A program made the position numbers and the translations under genes. This document shows positions 1-45,563 of a stretch of 45,563 bases of DNA, in pieces. Origin of the DNA: Dehalococcoidia bacterium (lineage in GTDB: Bacteria; Chloroflexota; Dehalococcoidia; Lucifugimonadales; UBA3495); assembly GCA_022451925.1 (NCBI GenBank), contig JAKUNL010000021.1, positions 1 to 45,563 of the forward strand, in the 5' to 3' direction. The notes beneath the pieces are model-generated. The model was not told the DNA's origin. It searched no databases and saw nothing but the letters and a program-made list of their open reading frames with translations. How positions within the stretch are numbered: the stretch's first letter is position 1; each line of letters begins with the position of its first letter.

Positions 1-70
1 CAGATTCCATACGATACAAATGCCGCCTATAATGGTACCCACACAATCGCATTCGGAGTAACCAATAACT

Positions 71-1339
71 TTGTTTCAAGCGCCCAGAGGAACTGCAGAC
101 CACCTGCCTGAAGAACAAAAATACTGGCGATATATTGAGTCCAAAGCCATGGACGTTGCCAGCCGATTCGGATTTGGCCGGATTGACACCCCCGCCTTCG
201 AAGATTCCAACCTGTTCATCCGTTCTGTTGGCGAAGGTACCGACATAGTTGAAAAAGAGATGTATACCTTTGATGACCGAGGTGGTGACAGCGTCACCCT
301 TCGTCCTGAGGGCACTGCACCGGTGTGCCGGGCATACTTAGAACACGGTATGCACAATCTGCCACAACCAGTGCGGATGTATTATTTCTGTCCGGTTTTC
401 CGTTATGAGCGCCCTCAAGCGGGTAGGTTCCGTCAACACCACCAATTCGGAGTGGAAGTTCTGGGTGACGCAGATCCATCTGTAGACTCAGAGGTCGTAG
501 AATTAGCCTGGGAGCTGGTCACCAACCTGGGCCTGACCGATATCAACCTCTTGGTCAACAGCGTCGGTGATCCACATTGTAGACCAGAGTATGTCGCAAA
601 GCTAAAAGAGTATTACTCCGGCCATCAAGCCATTCTATGCCCCGATTGCAAAGCTCGCCTGGATCGGAACCCCCTGCGCCTGCTGGATTGCAAAGTTGAG
701 GCCTGTCACTCCCTGGGCAACAACGCACCGCAATCCGCCGAACATCTTTGCTATGAGTGCAACGACCACTGGGGCCAGTTTCTACAATACCTTGACATCA
801 TGAAACTGCCCTATCAGATAGACCACCGTCTAGTCAGAGGTTTGGATTACTACACTCGCACGGTGTTTGAAATTCAGCCTGTTGAAGGTGGGGGACAATC
901 AACCATCTGCGGTGGTGGCCGATATGACGGACTGATTACCGAACTTGGTGGTCGGGAGACGTCTGGAATCGGATTTGCTACCGGCCTTGAGCGGTTGATT
1001 CTGAATTTGAAGCGAGCTGAGGTTCCGGTTCCGGATTTACCAGGCCCTCGTTTCCTGGTAGCTAACGTTGGTAAAGATGCTCGTGTCGCCGCTTTGGATC
1101 TAACTGTTCAACTGCGTAATGCCGGAGTTGGGGCTATCCTAAGCAGAGGCACCCGCGGGCTTCGAGGACAAATGCGCCAGGCCAACGCTCTGAACATACC
1201 CTTCACCCTGATTTTAGGCGATGATGAGATCGAGAAAGGTGAAGTTGTAGTCAGAAACATGGAATCGTCCGAACAGGAGACCAAATCTCTCGTTGAATTC
1301 ATAGCTGAAATAAAAAAATCGCAAGGAACCAATCGTTAA
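71..1339 (+). CDS. hisS: Histidine--tRNA ligase
   Basis: 422 aa, TTG start; APRGT N-terminus, KEMYTF, LRPEGTA, FRYERPQAGRFRQHHQ, LVRGLDYYT, GGGRYDGL and GFATGLERL motifs plus C-terminal anticodon-binding domain. Confidence 0.97.
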   Translation: MFQAPRGTADHLPEEQKYWRYIESKAMDVASRFGFGRIDTPAFEDSNLFIRSVGEGTDIVEKEMYTFDDRGGDSVTLRPEGTAPVCRAYLEHGMHNLPQPVRMYYFCPVFRYERPQAGRFRQHHQFGVEVLGDADPSVDSEVVELAWELVTNLGLTDINLLVNSVGDPHCRPEYVAKLKEYYSGHQAILCPDCKARLDRNPLRLLDCKVEACHSLGNNAPQSAEHLCYECNDHWGQFLQYLDIMKLPYQIDHRLVRGLDYYTRTVFEIQPVEGGGQSTICGGGRYDGLITELGGRETSGIGFATGLERLILNLKRAEVPVPDLPGPRFLVANVGKDARVAALDLTVQLRNAGVGAILSRGTRGLRGQMRQANALNIPFTLILGDDEIEKGEVVVRNMESSEQETKSLVEFIAEIKKSQGTNR

Positions 1340-1408
1340 ATATTAATATCTAGATTATCTGGGGCGGGTAACAAGGGCCGATTAGGGGTGGATGTTGGGA
1401 GGTCGTAA

Positions 1409-2167
1409 ATGAAGCAATTAGGCGTAATGATAATCTTTATGCTGCTATTAACACTTGCCTGCGGTGATACAGATACCCCAGAAACTTCGGTACCTTCTTC
1501 ACTTGAGGCAACCGTACAAGCACTGGCATCTAATAACAGATTCACTGCTGCTTCCGAAACAGGACCAGACTTCAATATCGAAGCCACAATCACCTACCGC
1601 GTCCAAGCGACAGTCCAGGCTTTGTTCAACGCTACACCCATACCTTCACCCACCCCTACACAGGATGTTCGCAAGGTCTTATCGACACCGGAACCCACTA
1701 GTTTTACGATCCAGACTGGAGGCAGTTTCAACACAGCCCCCAATTCGCTACCAACGGCGACGACGGTATCCTCTGCAACGGCCGCTCCATTGCCCACCCC
1801 TAGTGCGACGCCACCACCCGGTTGCGTTGGCGCTGAAGACGGAGTGCGGGTATCGGCTTTGATTAACGGGGTCATTGTAGAAACAACGATAATAAAAAAT
1901 GGAAGGTACTCCCTGATGGTGGAACAGAACGACGGGACAGATTTCACTGGCCAGACCATGACTTTTATGGTGGGGGGTACTGAAGCGCACCAATCAATAA
2001 AATGGAACCAAGGCGCTGCCACCGAACTGACTCTCACCGCACCTAATGATGATCTGAGTAAGATCGTCACAGATCACAACCACGGAGCTCGGTTGAAGGG
2101 AGGTATACTCGCCCAACCACTCCCTCCACACGTAGTCCTCGGAGAAGTACTCGTCGGTATCTGTTAA
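1409..2167 (+). CDS. Hypothetical lipoprotein with Thr/Pro-rich linker and C-terminal beta-rich domain
   Basis: GGAGG RBS; MKQ + hydrophobic stretch ending LTLAC (lipobox); ATV repeats and PTPT/PTAT linker; C-terminal globular region. Confidence 0.8.
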   Translation: MKQLGVMIIFMLLLTLACGDTDTPETSVPSSLEATVQALASNNRFTAASETGPDFNIEATITYRVQATVQALFNATPIPSPTPTQDVRKVLSTPEPTSFTIQTGGSFNTAPNSLPTATTVSSATAAPLPTPSATPPPGCVGAEDGVRVSALINGVIVETTIIKNGRYSLMVEQNDGTDFTGQTMTFMVGGTEAHQSIKWNQGAATELTLTAPNDDLSKIVTDHNHGARLKGGILAQPLPPHVVLGEVLVGIC

Positions 2168-2235
2168 AGCGTGAGGTCCAAATTCGCGGATTTCCTCGAG
2201 TGACATTTACTGATTGACCGTCGACGTCAAACCTT

Positions 2236-2249
2236 AGAACATATGTACG
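2236..2249 (+). promoter_or_regulatory. Possible LexA (SOS) box, GAAC-N4-GTAC
   Basis: AGAACATATGTACG is one mismatch from the GAAC-N4-GTTC core used by Firmicutes/Actinobacteria/Chloroflexi LexA; TTGACC at 2214-2219 just upstream. Confidence 0.4.
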
Positions 2250-2342
2250 CAACGCAGGTGTAGTTAGCGAACTAAGCAGGGTCTCGTGGACGTTCGCTCC
2301 CGAAATATATAACCGAAGTTAACCGAGGGAGGGGGTAGCATA

Positions 2343-2540
2343 ATGAAGATCTATTACCGTGGCTATATTATAGAGGAAGAGATTCGCTCGATTAGCTATT
2401 CAGTATACGGTCAACGCCCAGAACGACTAGAGCTTATCGCCAGAAGCACTCCCCGTGAGGCGATGGAATGGATTGACAATGACGTGAACCGGGACACCAT
2501 TCGTGAATCGACCAGGACCATGCAAGCCGCTGCTTTCTAA
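2343..2540 (+). CDS. Small hypothetical protein (65 aa)
   Basis: Purine-rich RBS (GAGGGAGGGGG) upstream of ATG; fills an intergenic gap; YRGYII start resembles small DNA-binding or phage-like proteins, but no family is recognised. Confidence 0.6.
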   Translation: MKIYYRGYIIEEEIRSISYSVYGQRPERLELIARSTPREAMEWIDNDVNRDTIRESTRTMQAAAF

Positions 2541-2645
2541 CATGAAAACGAAGATCACATAGTGCTTCGACAACCAGCCAGCATGCTGCTCTATGCTTTG
2601 GGCGAGGGAATGGGCGTAAGCGGAAGAACCGTAGGGACGTAATTT

Positions 2646-3386
2646 ATGACGGCGAGACCATACGATGGCGGTTCCGATTTTAGCGGATCCATCTCTTTTT
2701 CCAAAGTTATTGAACTCAGCTGGCCGATAAACCCGGGGCTTCCCCGTTGGCCCGGAGATCCAGATGTAGAGTTTGAGACCATTGCAGAAATAGAAAAAAA
2801 TGGCTATTTCCTGCGCCGATTCTCTATGGGAGAACATACCGGAACCCACATGAGCGCCGGATCGAGTTTCAAACCCGACGCTCCTGGGCTCGAGGCTTAC
2901 TCCGCTCAAGACCTAGTCCGACCTGCGATTGTGATCGACATATCAACCCAATCGGCTATCGATCCTGATTACGCTCTCACGATAAATGACATTTTAGACT
3001 GGGAGTCAGACCATGGCCCAGTCCCTATAGGCTGTTTGGTATTACTGCACACTGGTTGGCAGGGCAAGTGGCACAGTCCAGATGATTACTTGGGTGGGAC
3101 CGAATCCGACCATCTTCATTTTCCGGGGTTTGGACTTGACGCCGTCGAAATATTACTAGAAGGTCGGATTATCGCTGGATTGGGGTCAGACACAGCTGGA
3201 GTTGAGCCAGGTCGAGATACCAAGTTTTCCGTCAGCCAATTCGCTTTGGATAATCAGATGATCGTATTGGAAAACTTGACAAACCTGGACCAGCTGCCAC
3301 CCAACGGAGCAATGGTAGTGATTGGTCTGCTACGCCTGGCAGGAGGCAGCGGCTGTCCAGTGTCGGTTACCGCCCTAGTACCCTAG
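2646..3386 (+). CDS. Cyclase / kynurenine formamidase family protein
   Basis: PRWPGDP, EHTGTH, LLHTGW, HFPG, GSDT, ENL and GGSGCPV motifs of the cyclase family. Confidence 0.88.
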   Translation: MTARPYDGGSDFSGSISFSKVIELSWPINPGLPRWPGDPDVEFETIAEIEKNGYFLRRFSMGEHTGTHMSAGSSFKPDAPGLEAYSAQDLVRPAIVIDISTQSAIDPDYALTINDILDWESDHGPVPIGCLVLLHTGWQGKWHSPDDYLGGTESDHLHFPGFGLDAVEILLEGRIIAGLGSDTAGVEPGRDTKFSVSQFALDNQMIVLENLTNLDQLPPNGAMVVIGLLRLAGGSGCPVSVTALVP

Positions 3387-3436
3387 AGCGGAACCGACTA
3401 AGCCCACATTACTATATAAACGTCTTCAGGGAATCG

Positions 3437-3838
3437 TTAAGAGATTACAGCAGCGATGCCAGCCTTGGCACAATCTTCATCCTGCTGGCTGGTGCCGCCA
3501 CCCACTCCTACTGCTCCATCACAACCGCCATTCCGGATGACTGGAGCGGCACCTTGGCTCGGAATACCGTGGCCACCCTCGGCACCAAGGATTCCCTTCA
3601 TAATAGGTGACTCGGCCCGTTCTTGGAGTTCACCGCTTGGACGTCCAAACGCTGTTGAGGCTACCGCCTTCCCTTGTGCCCCGTATGAGCCTCCCCAAAT
3701 GGCACCATCCATACGGTTAAAAGCCAACAATCGTCCGCCGGCATCAACCACTGCCACGTTGATCTTGATGCCAAACTCATTGGCTTTGGCAATAGCGCCT
3801 GCCACCATTTTGTTAGCCTCGTCTAATGTTATAGCCAT
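3437..3838 (-). CDS. GlcG/HbpS family heme-binding protein
   Basis: VAVVDAGG, RMDGA, A-GKA, GAVGVGGG and QDEDCA motifs; GGAGG RBS. Confidence 0.9.
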   Translation of the reverse strand: MAITLDEANKMVAGAIAKANEFGIKINVAVVDAGGRLLAFNRMDGAIWGGSYGAQGKAVASTAFGRPSGELQERAESPIMKGILGAEGGHGIPSQGAAPVIRNGGCDGAVGVGGGTSQQDEDCAKAGIAAVIS

Positions 3839-4023
3839 GATTCCTCCACAAAGTTAGGTATGCTAAAAAGTATGGTCATTCTAGCTTAGTAAGCCAGTCG
3901 CGCCAATGGTTGGTTTACACTGTCCATTCCAGGCACAGTGTTATACTGCTAGTATGTCCTGAAACGGGAACGTTTCACAGTTTACTTACCAGATTGACAC
4001 ACCTCTGGAGATTCCAAACCTAA

Positions 4024-4851
4024 GTGCTGACCAAACGTATAATACCGTGCCTAGATGTGGACGCCGGACGCGTTGTGAAAGGCGTTAGCTTCCTGGAACT
4101 CCGCGACGCCGGTGACCCCGCCGAGCTGGCTGCTTTTTACGACCAACAAGGCGGCGATGAGCTTGTCTTTCTTGATATCACCGCCAGTTCCGACTCCAGA
4201 GATACTATAGTGGACGTGGTTCAAAGGGTATCAGATCAAGTGTTTATCCCACTCACCGTCGGCGGTGGTATCCGATCGGTGGAAGATGTGCGGCGGATGC
4301 TCAAGGCAGGTGCAGACAAGGTTGGCATGAACACCGCAGCCGTTAGTGATCCAAAACTTGTCAAAGACGGCGCCGCAGCCTTCGGGAACCAGTGCATCGT
4401 AGTGGCAATTGACGCAAAAAGGGTAGGGTCTCACCATGTAGGATCGCCCCATACGTCAACTGACCTGGCTTTGGACGAAGGCTCAAAGTGGCAGGTATAC
4501 ACCCGAGGTGGCCGAACTCCCACAGGAATAGACGCAGTGAAATGGGCCACCCGCGCAGTAGAACTGGGAGCCGGCGAGATATTGCTCACAAGTATGGATG
4601 AAGACGGCCAACGAACCGGGTACGACTTAGAATTGACCAGCACCATCTCCGAGACAGTGCCGGTTCCGGTCATCGCCAGCGGTGGCGCTGGCGAACTGGA
4701 TCACCTCTATCAAGCTTTGGACCAAGGAAAAGCAGATGCCGTTCTTGCTGCCAGTATCTTCCATTTCGGCACATTTACCATTACCCAAGCCAAGGACTAC
4801 CTTAAACAAAAGGGAGTCCACGTCCGACCAACATATGTAGCGCCGGAATGA
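4024..4851 (+). CDS. hisF: Imidazole glycerol phosphate synthase cyclase subunit
   Basis: [50 protein letters not shown] and AASIFH motifs. Confidence 0.97.
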
Positions 4852-4917
4852 TTAGCAATCTATGTCAATCATTGACAGCTAATAATCCGAAGCGAGATAA
4901 ATTACAGGTAGCTATAA

Positions 4918-5625
4918 ATGCCGCAAATCACGACCGTAATATTCGATATGTATGGGACATTAGTCCAGAATCCCAACGACACAAATATTCAAATTTTTAG
5001 CAATGTCATCAATCAGCAAGGCCTGAAGACCACAGCCCAAGATTTATGGGACAGCTGGCTCCCCGCTGAGGAAGAGTTTCAGCATAATCGATTAGATCCG
5101 AATACGCCGTTTCAGAGTTATTTCAGTGCCTGGAAGGACGGCTTTGAACGTTCTTTCGCCACTCTTAAACTCAATGGAGACCCACATGCGGCCACCCAAC
5201 AATTCTTCCGTGATATTTCCAGCCGCGACCCTTATCCGGAGACCAATGAAGCCCTGGCAGATATACAAGGGCGTTACACAATGGGCCTTCTATCTAACGC
5301 CGATGACGGTTTTTTACTCCCGAATCTGGAGTTGTTGGAGGTGGGTTTTGACGTAGTCCTTACTTCTGAGCAAGCACAAATTTACAAGCCTCGCCCTGAA
5401 TTGTTCCATATGATACTAGACCAATTAGGTGTGTTTCCCGGCGAAACCGTTTACGTGGGCGACAGACAATTGGAGGACGTCCAAGGTCCGCTGGACGCCG
5501 GAATGCATCCGGTTTGGATCAACCGTGACAAACGATTAGTAGACTCAAGTTTACCAATGCCTCCCCACCAAATATCCAGTCTTTCCCAATTGCCCGGTCT
5601 GCTGCACAACGGACTTCCGATCTAA
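4918..5625 (+). CDS. HAD-superfamily hydrolase (haloacid dehalogenase type II-like)
   Basis: FDMYGTL motif I, LSN motif II, YKP motif III, VGD...D motif IV. Confidence 0.88.
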   Translation: MPQITTVIFDMYGTLVQNPNDTNIQIFSNVINQQGLKTTAQDLWDSWLPAEEEFQHNRLDPNTPFQSYFSAWKDGFERSFATLKLNGDPHAATQQFFRDISSRDPYPETNEALADIQGRYTMGLLSNADDGFLLPNLELLEVGFDVVLTSEQAQIYKPRPELFHMILDQLGVFPGETVYVGDRQLEDVQGPLDAGMHPVWINRDKRLVDSSLPMPPHQISSLSQLPGLLHNGLPI

Positions 5626-5670
5626 CCTGGATGTACAAACCACTCATTTAAATATTATTGAAGAACGATA

Positions 5671-6297
5671 ATGAACATTAAGCTAAACGAACAGGGTCTA
5701 TTACCCGCCATTGCTCAGGACGCCAACACCGGCCAAGTGCTGATGATGGGCTATATGAACCCTGGCTCCCTGAAACGTACCATAGAAGGTATCCAAGTCT
5801 GGTTCTACAGCCGCAGCAGAGAAGACCTGTGGCACAAAGGTGAAATGTCCGGCAATTACCTTAACCTCAAAGAGGCCTGGCTGGATTGCGATGCCGACAC
5901 CATTCTGTTGAAGGTCGACCCAGATGGCCCGGCCTGCCACACCGGCGATGTTTCCTGCTTTACCAACAAACTGGAAGTAGTCCCCGAAGAAGAAGAATAC
6001 GAGAAGACGGAAACAGGGCCAAGCGTTCTAGGTGAGCTGTTCGCGCTGATTAAAGACCGGCAAGAGGAGATGCCTGAAGGTAGTTACACTACTTCTCTCT
6101 TCAGTGACGGTGTCCCCAGAATTGCCCAAAAAGTGGTCGAAGAAGCCGGTGAAACAGGCATTGCCGCTGCTATCAACGACACTGAAAATCTCCCTGGTGA
6201 AATAGCTGACATGCTGTACCACACCCTAGTCCTCCTAGCCGCTAGCGGAGTCCAACTCGAAGAGGTCTACGAGAAGCTGCGAGAACGACGGAAGTAG
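5671..6297 (+). CDS. hisIE: Bifunctional phosphoribosyl-AMP cyclohydrolase / phosphoribosyl-ATP pyrophosphatase
   Basis: YSRSR, WHKGE, DCDAD, ACHTG-SCF (HisI); SYT, KVVEEAGE, EIADMLYH (HisE). Confidence 0.96.
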   Translation: MNIKLNEQGLLPAIAQDANTGQVLMMGYMNPGSLKRTIEGIQVWFYSRSREDLWHKGEMSGNYLNLKEAWLDCDADTILLKVDPDGPACHTGDVSCFTNKLEVVPEEEEYEKTETGPSVLGELFALIKDRQEEMPEGSYTTSLFSDGVPRIAQKVVEEAGETGIAAAINDTENLPGEIADMLYHTLVLLAASGVQLEEVYEKLRERRK

Positions 6298-6302
6298 TTG
6301 AG

Positions 6303-6989
6303 CTAGAACCCAGTAAGCAGTCGATCCCCTGAGTTGAATATCTGCCAATCGGAACCCTGGTAAACAGTGACCCGCCCGGAACCGATGACCCGCCAATTAT
6401 CTGGTGTGCCCAGGACACACGTGCGAGCATCAATTCCTAGAAAAGTCAGTCCCGTAGGTGCCGATCGTTGCAATTCCTGAGAAATTTCCGCTTGGTCGCG
6501 CTTTTCGTGGTGAGGTAGTACTGCGACGTCGGCAACCACTCCCAATGCCTCCACCCATTCACTTGCCCCGGGGCGGCGCATCATAGAGCCCATGGCCATG
6601 GCACCGGCGCTGGAACCAGCCAACACACCACCGGAATCCAAAATCTCCATCAGTGCCGAGAAAAACGCAGAACCTATTACAGTCTCTAACAAGTGCTCAG
6701 GGCTCCCACCAGTGAAGTAGACGACATCCGCCAGCGTGGCTGAAGCGAAGAACAATGGATCCTGAGCTTGACTCCTTTCCAACAGCATCAACTGTTCTGA
6801 TGAACCTCCCAGCGCTTCAAAGTGAGTTGTACCGTCATTGGCGGCCTTAGCAGGCCCAGTGACAGCAGCAGTCGGAACAACTACTATCTTGGCTGGGTCT
6901 TGACCAGATACCCGCATGATCTCTCGGTCCATATCTTCGCATCCGAGCCTGAATTCATCGCCACCAACCAAGGCTATTTGTCCGGGCAT
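6303..6989 (-). CDS. Peptidase S51 / cyanophycinase-like glutamine amidotransferase-fold protein
   Basis: LVGG start, VPTA, YFTGGS, GSSAGAM nucleophile elbow, LPH and GID motifs. Confidence 0.85.
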   Translation of the reverse strand: MPGQIALVGGDEFRLGCEDMDREIMRVSGQDPAKIVVVPTAAVTGPAKAANDGTTHFEALGGSSEQLMLLERSQAQDPLFFASATLADVVYFTGGSPEHLLETVIGSAFFSALMEILDSGGVLAGSSAGAMAMGSMMRRPGASEWVEALGVVADVAVLPHHEKRDQAEISQELQRSAPTGLTFLGIDARTCVLGTPDNWRVIGSGRVTVYQGSDWQIFNSGDRLLTGF

Positions 6990-7038
6990 ACCCCCCCCAA
7001 TCTAATCAATGACTAGTACCTCTGTCATATAACCTGAC

Positions 7039-8439
7039 CTAAACCAGTTGCTCCACAAATATTGCTGCCAAACCAAGGAACAAAACGAAACCAATAACAT
7101 CAGTGAATGTTGTTACAAACACCGCCGATGATACTGCCGGGTCCATCCGAAGTTTCCGGAGTAGCAGCGGCACACCAGCACCGAACATTCCTGCCACCAG
7201 CATGTTTCCAAACATGGCCAACCCAAGTACCAGACCCAGAGTGACATTTCCTTTCCAAAGGTAGGCCGCGAGCCCAACCACAGCCCCAAGAGCTACTCCA
7301 TGTATCAATCCCAAAGACAACTCCCGGGCCAATAACCGTAACCCTAGTCTCCGTGGCACTTCACCGAGTGCCATACTGCGAACGACTAACGTCACGGTCT
7401 GGGTGCCACCGATGCCACCTTGGCTGGCCACAACCGGCAGGAATACTGCCAATGCCACTACACGGGTGATAGTGGTCTCAAAAAGGCTTACCGTGGCTGC
7501 GGCCAAAAACGCTGTTGCTAAATTAATGTACAGCCAGGGAAGCCGTCTACGAAGAGAGTTTGTAAGAGGTCCAGCGATCCGCTCGCCGCCAACACTGGCA
7601 ATCCGGAACATATCCTCAGTAGCTTCTTCAACAACTACGTCCACCAGGTCATCATCAAGAATCACCCCAGTGAATCTGCCGTCTTTGTCGAGCACAGGCA
7701 ATAGATCCAAATTATACCGTCGCATAACCCTAGCACATTCCTCTTGATCGGTATCAGAATTCACAGAATGTACTTCTCGATCCGTTATGTCACTAACCAA
7801 GGTGTTGGGTCGGGCCAGCGCTAGTCTTGTAATGCTTAACGACCCCACCAGACGCCGGTCACTATCAACCACTAATACTGAGTTTATGTGTTCTGCGTCT
7901 TCCTCGAACACCCGTAGTTGGTCTAGAGCATTGGGTGTTGTTGTTGTTTCGTTTACCACCGGGTAACCCAGGGACATCAAACCGCCTGCGGTGTCATCCT
8001 TATACTGTAGTAGTTCTGACACCTCCGCCGGATCAGACATGGCGTCCAAAATCTCAAACTGCTTCTCTATAGGGATATGCCGCAGCAAATCTACAGCCAC
8101 GTCAGGCCCGGTTAAATCAAGAACCAGTGCGAGATCGGCGGGTTCTCGGTCACCAATCATGTAAGCCGATTCCTCTGGCTCCAAGTACTCAAGAATCTCA
8201 GCAACTACCCCGGCGTCTAATTCTTCCAACAACGACCGACTCAACGCACTGGGTAAGCCGTCGAGGACTTCGCCTTGGTCCACAGGATGAAGTGCATCAA
8301 AAATTTCGAAAGCTTTCGGAAGATCACCAAATTCCAGGAGACTCGCAAGTTCTTTTACCCGATCCTGAATCATATCTTCAGGCGGCCGGAGCTGGTCTTC
8401 GAAAAGGAGTTCTGGTGATGTTCTTTGACGTTGTTCCAT
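7039..8439 (-). CDS. mgtE: Magnesium transporter MgtE
   Basis: Acidic N-domain, TAGGLM CBS pair, DQEE, RLPWL and DPA...TTFTD transmembrane motifs. ORF is open to 8673, but start placed at MEQRQ (8439); start uncertain. Confidence 0.93.
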   Translation of the reverse strand: MEQRQRTSPELLFEDQLRPPEDMIQDRVKELASLLEFGDLPKAFEIFDALHPVDQGEVLDGLPSALSRSLLEELDAGVVAEILEYLEPEESAYMIGDREPADLALVLDLTGPDVAVDLLRHIPIEKQFEILDAMSDPAEVSELLQYKDDTAGGLMSLGYPVVNETTTTPNALDQLRVFEEDAEHINSVLVVDSDRRLVGSLSITRLALARPNTLVSDITDREVHSVNSDTDQEECARVMRRYNLDLLPVLDKDGRFTGVILDDDLVDVVVEEATEDMFRIASVGGERIAGPLTNSLRRRLPWLYINLATAFLAAATVSLFETTITRVVALAVFLPVVASQGGIGGTQTVTLVVRSMALGEVPRRLGLRLLARELSLGLIHGVALGAVVGLAAYLWKGNVTLGLVLGLAMFGNMLVAGMFGAGVPLLLRKLRMDPAVSSAVFVTTFTDVIGFVLFLGLAAIFVEQLV

Positions 8440-8758
8440 CCAAAAATCGATCCGGTTATTCCAATCTTTCCAGGCATTGCCCACGAGCGAAAAGCCACAC
8501 TCCAATAATTGTAACAGTCGATCGCTCCTCAAGGTATGAGCTCCAATTACATATACTAGAACGTTATCTCGCACCTCCAAAACCTGTAATTCAATCTTGG
8601 AATTAAACCGTAACCTCGGGTCTAGTCCGTGCCTGGAACGACTACGCATTGTGTTAAGATAAACAGACGCCACCTAGTATCAACGTTTATCAAAAGGCCT
8701 CGTATCGCTTTTTGAAAATAGGTGGATCAATCGGTAAAAATCCGGGGGATTTTCGGCG

Positions 8759-10438
8759 ATGTCGGCTCCGTTATTGATCAACACAATCCAGGAATCAGTT
8801 GCTTACGCGTCGGAAGCCGCCCAGCATGAGGGTGTGCTCCAACTGGATACCATGCCAGAAATTCAAGTGGAACGGCCGGGTAACTCTGAGCACGGCGATT
8901 TCGCAACAAATCTCCCTCTGAGATTATCCCGCGCCACGAGGATAAACCCCTTAGAACTGGCCCAGGCTATTGCCAAGCATATCTCCCCTAACGATGTCAT
9001 AGATCACGTTGAAGCAGCGCCGCCGGGTTTTATAAATTTTTACCTGAAACAATCCTGGCTGCAAAAACAGGTGGACGTCATTCGACAATCAGGTAGCAAA
9101 TTCGGTGATGTTGACACCGGACAAGGTCGGAAAGTGATGGTGGAGTTTGTCAGCGTAAATCCAACTGGCCCAGTCCACGTCGGGCACACCAGAGGTGCAG
9201 TATTAGGTAGCGCTCTGGCCAACGTTCTAGAAGCAGCAGGCTTTGAGGTAACCCGAGAATATTACGTCAATGACGCCGGCAACCAGATGCAAATGTTCTA
9301 CAAATCTGTTCTGGCTCGCTACCAACAAGAACTTGGCCAAGAAGCAGAAATTCCAGAGAACGGCTACATGGGCGAATATATCACCGAACTCGCAAAAGAC
9401 ATATTGAATGTTGAAGGTGACCGCTTCCTAAAAATGGCAGAGGAGCAGGCCTTATTGGAGATTGGCGACATTGGCCGCGAAAAGATTGTCTCGACCATCA
9501 AAGATGACCTTTCATCCATAGGGGTTGAATTCGACAACTGGTTTAGTGAGCGCAGCTTATTCTCGAGTGGCGAGTACGAAGAAACCATTGATTTCCTTAG
9601 AGAAAAGGATTATTTATCGGAACGGGATGGGGCACTTTGGTTCAACTCTGTGATGCTGGGTGATGATAAAGATAACGTCATTGTCAAGACATCCGGTGAA
9701 TCGACGTACTTCGCTTCAGACATAGTCTACCATCGCAACAAGCTGATCAAACGAAAGTTTGAATCGGTAGTAGACATCTGGGGAGCAGACCACCAAGGTC
9801 ACGTGCCGAGAATGAAGTCGGCGGTTGAAGCATTAGGCATTGACCGCGACCGACTTACAGTCCTTATCTGCCAGATGGTAACTCTCCGCCGTGGCCAAGA
9901 CGTGATGCGCGTGTCCAAACGCGGAGGGAACTTAATCACACTGCGAGAAGTGGCAGACGAAGTAGGGATAGACGCCTGCAGGTACTCCTTCCTAGCGAAG
10001 GCCCCGTCAACCCAGATGGAATTTGATCTGGAAATGGTTAAGAAAGAGTCGAACGAAAACCCAGTGTTCTACGTTCAATACGCTCACGCCCGCAACGCTA
10101 GCATCATCGAATTGGCCCGAGAGAGAGGAATCGACTGGAGCAACGGTGACATCAGCCTCCTAACCCACCCCAGTGAACTGGATCTGATCAGGGCGCTTCT
10201 ACGGCTCCCTGAATTGGTGGATGAGATGGCAACTATTCTTGAGCCCCACCATCTACCTCACTATGCCACCGAACTAGCCAATAACTTTCATAACTTCTAT
10301 GAGAACTGCCGGGTTGTATCTTCAAACGAATCGGACACCGCCATAACCGCCGCTCGGCTCAAATTGGTAGAAGCGGCTCTCATCGTATTCCGACGCACTC
10401 TGACTCTGATGGGAATGACCGTCCCGAATCGGATGTAA
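8759..10438 (+). CDS. argS: Arginine--tRNA ligase
   Basis: HGDFATN, PGFINF, EFVSVNPTGPVHVGH (HIGH), YYVNDAGNQ, GADH, SKRGG and YVQYAHAR motifs. Confidence 0.97.
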   Translation: MSAPLLINTIQESVAYASEAAQHEGVLQLDTMPEIQVERPGNSEHGDFATNLPLRLSRATRINPLELAQAIAKHISPNDVIDHVEAAPPGFINFYLKQSWLQKQVDVIRQSGSKFGDVDTGQGRKVMVEFVSVNPTGPVHVGHTRGAVLGSALANVLEAAGFEVTREYYVNDAGNQMQMFYKSVLARYQQELGQEAEIPENGYMGEYITELAKDILNVEGDRFLKMAEEQALLEIGDIGREKIVSTIKDDLSSIGVEFDNWFSERSLFSSGEYEETIDFLREKDYLSERDGALWFNSVMLGDDKDNVIVKTSGESTYFASDIVYHRNKLIKRKFESVVDIWGADHQGHVPRMKSAVEALGIDRDRLTVLICQMVTLRRGQDVMRVSKRGGNLITLREVADEVGIDACRYSFLAKAPSTQMEFDLEMVKKESNENPVFYVQYAHARNASIIELARERGIDWSNGDISLLTHPSELDLIRALLRLPELVDEMATILEPHHLPHYATELANNFHNFYENCRVVSSNESDTAITAARLKLVEAALIVFRRTLTLMGMTVPNRM

Positions 10439-10464
10439 CACACCCTCACCCCAAGCCAACGGAA

Positions 10465-11160
10465 TCAACCCGATTGTGTGTATTTCCTTGAATCTACTGA
10501 ATTATCAGGATTGTTACCCTGGAAGAAGATGATTGAATACGTGAATTCCTTGGTATTCATTGAGCAGACTTGCGAGGCATATTTTAACGAGTTAACGACC
10601 TTTGGAACACCAGTACTTTCCCCTCCAGCTCCAACTTCGACCAAGTTTTCGACAACCACTATGACCCATTAAGTAGACTGAAGGAATCTTCCGAGAATTG
10701 GACTTCTTGTTCCGTAGGTACAGCACTCCCTAATCACCGGGGGATTATTCTCTATGGACTGATCACCGATTGCACCTGACCAACATTTTGGCTTACTGAA
10801 CAAGTCCTCGATTTCATTGAACCAGGCGTTGCTTGTTGAACTGCTTGCATCAGCAGCGCTCCTATTGGGAAGAGTACTTGGGCGCCAACGGCTTTAATAA
10901 CCCAGACGCGAACATTCAAGCTAACAAATCATAATCGATGTACCCATTACAATACGGTGTTTCAAAAACCGATACCGGAGAGATACGAATCCCAGATTCT
11001 GCCAAGCGATGTCACCACCAACAGGCAGTACAAGTCGAAATTCATCTTGTACTGGCCGCTTCTTTAGGTTTATGATTGCGTTGTCATCTGGTAATGGACG
11101 AAATATAGATTCAAGAATGGATTCAGATGTGAATTCGAGAATCGTATAAGCGCCAGTCAC
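10465..11160 (-). pseudogene. Possible decayed reading frame of unknown family
   Basis: The 10921-11160 and 10465-10659 minus ORFs share one frame; 232 codons with only three internal stops (10921, 10894, 10669). Confidence 0.3.
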
Positions 11161-11278
11161 TTAACTCTCTGCTTCGCAAACGGCCTTAGGGAATGGCTCG
11201 TAAAATTTCGACAACAGCAAACTAAGCCGTCTTTTTAGGCCTTCTTCTGCGGCAGGTAAAATAACCAAGATCGATTAG

Positions 11279-13126
11279 ATGTCAACACTCGTCCGAATCA
11301 CTAAGATCGCCTGGCAGTTTAGGCTGCGTCTGATTTTTGCCTACGCAAGCTTCCTCTTAGCCGTCGGTGTATCTTTGCTCATACCCCAGCTCTTCGGAGA
11401 AGCCATCGACCTGCTGGTTAACGTTGATGAGGATGGCATCGCTGGGAAATCGGTCGAGACGATCACTCTACTCTTTTTCGCCTTAGCGATCCTGGGAGCC
11501 AGCTTACTACGTGGCTTTCTCGACTTTGCCCGAACTTACTGCACTGACTCTCTCTCACAGAAAGTGTCATATGTATTTCGGAACGAGTTTTACAACAAGC
11601 TTCAGCATCTGAGTTTTGCCTACCACGATAAAGAACACACCGGCGACCTCATGTCCAAAGCCACTGCCGACGTCGAATCGGTACGTCGTTTCGTTAACAT
11701 GGGACTGGTTCGTGCGCTAGAAGTCATCGTACGCCTTATAGCGTTGCTTCTGATCCTAAACTTGATGAACTGGGAACTCACCCTATTAAGCCTAGTGTTC
11801 GTACCGTTTATCGTCATTCGGTCATCAATGGTGATGGGACGACTACGGCGCATGTGGCTGCAAGTTCAAGAGCGAATGGGTGAGGCCGTCACCATTCTCC
11901 AAGAGAACCTGGTCGGCATCCATGTGGTGAAAGCTTTTGCATCTGAGGAGTACGAGAAGGAGAAATTCGCCAAGAAAGCCCGGGAACTTAGAAAGGAATA
12001 TTTCGAATCAGAACGATTGCAAGGCACCAACAGCGCCTGGATGACATTATTTTTCACAGCGGGTCTTGGTATCATCCTCTGGTACGGCGGCTGGGAAGTC
12101 ATCAGGGGGGACATGACCGCTGGAGAACTGACTAAATTCATCCTCTACCTGAACCAGTTGACCTTCCCAATCAGGATGTCTTCATTCATCATCAACGCAT
12201 TCTCCAGGGCTATTTCCTCTGGTGGCCGGCTCTTTGAGGTGATTGACGCCGACTCTCCAGTCTTAGAAAAACCCAACGCCATGGTTTTAGAAAAGGCCAA
12301 AGGGAACGTAGAGTTCAACGATGTTTCGTTCTCTTACTCGAACCGGGTTCCGGCTCTGCAGCACGTCGATATATCAGCCAAACCAGACCAAATAACCGCA
12401 ATATTAGGTGCCCCTGGAAGCGGAAAAAGCACAATCGTAAATCTACTACCAAGGTTCTATGATGTGGGTGAAGGCAGCATCACCATTGACGGGCATGATA
12501 TCCGAGACCTGACTCTAGACTCCTTACGCATTAACGTCGGAATCGTCCAACAGGACGTGTTTTTGTTCAGTGCCACCATCCATGACAACATTGCCTACGG
12601 AAAGAAGGACGCCACTAGAGAAGAGGTGATTCAAGCGGCCAAGATAGCTCAACTTCATGACCACATAGATTCTCTTGAAGACGGGTATGATACCTGGGTG
12701 GGGGAACGCGGTTCAACTCTTTCCGGCGGCCAACGACAACGCCTGTCTATCGCCCGAAGTATACTGACCGACCCACCAGTATTGATATTGGACGACTCCA
12801 CATCGAGTGTGGATGTTCAGACTGAACGAATGATCCATCAGGCCATGATAAACGTGATGAAGAACAGGACGACTTTCGTCATCGCCCATAGGCTAAGCAC
12901 CGTTAGGGAGGCTGACCTCATTATCGTATTGAAAGATGGACAGATTGTGGAACAGGGCACGCATGACGACCTGCTGGCTAAACAAGGTATATACCGAGAT
13001 ATCTACGACCTACAGTTACAACCCCAAGAGGAAATGTTACTTGATGCACCCATCATAAACCCGGTTGATGAAACACTTGGAGTAGTAAGCCCGCGACTGA
13101 CTACTGACCTTGGAGGAGACAACTGA
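11279..13126 (+). CDS. ABC exporter, fused TMD-NBD subunit A (heterodimer)
   Basis: N-terminal transmembrane domain, GAPGSGKS Walker A, LSGGQRQR signature, ILDD Walker B, IAHRLST. Confidence 0.93.
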   Translation: MSTLVRITKIAWQFRLRLIFAYASFLLAVGVSLLIPQLFGEAIDLLVNVDEDGIAGKSVETITLLFFALAILGASLLRGFLDFARTYCTDSLSQKVSYVFRNEFYNKLQHLSFAYHDKEHTGDLMSKATADVESVRRFVNMGLVRALEVIVRLIALLLILNLMNWELTLLSLVFVPFIVIRSSMVMGRLRRMWLQVQERMGEAVTILQENLVGIHVVKAFASEEYEKEKFAKKARELRKEYFESERLQGTNSAWMTLFFTAGLGIILWYGGWEVIRGDMTAGELTKFILYLNQLTFPIRMSSFIINAFSRAISSGGRLFEVIDADSPVLEKPNAMVLEKAKGNVEFNDVSFSYSNRVPALQHVDISAKPDQITAILGAPGSGKSTIVNLLPRFYDVGEGSITIDGHDIRDLTLDSLRINVGIVQQDVFLFSATIHDNIAYGKKDATREEVIQAAKIAQLHDHIDSLEDGYDTWVGERGSTLSGGQRQRLSIARSILTDPPVLILDDSTSSVDVQTERMIHQAMINVMKNRTTFVIAHRLSTVREADLIIVLKDGQIVEQGTHDDLLAKQGIYRDIYDLQLQPQEEMLLDAPIINPVDETLGVVSPRLTTDLGGDN

Positions 13127-15051
13127 TGAGAGCTTCGGGACCAGGAGGCGGAGTCGGTGGCATGATGGGCGGCATGAAAGGGTTGGGCGCCAGCGGTATG
13201 CGCACGGCCAACGAAGACAATCTAAGCGACGATTCAATCGTCGGTTCAGCGTACGACCACAAAGTCGTTGTGAGACTGATGACTTACATATGGCCATATA
13301 AGCGCGACGCGTTAATAGCCATAATAGCCGTGCTCATTTACACCCTGGGTAACGTATTAGTCCCATGGTTGATGATGACAGGCATAATCTGGGCGGTTGA
13401 ACCTGGTGACGTTTCACGGTTGCACATCATCGGGCTTATATTCGCCGGCGTGACAATTCTTCACTTCGGGGCAAATTACATCCAATTCGTATTCATGCCT
13501 AAGGTGGGTCAAGGAATTCTATATTCTTTGCGTACCGGTATGTTTAACCACCTCCAAGAACTCTCACCTTCCTTCTTTCACCGCACATCAGTAGGACGCA
13601 TCATGTCTCGTAGCCAGAGCGACGTTCTCCAGCTCCAAGAGACCTTTGAACTGATGATTCAGAGCTTCTCTGATGCCCTCAGTTTGGGAGGAATCATAAT
13701 CTTCATGATGTGGATTGATTGGCGACTAGCTCTTGTAAGTATGAGCATACTGCCAGTCTTGTTATTCGTTTTGACCTACTGGCAGAGATTCGCCAGACAC
13801 TCATTCATGCGAATCCGCCGTGCAATCGCCATGGTTAACGGTGAGTACAATCAGAACATAACAGGTATCAGGGTTGTAGAAAGCTTCAACCGGCAGGATG
13901 CCAACATGGAGCACTTTGACGAGCTGAACAGCGAACACCTAAACGCCAACATGGAAGCAAGCCGATACTCCGGTGCACTTCAGCCGTTCGTTGAGACCCT
14001 TATGGGTATCGGCATGGGTTTCGGCGTTATCTTAGTGGGCGGAATAATGGTCAAGGGAGGAGATTTAGATTGGGCAGTACTAGTAGCTTTCGCCCTCTGG
14101 ATCCAACGATTTTTTGAACCGGTTCGCCATCTAACCATGCAGTACAGCCAGCTCCAACGTGCCATGGCGGCTGGAGTCCGTATATTTGAGGTTCTCGACC
14201 TAAAGCCAGAGGTAGTGGATAAGGAAGGCGCTACCACCCTGCCAGAAATACAGGGCACTATCAAGTTTGAAGACGTAAATTTCGAATACGTAAAGGGTGT
14301 TCCTGTACTGAAAGACATCAACCTACACATCAACCCTGGTGAGAACGTGGCATTAGTCGGTTCCACTGGCGCCGGGAAGAGCACATTGGTCACGCTGATA
14401 CACCGGTTCGCCGACGTTACAAATGGCCGCATCACCGTAGATGGACACGACATACGAGATGTCACGCGCCATTCGTTAGCCAGCCAAATGAGCATGGTCT
14501 TGCAAGAACCATACCTATTTTCAGGGACAGTAGCCGACAACATACGATACAACAATGAAAGCCTCAGTGACGACGAAGTGGTCACTGCAGCGAAAACCGT
14601 CGGCGCACATGACTTCATCATGTCGCTTGACCTTAGTTATAGCACGGTATTAGCTGAGCGAGGTATTAATCTAAGCGTGGGGCAACGTCAATTGCTCAGC
14701 TTTGCACGGGCCGTTGCAGGCGATCCCAGAGTCATCATCCTAGACGAGGCAACCGCGAATATCGACACCCACACAGAAGTCCTGATTCAGCAGGCACTGC
14801 AAGAGGTTCTGAGGGGCCGTACATCGATTGTCATCGCACATCGCCTCTCAACAGTCCGAAACGCGGATAACATCGTGGTTCTAGATCAAGGCAGACTGGT
14901 GGAACAAGGTAACCATGATGAATTACTCGCTAAAAAAGGTGGAATCTACGCCAGGCTATACGCGGTTAACTACGGGTTACCAGTGGACGATGAAGGCAAT
15001 GCTGTTAAAGGCGACTCTCCCAGCATGACACCAACACCCGCCGGAGATTAA
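13126..15051 (+). CDS. ABC exporter, fused TMD-NBD subunit B (heterodimer)
   Basis: TGATG overlap with the partner gene; GSTGAGKS, LSVGQRQ, ILDEAT, IAHRLST; Gly/Met-rich N-terminus. Confidence 0.93.
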   Translation: MRASGPGGGVGGMMGGMKGLGASGMRTANEDNLSDDSIVGSAYDHKVVVRLMTYIWPYKRDALIAIIAVLIYTLGNVLVPWLMMTGIIWAVEPGDVSRLHIIGLIFAGVTILHFGANYIQFVFMPKVGQGILYSLRTGMFNHLQELSPSFFHRTSVGRIMSRSQSDVLQLQETFELMIQSFSDALSLGGIIIFMMWIDWRLALVSMSILPVLLFVLTYWQRFARHSFMRIRRAIAMVNGEYNQNITGIRVVESFNRQDANMEHFDELNSEHLNANMEASRYSGALQPFVETLMGIGMGFGVILVGGIMVKGGDLDWAVLVAFALWIQRFFEPVRHLTMQYSQLQRAMAAGVRIFEVLDLKPEVVDKEGATTLPEIQGTIKFEDVNFEYVKGVPVLKDINLHINPGENVALVGSTGAGKSTLVTLIHRFADVTNGRITVDGHDIRDVTRHSLASQMSMVLQEPYLFSGTVADNIRYNNESLSDDEVVTAAKTVGAHDFIMSLDLSYSTVLAERGINLSVGQRQLLSFARAVAGDPRVIILDEATANIDTHTEVLIQQALQEVLRGRTSIVIAHRLSTVRNADNIVVLDQGRLVEQGNHDELLAKKGGIYARLYAVNYGLPVDDEGNAVKGDSPSMTPTPAGD

Positions 15052-15072
15052 CAGTAAGGCTTCGGCATAAGC

Positions 15073-15103
15073 AAAAAAGGCCCGCTCTCGAACGAGCCTT
15101 TTT
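15073..15103. terminator. Probable bidirectional intrinsic terminator
   Basis: AAAAAAGGCCCG-loop-CGAGCCTTTTT between convergent genes. Confidence 0.7.
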
Positions 15104-15121
15104 CCCACACGTCAGCAGCGG

Positions 15122-15778
15122 TTACTCTTCAGACGAGGAAGGGACACCCTCGCTTAAAAAACGCTCCATGGCCATCTTGAACGTTTCGTATGGCTGTGCC
15201 CCAGTGAAGAGCAAGTTTCCGACCAAGAAAGTCGGAATACCGCTGATACCATAACCAAGAGCTTCTTGGTATTGGGCCATGACTTCCTTGGCGTAGATCC
15301 CTTCTTCCAGACTCTTCACCATATCATCTGCGTCCAAACCTACTTCATGGCCCACCTTATGGAGAATCTCCATCTCGCCAATGTCCTGTCGGTCCTCCCA
15401 GAACGCCTTATAGGCAGCGTGGTGAAACTCCAAGAATTTCCCATGCTGTTGAGCATATTCTGTGGCTTCCAGGGCATAAAGGGTATTAGGAGTCCTTCTA
15501 GCTGGTCGCATGATGAGACCAGCATCCTTGGCCTGGCTTCTTAGTGGCTCGGATAACTCATCTTCGGTCTCTCCTGGCCGCTGGGGACGCTCTCTGCCCT
15601 CTTTTGGGGTGTCTGGACGCAGTAGGTAGGCCCGGCCTTGCACGGCTATCTCATACTCGCTCGCCAACTTGTCGACTCTCTCCAGGCCGACGTAACACCA
15701 GGGTCAAATGTAATCGTACCAAACCGAAATATTTACCGGCCGGTTATATTGGTTGGTGGTCTGAGTATTTTCCTCCAT
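15122..15778 (-). CDS. DsbA/FrnE-family thiol oxidoreductase, probable selenoprotein (UxxC)
   Basis: GGAGG RBS, then ATG at 15778: MEENTQTTNQYNRPVNISVWYDYI-TGA-PWCYVGLERVDKL continues in frame into the listed 15122-15667 ORF (PNT, GISGIPTF, GAQP). TGA at 15704-15706 occupies the first Cys of CPWC; 218 aa. Confidence 0.88.
15671..15691 (-). promoter_or_regulatory. Putative bacterial SECIS hairpin of the DsbA-like gene
   Basis: mRNA GUCGGC-CU-GGAG-AG-A-GUCGAC stem-loop starting 12 nt after UGA; G-initiated apical loop 20 nt from UGA. Confidence 0.6.
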
Positions 15779-15906
15779 ATGGACCCTCCAATATGAAATA
15801 GACTGTTGGAATCCGCCACTAGTGGACATTTCTCGAAATCATTGCCACAGGGTACCATTTACCGAGGTAAAGTCACCACAGGAGAGTCGGCCTAACTAGA
15901 AGATGC

Positions 15907-16614
15907 TTAGGCCAAATCCTCCAGAACCTGGAGCAACTCAGATAAGCTGGAAATAGTCAAGCAGCCTTCGGATTCTGGAGTGTGACCAGTCCGATCGATC
16001 AAGACCGCTTTCATACCAACTCTCTGAGCGCCCATAACATCAGACCGAACCTGGTCGCCGACGTGGAGAATCTCATCGAGTCTGGTACCGACCTTTTCGG
16101 CGGCAGCAATGAAGATTGGCGGATGAGGCTTTTCGATTCCAACTTCTCCAGAACCGACGGCGAAATCCAAGTAAGGCGCCAGGCCGACCCGCTGGCAGAG
16201 TTCTCCTAGGTCCTGTCGTAGATTGGTGATTATCCCAACCTGGTAGCCGGACTCCCTCAACTGCTCCAGCGCAGTGACAGAATCGTCGAACGGCACGAAA
16301 TCCTTAGGGACTGACATGGCCATCTTCCAAACCCGCTGCGCCAAATCCATAGATACTTCGATACCGGCGGTCGCTAATATCAACTGCTCATATCGACCAA
16401 AGAATTCCAAACGCTCCTTATCAGAACGTTTGGAGAGGGGCCGGTCCTCATTCTCGCGGTTGAAGAGCACATCAGCCACCGCATAACCGTGAATGATCTC
16501 TTCTTCTTGAACTGTCAGGCCAAGTTCGTGGCAGGCGGCCTGCTGTATCCCCTCCAATGGAGGCCAAAACCTGACCAGGGTATTGTAAAAATCGAAGGAG
16601 ACCGCTTTGATCAT
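15907..16614 (-). CDS. HAD-superfamily hydrolase (subfamily IA)
   Basis: FDFYNTL, ITN, EKPHPPIF, HVGD...DVMGA motifs. Confidence 0.9.
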   Translation of the reverse strand: MIKAVSFDFYNTLVRFWPPLEGIQQAACHELGLTVQEEEIIHGYAVADVLFNRENEDRPLSKRSDKERLEFFGRYEQLILATAGIEVSMDLAQRVWKMAMSVPKDFVPFDDSVTALEQLRESGYQVGIITNLRQDLGELCQRVGLAPYLDFAVGSGEVGIEKPHPPIFIAAAEKVGTRLDEILHVGDQVRSDVMGAQRVGMKAVLIDRTGHTPESEGCLTISSLSELLQVLEDLA

Positions 16615-16910
16615 GAACCCGCCCGTTGAACGGAATCTTGGGTAGCCGTGGGCCGTAGAAGCCTAGTCTTCCAGACACAAACGCAGTCCAATCAAGTCAA
16701 TCTGGAATTTCGGCATTCTAGCATAAGAGGACTTTGATGGAAAACCTATTTGGCCATAAAAGTTCGATACCCCAAGCATTTTATTATCAATTAATCCTTT
16801 GTGTATTTCCTTGATCCTAAACACGAATAACCAACGTTAGTCTTGCGTGACTCGAGGCCAATGAGTATGCTTGGGGAACTTTCCGGTTGCCTAGAGTAGG
16901 GAGTAATTCA

Positions 16911-17366
16911 ATGAAAGTCGCCGTTGGCGCGGACCATGCTGGTTTTGATCTCAAAGGCGAAATCGTGTCCTGGCTGCAGTCTCAAGGACATCAGGTTAGT
17001 GACGTCGGGGCCCACACCATGGATCCAAACGACGACTATCCGGATTTCGCCTTAGCCGTAGCTGATTCGGTCCTCGCTGGTAATACAGAAAGGGGCATTG
17101 TGGTCTGTGGGAGCGGAGTCGGTGCCAGCATCACTGCCAACAAGGTTAAAGGTATCCGAGCTTGTCTCTGCCACGACTCATACACGGCTCGACAAGGTGT
17201 GGAACACGACAGCATGAACGTTATTTGCATTGGCGGTCGTGTTATAGGTATAGAGCTAACAAAAGTTGTGATAGAAGCTTTCCTAGGAGCTAGTTTCATC
17301 AAGGAAGAACGGTTCCAACGCCGCCTTAACAAGTTAATCCGAGTGGAGCATAACGAACTGCCCTAA
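16911..17366 (+). CDS. rpiB: Ribose-5-phosphate isomerase B
   Basis: GADHAG, DYPD, CGSGVG, ANKVKGIRA, HDSMNV, GGRVIG, RFQRR; ATG at 16911 after GGGAG RBS. Confidence 0.94.
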   Translation: MKVAVGADHAGFDLKGEIVSWLQSQGHQVSDVGAHTMDPNDDYPDFALAVADSVLAGNTERGIVVCGSGVGASITANKVKGIRACLCHDSYTARQGVEHDSMNVICIGGRVIGIELTKVVIEAFLGASFIKEERFQRRLNKLIRVEHNELP

Positions 17367-17384
17367 CCATGTTGGCTAACTTTT

Positions 17385-18167
17385 CTAAAGCTGGGTCAAA
17401 AGAGTAAGCGCCTGCTCCACCTCGGTCGGCGACTCCAGTTGATGGAGTGCTGTGGTATTCTGCCGGGTACCTCCGATGTATACCGCTACCCCCCCAACGT
17501 TCTGCACAGCAACGAATCCATCTTCGTCCATTTGATCGTCACCAAAAAAAATAGGAATCGGGTTGTCACCGCAACCTCGGCGTATCTGCTCAATCGCTCG
17601 GCCCTTACCCCATGAGATATTAGGCATAATCTCGGCCACATTTGTGCCCCGGGTTATCTTCATCTGCCCGGATTCCACATAGGGTTTTACAGTGGCGATT
17701 AACATTTCGTCCACCTGTGCACTGTAATGGTCCGGAGTGTTTCTAAAATGTACGGTCAAAATCAAGCGTTTGTTGTCGATAACTATTTCGGGAACATCAG
17801 ACAACTCTTGCTGCAACTTCCTTGCAATTTCCGACAGAGAATCGGAAAAATCGGAAGCTCCGCAATGCACAAAATCCACTCCTAATCCACTAATCTCAAG
17901 ACCATCATTACCTGCATATACCAGGCCTGGAACTGCCACCATGGACTCAAGATCCGGCAAGCTCCTGCCGCTGATAACACCCACCACGAACCGATCCATG
18001 TTAGCAAGTATCGAGAGCAGACAACGTGTTTTCTCGGTGAGAATGGCAGTCTCTGGGCGGGCGACGATCGGCGTGAGGGTACCGTCGTAATCGCAGACCA
18101 ACAGAACGCGATCGGCGGCCAATAGTTTGCGGCTTACAGACGGCCAAACATTCAGTAGATGCGGCAT
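17385..18167 (-). CDS. otsB: Trehalose-6-phosphate phosphatase
   Basis: DYDGTLTPIV, ISGR, YAG-DGLE, VHFR, KG-A and GDD--DEDGF motifs. Confidence 0.88.
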   Translation of the reverse strand: MPHLLNVWPSVSRKLLAADRVLLVCDYDGTLTPIVARPETAILTEKTRCLLSILANMDRFVVGVISGRSLPDLESMVAVPGLVYAGNDGLEISGLGVDFVHCGASDFSDSLSEIARKLQQELSDVPEIVIDNKRLILTVHFRNTPDHYSAQVDEMLIATVKPYVESGQMKITRGTNVAEIMPNISWGKGRAIEQIRRGCGDNPIPIFFGDDQMDEDGFVAVQNVGGVAVYIGGTRQNTTALHQLESPTEVEQALTLLTQL

Positions 18168-18673
18168 AAGTTCAGACTACCAGAAGACAGATACTAGAAA
18201 CTGTGAATTAAACGACGAGAACGGCTACTTCCGTGAGTCATATCAACGAACAGGAAGTGTCCGCGCTAGTCTTTTTCGGTCAGCCAGAACATTCGGGGTA
18301 TGCTGCTCTAACTGGCAAGCCACAATCCGATTATTTGAATCCTCCATCAGCCAGCCCCCAACCGCTGTCGTAAGCGACCAAGGTATCACCGCATTCCTAC
18401 ATCAAAGAATTGTTGGCTGTAGTCAGATCGCCGGGTGGGTCTAAGTTACCTCTATCAAAGTTCGCCCGAGTCCAAGTAGTTCCGGCCTTCACCCCACCTG
18501 TAATGGCCTTTGGGTTACTGTGGGCCGGTGCCACAGATTCTGGGTTATGGAACGAACGGAAACCTGAGCTGGCATTCAGGATGGCATAATCAATGCAACA
18601 ACACGTCAGATTCTCTTCCCTGATTCTTCCACGCTAGGCGTCACATCAAATCAGAATCGCTATCCGAATCAAA

Positions 18674-18702
18674 TTGACAGCCAGGCTAACGGTTAGTAAC
18701 AT
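18674..18702 (+). promoter_or_regulatory. Sigma70-type promoter for the hydrolase/SBP pair
   Basis: TTGACA-N17-TAACAT about 60 nt upstream of the 18765 start. Confidence 0.6.
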
Positions 18703-18764
18703 ACCCGCCTGACACGCCAATGTTGCATCAAATGTAATGCAAATCAGCCTAGGAGATTGGCTCA

Positions 18765-19559
18765 ATGTTCGTACGTCGTGATCTAACAGATACCGTACCC
18801 ACACCATCGGGAAACATGCACTTCGTAAAAAAAGGGAGTGGCTATCCCGTTGTTCTCCTCCACCCTCTCGGCACATCTACTTGGACGTGGGAAGGTGTAA
18901 TTGACAGAATCAGCCAAAATTACACCTGTTACGCTTTCGACATGCTGGGACACGGCAATTCCGACAAACCGAACCGACACTTCAACTTGCCAGATTACGC
19001 CCAAGCTTTAGACCATGCCTGTCAGGTTCTGAACATCCACAGAGCCCACTTAGTAGGTAACTCTGTGGGCGCAGTATTGGCCACGGAGACTGCCGCTAGT
19101 TTCCCGGAACGCGTGGACAAAATGGTGCTAGTGGGATGCCCTGTCTATGACCCTCATACCGCAAAAGACCGATTGAAGGCAGGTGCAAACCAGTTCGACC
19201 CCAATGGTATTCCAAAGCCAAGAACCCTAAAGGGCCTGAAAGAGGCCACAACCTTTGCCAATCCTCGCCAAGAATGGCTTGATGCCAACAACCAGAGTCG
19301 CGCCAAAGCGGGAGTATGGGTCAGTAAGCTGACTGAGGCTCTATCATACTACGACCTTAAGTCACGACTCCCCATGGTCAAAGCTTCATCCACTATGGTG
19401 CTCTACGGCGAGGTTGACCGGCTGGGTGAGGGAGCTGGATTGTTGGTGAACAACATCACCAACGCACAATCGGTGGTTCTACCTGGTGTTGGGCACATCC
19501 CTCAAGTGGAAGACCCAGAAGCATTCCTAGAAGTAGTCTTGCCCTTTCTTGAGGCCTAG
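18765..19559 (+). CDS. Alpha/beta hydrolase
   Basis: VVLLH, DMLGHGNS, GNSVG nucleophile, GEVD and GHIPQVE motifs; AGGAG RBS. Confidence 0.92.
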   Translation: MFVRRDLTDTVPTPSGNMHFVKKGSGYPVVLLHPLGTSTWTWEGVIDRISQNYTCYAFDMLGHGNSDKPNRHFNLPDYAQALDHACQVLNIHRAHLVGNSVGAVLATETAASFPERVDKMVLVGCPVYDPHTAKDRLKAGANQFDPNGIPKPRTLKGLKEATTFANPRQEWLDANNQSRAKAGVWVSKLTEALSYYDLKSRLPMVKASSTMVLYGEVDRLGEGAGLLVNNITNAQSVVLPGVGHIPQVEDPEAFLEVVLPFLEA

Positions 19560-19612
19560 AAGAAACTAGAGCTTATTATTTTCATTGAACACGGTCACAA
19601 AAAGGAGATACG

Positions 19613-20551
19613 TTGGCTTCCAAGAGTAACAAGCAGCCCCTGAGGCTACTGGAGGTCATACGAACTCTGTTCTACACTCCTATCTACGTCTCAGTGGCTG
19701 GCGGATTCCTTGAGAAAGAGGGATTGGACGTAGACTTTAAGACCTGCCCTCAAGAGTTTGGTCATCCCATAAACGCCCTGAACATAGGGCAAGCGGACAT
19801 CGTGCAAAGCGGTGTGATGCGCTGCATTATCGCCTCCGATTGGGGTGCAGAGACGGTTCCTAAACACTTCGCCGAGGTTAATTCGAGAGACGGGTTCTTT
19901 GTCATCAGCCGGACCAAACAGGATCCGTTCCTATGGGAGTCTCTGAAAGGCGCAAATCTCATCCCGGTAGATTTCTCCCCTATGCCATGGGGCTCGTTGC
20001 AAACCGCGCTACGCAGGCACAACATCAACCCTGCCGACATCAACCTACTCACGGGGCTAAACATCAACGACGCCATGGCTGCGTTCCGGGCCGGTGAAGC
20101 CGAGTTTATCCACCTGCCCCAACCATTTGCGGAAGAGATACTAGAAGAGGGTTCAGGCCACGTCGTCATAGCAGTCGGTCCGGAAAATGGACACGTATGC
20201 TTCAGTTCCTTCGCCGCGACAAACCACTACCTAGACACCCATCCGGATACCGTGCACCGGTTCACCGTAGGCTACGCCAATGCATTAAAATGGCTGACTG
20301 CTCATGATCCTTCAGAGGTTGGGACTGCCGTAAAAGAATTCTTCCCAGACGTCAGCTTGGAATTGGTCATCAAGTCTGTAACCAGGCTGAAAAATCAAGA
20401 CAATTGGCCCTCCGATCCAACCATCACCGAGGCCTCCTACCAAGGCTTACACGACATTTTACTCAATTCCGGAATGGCCAAGTTGCAACAACCTTATAGC
20501 AAGGTTATTCGCACTGACATCGCGGAAACAGCGCTGGCTTCCCGTAAGTAA
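19613..20551 (+). CDS. NMT1/THI5-like type 2 periplasmic-binding-fold protein
   Basis: FYTPIYV..GF.EKEGLDV start, ADI, PQPFA and HPD.V.RF patterns of the SsuA/THI5 family; AAGGAG RBS, TTG start. Confidence 0.8.
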   Translation: MASKSNKQPLRLLEVIRTLFYTPIYVSVAGGFLEKEGLDVDFKTCPQEFGHPINALNIGQADIVQSGVMRCIIASDWGAETVPKHFAEVNSRDGFFVISRTKQDPFLWESLKGANLIPVDFSPMPWGSLQTALRRHNINPADINLLTGLNINDAMAAFRAGEAEFIHLPQPFAEEILEEGSGHVVIAVGPENGHVCFSSFAATNHYLDTHPDTVHRFTVGYANALKWLTAHDPSEVGTAVKEFFPDVSLELVIKSVTRLKNQDNWPSDPTITEASYQGLHDILLNSGMAKLQQPYSKVIRTDIAETALASRK

Positions 20552-20714
20552 ACAGCGCACCCAAACTCCATTGAGGAAGCATGCAAGTCGTCTTGGTGGC
20601 CCAGGTTTCTGGCAAACATCTAATGGTGTAAGATAGATTCCCAGGTTAGTTGGCGAACTTATCCCATTCTACGCTGGCTCGCCCCGTATCCACTGGGGAT
20701 CACCGGAGGACCAT

Positions 20715-21728
20715 TTGACTACCATAACCATCGTCGGCACAGGACTTATGGGCACATCCCTTGCCCTGGCAATTAAAAACTCAAACCTTGAAGTAGACGT
20801 AGTCGGCACAGACTACGATAGTTCCGCACGTTCCGGCGCTCAGAAATCCGGTGGATTCAACAAAGTTGAATCCCAACTCTCCAATGCTATCAGAGGGGCC
20901 GACGTGGTGGTATTTGCCACCCCGGTTATGGCAATGAAAGAGATGATGGAAGCCGCCTCAGAAGACTTTGAACAAGGTTGTGTTGTAACAGACATCGGCA
21001 GTTCCAAAAAGGCAGTATTAGAGTGGGCGGAGGAAGTCCTACCAGAACACGTAAGTTTTGTAGGCGGTCACCCAATGGCGGGCAGAGAAAAATCGGGTCC
21101 TCAGAATGCAGACCCCACCATGTTCAAAGGCAAACCCTACTGCATCATTCCCAGCGTCACTGCCCAAAAATCAGCAGTTTCCTCAATTACTACCTTGGCT
21201 GAATCCATCGGAGCCAAACCCTTCTTTATTGGCGTTGAAGAGCATGACAGTTTTGTAGCCGCTGCCAGCCATCTGCCTTTTATGATGTCTGTGGCATTGA
21301 TGAATTGCACCTCTAGCAGCGCAAACTGGGAAGACATTGGCCCACTGGCTTCTACTGGATTTGGTGACCTTTCGCGCTTAGCCTCTGGCGACCCCATAAT
21401 GCACCGGGACATCTGCATGACCAACGCCGAACCCATTGCCGCCTGGATCGACACCTACATCAGAGAATTGTACGACCTCCGGAATATGCTGACCAAGGAA
21501 GGCGGCCCAGACCCCGACGTCATTCAAAATATGTTTACTGAAGCCATGAATTCCCGATCCAGATGGCAGGCAGGAATATTCTCTACCATCGACCGAATAC
21601 ACGGCCCATCCCCAGACATCCCCACCTTTGCCGAGAGCATGGGAGAAATGTTCGTCGGCCGCCGAGGCATAGACGCTCAAAAGAAGATTCTTCAAGGTCT
21701 AAAGAATGACCCAGCCAAAAAAGATTAA
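20715..21728 (+). CDS. tyrA: Prephenate/arogenate dehydrogenase
   Basis: GTGLMG Rossmann motif, TDIGSSK, GGHPMAG.E, EHD...A..SHLP, G..D.SRLA; GGAGG RBS. Confidence 0.93.
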   Translation: MTTITIVGTGLMGTSLALAIKNSNLEVDVVGTDYDSSARSGAQKSGGFNKVESQLSNAIRGADVVVFATPVMAMKEMMEAASEDFEQGCVVTDIGSSKKAVLEWAEEVLPEHVSFVGGHPMAGREKSGPQNADPTMFKGKPYCIIPSVTAQKSAVSSITTLAESIGAKPFFIGVEEHDSFVAAASHLPFMMSVALMNCTSSSANWEDIGPLASTGFGDLSRLASGDPIMHRDICMTNAEPIAAWIDTYIRELYDLRNMLTKEGGPDPDVIQNMFTEAMNSRSRWQAGIFSTIDRIHGPSPDIPTFAESMGEMFVGRRGIDAQKKILQGLKNDPAKKD

Positions 21729-21779
21729 CAGGATAACCACTCACCTGTCACAACGGCTGATTGCGAGTCACAGACCCAC

Positions 21780-23123
21780 ATGACGACTGCTCCCATATCA
21801 AGTACATCGAGCGCCCCCCTGAGCATCAACCGTCCCGCATCGTTGGGAGGAGTCATATCCGTCCCTGGGGACAAGTCCATCTCTCATCGATCTATGATTC
21901 TAAACTCCATCGCCAATGGTGAGGCACTCATCCAGGGACTTTCCGACGGACAAGATGTGCTTTCCACCATGCACTGTCTCCAAGCCATGGGCGTCAGCAT
22001 AGAACCCACCGGAATAACGGGAAGCTACACAGTGAAAGGTAGGGGCTCACAGCTGGAAGAACCATCCAATATCTTGGACGCTGGCAACAGTGGAACTTCC
22101 ATGAGACTCCTTTCAGGGATTCTCGCATCCCAGTCTTTCATATCAATCATCACTGGTGACGGTTCCCTGAGAAGCCGTCCCATGCAACGAATCGTCCAAC
22201 CCCTGCAACACATGGGCGCTCAGATATTCGGCAGACAGAATGATACCCTGGCACCATTGGTCGTACGCGGCGGCAGTCTCCAAGGGATCGACTACGACTT
22301 ACCAATGGCCAGCGCCCAAGTGAAATCGGCCATAATTCTGGCAGGCCTTTCCGCAACCAGCGACACTGTTATCCACCAACCGGCTCTTTCACGCGACCAC
22401 ACCGAACGCATGATCTCAGCAATGGGCGGTAAGATTGAAGCGCATGGATTAGATCTAGTCATTCATCCGTCTGATTTAAAAGCAGTAGATATCACGGTCC
22501 CTGGAGATATCAGTTCGGCGGCATTCTGGATGGTGGCGGGTCTCTGCCACCCCTCTGCCCGAATCTTGATTAAAGGTGTGGGTCTCAACCCTAGCCGGAC
22601 AGGCATAGTAGATGTACTTACGCAGATGGGCGCAGCTGACTCTCTCAAGCTTGTTGACGAGCGTATTGAGGGCGGCGAACCAGTAGCAGACATCCTGGTT
22701 ACCTCCACAGAACTTCACGGCATTGAAATTGGTGGAGATATGATTCCCCGTATGCTAGACGAAGTGCCGATTCTAGCAGTAGCCGCCTGTTTCGCCACAG
22801 GGAATACGGTGATTCGCGATGCTACTGAGTTGCGAGTGAAGGAAACTGACCGCATCTACACAACGGTAACCGAGTTAACCCGCTTGGGAGCAGATATCAA
22901 GGCACAGGAAGACGGCATGGTTATCCGTGGCAAAGGCGCTAGAAACAGTGATATAGTCGGCGCCGAATGCCAAAGCCACGGCGACCACCGGTTAGCCATG
23001 TCCATGGCAGTCGCTGGGTTGATTGGCAATGGAGAGGTCATTATCCACGGCGCAGCCGACGCATCAGTCTCCTACCCAGAGTTCTGGCAGCACCTGGAAC
23101 TACTCACACAGGAACTCAAGTAA
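21780..23123 (+). CDS. aroA: 3-phosphoshikimate 1-carboxyvinyltransferase
   Basis: PGDKSISHR, GNSGTSMRL, RPM, ASAQVKS, RDHTE, PGDISSA, ELRVKETDR, DHRLAM, SYP.F. Confidence 0.97.
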   Translation: MTTAPISSTSSAPLSINRPASLGGVISVPGDKSISHRSMILNSIANGEALIQGLSDGQDVLSTMHCLQAMGVSIEPTGITGSYTVKGRGSQLEEPSNILDAGNSGTSMRLLSGILASQSFISIITGDGSLRSRPMQRIVQPLQHMGAQIFGRQNDTLAPLVVRGGSLQGIDYDLPMASAQVKSAIILAGLSATSDTVIHQPALSRDHTERMISAMGGKIEAHGLDLVIHPSDLKAVDITVPGDISSAAFWMVAGLCHPSARILIKGVGLNPSRTGIVDVLTQMGAADSLKLVDERIEGGEPVADILVTSTELHGIEIGGDMIPRMLDEVPILAVAACFATGNTVIRDATELRVKETDRIYTTVTELTRLGADIKAQEDGMVIRGKGARNSDIVGAECQSHGDHRLAMSMAVAGLIGNGEVIIHGAADASVSYPEFWQHLELLTQELK

Positions 23124-23128
23124 GCCGA

Positions 23129-23746
23129 ATGACCAATGAACCGGATAACGAATTCCCACCTCTATTGGTCGTTCTTTCCGGACCGTCAGGGGTTGGAAAA
23201 GACGCAGCCCTGAAAGAACTTCGCAAACTAAACCGACCCTGGCACTTCGTAGTCACTGCTACCACAAGGGACATTCGCCCAGGCGAGACGGACGGCGTAG
23301 ACTACATTTTCTTGGATAAATCAACTTTTCTCAGAATGCGGGACAACAACGAGTTCATTGAGTGTGCCGAGGTTTACGGAAACTGGTACGGTGTTCCTAG
23401 AAGCCAGGTCACAAACGCTTTGAAAGTAGGCAAAGATGTAATTCTTAAGATAGATGTTCAAGGCGCAGCCACAGTTAGGGAAATGTGCGCCGGTGCTCTA
23501 TTTATATTTATGGTTCCAGGCTCTTTTCAAGAACTGCACAACCGCCTGTCCCAGCGTATGACCGAATCCACGACTCAGATGGAATTAAGACTAAAGACCG
23601 CGGCTGACGAGATTGAGCAGGCCGGATTATTCAACGTCGAGGTGGTCAACAGCGAAAACCATCTTGACTTGGCGGTAGCTGATATCGACGCAGCAATCTC
23701 CGCCGAAAAACAGAGATTTAACCGCGTCCCCGCCAAACTCCTTTAG
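23129..23746 (+). CDS. gmk: Guanylate kinase
   Basis: SGPSGVGK, TTR..RPGE.DG.DY.F, YG, IDVQGA. Real start is ATG 23129 (MTNEP), just after aroA. Confidence 0.95.
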   Translation: MTNEPDNEFPPLLVVLSGPSGVGKDAALKELRKLNRPWHFVVTATTRDIRPGETDGVDYIFLDKSTFLRMRDNNEFIECAEVYGNWYGVPRSQVTNALKVGKDVILKIDVQGAATVREMCAGALFIFMVPGSFQELHNRLSQRMTESTTQMELRLKTAADEIEQAGLFNVEVVNSENHLDLAVADIDAAISAEKQRFNRVPAKLL

Positions 23747-23830
23747 TCGCTTTCCCAACACACAGACTTCCATGGCTATCGCCATCGAGATATAATCCCA
23801 TAATCTCAGATTCAAGTGAACGGAGTCCTC

Positions 23831-24730
23831 ATGGATCAACAGCCTCAAAAATTAGAGGTTCGACCGCGCCTTCCCGAATGGCTGAAGGTTAAGATGCCGG
23901 GTAGCCAGCGTTATCTTGAATTGCAAAAAATCATGCGCGGCCAGCGACTCCACACCGTCTGTGAAGAGGCCCACTGCCCAAACATTGGCGAATGCTGGGA
24001 CCGTGGTACAGCTACCTTCATGATTCTAGGCGATATATGCACCAGGAGTTGTCGATACTGTGCGGTTACTACCGGCCGACCCAGAGGGCTAGACCTAGAG
24101 GAGCCAAAACGGTTGGCCGAAACTGTCAAATCCATGGGCCTGCGTTACTGCGTAATCACATCGGTCAACCGGGATGATCTACCGGACGGCGGAGCTTACA
24201 TTTTCGCCTCTTGCATCACCAAGATCAAAGAATCCAGCCCTGATTGCCGTGTTGAAGTCCTAATACCCGACTTCGCCGGGTCTTGGCCAGCCCTAAAACA
24301 GGTTATCGATGCTGATCCTGCCGTGTTGAACCACAACATAGAATCAACCGTACGCATCTTCCCCAAGGTCCGCCCCAAGGGCGATTATCAACTATCTCTC
24401 GAACTATTGTCCAAATGCAAAAGTATGAACCCAAACACTGTGACCAAGTCTGGAATTATTGTTGGGATGGGGGAGAAGGTGGAAGAAGTCTTGGAAACGA
24501 TGTCCGACCTCAGGAAGGTAGATTGCGATCTCCTGACCATCGGACAATACTTGCGCCCATCGGCTCGTCATATCGCGATGGACAGATTCTACCGGCCCGA
24601 AGAATTTGAAGAACTGCGCAAAGCGGGAGAGGCCATGGGATTCAAACACGTTGCATCAGGGCCATTGGTTCGTAGCTCATACCACGCGGACGAACAACAC
24701 GATGCAGCTGCTATAGGCCTACCAATCTGA
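23831..24730 (+). CDS. lipA: Lipoyl synthase
   Basis: CEEAHCPNIGEC, CTRSCRYC radical-SAM motif, RDDL, RSSYHA; ATG 23831 after GGAG. Confidence 0.97.
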   Translation: MDQQPQKLEVRPRLPEWLKVKMPGSQRYLELQKIMRGQRLHTVCEEAHCPNIGECWDRGTATFMILGDICTRSCRYCAVTTGRPRGLDLEEPKRLAETVKSMGLRYCVITSVNRDDLPDGGAYIFASCITKIKESSPDCRVEVLIPDFAGSWPALKQVIDADPAVLNHNIESTVRIFPKVRPKGDYQLSLELLSKCKSMNPNTVTKSGIIVGMGEKVEEVLETMSDLRKVDCDLLTIGQYLRPSARHIAMDRFYRPEEFEELRKAGEAMGFKHVASGPLVRSSYHADEQHDAAAIGLPI

Positions 24731-24754
24731 CACATCAAGATTCCAATTAAAAAC

Positions 24755-24794
24755 AAAAAGAAGGCTCTTGTTTTAACACAAGAGCCTTCTTTTT
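24755..24794. terminator. Bidirectional intrinsic terminator
   Basis: Perfect AAAAAGAAGGCTCTTG / CAAGAGCCTTCTTTTT inverted repeat between convergent genes. Confidence 0.85.
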
Positions 24795-24811
24795 ATGTGA
24801 ATTTAGGTGGG

Positions 24812-25165
24812 CTAATCGCCTGTATAGGCGGCAAAGGTCTGAAATTTAATCTTCCCGTTTTGGACTATGAATGTGCCTGTACCAAGAGGGATTTCATCTC
24901 CGGCGTTCCAAATAATGTACGCCAATTCATCATGAATAGCTGCTCGATCCACAGCAAAATTCGCCATTATTCCCGGTGTGAGGCCTGGTAAAAAAGCTTC
25001 GAAAAAGCCTCTGATCCCATCCAACCCTTCTATGGAAACATCTGGAGTGACAAGAATCGAATCTTCGTCGTAGTCTTGCATTATTGCGTCCAAATTCTTG
25101 GTCTCTACGCTCTCAAGGTGGTGGTTCAATACGCCTTCCGTCTGGTCACCGGTATCGGTGGACAT
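24812..25165 (-). CDS. SnoaL/NTF2-like protein
   Basis: HH...LDAIM.DY.ED..L, G.DGIRGFF, W, GTFIVQNGKI..QT; AGGAG RBS. Confidence 0.82.
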   Translation of the reverse strand: MSTDTGDQTEGVLNHHLESVETKNLDAIMQDYDEDSILVTPDVSIEGLDGIRGFFEAFLPGLTPGIMANFAVDRAAIHDELAYIIWNAGDEIPLGTGTFIVQNGKIKFQTFAAYTGD

Positions 25166-25596
25166 ATATTGCTCCTAGTGTGTTTTTGTATCACGTTAAA
25201 TACATTCTTGCGACTTATAGATATGCCTAATCTACGAGTCTAGATACAGTGTGCCTTTCGATGCTAAAACCGAAGAAGAATTTTTGGAGCCCCAAGCGGC
25301 CTGGTAACTAAATCGGGACGATGGTTGACCACACATTCATCCACCCAGTATATTCCCATTACCTCAAAGGGATAGACCTAAGGGGTTGGTCTTAATCAAT
25401 AACCCCACCGGAAAAGCCCCAGAGTTCTTCAACAGAAGCATATCCGCAGTCCTCGAACCAGTACTCCTTCTCAAAGAACACTAAATTTGGTAAGTCCAAC
25501 GGTTATATGCAGATAACACCTTCCCTTCACTACAGATAAATTATAGAGGAAGATCAAATGGTTAACCCATTCTTGTTTAAAATACTTTGAGGAACA

Positions 25597-27162
25597 TTGC
25601 CAAATATACTGCAGAAACCAGACCTCATTATCAAAAACGTCATAGCATTGACCATGGACCCTTCTCAACCAAAAGCTGACGCGGTTGCGGTTGGTCAAGA
25701 CCGCATTTTGGCAGTAGGGGAATCGCTAGAAATTCAAGGGCTTGCAGGACCGGACACGCACATCGTAGACGGCCAAGGGCTGGCATTGCTTCCCGGGTTT
25801 ATTGACTCCCACATGCACCTACTATCGCTAGCTCGCACCACTCAGGAACTAGATTGTCGTCCAGACAAAGCACCATCCGTAGCATCCATCGCTTTCCGGG
25901 TGTTCGAGTGGGCAAGAATCGTACCTCCAGGGGAATGGGTTCGCTGTTACGGGTATGACGATCTGGCGTTAGAAGAACAGAGACACCCGAATCGTCACGA
26001 CCTAGATGAGATATCCCCGAAACACCCCGTACGTGTCGATCACCGCTCAGGGCATGCGACTGTGCTGAACAGTCTGGGTTTAAGGATAGCTGGAATCAAT
26101 GCTAATACCCCAGACCCTGTGGATGGGGTGATTGAACGGGACTCCAACGGCGAACCCACCGGTGTGCTGTTTGAGATGTATGGATTTTTGGCTGAAAGAG
26201 TGGACTTTGGACGAAGCCGTAACAAGCTATTGCAAGGTGTAACAGCAGCCAACAGGTTACTGTTGAGCTACGGCATCACATCACTGCAAGACGCAGGGCC
26301 AAATAACGGAATAGAAAGATGGCGGGGATTCCAAGAACTAGTTGATGATAAAACCCTACAAACCAGAATTACGATGATGGCTGGAGTCAGGCACCTTACT
26401 GACGTTATCGCATCAGGTTTTTCTTTTGGTGCCGGAAACGAAAAACTGCGGCTCGGCCACGTTAAATTAATGCTGAACGTCATCACCGGATCTCTACAAC
26501 CCAGCATGGAGGAATTACTACACTTAGCCACCGAGGCGACGCAATCCGGTTTTCCAGTGGCCATTCACTGCGTTGAACAAGAAGCAGTAGCGGCTGCCAC
26601 CAAGGTAATAACAAATTTGCCATCGCTGCCAGACGGAGTGCCACCCCACCGGATTGAACACTGCTCTGAATGCCCACCTGGTCTGCAAGACTTGGTGCGG
26701 CATAGCAGCGCAACCGTGGTTACCAACCCAGGTTTCATCCACTGGAACGGTCCCAGCTACAACAAGAACGTCGAAGTAGACTTGCAGCCCTACCTTTACC
26801 CTATCGGCCCGCTGGATGCAGCTGGAGTAAGCATTGCGTTTGGCTCCGACGCGCCAGTAATCGATCCGAACCCCTGGCCCGCGATATACAGCGCAGTGAC
26901 GCGCAAAGACTATAAAGGCGACCCTTTCCCTAAGTCTGGCGGACAGGCCGGCATACGCATAGAGTCGACAATTCGCATGCACACCATATCAGGTGCTCAG
27001 TCCGAAGGCACACAATCTTATAAAGGGTCAATTGCTCCCGGTAAACTAGCCGACTTAGTCTTAGTCGACGCAAACCCATTGACCATCCATCCTGAAGGCC
27101 TAAAAGAAATCAAGCCAAAGATGACCATCGTAGGAGGAAATATAGCCTGGGAAGGCCGCTAA
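25597..27162 (+). CDS. Amidohydrolase family 3 (YtcJ-like)
   Basis: LPGFIDSHMH, SGH...NS, PTG...E, GITS, AIH, RIEH, GSDAP, GSIAPGKLADLV. Confidence 0.9.
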   Translation: MPNILQKPDLIIKNVIALTMDPSQPKADAVAVGQDRILAVGESLEIQGLAGPDTHIVDGQGLALLPGFIDSHMHLLSLARTTQELDCRPDKAPSVASIAFRVFEWARIVPPGEWVRCYGYDDLALEEQRHPNRHDLDEISPKHPVRVDHRSGHATVLNSLGLRIAGINANTPDPVDGVIERDSNGEPTGVLFEMYGFLAERVDFGRSRNKLLQGVTAANRLLLSYGITSLQDAGPNNGIERWRGFQELVDDKTLQTRITMMAGVRHLTDVIASGFSFGAGNEKLRLGHVKLMLNVITGSLQPSMEELLHLATEATQSGFPVAIHCVEQEAVAAATKVITNLPSLPDGVPPHRIEHCSECPPGLQDLVRHSSATVVTNPGFIHWNGPSYNKNVEVDLQPYLYPIGPLDAAGVSIAFGSDAPVIDPNPWPAIYSAVTRKDYKGDPFPKSGGQAGIRIESTIRMHTISGAQSEGTQSYKGSIAPGKLADLVLVDANPLTIHPEGLKEIKPKMTIVGGNIAWEGR

Positions 27163-27238
27163 AAAAACGGAGCTTTACCGGCCTACGAACCAGCACTGGT
27201 GCTGGATGAATTATCCGTACAAAACTCTACTACGGTAG

Positions 27239-28222
27239 CTAGCGGCGACGGGCCGTTAGGTAGTCCGCCAGATCAAGCAGTGATTGCTTTGAAGCACAGT
27301 CAGGGAGTTTATCCAACGCGTGGCAGGCCTTGCCAATGTAGTCTTGAACTACCGATTCGCAGTCGGACATGATAGTCGAGTCGTTAATCACGTGGATGAC
27401 TTTTTGCAGCTTGGCATCATTCGTCCGGTCATTAAACAACGCCTGCACCAGATTATCATTCGGGTAACGCTCCATTAGCATGATAGTCGGCAAAGTCAGT
27501 ACCCCGTTCTTGAGGTCGTTCCCCACCGGCTTGCCCAGGTCCGACGAATCACCCTGAAAATCCAAAAGATCGTCCCGAACCTGAAACGCCATGCCAACGT
27601 TATAACCAAAGTCCCTAAGAGCCTTAACTTCCGTTTCAGAAGATTCTCCAAGAATGGCGCCAGACTCACTAGCGGTACAGAAAAGGGAAGCCGTCTTACG
27701 GTAGATACGGTCGTTATATAGCGTTCTGGCTTGGGAGGGGTCGTAAGCCGTAAAGTACTCCATCAGCTGCCCGCCGGCCAGCTCCATGATGGTCTCGGAG
27801 AAACGCCGAATAACCCTGATATTATATGTGTCACAGACAAAGGTAGCCGAAGTCGCAAAAACATAATCTCCAAATAACACCGCCACGTAAGGGCTCCAGG
27901 TGTTACTAACTGTAGCTCTACCGCGCCGAGTAGGCGAGTTATCCACCGTGTCATCGTGAATCAGTGTGGCCAGGTGCAGGAGCTCAACAGCGCTGGCCAT
28001 GATGATAGGGCGATCCGAGTCATGGTCGTGGAATTGCGCCGCCAACAAGGTGATAGCGGGGCGCACCCGTTTGCCGCCAACTTCAGTAACGTATTTAATC
28101 AATGGCTGGACAGCAGAAGTCTCAGTCTTTGACAGATTACGAAGCCTATCGTCTACTCGCAATAGGCCCTCTTGGATCGGGGAATAGATAGCTGCTGTGC
28201 GTTCGTCTAACCCGTGGAGCAT
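27239..28222 (-). CDS. Polyprenyl diphosphate synthase
   Basis: GGKRVRP, LIHDDTVD..RRG, GDY, KTASLF, FQVRDDLLD, GKPVGNDL. Likely start is ATG 28222, directly after the metG stop. Confidence 0.93.
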   Translation of the reverse strand: MLHGLDERTAAIYSPIQEGLLRVDDRLRNLSKTETSAVQPLIKYVTEVGGKRVRPAITLLAAQFHDHDSDRPIIMASAVELLHLATLIHDDTVDNSPTRRGRATVSNTWSPYVAVLFGDYVFATSATFVCDTYNIRVIRRFSETIMELAGGQLMEYFTAYDPSQARTLYNDRIYRKTASLFCTASESGAILGESSETEVKALRDFGYNVGMAFQVRDDLLDFQGDSSDLGKPVGNDLKNGVLTLPTIMLMERYPNDNLVQALFNDRTNDAKLQKVIHVINDSTIMSDCESVVQDYIGKACHALDKLPDCASKQSLLDLADYLTARRR

Positions 28223-28223
28223 A

Positions 28224-29912
28224 TTATTCGCCAGAGATTCCGATACCAAGTTTGTGGATCTCTTCATCGATTAATTCAGGATCCAACTTAGTATACAGAG
28301 GAGATGGCTGCCTCAAGTTAGCACCCGCTTTTATCTGGCCAACGGCCGCGTCAAAGTCCCAAGAGCACTGCTCCACCGGTCCATCAAATCCCAGAAACTC
28401 ATGCACCTTCTGCGAACTGAATGGCATGAATGGATATAGGATTGCCTTGAGGCAATTGATGGTCTGCATCGCCACCGTCAGGCTAGAACCAGCCAACTCC
28501 CGATCTTCTTTGATTGACTTCCACGGAGCCTTGGTATCCAGGTAGCGGTTAGCCTCTTGCGCCAAACCAAAGGCCTGGGTAACTGCCACCTTAAACTTGC
28601 AGTTGTACAGATTGTCGCTTACCGAGTCCATCGTCTCACTAGCCGTACGGAGCAGTCGCTCATCCACTTCATCCATGGACTCAACCCCGGGCACTTTTCC
28701 GTCAAAATTCCGGAATGTGAACGACAGCACTCGATTCACCAGATTGCCATAAGTGGCTACAAGTTCTTCGTTGTTCCGTCGCACGAACTCGGACCAAGAG
28801 AAATCCGAGTCCCCAGACTCTGGCATATTGATAGACAATAGATATCGCAGCGGGTCGGGGTCGTACTTATCCAGGTAGTCCGGCACCCATACGGCCCAGT
28901 TCTGGCTGGTGGAGAACTTCTGGTTCTCCAGACTCAAAAACTCGTTGGCTGGAACGTCATAGGGGAGGTTTAATCCTTGGTCATAAGCCATAATTATGGC
29001 TGGCCAGATTATACTGTGGAAAGGGATGTTATCCTTGCCTATAAAGTAGTAGCTCTTGGTCTCTGGGTCCTTCCAGAAATCTTCCCAGTTGGTTCCATTT
29101 TCATCAGCCCACTGCACTGCTGCTGACAGGTATCCGATTACGGCCTCGAACCAAACGTAAATGCGCTTGCCTTCGTAGCCATCAACAGGCAAATGCACTC
29201 CCCAAGACAGGTCACGGGAAATTGCCCTATCCTTGAGGCCATCTCGGAGGAACTGTCTGGTGAAGTTCTTGACGTTGCTACGCCAATGTACCTGTTTCTC
29301 GACCCACTCCAACAGCGGTTTCTCGAAGGCTGACAGCTTCAGAAAGAAATGTTCCGATTCCCGAAATTCGGGCGTTGTTCCACAGATAGAGCAGTGGGGT
29401 TCCACCAAGTCTTGTGGATCGAGGGTTCGCCCACAGGCGTCACATTGGTCGCCACGAGCGCGGCCGTTATTGCAATTTGGGCAGGTTCCCTCTACGTATC
29501 GGTCAGGCAGATATCGGTCACATCGGGAGCAGTAGGCTAACAGCATGTTGTCGGTGTAGATAAAACCTTTTTCGTACAGGGCATCGAAAACGTCGTGAAC
29601 CACCTTTGCATGGTTTGCGGTCTCGGTCGATGTAAATAGATCAAACGAGATACCCAACTTATCCCACGAATCAATGAACATTGCATGGTATCGATCCACA
29701 ACCTGCTCTGGGGTTATACCTTCCTGGTCGGCGCGAATAGTTATAGGAGTGCCATGGGTATCGCTACCCGAGACCATAAGGACTTCATTGCCCTTCATGC
29801 GATGATAACGGGCGAAGATATCGGCGCTCAGATAGCAACCGGCTACATGACCAAGGTGGAGTGGACCATTGGCATAAGGCCAGGCCACGGCCACAAATAT
29901 GCGTTCAGACAA
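28224..29912 (-). CDS. metG: Methionine--tRNA ligase
   Basis: WPYANGPLHLGH, Zn-knuckle CxxC motifs, YVWFEA, GKDNIPFH, KFSTS. Confidence 0.97.
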   Translation of the reverse strand: MSERIFVAVAWPYANGPLHLGHVAGCYLSADIFARYHRMKGNEVLMVSGSDTHGTPITIRADQEGITPEQVVDRYHAMFIDSWDKLGISFDLFTSTETANHAKVVHDVFDALYEKGFIYTDNMLLAYCSRCDRYLPDRYVEGTCPNCNNGRARGDQCDACGRTLDPQDLVEPHCSICGTTPEFRESEHFFLKLSAFEKPLLEWVEKQVHWRSNVKNFTRQFLRDGLKDRAISRDLSWGVHLPVDGYEGKRIYVWFEAVIGYLSAAVQWADENGTNWEDFWKDPETKSYYFIGKDNIPFHSIIWPAIIMAYDQGLNLPYDVPANEFLSLENQKFSTSQNWAVWVPDYLDKYDPDPLRYLLSINMPESGDSDFSWSEFVRRNNEELVATYGNLVNRVLSFTFRNFDGKVPGVESMDEVDERLLRTASETMDSVSDNLYNCKFKVAVTQAFGLAQEANRYLDTKAPWKSIKEDRELAGSSLTVAMQTINCLKAILYPFMPFSSQKVHEFLGFDGPVEQCSWDFDAAVGQIKAGANLRQPSPLYTKLDPELIDEEIHKLGIGISGE

Positions 29913-30074
29913 TGGGAAACTACTCGTTATGATTTATGGATTTGGGCGCAAATGATTCTATCACAGTGCGAGTGCTGCACATGCTTAAATACTATATGTC
30001 AATTGGAAGACCCAAGACGACAAAATCTAACCGACCGAGAATCTACTAAGATAAACTAATAATCCGAATACATC

Positions 30075-30614
30075 GTGGAATCAAACGCCGGCCGTTTTGA
30101 AAATCAGAAGAGAACCGCTATGAAATACAGCGAACATGCCAATGTTATCGGCCAGGATCAGAGCCGGTGCGAAGCCGACACACTGAACGGGGAAGACCTG
30201 ACCACCTGGCAGGTACACGTCACAGGACTACGTGAGTATGATACCTTTCTTAACCTGGCCATGAAGTTCACCTACGTTTGTATGGTAGTCGCATCACCTT
30301 TGTCAAAGGTATTTTATGTCCTGGGAACTCCCTTGAGGTTGGTTGGATACGGTGGATCGGGGCTACTCCACGTATTGTTCCGACTGCTGCTAGCCCCCTT
30401 CTTCGGGACAGTCCTCTTAACCTCATCCATCTGGACCAACGTCAAACAACTAAGACCGATCCTCACGGTCATAGGCCCCATATTTGTGATTCTAACCCTC
30501 TGGTTATTAGCATTATTCCCAGAAGAATTGGAGACGAAAGAGACTAAGGAAAAACTATGTAAGAATTGGCCGCTGAGTAGGAGACGGTTGGAGTGGGAAA
30601 GGGGTCACTACTGA
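30075..30614 (+). CDS. Hypothetical membrane protein
   Basis: 179-aa ORF with several hydrophobic segments; start uncertain (possibly ATG 30120). Confidence 0.55.
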   Translation: MESNAGRFENQKRTAMKYSEHANVIGQDQSRCEADTLNGEDLTTWQVHVTGLREYDTFLNLAMKFTYVCMVVASPLSKVFYVLGTPLRLVGYGGSGLLHVLFRLLLAPFFGTVLLTSSIWTNVKQLRPILTVIGPIFVILTLWLLALFPEELETKETKEKLCKNWPLSRRRLEWERGHY

Positions 30615-30755
30615 ACGGAAAACCCAATTGCATATAAATGGACCTTAACCCACTTCATATTCTCAGACTTGAATTGGACAAAATATACTTGGCAAGCGCC
30701 TTGGGGCGCACGCGATGGCGTGGGCTATATAACTTTCCTATTACATTATGTTTGT

Positions 30756-30784
30756 TTGACAAGGCCTAAGCCCACTGATACCAT
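30756..30784 (+). promoter_or_regulatory. Sigma70-type promoter of the T-box/ilv operon
   Basis: TTGACA-N17-TACCAT just upstream of T-box stem I. Confidence 0.7.
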
Positions 30785-30807
30785 TCTTTAGTTACATTAC
30801 AAACTCC

Positions 30808-31066
30808 GCTGGGAATGGGAGTAGTACGGATACCCTGTCTGAGAGAGCCGGCGATTGGTGTGAATCCGGTGGCAGTAGGATCCCGAACTCGCCCAGGAGC
30901 GGCCCGCCCGAAATACCAGTAAGGCGCGGCGGTTGACACCGATAAAATGTCTTCGAGTGGCCAAGCGGCATAAACCGACTTTAGATGAGGTCTAACGCAA
31001 GGCCAGAAGAAGGGTGGTACCACGGACCTATCGGCCCGTCCCTTCCATATGGGATGGGTTTTTTTT
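30808..31066 (+). ncRNA. T-box riboswitch leader (Leu, CUC specifier) with transcription terminator
   Basis: AGTAG, GAGAGAG and GGTGTGAA stem-I motifs; GAA-CTC specifier (30888-30890); AGTA in stem II; AAGGGTGGTACCACGG T-box (31010-31025) pairing with CGTCCCTT; CCCGTCCC/GGGATGGG + T8 terminator. Confidence 0.93.
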
Positions 31067-31123
31067 ATGGGATTTTTCGTTCTAGACTCTTACGGACGTC
31101 CTAATCGGACCTGAGCTTAAAAA

Positions 31124-32818
31124 ATGGAATTAACCGGCGCTGAAATAGTCTGCGAAAGCCTTCTGAAAGAGGGCGCTGATGTAATCTTTGGACTGCCTGG
31201 TGGTGCGGTGCTTCCCCTATATGGGGCTCTCGCCAACTACCCGAAAATACGCCACATCTTAGTCCGCCACGAACAGGCCGCTGCCATGGCTGCAGACGGA
31301 TACGCCCGCGCCACCGGCAAGGCTGGAGTCTGCGTCGCAACGTCTGGCCCAGGAGCGACCAACCTAGTCACCGGCATCGCCGCAGCCCAAATGGACTCGG
31401 TACCTATGGTCGCCATTACCGGCCAAGTCCCCAGGCCTTACATAGGCACAGACGCCTTCCAAGAGACCGATGTTACCGGCGTGACGCTCCCAATCACCAA
31501 GCACAACATCCTGGTCATGAAAGTAGAAGACGTAGCTCAGGCTATCCATGACGCTTTCTACATAGCCAACAGCGGACGTCCTGGCCCAGTACTCGTGGAC
31601 ATTCCTCGAGACGTTTTACTAGGTGCAAAGACCGAGTTTATATGGCCTGAAACCCACAAACTTCCCGGCTATAGGATTCCAGGTCCAGCCGACGAAACCG
31701 AGGTAATCGCCGCCGCTGCATTAATCAACCAGTCCCAACGTCCATTAATCATGGCTGGTCACGGTATGCTGATATCCCATGCATATTCTCTGATGACCGA
31801 GATGGCCGAGAAGGCCCAAATTCCGGTTATCACAACATTACTCGGAATCAGCTCTATTGCATCAGATCATGAACTTAATCTGGGTATGTCCGGTATGCAC
31901 GGCATGGCCTACGCCAACTTGGCCATTGATGAGGCCGACCTGATCATTGGTTTGGGTATGCGGTTCGACGACCGCGTTACAGGAAGGATTTCAGCCTTTG
32001 CGCCCAACGCCAAATTCGTCCACGTGGACATCGACGCATCGGAGATTGACAAAAATGTCCAGACCGACATTGGTGTCTGCGGTGACCTGAAATCAGTCAT
32101 GGAACAATTGCTTCCCAAGGTGGAGCCGAACGTTCATATTGACTGGCTCAGGCACATCCAGGAATTGAAGGATCAACATCCGTCTCACATAGTTCGGCAA
32201 TCAGAAGAGTTGCTACCTCAGTATGTTCTCCAACGTCTGACGGAAGTCACTCAAGGGCATGGCATAGTCGTAACGGGTGTAGGACAGCACCAGATGTGGG
32301 CCGCCCAGCATTGTCTCTTCAGGGAACCTAACACCTTCATAACCTCTGGCGGATTGGGAACCATGGGATTCGAAGTCCCCGCTGCCTTAGGGGCCCAGGT
32401 GGGCCGCCCCGATACCACTGTCTGGTCAGTCTGCGGCGACGGGGGGTTCCAAATGACCATGTGCGATATCGCTACTGCCGTTGAGAGCGGGGCAGACGTT
32501 AAGTTTGCCATATTGAACAATAAAAACTTAGGCATGGTTCACCAGTTGCAGGACGTGTTCTTCGAGAAAGATTACATGGCTAGCGAGTTCTCGGCCAACC
32601 CCGACTTCGTAAAAATTGCCGAAGCCTACGGAATCCGCGGCATCCGCGTCACTAAACAAGAAGAAGTGGTAGATGCGGTTCAACAAGCCATGGAGACCGC
32701 GGGTCCAGTAATTGTAGACTTTATGGTAAAAGAAGACGAGATTGTCTTCCCATTCATACCGTCCGGCCAATCAGTAAACGAGATGCTAGAAGAGCCAGCT
32801 CATAACGGGACTTCCTAG
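31124..32818 (+). CDS. ilvB: Acetolactate synthase large subunit
   Basis: FGLPGG, RHEQ, TSGPGATN, FQE, RFDDR, GQHQM, SGGLGTMG, GDGGFQM, NN..LGMV. Confidence 0.96.
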   Translation: MELTGAEIVCESLLKEGADVIFGLPGGAVLPLYGALANYPKIRHILVRHEQAAAMAADGYARATGKAGVCVATSGPGATNLVTGIAAAQMDSVPMVAITGQVPRPYIGTDAFQETDVTGVTLPITKHNILVMKVEDVAQAIHDAFYIANSGRPGPVLVDIPRDVLLGAKTEFIWPETHKLPGYRIPGPADETEVIAAAALINQSQRPLIMAGHGMLISHAYSLMTEMAEKAQIPVITTLLGISSIASDHELNLGMSGMHGMAYANLAIDEADLIIGLGMRFDDRVTGRISAFAPNAKFVHVDIDASEIDKNVQTDIGVCGDLKSVMEQLLPKVEPNVHIDWLRHIQELKDQHPSHIVRQSEELLPQYVLQRLTEVTQGHGIVVTGVGQHQMWAAQHCLFREPNTFITSGGLGTMGFEVPAALGAQVGRPDTTVWSVCGDGGFQMTMCDIATAVESGADVKFAILNNKNLGMVHQLQDVFFEKDYMASEFSANPDFVKIAEAYGIRGIRVTKQEEVVDAVQQAMETAGPVIVDFMVKEDEIVFPFIPSGQSVNEMLEEPAHNGTS

Positions 32819-32819
32819 C

Positions 32820-33380
32820 ATGGCCCAGATAAACGAGATAGAACAACACACGCTAATCGCCCTAGTCGAGGACAAACCAGGGGTATTGAACCGTGTTGCC
32901 AGCATGTTTCGACGCCGCGGGTTCAACATCATCAGCCTAGCCGTTGGAAACAGTGAACAAGCAGGTCTATCGCGCATGACCTTTGTGGTGAATGGTGACT
33001 ACCGCACGGTCAGCCAGGTGGCTAAACAGTTGGACAAACTTATTGACGTCTTAGAAGTTGCCGACATATCCGAAGCGCGAATTGTTGCCCGAGAATTGGC
33101 CATGATCAAGGTCAGCACCACCCCGATGACCAGAGGCGAGATAATACAGATTGTAAACCTCTTCCGGGCCAACATAATAGATGTTGGTGGCGACTCGATG
33201 ATCATTGAAATCACAGGCGAAGGGGACAAGATAGACGCTTTGTATGATCTGCTATCACCCTTTGGAATCACCGAAATGTCTCGTTCTGGAATCGTAGCCA
33301 TGGAACGAGGAAAATCCAACGGCCTGACCGACGGACACAAGAACAATAATGTGCACTCCAATGGCACTGGCAGCTCGTGA
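32820..33380 (+). CDS. ilvN: Acetolactate synthase small subunit
   Basis: VEDKPGVLNRV..MFRRRGFNI.SL, SRMT, KQLDKL, RELA, EI.G. Confidence 0.96.
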   Translation: MAQINEIEQHTLIALVEDKPGVLNRVASMFRRRGFNIISLAVGNSEQAGLSRMTFVVNGDYRTVSQVAKQLDKLIDVLEVADISEARIVARELAMIKVSTTPMTRGEIIQIVNLFRANIIDVGGDSMIIEITGEGDKIDALYDLLSPFGITEMSRSGIVAMERGKSNGLTDGHKNNNVHSNGTGSS

Positions 33381-33447
33381 GGTATTAATATCTGGCCAAG
33401 ATGCCCTCGGCTTCAAATAAGAAGATAAATGGAAAGGAAAAACTAAA

Positions 33448-34443
33448 ATGGTAGATGTTTATTACGACAAGGATGCAGACCTAAAGCACCTGGAAGGCAA
33501 GACAATCGGAATGGTCGGTTACGGCAGCCAGGGCCACGCCCACGCCCTCAACCTCAAGGACAACGGCCAAGACGTGGTCGTTGGACTATACCCTGAGAGC
33601 GGCAGTCGGGCCGTAGCCGAAGCAGCTGGTCTGCGTGTATCCGACGTCCCAGATGTGGCCAAAGAGGCCGACGTTTTGATGATGGTCATACCCGACCATA
33701 TCCAGGGCCGTATCTACCGTGAGCAGATTGAGCCCAACCTTAGACCCGGCAGCGCCTTGATGGTGGCCCACGGTTTCAGTATCCATTACGGAGAGGTTGT
33801 GCCTCCGGCCAGCATGGATGTAATGATGGTCGCCCCCAAGGCTCCTGGTCACCGTATGCGTGAACTATTCACCGAAGGTGTAGGAGTACCAAGCCTATTA
33901 GCCGTCCACCAAGACGCCTCCGGAAACGCCAAAGACATTGGGCTGGCCTATGCTAAAGGCATAGGCAGCACAGGTTCTGGCGTGCTGATGACCACTCTAC
34001 AATTTGAGACTGAGAGCGACCTCTTCGGCGAGCAGACAATACTATGCGGTGGTGTCAGCTCCCTAGTCAAAGCAGCTTTTGACACCCTGGTAGAAGGCGG
34101 ATATCCCCCGGAGATCGCCTTCTTTGAATGTCTGCACGAGCTTAAGATGATCGTTGATCTGATGTACCAAGGCGGATTTAACTACATGCGATACTCCGTC
34201 AGCGACACCGCAGAGTACGGAGACCTGAGCCGCGGCCCACGCATCATTGACGAACACGTACGAGACAATATGCGCGCCGTGTTGAAAGAAATTCAAGACG
34301 GCACATTTGCGAAGGAATGGATTACCGAGAACGACGAAGGCCGACCGAGATTTAACGCTCTGCGGGAGCAAGCGCAACACAGTCAGATCGAAGACATCGG
34401 CAAGGAACTTAGGGCCATGATGCCCTGGATGGACCCGAAATAA
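33448..34443 (+). CDS. ilvC: Ketol-acid reductoisomerase
   Basis: [44 protein letters not shown]. Confidence 0.97.
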
Positions 34444-34665
34444 TTCGGCGTGATTCGACTGACCCAAATTTGGTAATACAAAGTTAGTGGAGTAATCTGA
34501 TGAGTAATCCGGAGGCGTTGAGTGTAGTCAATCATCGCCCGCTGGTCCTGGCAGGGCTGGCGGCGGTTGACTACATGCACCTTGGGCCCCTTTCCTAACA
34601 CCATAGTTAGCGGAAAACCAGCAACCCAAAACATAAGCCAATCGGAAAGGGATTAGGTAGATAAA

Positions 34666-36231
34666 ATGGCTAAAGAAAAAGTATTACTCTTGGACACCAC
34701 CCTCCGTGACGGAGAACAATCGGCCGGTATAGGTATGACCGGTGACGAAAAGATGGAGATAGCCCGCCAATTGCAAAAGATGCAGGTGGACATCATAGAG
34801 GCTGGCTTTGCAGCCAGTTCTCCCGGAGACTTTGAAGCAGTATCCAACATCGCCAAAGAAGTCGACGGACCTATCATCGCATCTTTGGCACGAGCCGTTG
34901 CCGACGACGTGGACCAGGCCGCAAAAGCAGTTGAAAGTTCCAAGCGGCCCCGCATCCACGTGTTCCTATCATCATCAGAGATTCACCAAATGCACCAACT
35001 TCGGAAGAACAGGGAAGATGTACTTGAGATGGCCATCAAAAGCGTTGAGCGGGCTAAAAGCTACTGTGACGACGTGGAATTCTCTCCCATGGACGCAACC
35101 CGAACCAACCCTGAGTACCTTTTCCACATGCTGGAAGAGGTCATTAAGGCAGGTGCAACCACCATCAACATAGCTGATACCGTGGGCTACGCCATACCAT
35201 CAGCAACTGGATTCGGCCAGTTGCTGAAAGATGTACAGGCCAACGTTAATGGAATAAACGACATTACTCTAAGCGTACACTGCCACAACGACCTAGGCTT
35301 GGCCGTGGCCAACAGCCTAATCGCCGTTGAGTTTGGCGCCCGGCAAGTGGAAGGCTGCATCAACGGCATCGGCGAACGCGCTGGCAACGCCTCCATTGAG
35401 GAGATCATTATGGGTCTAGACACCAGAAAAGACCACTTCGGTATCGAGATCGGCGCAGACACCACCCAGATCTATGGGGCCAGCCGTATGGTTAGCCGAA
35501 TCACCGGCATGAACGTACAATCCAATAAAGCTATCGTCGGTGAGAATGCCTTCAGGCACGCTTCCGGTATCCACCAGGACGGAGTACTAAAAGACCGTTC
35601 CACCTATGAAGTCATGCAGCCAGAGCGCGTCGGCGTTCCGGGCAACAGCATGGTACTGGGCAAGCTAAGCGGGCGTTCCGGACTACAATCAAGGTTGGAA
35701 GACCTTGGTTACAACCTGACTCGCGAGGACATGGCCAAAGTCTTCGAGTCATTTAAGGACCTGGCAGACAAAAAGCGAGAGGTCACGGATCGCGACTTGG
35801 AAATTCTCATGGACGAGGAAAAACGAACGGCCTCGGAGCCCATCAGCTACACCATCGACCATGTTCAATTCACTGGCGGAGACCAGGGTATTCCCACCGC
35901 CACCGTTAAACTAATCGGTCCTGATGGAAATGACATTATAGACTCTTGCACTGGCAACGGCCCGGTGGACGCGGTCTGTAATGCGATTGATCGAGCCATC
36001 GGCTCCGAGTCCAAACTGGTTGATTTCAACGTTCAGGCGGTAACTGAAGGTATCGATTCCCAGGGTACCGTCACCATCCGGATAGAGAAGGATGGCCGCA
36101 CATACACTGGCCGCGGCGCAGACACCGACATTATAGTAGCGAGCGCCAAGGCCTATCTGAGCGCGGTAAACCGCCAACTAGCAGCGGATGACGAATCAAA
36201 CGTACCTGCCCTGGGCAGCACTCCCGATTAG
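34666..36231 (+). CDS. leuA: 2-isopropylmalate synthase
   Basis: DTTLRDGEQ, IEAGF, HCHNDLGLAVAN, GIGERAGN, GIHQDG, LGKLSG, GNGPVDA regulatory domain. Confidence 0.94.
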   Translation: MAKEKVLLLDTTLRDGEQSAGIGMTGDEKMEIARQLQKMQVDIIEAGFAASSPGDFEAVSNIAKEVDGPIIASLARAVADDVDQAAKAVESSKRPRIHVFLSSSEIHQMHQLRKNREDVLEMAIKSVERAKSYCDDVEFSPMDATRTNPEYLFHMLEEVIKAGATTINIADTVGYAIPSATGFGQLLKDVQANVNGINDITLSVHCHNDLGLAVANSLIAVEFGARQVEGCINGIGERAGNASIEEIIMGLDTRKDHFGIEIGADTTQIYGASRMVSRITGMNVQSNKAIVGENAFRHASGIHQDGVLKDRSTYEVMQPERVGVPGNSMVLGKLSGRSGLQSRLEDLGYNLTREDMAKVFESFKDLADKKREVTDRDLEILMDEEKRTASEPISYTIDHVQFTGGDQGIPTATVKLIGPDGNDIIDSCTGNGPVDAVCNAIDRAIGSESKLVDFNVQAVTEGIDSQGTVTIRIEKDGRTYTGRGADTDIIVASAKAYLSAVNRQLAADDESNVPALGSTPD

Positions 36232-36250
36232 CTATTACGGACTTTCAAAT

Positions 36251-36286
36251 TAAAAGGCCACACTGAATCATCAGTGTGGCCTTTTA
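36251..36286. terminator. Bidirectional intrinsic terminator
   Basis: Perfect 16-bp TAAAAGGCCACACTGA/TCAGTGTGGCCTTTTA repeat after leuA. Confidence 0.88.
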
Positions 36287-36378
36287 TATTCCATCCGCAG
36301 AGCCTCAAGTTTTCTAACGTGCCCAAATTACGACAATCACTTTTCCATAACGTTGGATATTGCCCCTTGGACGTGAGT

Positions 36379-37791
36379 CTATTTGGAACGCACGGGCCAG
36401 ACAGGATCATGGTAACCCAAGGGCACAGACGGTCTGGACCAACGAGGCGCGCTTTCTGACAGACCAATGACCGGGCTCAGATGCCCCAGGTTTCCCATAG
36501 GTGTCTCGCTGACCATGAGCCAGCTGGCAATTTCCTCAGGAGTGAACTCTGCTGCCACGTCCTTGAGCTGAGTCTCGGGTATCTCACCCTGGCTGACCAG
36601 CCACCGACCCACCTGCGCCAGAGAGATGCGAACCAGCCAACTTCCTCCCTCGTGGATTCTCTTGTTCAGGGCCACAATTCCGCCAAAAGCCATCAAATAC
36701 CCAGTGAGGTAATCTATGGCAGACACCGGGTAAAACTGGGGTCCGGGAATCGCTCCTGGAAATAGCTCACCTTGGCGCTGGGTGATACCGCTGACCGTCT
36801 GTACAACGGTGTCAAATCCTCGACGTGACGCCCACGGTCCCTCATGGCTGAAGGCGGACAAGGAAATATAGACGATTCCCGGGCGAAGTTCCGCCAATTC
36901 TTCCGGAGACAGGCCTCTTCCGCCAAGCGTACCCGGCCGGTAGCCCTGGGAGAACACGTCAGTTTGACGTACCAATCCGCGCAGAGTTTCCATCTGACGA
37001 CCATCCCGCAAGTCCAACGTAGCGTTCAACTTACCATGGCCGGTGTCATATTCCTGATAACCGATGTTAGGGAGATGCCCAGCAGTTATCTTCATGACAT
37101 CTGCACCATGCTCAGCTAGAGTCCGAGCACAAGTCGGCCCGGCCAGTACCCGCGTTAGGTCCAGAACCCTGACGCCAGACAGGGGTCTGGAACCGTCAGG
37201 TAGCGGTTCGGGCGGGCTATCAGCAATCTTCACGATATCCATCAGTGGCAATGAAGCGATCGCAGCTGCCTGAGGATGTATCGCCCACTCCTCCATACTG
37301 CGAACCATTCCACCTGCGCCTCTGGCTTCTATGATCGCCTCTTCCAGATCAAATGCGTCCCACTTAGCCACTGCCTTAGTTACTTCATCCCGATCTTCAT
37401 TCACACCAAGCACGCTGAGTGCAGCCGCCCGGTGGTTAGGAAAATTGCAGTGAAGATAACTCCACCGGCCGTCCTTGGTGGGATAAGTACCCATCACCAT
37501 ATTCCGCTCGGTTGAAACTCCTGCACCATCCATCTGCATGTACTTTCCGCTGCGCAGAGATGCGGTTGCACGTCGAGCGTCTACAGACACTCGCTGTTTA
37601 CGCCCCGTCTTGGACTCCCAAAGATCAGAAACTGCCAGGCCCACGGCGCTAAGCGCGGCGGTGCTGGTATCTCCGATTCTAAATGATGTGGGCAGAATCG
37701 GATCACTGCCGCCGGTTATCGTAAGATCGTCTAAGCGATCCTCATTCCACCCAGCCAAAGGTAAGAGTCCGCGCAAAATTTCATTATTCAT
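36379..37791 (-). CDS. CoA-transferase family III (CaiB/BaiF), long form
   Basis: PLSGVRVLDLTRVLAGP..RTLAEHGADV, GK, YRPG, RRGFD; AAGGAG RBS. Confidence 0.92.
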   Translation of the reverse strand: MNNEILRGLLPLAGWNEDRLDDLTITGGSDPILPTSFRIGDTSTAALSAVGLAVSDLWESKTGRKQRVSVDARRATASLRSGKYMQMDGAGVSTERNMVMGTYPTKDGRWSYLHCNFPNHRAAALSVLGVNEDRDEVTKAVAKWDAFDLEEAIIEARGAGGMVRSMEEWAIHPQAAAIASLPLMDIVKIADSPPEPLPDGSRPLSGVRVLDLTRVLAGPTCARTLAEHGADVMKITAGHLPNIGYQEYDTGHGKLNATLDLRDGRQMETLRGLVRQTDVFSQGYRPGTLGGRGLSPEELAELRPGIVYISLSAFSHEGPWASRRGFDTVVQTVSGITQRQGELFPGAIPGPQFYPVSAIDYLTGYLMAFGGIVALNKRIHEGGSWLVRISLAQVGRWLVSQGEIPETQLKDVAAEFTPEEIASWLMVSETPMGNLGHLSPVIGLSESAPRWSRPSVPLGYHDPVWPVRSK

Positions 37792-38167
37792 AACTGGAAA
37801 CTCTCCTTAATTTAAGGGCTTGGCAAAATGATCATTGTAGAAACTATATTACCTTAACTATCTGCTTTCCATTCCAAATGCACTAACGAGCGATAGATAC
37901 CCGAGCAGTACTAACAGGCACCTAATGTTAAATTCGAAGACCACATGTGAAATAACTCTGGTTCGCAAAGAGACACACGGGAGACCTATTTCTCCTTCAT
38001 AATACCAGGATAGCTGTCCGGACTGGGTTCCCCACCCGAGAGTTCGAATTCGAAAATGGAGACCCAGCCTACCGTTCCAATATTTCATTTACATTGGAGG
38101 ATTTATTACTGTTGGCCAAGTGATTATCTTGCTGATTGATTTCACCTAGTAATCAGCCATGATAAGA

Positions 38168-39157
38168 CTAAACTAGCTTCATCTGGAAACCGCTATCTTG
38201 CCGCTGGCTCTTGGTGTTCAGATGCACCGCAGGATAACCCAACTCACGAAGGCGGCCTGACAACTCAGGGAACCCATTCACCGTATAAACATGATTTGGT
38301 GAAACAGCCTGAACATATTCCACCAACTCGTTAAAATCGGGATGATCACTATAAGGCAGACTGGCGTCGGCTGACCTGCCCCAAGGCATACTGCCAGAGG
38401 TCGCCCAGCCGGTCATCTCCAAAGTGCGCTTGCCACGGAATTCTTTCAGGGCTTCACGCCGTTTCCCTGGGGGGAACATCAGGATCCAACCTTCCGGCCA
38501 TATACCTTCAAACAGATTCACCTGGCCGGGAAATTTCACCCCTGATTCCAAATATATCTGGGTTCCCAGATATATACTTTTTTCCACCATAACATCAAAA
38601 CCCTCACCCAACAGATGGTGCAGCAATTCTTGCGATTTGCCCAAGCGCCAGCCCTTGATCACCGGTCGGTACCCTTGAGAAAGCCACATCCTCAATGTGT
38701 TGTAGGCTGTCTCAAGAACTTGTTCTTCAGGAGGGAACACATACTCCGGGCGTCCATAAGTAGACTCAATTACCAATGTGTCGCAATGAACTGCCTCCAG
38801 CGGTTCATTGACCGGGCTTCTGCGGCTCTTGATATCTCCGGTATACAGGAGCCTTTCACCTGTCTCTTTAGATACCACTAACGCCTGAGCCGAACCAAGG
38901 CAGTGTCCAGCTGGATACAGTGTCATGGTGTAAGAAGTGGTCTCATACGGTTCATGATAGGTAAGTAGAATCGGGTCGGATTTTTTAAGGTAATCGCCAA
39001 GCAGATTAGCGGTTTCGCGTGTGAGAACTGGTCGATTATGGCGTGCAGTGTGATCGGAATGGGCATGGGAAATCAGGCTGAATTCACGCTTCCTGGTTGA
39101 ATCCATCCAAAGATCCAAATCAGGCAAATAGACTCCGCTTCTGAACTCTGCCTGCAC
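38168..39157 (-). CDS. MBL-fold beta-CASP nuclease (DNA-ligase-associated exonuclease / SNM1-like)
   Basis: SHAHSDH, AGHCLGS, YTGD, ESTYG, LGKSQ, TGW, YSDH motifs; likely GTG start at 39157 (ORF open to 39190). Confidence 0.85.
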   Translation of the reverse strand: MQAEFRSGVYLPDLDLWMDSTRKREFSLISHAHSDHTARHNRPVLTRETANLLGDYLKKSDPILLTYHEPYETTSYTMTLYPAGHCLGSAQALVVSKETGERLLYTGDIKSRRSPVNEPLEAVHCDTLVIESTYGRPEYVFPPEEQVLETAYNTLRMWLSQGYRPVIKGWRLGKSQELLHHLLGEGFDVMVEKSIYLGTQIYLESGVKFPGQVNLFEGIWPEGWILMFPPGKRREALKEFRGKRTLEMTGWATSGSMPWGRSADASLPYSDHPDFNELVEYVQAVSPNHVYTVNGFPELSGRLRELGYPAVHLNTKSQRQDSGFQMKLV

Positions 39158-39360
39158 TACACACCCCCCATCAGTGATTCTAGTGAACACCCAATAAGAA
39201 TCTCTGAAGACAACTCAGCCGAGTATATCATGGTGTTCTTGGTTTCCAATCCGTCCCACGTGTCACAAATATTGGTGTCTAGTGGTCAATTGTGAGGTAT
39301 AATCTGCGCGCATGGGCTCTATATCTATGACGCTCAAATCTTAATTAAAAGGGTGAGAAT

Positions 39361-39825
39361 ATGCCGGGTCAAGTTGGCGAAGTAGCTCCCGAATTTAAAC
39401 TCCCTTCCGGTGATGGGGATATATCACTAAGTGATTACAGGGGCAAGAAGATAGTTGTCCTATCTTTCCACGTGTTCGATTTCACCGCTGGTTGAACGAC
39501 ACAAGCAACTTCGTTTCGTTCAGAGTACAAACGGTACGAGGATAGTAATGCCCAGGTTCTGGGCATAAGCTGCGATACAGTCCCTTCACACAAAGCATGG
39601 AGCACAGCAATGGGTGGTCTTCCCTACCCTGAATTGTCCGACTTTCACCCTAAGGGTGAAGCGAGTAAGGCTTACGATCTTTACAACGAAGAAAGGGGAG
39701 CTAGCAAGCGGGCCGTTATCATCATTGATAAAGAAGGCGTGGTTCAGTTCCGCGAGGAATATGAACCAGGGACTCTGCCAGACCCGGTTGATATATTTGA
39801 GGTAGTTGACAATCTAAACAAATAA
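39361..39825 (+). CDS. AhpE/AhpC-TSA peroxiredoxin, probable selenoprotein (TxxU)
   Basis: ATG 39361: MPGQVGEVAPEFKLPSGDGDISLSDYRGKKIVVLSFHVFDFTAG-TGA-TTQATSFRSEYKRYEDSNAQVLGISCD... continues in frame into the listed 39610-39825 ORF (SDFHP, SKRAVIIIDKEG). TGA at 39493-39495 is the peroxidatic position; 154 aa. Confidence 0.88.
39509..39541 (+). promoter_or_regulatory. Putative SECIS hairpin of the peroxiredoxin gene
   Basis: CUUCGU/ACGAGG plus CGUU/AACG (or UCGUUU/AAACGG) stem around a CAGAG loop, starting 13-15 nt after UGA. Confidence 0.45.
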
Positions 39826-39857
39826 CCAGTTCAGTAATTCCAGAGGCCCCAGTAAGC

Positions 39858-39888
39858 AAAAGGCGCCCCAAAACATAAGGCGCCTTTT
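39858..39888. terminator. Intrinsic terminator after the peroxiredoxin
   Basis: AAAAGGCGCC...GGCGCCTTTT inverted repeat. Confidence 0.7.
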
Positions 39889-39958
39889 AGTTGCCATTTT
39901 TGAACTCATGATTTATGTAAAGTCATTCACTAGTCATGCGACTGCTCATAATTCAGTA

Positions 39959-39992
39959 AAAACAGCCGCTCCCTAATTGGAGCGGCTGTTTT
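39959..39992. terminator. Intrinsic terminator after greA
   Basis: AAAACAGCCGCTCC/GGAGCGGCTGTTTT perfect repeat. Confidence 0.82.
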
Positions 39993-40022
39993 AAGATCTA
40001 AGCCCCACATCCGATCAGTTAC

Positions 40023-40850
40023 CTAACCAGTTATACGTTGAACCAGATACCGGAGGGTGCCTTTGGGAACATTGATGGTAACTTCCTCACCGACCGTTCG
40101 GTCAAGTAATGCCTGACCAACTGGAGAAGTGGTGGAAATCTTACCTTCCGAGACATCAGCTTCGCGGACGTCAACAAGCGTATAAGCCACAGTTTTACCG
40201 GAGTTGGTATCCTTCAGAGTCACCTTGGCACCGACTGCCGAGCGAGCCACCTTAGATGAAACCCCCTCTGGTAGTATTTGAGCATTGTTAATGCTAGCTT
40301 CCAGCTCACGGATACGGAGTTCAACGATGCCTTGTTGGTCTTTGGCGGCGTCCAAGGGTGCATTTTCACGGAAATCCTTGTCCGCCATGGCCCTTTTAAT
40401 ATCCTCCAAAACCAGGGCTCGCTGATCCTTGAGGTCATCCAATTGGCTGACTAGCCGGTCGTACCCCTCTTGACTCAATTGGCTGCCAGTGGAACCGGCG
40501 CGGGAGTTTGTGCGGGTAGTAGTCTTAGTAGTCGTGGCCGTGCGTCGAGTGCGAGGGACTCTGAGGTGGGATGCCAGTCCGTTTTCAATCCACCCTTGAT
40601 CCTTCCAGTAGGCAAGGAAGACCTTCACAGGGCCTAAACGACTGGCAGATTCGGCTCCACCAAGGCCTATTTGTTGCGCATATTCAGCAACTTCCGACGG
40701 GGCGAGCTCGGAGACTTTACGCTCTCGTCCGCACCAGGCAACAAAACGGCCTAGCTCTTGATGACTCTGCTGACCTGTTTTGGGGGATTTCTTAGCGGCC
40801 ACGAAATGGGTCAGTGCTTCAGAAATTAATGGAATCTGCTCGGTCGTCAC
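40023..40850 (-). CDS. greA: Transcription elongation factor GreA with extra N-terminal domain
   Basis: C-terminal ~150 aa: EGY..L..L, DFRENA..DAAK, RIRELE, ISTTSPVGQALL, VPKG. N-terminal ~100 aa helical domain plus Thr/Arg-rich linker; GGAGG RBS. Confidence 0.9.
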   Translation of the reverse strand: MTTEQIPLISEALTHFVAAKKSPKTGQQSHQELGRFVAWCGRERKVSELAPSEVAEYAQQIGLGGAESASRLGPVKVFLAYWKDQGWIENGLASHLRVPRTRRTATTTKTTTRTNSRAGSTGSQLSQEGYDRLVSQLDDLKDQRALVLEDIKRAMADKDFRENAPLDAAKDQQGIVELRIRELEASINNAQILPEGVSSKVARSAVGAKVTLKDTNSGKTVAYTLVDVREADVSEGKISTTSPVGQALLDRTVGEEVTINVPKGTLRYLVQRITG

Positions 40851-41533
40851 TCAAGTACCTCCACCTTCAGTAAGTCTTCCAGTTAAGTCTTCAGTCGATA
40901 ATCGCTATCGTAAATGCTCGCCATGATGCCATTAGATATGCAGGGATTGGCCGAAGTGCCGAAAATGATTTGAGGATGCATCCGGGGGTCGTAATCAAAG
41001 ACCTTGTCCCCAGACTGTTCACAGGTTACGAATCAAATAGAACCGGGTTAATCGCGCTCCTATGTCCCATTGCGATGATGCGTAAGACACCAAGAAATCA
41101 TAACAGTAACCCAAAGCAAAGGCAATTATAGTTTTTAGATAACGACCATTGATTCATCGTGTAATTGGAGCTAATAGGACCACATCCAAGGCCTGTTCAA
41201 AAACAAATCTACTTCAAATATCTTCTGCCATGATGCCACGCTTGCCACCGTCTAAACGCTAAACCAGCCCCAGACCCATCGAAAAGATTACCTGAAATAC
41301 ACTCTTCTATGTGGTCATATACGCCTCCTAACAACAAATACAAAGCGGCTAGCCATCGATTCTTAATATTTACACTGTGCCAGGCACGAAAATTGGGCCA
41401 CCAGATTTTGACTCCAGGATAGGTAGGATGTAGCATACTGTCGGCTATGTGCATTATGCCTGCCAAGTTACCAGTGCAAGCCCAACATATGGCGGCACAG
41501 TAACGTATCTTACTTGATAGGTAATCGGAATAG

Positions 41534-43807
41534 ATGAGTCCAAATAGACAACCCCCTGCTGGCTCCTCCCTCGCTGGCCCAACGTCTGTACCAGCATTCG
41601 TAAAAGAACTAGACCGTTTGGTTAGCTTGGCCCAGCAGGGCCACAAAGCTGACTCAGCATTTAACAATCCTTCCCAAGAATGGCTAGTTGACCATATGAA
41701 CGTGCTCCAAGACCTTTCAGAGGTGGAGCAGCAAGCTTTCTTGACGGAAGCAGAAATCATAGACAAAGAAGCAGAAGTAGCGAATGCAGCTGGAAGAGCA
41801 GCTAAGCGTGCCTGGCCTGGAGTGGTCATCAGACTAGACACCGGTGGCTACGCATTCTTTAGTCAATTGGGTGTGGTACGCCGACCAGACCTCACAATGT
41901 ACTTCATAGACGGGTTCGCCAAGAACCGCGATGGTGTCGTATTCAGTAGCGAAAACCAGGAGTTATTCACAGAGGTTTTTGCCTACATCAATAAATATAT
42001 GGAAGCAAAACTTGCCGCGGGTGACACAATCGTTCAGTCAGATCGCCAGGTGGCCGATGCACCCGGACGATCATTCCATGCTCGCCAGATGCTATTTGGC
42101 ACCAAATACATGCAGATTCCCATGATGTGGCGGCAGCTTACATTCCCAGGCACTGAAGAGATGAAAGGACAGAAGCCAGACATCCTCGAGGTTTCCTTAC
42201 CTCACTGGATGGAAGACCTGGGATTACCGGAAGAGCTGAAGAAACGACTTACTGACGAAGGATTCACCCAATTGGTCTTCAAAGCCCCCACCCGCGGACT
42301 CTCACTTCACTTAGGCTTTGACTATGTTGGCGAACACAAGATGGGTCCTTTGTCCATCGCCATGTTCCTAGTCAAAGAGAAAAATGGTTTGGCGATACAA
42401 GCAGCCCTGAGCATGGCTAGGGCCAAGACCCTAGCAGGCCAAACCAAGAACACCGCTCTGATTACCGTTGGGCCATCCCTTCACGGAAAGAGCACACTGA
42501 CCATCATGCTGGAATTGGCCAACAGCGAGTTGGCTAAGAAACTTAGCTTGAAGACCGACGCAGATGAAGGCGTCTACCCGATGAACGATGACATTGTCCT
42601 GCTGCAAGAATTAAAAGACCCCATAAAAGTCACTAAGGACGGCAAACAGGCCACTATTTACTACGGCATCGACGGCACAGAAAACAATATGTACGCCATG
42701 CCGTTTGGCCTCAACCACGCAGAAGACCCCATCACGTTTGAGTCAGTTCGAGGGACAGCCCCAGACCCCAACACTGAGGAGACGTTGGAAAACGTGCCGA
42801 TCGACATGTCTTCATACAGGCCCAATTTCATGGAGAACCCTGTGCGCAACATGCGGGTGACCCTCTCCCGTAGTCGACTGGTGACCAGGAAGGGCGCCAA
42901 TGACATCCTCGGGAGGATAACCGGAGGCAGAGAGACTGCCGGCGTTCATGTACCGATGGAAGATACCGACCAAGTATTCTGGCAGGCTGTGATGCGCCAA
43001 AACACAGTTGTGCCGCCGCTCCGTCGACTGTCTGCAAATCAATACATCAGGAGTCTAATGTACGGTGAAGCGGTTCAAATGGGTGCCGCGATTGGTGTGA
43101 TTGGCCAGCCTTATGTTGAGTACTTTTCTGACCCGTTCATCATCGGCCTAGAAGACGAGAACGCCAACAACCTATACCACATCGTCAAGAAGATTGAAGA
43201 AGGTGGACTGGATCAACAGTACTTCGTATTCAACACCGGTGGAGTGGGCGCTGACAGTAATGACGCGGCTACAGGTGACAGATACAAGAAAATCCCACGG
43301 GACCTGACACTGATGCTTCAAGAAGCGTTACTCCGAGACGCTGTAAAATTCGAGTACGAAACTGAATTGGGTTCTGACGCCGCCGTTGCCATAGTCGATG
43401 AAAACGGCAATGAGGTGGTTGACCTGCGCAACGAGTGGCTGCCAAAGAACATCTACGGAGACTCCGATTACGCCCAACGCATCACTGAGTTAAGCCGCCG
43501 GAGGTTCTACGGAGAGAGTTCTGCAGATAAGGCCGGAATCCTCAGGTACACCAAGGTATTAAATAACCTATACGACCTCTCGGATATCCCAATCCCCAAC
43601 AATGAACGTGAGTTAAGCTGGCTACTTTCTTTCTACTGGAATGTGGATCAGCCTTATGACACTCTGTCGGACTTAGAAGCCCACCTCAACGAAGGTACTC
43701 AACCTGATACGGCCGTGTCGCAGAAGCTTGAAGAGATGTTTAGAGCATCTGGGGTCAGAGTACCAAGCAGTGGCCCGGCCCTATCCGCTCTGGGGCTCTC
43801 GTCCTAA
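41534..43807 (+). CDS. Divergent phosphoenolpyruvate carboxykinase (ATP)-like protein
   Basis: 757 aa; YVGEHK (cf. YAGEMKK), GPSLHGKST P-loop, NDD kinase-2, E...YA, ENV, N.R, FNTG and KIP motifs in PEPCK order. Confidence 0.65.
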   Translation: MSPNRQPPAGSSLAGPTSVPAFVKELDRLVSLAQQGHKADSAFNNPSQEWLVDHMNVLQDLSEVEQQAFLTEAEIIDKEAEVANAAGRAAKRAWPGVVIRLDTGGYAFFSQLGVVRRPDLTMYFIDGFAKNRDGVVFSSENQELFTEVFAYINKYMEAKLAAGDTIVQSDRQVADAPGRSFHARQMLFGTKYMQIPMMWRQLTFPGTEEMKGQKPDILEVSLPHWMEDLGLPEELKKRLTDEGFTQLVFKAPTRGLSLHLGFDYVGEHKMGPLSIAMFLVKEKNGLAIQAALSMARAKTLAGQTKNTALITVGPSLHGKSTLTIMLELANSELAKKLSLKTDADEGVYPMNDDIVLLQELKDPIKVTKDGKQATIYYGIDGTENNMYAMPFGLNHAEDPITFESVRGTAPDPNTEETLENVPIDMSSYRPNFMENPVRNMRVTLSRSRLVTRKGANDILGRITGGRETAGVHVPMEDTDQVFWQAVMRQNTVVPPLRRLSANQYIRSLMYGEAVQMGAAIGVIGQPYVEYFSDPFIIGLEDENANNLYHIVKKIEEGGLDQQYFVFNTGGVGADSNDAATGDRYKKIPRDLTLMLQEALLRDAVKFEYETELGSDAAVAIVDENGNEVVDLRNEWLPKNIYGDSDYAQRITELSRRRFYGESSADKAGILRYTKVLNNLYDLSDIPIPNNERELSWLLSFYWNVDQPYDTLSDLEAHLNEGTQPDTAVSQKLEEMFRASGVRVPSSGPALSALGLSS

Positions 43808-43822
43808 CAAACACCGGTTCTA

Positions 43823-43853
43823 AATGGCTGGGCTGTTGACATGCCCAGCCATT
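43823..43853 (+). terminator. Stem-loop after the PEPCK-like gene
   Basis: AATGGCTGGGC/GCCCAGCCATT 11-bp repeat; weak U-tract. Confidence 0.55.
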
Positions 43854-44030
43854 CATACATCTCCCTCTGCTGCCTACACTTGTCTTTTAAATCTTTGGCT
43901 TCGTAGGTCACTGACCGAACCCGCTCTCGTGTTAGCAAGTCAGGTGTATACTAACCGGCATTCGTCAGGCGTCAGGCAATCGTAGAATTAACGCTCAAGT
44001 TCCCCACAGATAAAATCAGGAGGGCTCAAC

Positions 44031-44999
44031 ATGAAAGCAGCACAGATTACTGAATTTGGCGGCCCAGATGTTATGAAATATGTGGACGTAGCCGACCCAA
44101 CTCCCGGAGAGGGAGAAGCGGTAGTAAGAATTGAAGCGGCTGGAGTGAACTTTACCGATGTCTACAGCCGCCAAGGAGTGAACCCCGGACCACCATTGCC
44201 TCGCATCATTGGAGTAGAAGGAGCGGGAGTGGTACAGTCGGTTGGACCAGGCGTAACCGAGGTACAAGTAGGAGACGCAGTCACATATTGCACAGCCCCT
44301 GGAACCTATGCTGAATTGGCAATCGTACCCGCTTGGAGATTAATTAAACGGCCTTCGGGCGTAGATGCCAAAGCTGGAGCTGCGGCTATTCTGCAGGGTA
44401 TGACCGCTCACTATCTCTGCCATTCTACCTACCCTGTGCAAAAAGGCGACAGGGTCATCGTCCACGCCGGAGCCGGTGGAATGGGACTACTCTTAACCCA
44501 GATGATAAAACGTCTAGGCGGGTACGTGTTTTCCACCGTTTCCACTGAGGACAAAGCCGAGCTTTCCAAGGGAGCCGGCGCAGACCACGTGATCCTTTAT
44601 ACCAAACAGGACTTCGCCGAAGAGATCAAGAAGGCCACCGACGGTGAAGGGGTCAACGCGGTTTACGACGGAGTCGGTAAAACCACCTTCAACCAGAGTA
44701 TCGCCAGCCTTGGGCGCCGCGGACACATGGTCCTCTATGGCGCGGCCAGCGGAGCTCCAGACCCAATCAGCCCTAGCATCCTCGGCTCAGGGTCTCTCTC
44801 CCTCACCCGTCCAGGACTTGGTGACTACACCGTCAACAGAGCTGAGTTAGAAAAACGAGCCGGCGATGTGCTGGGCTGGGTGAATTCCGGCGAGCTGAAA
44901 CTCAAAATCAGCGAAGAATTCCCGTTGTCTGACGCCCCAGAAGCGCACCGACGGTTGGAGAGTAGGGCCACCACAGGCAAACTATTGCTTATACCTTGA
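44031..44999 (+). CDS. qor: NADPH:quinone oxidoreductase (zeta-crystallin/MDR family)
   Basis: FGGPDV, GVNFTD, GVEGAG, GTYAE, GMTAHYL, AGAGGMG, YDGVG, G.ASG, TTGKLLL. Confidence 0.92.
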   Translation: MKAAQITEFGGPDVMKYVDVADPTPGEGEAVVRIEAAGVNFTDVYSRQGVNPGPPLPRIIGVEGAGVVQSVGPGVTEVQVGDAVTYCTAPGTYAELAIVPAWRLIKRPSGVDAKAGAAAILQGMTAHYLCHSTYPVQKGDRVIVHAGAGGMGLLLTQMIKRLGGYVFSTVSTEDKAELSKGAGADHVILYTKQDFAEEIKKATDGEGVNAVYDGVGKTTFNQSIASLGRRGHMVLYGAASGAPDPISPSILGSGSLSLTRPGLGDYTVNRAELEKRAGDVLGWVNSGELKLKISEEFPLSDAPEAHRRLESRATTGKLLLIP

Positions 45000-45109
45000 G
45001 AGACTCCTACAAGATAGCTTTAACCCAACGGATGAGCTGCCGTAGGTGCGGTATCCACTGCCTATCTGGTAACCCGTAGGATGGCACTTAAACCATCAGC
45101 TGATAATTA

Positions 45110-45138
45110 TTGACCACCTTACTCGACTTCAATATAAT
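45110..45138 (+). promoter_or_regulatory. Sigma70-type promoter
   Basis: TTGACC-N17-TATAAT upstream of an AGGAG RBS and the 45170 ATG. Confidence 0.75.
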
Positions 45139-45169
45139 CGTTTCAGTCCATTCCCGTTAGGAGATAATC

Positions 45170-45475
45170 ATGACCGAGGCCGTAAACACAGAAGCGATCT
45201 ACGAAGCTTTAAAAACTGTGTATGATCCGGAAATACCGGTAAACATCGTAGACCTCGGCTTGGTCTACGATGTCCAGGTAAAAGACTCGGACGTCTACGT
45301 CCAAATGACCCTCACCTTCCCCGGCTGCGGCATGGGACCGTACATCGGACAACAGGCTGAATGGGCAGTACAAGAGTTGGACGGGGTCGAAGAAGTCGAG
45401 ATCGAGATGGTGTTCGACCCGCCCTGGTCGCCTGAGTTGATCAGCGAAGAAGCCCGTTCCCAATTGGGCATATAA
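45170..45475 (+). CDS. DUF59/SufT-like Fe-S cluster assembly protein
   Basis: V.DPEIPVNIVDLGLVY, MTLTFPGC, FDPPW motifs. Confidence 0.92.
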   Translation: MTEAVNTEAIYEALKTVYDPEIPVNIVDLGLVYDVQVKDSDVYVQMTLTFPGCGMGPYIGQQAEWAVQELDGVEEVEIEMVFDPPWSPELISEEARSQLGI

Positions 45476-45563
45476 GCCGTCGAATATCTAAAATATCTCC
45501 AGCTTCTAATCTAGATATTCGACTTAGAACTTGGATGTGACCCAACACCACGAATCACTTAAC

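Follow-up and report, generated by a model that had tools for sequence, protein, structure and literature searches.

The question raised by this locus is whether a TGA codon near the 5' end of a minus-strand reading frame terminates translation or is read as an amino acid and, in the second case, as which one. The locus lies in a 45,563-nucleotide stretch of DNA from a Dehalococcoidia bacterium (contig JAKUNL010000021.1), analysed at its full length and called here the window. The reading that we favour, with a probability of roughly 0.88, is that positions 15122-15778 encode a FrnE-type member of the DsbA family, a cytoplasmic thiol-disulfide oxidoreductase of 218 residues, in which selenocysteine (Sec) would be the nucleophile of a U25-P-W-C28 active site.

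The reading frame and its active site

The features of the locus are as follows.

15122..15778, minus strand: complete coding sequence of the predicted DsbA/FrnE-like selenoprotein, 218 codons plus TAA, codon 25 being TGA
15778-15776, minus strand: ATG start codon, opening the 218-codon read-through frame
15785..15789, minus strand: GGAGG, Shine-Dalgarno-like, 6 nt 5' of the ATG at 15778-15776
15704..15706, minus strand: in-frame TGA, the proposed selenocysteine codon U25, replacing the nucleophilic first Cys of CxxC
15695..15697, minus strand: codon of Cys28, the resolving Cys of U-P-W-C and sole Cys of the protein
15671..15691, minus strand: proposed bacterial SECIS hairpin, with the apical loop GGAG at 15683-15680
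15233..15235, minus strand: codon of Pro182 in G-I-P-T-F, the conserved proline loop (alignment A4, 74 sequences)
15124-15122, minus strand: TAA stop codon, ending the read-through frame
15080..15093, minus strand: terminator-like stem-loop and T run about 30 nt past the stop codon, a consensus match only

The original prediction had started from the lack of a CxxC motif in the listed 181-aa ORF, which begins at TTG 15667. This ORF in fact contains no cysteine at all. Extension upstream through the TGA, the only one inside the 218-codon frame when the minus strand is translated, reaches the ATG at 15778 that had been proposed as start, led by GGAGG at 15789-15785, and the read-through product reads VWYDYI-U-PWCYVG around the TGA, which is the anticipated motif. 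Every sequence element sits where it had been placed.

In Pfam, the 218-aa read-through product hits DSBA with an E value of 7.9e-33 and 114.3 bits (cut-off 25.6). The match runs from residue 17 to residue 204 and takes up profile positions 2-190 of 191. Among solved structures, Deinococcus FrnE (5cnw) is matched with an E value of 1.1e-17 over residues 13-213 and SCO1869 (3gl5) with one of 9.9e-15 over residues 16-213; in both alignments codon 25 falls on the first Cys of CPWC. The DsbA/FrnE-type identity claimed for the gene is upheld by the Pfam match and the alignment with 5cnw, as is the placement of its TGA on the nucleophilic Cys of the FrnE-type motif.

Codon 25 corresponds to Cys in 80 of 150 family representatives (35 CPWC, 33 CPFC, 9 CPYC and 3 others) and to W in four, while 47 of the 150 start past this codon. 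The W in the four is taken to be a TGA called as Trp by the gene caller. P0124 (45-47% identity) and P0144 (53-55%) are full-length homologues with Cys. In the 74 sequences of alignment A4, C25 and C28 are nearly invariant and D22 and P182 invariant; two orthologues have U-A-W-C instead of U-P-W-C. In DsbA proteins and others of the thioredoxin fold, the conserved proline loop is turned towards the active site, and Pro182 is presumably in the cis conformation. Beyond C28 the chain, 218 residues long in all, contains no further Cys, hence the C-terminal CxxxxC motif is absent. By direct reading, the N-terminus is polar, with no run of hydrophobic residues ahead of the first strand; the protein is probably cytoplasmic.

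Conservation of the TGA codon among SAR202 orthologues

The locus might instead be a pseudogene or a truncated gene, in which translation stops at the TGA and gives either nothing functional or a 181-aa protein, devoid of the active site, from TTG 15667. A standard ORF listing yields exactly this ORF. Of the 33 window ORFs with 150 aa or more, 6 close with TGA, which is thus an ordinary stop in this DNA. In addition, the best 120 database homologues are all annotated in the same manner, N-truncated, starting after the TGA and without the active site, which bears out the expectation that gene callers would mis-start the gene. A few other database proteins carry a false Trp at the presumed Sec codon.

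However, TGA occupies the aligned codon in all 80 orthologous loci retrieved (63-90% identity), with in-frame coding on both sides of it. These loci are assigned to Dehalococcoidia, SAR202, Chloroflexota or Chloroflexi, except for one labelled 'uncultured bacterium', and they do not include the window's own genome. In most of them the orthologues align across the TGA over residues 1-217. A Shine-Dalgarno-like motif and a start codon are found 5' of the TGA in each of the 79 loci that are uncut by a contig end; the start lies exactly 24 codons before the TGA in 70 of these and is ATG in 75. In the codons 5' of the TGA the amino acids are kept while third positions are free (1.27-1.92 bits), indicating that this segment is under protein-level selection.

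Nor is there a consistent start further downstream. Of the 81 sequences, 35 have a start codon at codon 38, the supposed one, and 46 have a Leu-only CTN there; the earliest start available past the TGA varies from codon 30 to codon 90 among the 81. The short product would be a DSBA domain without its first strand and with no active site at all. Gene order is maintained as well, with a HAD hydrolase upstream in 75 of the 80 loci. Taken together, these comparisons indicate that the TGA is not accidental, and a truncated gene appears extremely unlikely.

One base separates TGA from a Cys codon, and a sequencing or assembly error could have turned a true TGC or TGT into the stop. Against this, all of the 80 genomes, each assembled independently and several to chromosome level, have the identical TGA, which leaves such an error a vanishingly small chance. 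Alternation between TGA and Cys, one of the checks proposed for this codon, is indeed observed: TGA in all 80 close orthologues and Cys in the 80 of 150 family representatives mentioned above. UGA on a catalytic Cys had been invoked as a hallmark of selenocysteine, an argument that the invariance of the codon in the 80 loci supports.

In a FastTree phylogeny of 110 representatives, the window protein falls in a group of 13 rows with a local support of 93, made up of nine N-truncated proteins, three with Cys and the window protein itself. N-truncated forms recur in different parts of the tree, in which branches are mostly weak (17 of 107 starred) and N-truncation is only a proxy for Sec.

The hairpin 3' of the TGA

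Twelve nucleotides past the TGA begins a hairpin with an 8-bp stem, a one-base bulge and a 4-nt loop beginning with GG; the distance from UGA to loop is 20 nt and the folding energy is -10.0 kcal/mol. All of this lies within the bSECIS model as drawn in Fig. 2A of PMC13188914. The model in that figure has a loop of 3-9 nt with a G in the first two loop positions, an upper stem of 4-16 bp, 16-37 nt between UGA and loop and a minimum free energy (MFE) of -7.5 kcal/mol or lower.

Single-sequence folding does not distinguish the window hairpin from shuffled sequences (z -0.33). Orthologues behave similarly, with z values of -0.35 to -1.06 in four and +0.27 in one, and a 73-nt fold gives z +0.76. 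Since the folds are no better than shuffles, the case for the hairpin rests on comparative evidence and not on energy. Rfam, applied to the whole window at the gathering score, returned a T-box alone and nothing at the hairpin; for positions 15560-15800, with E values up to 10, it gave three weak and irrelevant matches.

The core helix is able to pair in all 81 sequences. Paired cells amount to 91.2%, as compared to 25-49% when the partner strand is slid. At columns 18/34, C-G is replaced by G-C in loci L047 and L065, where Asp becomes His as a consequence, and at columns 22/30, C-G is replaced by U-A in L047 and L048. It must be noted that these double changes are limited to two pairs and four cells and may each go back to one event in an ancestor shared by related loci. 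In 35 of 77 distinct rows the outermost pair (columns 16/36) does not form, and four of the eight pairs never vary and hence are uninformative on pairing. Synonymous sites tell more of the same region: the third positions of G31, L32, R34 and V35 have entropies of 0, 0, 0.5 and 0.17 bits, the four lowest among 62 fourfold-degenerate columns, the others ranging from 0.61 to 1.96 bits.

These patterns show, by sequence comparison, a hairpin held under nucleotide-level constraint. The constraint could have a cause other than a SECIS element, for instance codon preference, an antisense feature, or a regulatory RNA or protein-binding site, in which case another signal would have to drive read-through. 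The shortness of the hairpin, its shuffle-like stability, the mostly invariant columns and the lack of an Rfam match would agree with such a cause, but synonymous variation is suppressed only at the hairpin codons while flanking codons vary freely. Moreover, the changes observed preserve pairing, one of them at an amino-acid cost, and position, loop and stem all fit the published bSECIS model. We therefore give these other causes a very small probability and take the hairpin as a putative SECIS element. The 81-sequence alignment provides a clean illustration of SECIS constraint on synonymous sites within a coding region.

The window was scanned throughout for frames, 100 codons or longer, that stay open only if one or two TGA codons are read through and that are unoccupied by another gene. 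Two only were found, 15122-15778 and 39361-39825. The latter encodes an AhpE-type peroxiredoxin with its TGA on the peroxidatic Cys, a position at which peroxiredoxin homologues have W or Cys. The MFE fold 3' of this TGA has no leading G in its loop and is only 10 nt from the UGA, so that it does not obviously fit the bSECIS model.

Decoding, selenium dependence and known systems

The genes of Sec insertion are not found next to the oxidoreductase. ARAGORN detected 0 tRNA genes, tRNA-Sec included, in the window, and likewise 0 in all 80 orthologous loci (1.5 Mb). A Pfam scan of 40 window ORFs revealed no selA, selB or selD, and tblastn with SelA, SelB and SelD of E. coli K-12 gave no match in the window or the 80 loci. 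This says only that the sel genes are unlinked to the locus.

Indirect evidence for the machinery comes from a related genome. Orthologue L079 sits on MPMM01000001.1 of SAR202 cluster bacterium bin22, which is MPMM00000000 (PMC5649159 Table 2). The COG counts for bin22 are two for COG1921 (SelA), one for COG3276 (SelB) and one for COG0709 (SelD) (PMC5649159 Table S4). The same table, which does not cover tRNA-Sec, records SelA, SelB and SelD COGs in all 5/5 SAR202-clade bins; COG1921 counts above one may include paralogues. At the level of the phylum, Chloroflexi are among the Sec users (PMC1794560) and tRNA-Sec has been reported in them (PMC5389517).

This information bears on the possibility that the UGA is read through as a residue other than Sec, by reassignment to Trp or Gly, by near-cognate suppression, or by a Cys-charged tRNA-Sec-like tRNA delivered via SelB. 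W does appear at this codon in some public gene calls (P0125 and the four family representatives), but it is most simply ascribed to a gene caller's TGA=Trp table, and Trp or Gly as nucleophile would abolish a CxxC enzyme. Reassignment also conflicts with the use of TGA as a stop in 6 of the 33 long ORFs, and the sole other internal-TGA gene in the window is the peroxiredoxin, again with the codon on the catalytic Cys. Insertion of Cys would give back an ordinary CPWC site, and the identity of the residue is deduced from sequence, no tRNA having turned up in the window or the 80 loci. However, decoding through SelB calls for a hairpin like this one, constrained and canonically spaced from the UGA, and the published table credits SAR202 bins with COGs for SelA, SelB and SelD (PMC5649159). 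Read-through as a non-Sec residue thus seems very unlikely, and the inserted residue is most probably Sec.

According to the mechanism that we propose for the Sec enzyme, ribosomes would initiate at the Shine-Dalgarno-led ATG at 15778. The hairpin at 15691-15671, 12 nt past the UGA at 15706-15704, would serve as a bacterial SECIS and recruit SelB with GTP and Sec-tRNA(Sec). Sec would be inserted in place of termination and translation would proceed to the TAA at 15122. In the resulting protein, the U25 selenolate would attack a substrate disulfide or an oxidised thiol, C28 would resolve the mixed selenenylsulfide to form an internal Se-S bond, and an external reductant would reduce this bond. 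The enzyme presumably has the role of a reductase or an isomerase and depends on a recycling partner.

The kind of gene is already known, DsbA-like selenoproteins with UxxC having been recognized since 2005, and general knowledge of selenoproteins is unchanged by this addition. In the literature searched, no description was found of the SAR202 orthologue group, of its TGA conservation in 80 of 80 loci or of the SECIS constraint. Two SAR202 genome papers (PMC5395668 and PMC5864207) contain the word selenium only by way of an author's name, and the one relevant item on selenium in SAR202 or Chloroflexi was the sponge-symbiont COG table (PMC5649159). A search of the protein against NCBIfam matched no dedicated model that would rescue its annotation. 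With database entries truncated or misread, functional and metabolic inference from SAR202 genomes misses the enzyme.

A Sec codon in a syntenic gene at 80 of 80 loci points to a standing selenium requirement in this abundant deep-ocean clade. A more far-reaching model assumes that all SAR202 of the dark ocean have fixed Sec in a core, syntenic, cytoplasmic FrnE-type enzyme and in the AhpE-type peroxiredoxin, as a clade-wide selenium-based thiol defence in which Sec-FrnE recycles the Sec-peroxiredoxin. We consider this model rather unlikely. If it were true, the two selenoproteins would constitute one peroxide-detoxifying relay, and the selenium-based defence would be a trait, overlooked until now, of a heterotroph group that is among the most abundant in the ocean, with a possible link to the extensive use of oxygenases by this group against recalcitrant organic matter.

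Selenoproteins of the DsbA-like kind had been said to occur in bacteria, and the published surveys agree. The available part of PMC1088965 describes nine such sequences from the Sargasso Sea metagenome, assigned to COG2761 and carrying the motif UxxC, and that of PMC5029168 counts 45 genes in 41 organisms. In the portion of PMC13188914 that deals with these proteins, a 'DsbA-like protein form 1' is defined by PF01323 and UxxC. The SAR202 protein shares with form 1 the PF01323 domain, UxxC, the stem-loop 3' of the TGA and the widespread Cys homologues; its likeness to the published exemplars AACY01178397 and NIP15863.1 is judged by domain and motif. The string D-x-x-U-P, given for form 2 in the same portion of that review, is also present in the SAR202 protein, which is filed under form 1 because it is a stand-alone 218-aa protein with a second Cys.

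NF041057 (Rcas_1661 / DsbG-like) is a family of thioredoxin-fold UxxC (seleno)lipoproteins of Chloroflexi and others. The SAR202 protein scores 49.5 bits against a cut-off of 190, matches by its C-terminal half only (residues 97-206) and has no lipoprotein signal; membership in this family was rejected.

The hairpin resembles the SECIS of E. coli fdhF in lying inside the reading frame, immediately 3' of the Sec-UGA, as a stem-loop whose small apical loop begins with G. This likeness is to the general model only, with no claim to sequence resemblance, and SelB binding is putative. Many putative bSECIS elements are unlike those of E. coli, as stated in the available text of PMC13188914.

Among proteins of solved structure, Deinococcus radiodurans FrnE (DR_0659; 5cnw, 5cp1) is the best relative. 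The two proteins have in common the D-x-x-C-P-W-C context and the lack of a visible signal peptide, the first Cys of FrnE standing where the SAR202 protein has Sec. The second-best solved relative, Streptomyces coelicolor SCO1869 (3gl5), is a putative DsbA oxidoreductase whose CPWC is aligned with the active site and which likewise has Cys, not Sec. The accessible sections of PMC8945050 present FrnE as a cytoplasmic enzyme that has a CP(W/F)C site and isomerises or reduces disulfides. In D. radiodurans FrnE, according to these sections, a C-terminal CxxxxC motif aids regeneration of the enzyme, whereas the SAR202 protein is devoid of it. The motif occurs in many but not all FrnE homologues and is not strictly defining; as far as the same sections go, the FrnE proteins of S. 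roseofulvus and D. maricopensis are like the SAR202 protein in this respect (PMC8945050). With no C-terminal CxxxxC tail, recycling of the SAR202 enzyme must differ from that of Deinococcus FrnE.

A 218-codon frame interrupted by a single TGA

The gene under study is opened by an ATG with a Shine-Dalgarno-like motif before it. Reading through its TGA at codon 25 gives the peptide VWYDYI-U-PWCYVG (U, selenocysteine or Sec). In all these respects, coordinates included, the original prediction described the frame correctly.

Features of the candidate selenoprotein genes and their surroundings
15907-16614, minus strand: HAD-family hydrolase gene, 128 nt upstream of the selenoprotein gene, adjoining it in 75 of 80 orthologous loci
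15789-15785, minus strand: Shine-Dalgarno-like GGAGG, six bases before the ATG, read from the sequence
15778-15776, minus strand: start ATG of the 218-codon frame
15706-15704, minus strand: in-frame TGA, codon 25, sole interruption of the frame
15691-15671, minus strand: putative SECIS hairpin, 12 bases after the TGA; 8-bp stem, one-base bulge, GGAG loop; -10.0 kcal/mol
15124-15122, minus strand: stop TAA, end of the frame
15093-15080, minus strand: terminator-like site after the selenoprotein gene, consensus match only
39361-39825, plus strand: AhpE-type peroxiredoxin, second candidate selenoprotein; TGA 39493-39495; Pfam AhpC/TSA 6.5e-36

The standard ORF list contains only a 181-aa ORF, which begins at TTG 15667 and has no cysteine. 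Gene callers thus mis-start the gene, as had been anticipated, and the databases repeat this. In a search of 5.8 billion clustered proteins, the best 120 matches (63-98% identity, 156-184 aa) span no more than 68-83% of the query, which means that 120 of 120 begin after the TGA. The named entries among them are labelled SAR202 cluster bacteria or 'DsbA family'.

Of the 33 window ORFs that reach 150 aa, TGA ends 6 (TAA 15, TAG 12). It is ordinarily a stop, so wholesale reassignment does not explain the frame. Moreover, a scan of the whole window for frames of at least 100 codons in unoccupied DNA that need one or two TGA read through retrieved only two, 15122-15778 and 39361-39825. The latter is a complete AhpC/TSA-domain protein if its TGA is read through. 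In M. tuberculosis AhpE (5c04, E 5.9e-26), the residue aligned to this codon is the peroxidatic Cys. Among ten inspected homologues, W occupies the position in those 99%, 74%, 65%, 67% and 63% identical, and Cys in those 80%, 59% and 56% identical; many further matches are truncated. The minimum free energy (MFE) fold after this TGA has no obvious fit to the bSECIS model.

Elsewhere in the window, a T-box leader (30802-31046, plus strand; Rfam RF00230, 97.1 bits vs a gathering score of 93) lies directly upstream of the acetolactate synthase large-subunit gene (31124-32818), which is followed by genes for the small subunit, ketol-acid reductoisomerase and a LeuA-like protein. Four ORFs have no Pfam match at 1e-5: 38168-39190 (minus, 340 aa), 1409-2167 (plus, 252 aa), 30075-30614 (plus, 179 aa) and 3456-3857 (plus, 133 aa). 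In the 252-aa ORF, the N-terminus resembles a lipoprotein signal, with a hydrophobic stretch that runs up to a Cys.

Conservation of the TGA and its alternation with cysteine

A profile search of a species-representative genome collection, in which the window's own genome was not among the sequences retained, provided the best 80 of 344 relatives. Their titles name Dehalococcoidia, the SAR202 cluster, Chloroflexota or Chloroflexi, save one that reads only 'uncultured bacterium'. The loci show 63-90% protein identity, most of them matching query residues 1-217 across the TGA. TGA is found at the aligned codon in 80 of 80 loci, 77 by pattern search and three by inspection. One of these three, L002, is cut by a contig end. 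The others, L014 and L017 (both at 10073-10084), read U-A-W-C, with Ala for Pro after Sec, and keep the TGA and hairpin.

With TGA in all 80 loci, a sequencing error is excluded. The pseudogene reading is excluded by the same conservation together with that of the flanking coding sequence and the Shine-Dalgarno-led starts. Indeed, such a motif and a start codon precede the TGA in all 79 loci uncut by a contig end, the start being ATG in 75 and lying exactly 24 codons before the TGA in 70. Four conserved codons in this stretch combine an unchanged amino acid with variable third positions (1.27-1.92 bits), hence the region before the TGA is translated in frame and under protein-level selection. 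Beyond the TGA, the earliest codon that could serve as a start shifts between codon 30 and codon 90. Codon 38, where gene callers start the gene in the window, reads TTG or ATG in no more than 35 of 81 sequences; in the other 46 it is CTN, which can only encode Leu. A gene in two pieces is likewise excluded by these results.

Gene order is conserved as well. In 75 of 80 loci the gene is preceded, on its own strand, by the HAD-family hydrolase gene; a pair of ABC exporter genes lies downstream in 55/80, and RpiB (62/80) and trehalose phosphatase (74/80) also belong to the neighbourhood. Since this order is conserved and no promoter-like site was found between the hydrolase and selenoprotein genes, co-transcription of the two is possible. 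The hydrolase may be an operon mate or functional partner of the selenoprotein.

The original prediction proposed a check for TGA/Cys alternation, and it is seen. When 150 family representatives at the 50% level were sorted by their residue at codon 25, 80 were full-length with Cys (35 CPWC, 33 CPFC, 9 CPYC, 3 others), 47 started after this codon, 18 were long multidomain proteins, four had W and one had SPFA. The closest full-length Cys forms, P0124 (45-47% identity) and P0144 (53-55%), both read D-Y-I-C-P-W-C. Such alternation is what one expects of a selenoprotein family. The four W representatives, one of which (P0125) is 82% identical over the aligned stretch, are taken to reflect translation of TGA under a TGA=Trp table. 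Some public gene calls have Trp in place of the Sec-TGA in both selenoprotein families (P0125, P0273, P0275, P0276, P0278, P0279), which suggests that the contigs behind them were called with this table, leaving a false residue in the active site. The 18 long proteins (518-1163 aa; e.g. P0129, P0136, P0138, P0145, P0152, P0161) contain 3-8 stretches matching the DsbA-like domain and look like tandem arrays of it.

Constraint on the hairpin after the UGA

The bacterial SECIS consensus has an apical loop of 3-9 nt on an upper stem of 4-16 bp, G in the first two loop positions, a UGA-loop distance of 16-37 nt and an MFE of at most -7.5 kcal/mol (PMC13188914, Fig. 2A). The window hairpin agrees with it on 4 of 4 criteria, the UGA-loop spacing being 20 nt. 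Most orthologues have a 9-bp stem with a GAG loop (e.g. L001, -13.9 kcal/mol). Folding energy alone proves nothing: compared with dinucleotide shuffles, the window has a z-score of -0.33, five orthologues lie between +0.27 and -1.06, and a 73-nt stretch is at +0.76.

Comparative evidence is stronger. The RNAalifold consensus on an 81-sequence alignment of the TGA and 57 nt (A3) is the same helix, with five core pairs kept in 81 of 81 sequences. Standard pairs fill 91.2% of cells in the 8-pair structure vs 25-49% after a shift of the 3' partner by 1-3 columns, and the covariation score of 0.034 exceeds that of all 500 shuffles (0.018). At pair 18/34, L047 and L065 have G-C in place of C-G, the 3' substitution costing an Asp to His replacement; at pair 22/30, L047 and L048 have U-A in place of C-G. 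These compensatory changes occur in few cells and may be single events; in 35 of 77 distinct rows the outermost positions do not pair.

Synonymous sites provide the clearest signal. Across the gene, 62 conserved codon columns are fourfold-degenerate, and third-position entropy was calculated for each. The four lowest are the four within the hairpin, G31 (0 bits, GGC in 81/81), L32 (0), R34 (0.5) and V35 (0.17); all others range from 0.61 to 1.96 bits. A SECIS within a coding region predicts nucleotide constraint of this kind, confined to the 20 bases that follow a conserved UGA, and the gene is a clean example of it.

Selenocysteine machinery and relation to known proteins

No tRNA was found in the window, no SelA, SelB or SelD domain among the 40 window ORFs scanned, and no Sec machinery in 1.5 Mb of orthologous loci. 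Published data give indirect support for Sec use. The contig that carries the TGA orthologue L079, MPMM01000001.1, has the title SAR202 cluster bacterium bin22. Bin22 (Chloroflexi; SAR202 clade) is MPMM00000000 in Table 2 of PMC5649159, and the COG assignments in its Table S4, which do not cover tRNA-Sec, give bin22 two COG1921 (SelA), one COG3276 (SelB) and one COG0709 (SelD). All three COGs are listed there for 5 of 5 SAR202-clade bins (22, 127, 90, 16 and 87), and SelA only for an incomplete reference single-cell genome. Chloroflexi are among the Sec-using phyla in Table 2 of PMC1794560, and a tRNA-Sec type is reported from them (PMC5389517).

The read-through product (P0001, searched with C for U) matches Pfam DSBA at 7.9e-33 (residues 17-204, profile 2-190 of 191; 114.3 bits, cut-off 25.6). 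Among solved structures it is closest to FrnE of Deinococcus radiodurans (5cnw and 5cp1, E 1.1e-17, residues 13-213), with Streptomyces SCO1869 (3gl5, E 9.9e-15) next; in each alignment codon 25 coincides with the CPWC site at its first Cys. A 74-sequence alignment with full-length homologues shows no variation at D22, P182 and G193 and hardly any at C25, P26 and C28. The sole NCBIfam match, to the DsbG-like selenolipoprotein family NF041057, stays below the cut-off (49.5 bits vs 190). The N-terminus, read directly, is polar and without a hydrophobic stretch, and the protein is probably cytoplasmic. With its DSBA domain, a TGA on the catalytic Cys in 80/80 loci and a constrained hairpin, the interpretation as a DsbA/FrnE-like selenoprotein with a U-P-W-C active site is supported.

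In 2005, DsbA-like UxxC selenoproteins (COG2761) were reported from the Sargasso Sea, as nine sequences with a predicted SECIS (PMC1088965), then from 41 organisms in a 2016 survey (PMC5029168); a 2026 review lists 'DsbA-like protein form 1, PF01323, UxxC' (PMC13188914). The gene is a member of this known family, and the published exemplars may be identical to the SAR202 genes. In the papers retrieved on selenium in SAR202 and Chloroflexi, we found no mention of fixation of the gene across SAR202/Dehalococcoidia, its pairing with a Sec-peroxiredoxin or uniform mis-annotation. The finding is mainly an annotation correction, of modest interest.

The Shine-Dalgarno-led frame, the conserved UGA at the CxxC nucleophile position, the constrained hairpin and Cys in distant relatives are observed; from them we infer Sec insertion and redox chemistry at U25 and C28. 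The hairpin would recruit SelB carrying Sec-tRNA(Sec), allowing Sec insertion at the UGA, and U25-P-W-C28 would work as in DsbA and FrnE proteins. The U25 selenolate would attack a disulfide or oxidised thiol, C28 would resolve the mixed selenenylsulfide and an external reductant would then reopen the Se-S bond. Cys28 is the sole Cys of the SAR202 protein, which ends at residue 218; unlike Deinococcus FrnE, it therefore has no C-terminal CxxxxC, a motif by which many FrnE proteins are regenerated. Because this tail is missing, the reductant would be unable to act as proposed for Deinococcus FrnE and its route would differ. The same CxxxxC is reported missing from S. roseofulvus FrnE and D. maricopensis FrnE (PMC8945050).

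Follow-up and report, generated by a model that had tools for sequence, protein, structure and literature searches.

A predicted selenocysteine-containing peroxiredoxin of the AhpE type in Dehalococcoidia, with Val for the motif Pro, a conserved Cys71, and an atypical layout of candidate SECIS hairpins

PrxU of Eubacterium acidaminophilum is reportedly a selenocysteine (Sec) peroxiredoxin whose nature was shown experimentally. AhpE of Mycobacterium tuberculosis, a 1-Cys peroxiredoxin, relies on mycoredoxin/mycothiol as its reductant system. A family of peroxiredoxins with Sec in a TxxU motif is established, supported both by experiments and by genomics, according to the available parts of four sources (PMC1794560, PMC2398784, PMC9312934, and PMC13188914), and 253 TxxU Sec-peroxiredoxin sequences are recorded for the Global Ocean Sampling data (family listed in Table 2 of PMC2398784). 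The first-pass annotation of the DNA studied here had called TxxU peroxiredoxins a recognised bacterial selenoprotein family, which agrees with their listing in that table and in the tables of PMC13188914 and PMC9312934. The gene described here belongs to this known kind, as a representative of the AhpE type from a lineage reported to be rich in selenoproteins. Like the family, it shows the domain PF00578, a predicted Sec at the peroxidatic position within T-x-x-U, and Cys homologues alongside. It differs from PrxU and the TxxU family in scoring far below the cutoff of the model NF040737, in being a short protein of the AhpE type with ~154 residues, in having Val in place of the motif Pro and a clade-conserved Cys71, and in its Dehalococcoidia/SAR202 host. 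The unusual features are thus the Val for the motif Pro, the conserved Cys71, and the atypical SECIS layout. A literature search combining AhpE and selenocysteine returned no description of a Sec-containing AhpE in titles or the beginnings of abstracts, a search combining SAR202 with selenoprotein or selenocysteine returned nothing on the peroxiredoxin gene, and neither a Sec enzyme of the AhpE type, nor a Val-for-Pro motif combined with Cys71, nor a distal frozen hairpin was found in the searchable literature. The gene may already be catalogued in BSepDB.

The window, by which we mean the entire analyzed stretch of 45,563 nucleotides from a Dehalococcoidia bacterium, contains on its plus strand a frame of 154 codons leading from the ATG at 39361 to the TAA at 39823-39825, as established by direct reading and translation. 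The sole in-frame stop is the TGA at 39493-39495, which is codon 45 in the context DFTAG*T; the rest of the frame is open. Under table 11 the frame falls into a 44-aa ORF (39361-39495) and a 71-aa ORF (39610-39825), matching the ORF track. The claims made at first pass, that a full 154-codon peroxiredoxin starts at ATG 39361 with TGA at codon 45 and that the ORF track displays only its last 71 residues, were both borne out by this reading. Just 5′ of the ATG, the direct read revealed a purine-rich, Shine-Dalgarno-like stretch (AGGGTGAG, 39350-39357, plus strand, as are all features of the gene given below), which is a putative ribosome-binding site. In the related loci the residues preceding the conserved Met read K-G-G/E-N/S-M in the alignment, and the purine-rich stretch is therefore conserved. 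Taking translation, Pfam, PDB, and AF2 comparisons together with dN/dS values, we conclude that 39361-39825 is very probably one functional gene, a complete selenoprotein coding sequence for a 154-residue peroxiredoxin of the AhpE type with a predicted selenocysteine at the TGA as the peroxidatic residue.

The read-through product matched the AhpC/TSA family PF00578 with an E value of 6.5e-36 and a score of 123.4 bits against a cutoff of 26. The match covers residues 5-130 (profile positions 1-123 of 124) and thus extends to both sides of the TGA. No NCBIfam model was matched by the read-through product at its own cutoff: the PrxU equivalog NF040737 gave 68.8 bits against a cutoff of 270, and the Prx-SUH model NF045827 gave 28.1 bits against 298. 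The top PDB matches by sequence were entries of M. tuberculosis AhpE (Rv2238c; 1XXU, 1XVW, 4X0X, and 5C04), with E values of 5.9e-26 to 1.3e-24 over residues 5-141; AhpE has the same length as the window protein and can be aligned with it from end to end. An AF2 model based on 57 aligned sequences had a mean pLDDT of 96.6; residue 45 belongs to the first turn of a predicted helix formed by residues 43-61. Compared with the AhpE structures, which were the best matches by TM-score, the model gave TM-scores of 0.94-0.95 in both directions at 1.1-1.4 Å. A C-terminal extension is absent, and AhpE is the closest full-length match by sequence and by fold. The original designation as an AhpE-like peroxiredoxin with TGA at the peroxidatic site is thus supported by the domain spanning the TGA, by the proximity to AhpE in both respects, and by the alignment of U45 with C45.

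In the alignment with AhpE, the active-site Thr42 (codon 42, 39484-39486), the predicted U45 (39493-39495), and the catalytic Arg117 (codon 117, 39709-39711) are paired with T42, C45, and R116, respectively, and the canonical positions for Thr, peroxidatic Cys/Sec, and catalytic Arg are all filled. Thr42 lies within an FT[AS]G segment that is kept in 81 of 81 sequences, and Arg117 is nearly invariant in the alignments A1, A2, and A4. The catalytic Arg segment SKRAVIIIDKEG had been described as intact, in agreement with the pairing of R117 and R116. At 32-33% identity, the window protein differs from AhpE by the predicted Sec instead of Cys45, by His-Val instead of Phe37-Pro38 (FHVFDFT versus FFPLAFT), and by Cys71 instead of Val.

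The replacement of the motif Pro (FHVFDFTAGU), already recorded at first pass, was evident from the alignment, in which V38 (codon 38, 39472-39474) occupies the Pro position of the PxxxTxxC motif and stands opposite P38 of AhpE. Across the 81 sequences this position holds V (or L at the neighbouring position), as is typical of the near family, whereas Pro is present in 118 of 159 aligned relatives overall and in 113 of 133 within one relative set. The only Cys of the protein, correctly assigned earlier to the segment GISCD, is C71 by translation (codon 71, 39571-39573), and in the AF2 model it directly follows a predicted strand comprising residues 64-70. Cys71 was found in 81 of 81 sequences, a count that is biased because the pattern used for fetching and locating these sequences itself contained Cys71; it was also invariant in 23 of 23 near homologues obtained by word search. 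Based on sequence comparison, Cys71 is a candidate resolving Cys.

A scan of species-representative genomes yielded 224 matched stretches, 211 of which encode relatives, and the best 80 of these 211 were kept. The 80 loci are from Dehalococcoidia, SAR202, or Chloroflexota MAGs, show 66-93% identity, and each represents a different species-level genome. Within this set of the best 80 of 211 relatives, an in-frame TGA was present at the identical alignment column in all 80 loci and in the window (81/81). The 43-45 codons upstream of the TGA are conserved in frame in the 81 sequences, and so is the start Met. By pairwise Nei-Gojobori estimation, the median dN/dS was 0.122 for the part 5′ of the TGA, where 2812 of 3240 pairs were usable, and 0.139 for the part 3′ of it, where 3053 of 3240 pairs were usable; for the window and its closest locus the values were 0.128 and 0.037, respectively. 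The comparison of dN/dS on either side of the TGA, proposed as a check at first pass, thus revealed no relaxed selection downstream, and the base-calling error at 39493-39495 that would have undermined the proposal is ruled out by 80 independent assemblies with the same TGA. With the TGA present in all 80 loci and these dN/dS values on both sides, neither a base-calling error nor a pseudogene nor relaxed downstream selection is tenable. Judged from the sequences, an in-frame TGA flanked on both sides by conserved coding sequence is far beyond what would be expected by chance.

The public databases mirror the consequences of the TGA for gene calling. Among the 120 near homologues listed, 92 begin beyond position 45, and such short entries are what one usually sees when a selenoprotein gene has been cut at its own TGA. 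Standard gene calling hence breaks the peroxiredoxin gene, these 92 of the 120 listed homologues being stubs that start past the TGA, and the annotation is further marred by Trp calls at the TGA site in at least 10 other homologues. Both the active site and position 71 are covered by 26 of these 120 listed entries. Of the 26, those with the V38/C71 background show W at the site in 10 cases and C in 7; 5 others are canonical (P/C/V), and the last 4 are odd in having L, K, C, or G there. The W-form homologue P0002 shares 99% identity with the window protein, in which TGA is the codon at this site, and at least the W of P0002 thus represents a TGA translated under another code. Between the Cys form P0003 and the protein read through from locus L009, 150 of 153 positions agree when U is scored as C, so that the site itself counts as a match.

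We also calculated a FastTree phylogeny in which the TGA site was masked. As the chosen outgroup was not monophyletic, the tree was midpoint-rooted, and the direction of change is accordingly tentative. In this tree the Cys forms nest within the TGA clade, with P0003 and L009 grouped together (support 0.86), and P0013, P0015, P0016, and P0037 form a subclade with the W-reading P0014 (support 0.93). The more distant relatives and the outgroups carry Cys at the site. The search for Sec/Cys pairs among orthologues that had been suggested at first pass therefore had a positive outcome, with Cys forms among the close homologues in addition to C45 of AhpE.

Two readings do without selenocysteine. 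If the locus were a pseudogene or an assembly error, the expressed product would be the 71-aa ORF 39610-39825 only, or none at all; this would suit the fact that table 11 yields just the 44-aa and 71-aa pieces and that short entries prevail in the databases (92 of the 120 listed). We consider this hardly credible, given that the TGA recurs in all 80 loci, which represent as many species-level genomes, that the 44 upstream codons, which would then go untranslated, show a dN/dS of 0.122, that the start Met and the purine-rich leader are conserved, and that the C-terminal piece would be devoid of the Thr and the peroxidatic residue. Alternatively, a reassigned code or near-cognate suppression might place a standard residue (Trp, Gly, or Cys) at the UGA. 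This idea draws on the W that public callers gave at the TGA codon in at least 10 near homologues, including the one with 99% identity to the window protein, and on the failure to detect Sec machinery in the window and the examined flanks: selA, selB, selC, and selD were not seen in the window, SelA, SelB, and SelD were absent from 72 length-selected representatives of 325 ORF clusters from the 80 flanks (NCBIfam, E up to 1e-40), and a tRNA search found none in the 45.6-kb window and none in loci L001-L060 of the 80. However, of 37 other ORFs in the window, 5 end with TGA, and TGG serves as the Trp codon 139 times; reassignment of the code (table 4 or 25) is thereby excluded. Moreover, the codon lies where the family has its catalytic Cys, a residue also present there in close relatives, no Trp at the site is verifiable at the DNA level, conserved hairpins follow the TGA, and the lineage has been published as rich in selenoproteins (PMC13326102, in the part available). 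In Table 2 of that source, the ten richest bacteria of BSepDB include two Dehalococcoidia MAGs, for which 49 and 46 selenoprotein genes are given. Decoding as an ordinary residue therefore appears very unlikely, though less so than a pseudogene or an assembly error.

The third alternative accepts a genuine selenoprotein and concerns its function: instead of a peroxidase, the protein could be a selenol/thiol oxidoreductase or a redox sensor using the U45-C71 pair, with protein or small-molecule disulfides as substrates. V38 in place of the dominant Pro (P in 118 of 159 aligned relatives) and the invariance of Cys71 in the clade are compatible with such a role, as is the emphasis on PxxxTxxU in the description of Sec peroxiredoxins given in the available part of PMC13188914. 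Yet Thr42 and Arg117, which activate the peroxide and the chalcogenol, are retained, the predicted model superposes on AhpE at 1.1-1.4 Å, and no linked partner gene hints at another substrate. Cys71 is also shared with 15 canonical, Pro-containing relatives and is consequently not peculiar to a new chemistry. A function other than that of a peroxidase thus seems improbable, while deserving somewhat more weight than either reading without selenocysteine.

Relative to the TGA, codons -1 to about +23 show unusual conservation at synonymous sites. Compared with a mean relative third-position entropy of 0.69 elsewhere, the values were 0 for Gly-1 (GGT in 81/81), 0.12 for Thr+5, 0.10 for Phe+7, 0.14 for Arg+13, 0 for Asn+18, 0.27 for Ala+19, 0.17 for Gln+20, 0 for Leu+22, and 0.17 for Gly+23. 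For the pre-set range of codons -2 to +17, which comprises 9 sites only, the synonymous-site test gave p = 0.034. Two hairpins, designated A and B, were recognized in the RNA downstream of the TGA.

Hairpin A (39509-39541) is a SECIS candidate by position, supported by folding and covariation. It consists of a lower stem (39509-39513/39537-39541), an upper stem of 5 bp (39516-39520/39530-39534), and a 9-nt loop (39521-39529) that starts 25 nt past the UGA. It is the minimum free energy (MFE) fold of 39505-39545 (-10 kcal/mol, z -2.32) and also the MFE fold in several loci. The hairpin was drawn by eye and by hand, and the pairs were then counted. In the upper stem 90% of the cells were paired, and this stem was present in the 96-nt MFE fold of 57 of 81 sequences. 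Among 79 distinct rows, the pair column 30/42 contained GC in 54, CG in 11, UA in 4, UG in 4, and other combinations in 6 cases, and a second varying pair contained CG in 49, UA in 6, UG in 2, and other combinations in 22 cases. The pairing and the covariation seen here were not equalled by any of 500 shuffles, and slid registers gave 39% at most. The register of the lower stem varies between sub-clades.

Hairpin B (39548-39566) is a SECIS candidate by shape, with an 8-bp stem (39548-39555/39559-39566) and a GUU loop (39556-39558) located 60 nt from the UGA. It was part of the MFE fold in 81 of 81 sequences, with 99.7% of the cells paired (2 of 632 unpaired), and gave a z of -3.21 when folded alone. 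Five of its pairs are invariant and three vary solely to G-U; double compensatory changes are absent. The synonymous sites within the stem are nearly frozen, whereas the third-codon site in the loop is free (1.94 of 2 bits).

The bSECIS model described in section 5 of PMC13188914 comprises a loop of 3-9 nt, a stem of 4-16 bp, a G within the first two loop positions, and a distance of 16-37 nt between the UGA and the loop. In the case of hairpin A of the window, the distance, the stem, and the loop size fit this model, and the first G of the loop is at position 3. In the case of hairpin B, the stem, the loop, and the G-U fit, and the distance is 60 nt versus 16-37 nt. As in the model, the stem-loops are situated within the coding sequence 3′ of the Sec-UGA; unlike in the model, no single hairpin combines all features, and the more conserved hairpin is the more distant one. 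Departures from the canonical SECIS model have been described for a subset of selenoprotein genes in the available part of PMC13188914, and in BSepDB canonical SECIS elements are given for only 87.4% of the entries, as stated in the available part of PMC13326102. Together, a distal hairpin that is frozen and a proximal one that covaries provide a clean natural data set on the SECIS-to-UGA distances that are allowed.

Several other analyses of the region downstream of the TGA gave weak or negative results. The RNAalifold consensus on 63 columns was weak (-2.02 kcal/mol, 0 compensatory pairs) and did not contain hairpin A, and the fold of a 76-nt fragment was no better than shuffles (z 0.02). 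A hairpin that includes the UGA itself (39493-39522) was considered as a conserved element and, although it is the MFE structure in the 53-nt and 96-nt folds of the window, was rejected because its 3′ arm is lost in most loci. At the gathering threshold, Rfam reported for the window only a T-box elsewhere and nothing at the TGA; with E values up to 10, only terminator-like noise at 39856-39900 appeared.

For the decoding of the UGA, we propose that RNA 3′ of this codon would recruit SelB with Sec-tRNA(Sec), whereby the UGA would be read as Sec and not as a stop. Hairpin A would supply the right distance from the UGA and hairpin B the right stem and G-U loop. Folding of hairpin A would leave a path of ~27 nt between the UGA and the loop of hairpin B, and A and B may thus act together. 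In the protein, the U45 selenolate, placed by T42 and R117, would attack the hydroperoxide to form a selenenic acid, which could be resolved by formation of a selenenylsulfide with the clade-conserved Cys71 or, in a direct reaction, by an external thioredoxin- or glutaredoxin-type thiol reductant. With respect to an external reductant, no thioredoxin- or glutaredoxin-like partner gene was linked to the peroxiredoxin gene in the neighbourhoods examined. Both proposals can be combined into a joint reading: a two-part SECIS, in which B binds SelB at 60 nt and A is a covarying spacer bringing the effective distance to ~27 nt, together with an active site in which Val for Pro and Cys71 permit a "Sec-Cys atypical 2-Cys" cycle with an intramolecular selenenylsulfide. 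We put this combination forward tentatively and regard it as doubtful in its entirety; if true, the Sec-Cys atypical 2-Cys mechanism would be one not described for enzymes of the AhpE type.

A second gene with an in-frame TGA was found in the same window and lends indirect support to Sec decoding in this organism. The DsbA-like ORF at 15122-15829 on the minus strand has the TGA within a U-P-W-C motif, and the PF01323 match over residues 34-221 spans it. All 120 homologues listed for this gene are stubs of 156-184 aa that correspond to 63-77% of the query and lie past the TGA, some of them being named SAR202. The fold 3′ of the TGA of the DsbA-like gene was no better than shuffles (z 1.18 and 0.47). 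DsbA with UxxC and Prx with TxxU are both listed as marine selenoprotein families in Table 2 of PMC2398784. In the sponge microbiome, SelA and SelB co-occur in most symbiont bins, as reported in the available part of PMC5649159. An N-terminal extension across a TGA was also considered for the amidohydrolase ORF at 25558-27162 as an indication of a further selenoprotein, and it was rejected because the Pfam domain begins at residue 69, well past the TGA at residue 11.

The peroxiredoxin gene is flanked by a divergent gene for an MBL-fold protein upstream (38168-39190, minus strand) and by a convergent gene for a GreA-like protein downstream (40023-40850, minus strand), and by this layout it is monocistronic. 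Over the 80 loci, the GreA-like gene was present in all 80, the MBL-fold gene in 75, a quinone oxidoreductase gene in 69, and LeuA in 61. The fixed chromosomal context of the gene in at least 80 species-level genomes of Dehalococcoidia/SAR202 suggests that selenium is apparently needed for part of the peroxide defence, and such a reliance bears on the trace-element demand of Dehalococcoidia/SAR202 communities. A pattern scan detected neither a plus-strand promoter nor a terminator; the terminator-like hairpin described next was missed since the scan limited loops to 8 nt. This hairpin (39858-39888, plus strand), located 33 nt past the stop codon, has a 10-bp stem, an 11-nt loop, and a U run, and the fold of 39850-39895 had an energy of -19.4 kcal/mol (z -5.42).

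The nucleotides surrounding the UGA of the peroxiredoxin gene were compared in the window and the 80 orthologous loci (the best 80 of 211 relatives). The context GGT-TGA-AC (positions 39490-39497 and the same columns of the 80 loci) showed no variation in the 81 sequences, and the Gly codon directly 5′ of the TGA was GGT in every case. In the small hairpin placed around the UGA by RNAalifold, the U of this Gly codon pairs with the variable A/G of a Gln codon located three codons downstream. The invariance may be due to codon context or to RNA structure.

Among the 120 protein matches listed, the near homologues P0003 and P0009 carry a different residue at the Sec position. P0003 has Cys where the peroxiredoxin gene of locus L009 has its TGA. 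As U was scored as C when P0003 was aligned with the read-through protein of L009, this difference is additional to the three scored ones, namely D40A, T46S, and one Lys/Arg exchange near the C-terminus; two of these three flank the catalytic site. In P0009 the Sec position is occupied by Leu, whereas its near-identical relatives P0010 and P0012 read W. Judged from the protein sequences, the residues of P0003 and P0009 may represent recent Sec-to-Cys and Sec-to-Leu changes, respectively, or they may be errors.

A second gene interrupted by an in-frame TGA (15704-15706) is located at 15122-15829 on the minus strand and encodes a DsbA-like thioredoxin-fold protein, probably the one that the first-pass annotation had called "hidden selenoprotein 1". 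With the TGA translated as U, the protein contains the motif U-P-W-C, and its match to PF01323 (residues 34-221) runs across the TGA. All 120 homologues among the matches listed, for some of which SAR202 is named as the source, are stubs of 156-184 amino acids that start downstream of the TGA. The RNA 3′ of this TGA did not fold more stably than shuffled sequences.

In all 80 loci, the peroxiredoxin gene is adjoined by a gene for a GreA-like protein, which in the window lies at 40023-40850 on the minus strand. The GreA domains of this 275-residue protein cover only residues 124-273, which leaves ~120 residues as an N-terminal extension with a Thr/Arg-rich stretch. A 14-bp hairpin of very high stability (39959-39992, -25.3 kcal/mol, z -8.11) is located just beyond the 3′ end of this gene; it has an A run on one side and a U run on the other and would act as a terminator in either direction.

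Elsewhere in the window, a T-box leader (30802-31046, plus strand; Rfam RF00230, 97.1 bits versus 93) lies 5′ of an ORF for the acetolactate synthase large subunit (31124-32818), which is followed by ilvN-like, ilvC-like, and leuA-like ORFs. A 757-residue protein (41534-43807, plus strand), kept in 38 of the 80 loci, showed only a weak partial match to PEPCK_ATP (E 2e-12, residues 129-323); locus L025 has a shorter PEPCK-family ORF that matches an NCBIfam PEPCK subfamily with E 2.2e-119. The 37 long ORFs of the window terminate with TAA (18), TAG (14), or TGA (5), TGA being the rarest terminator despite a G+C content of 50.7%.
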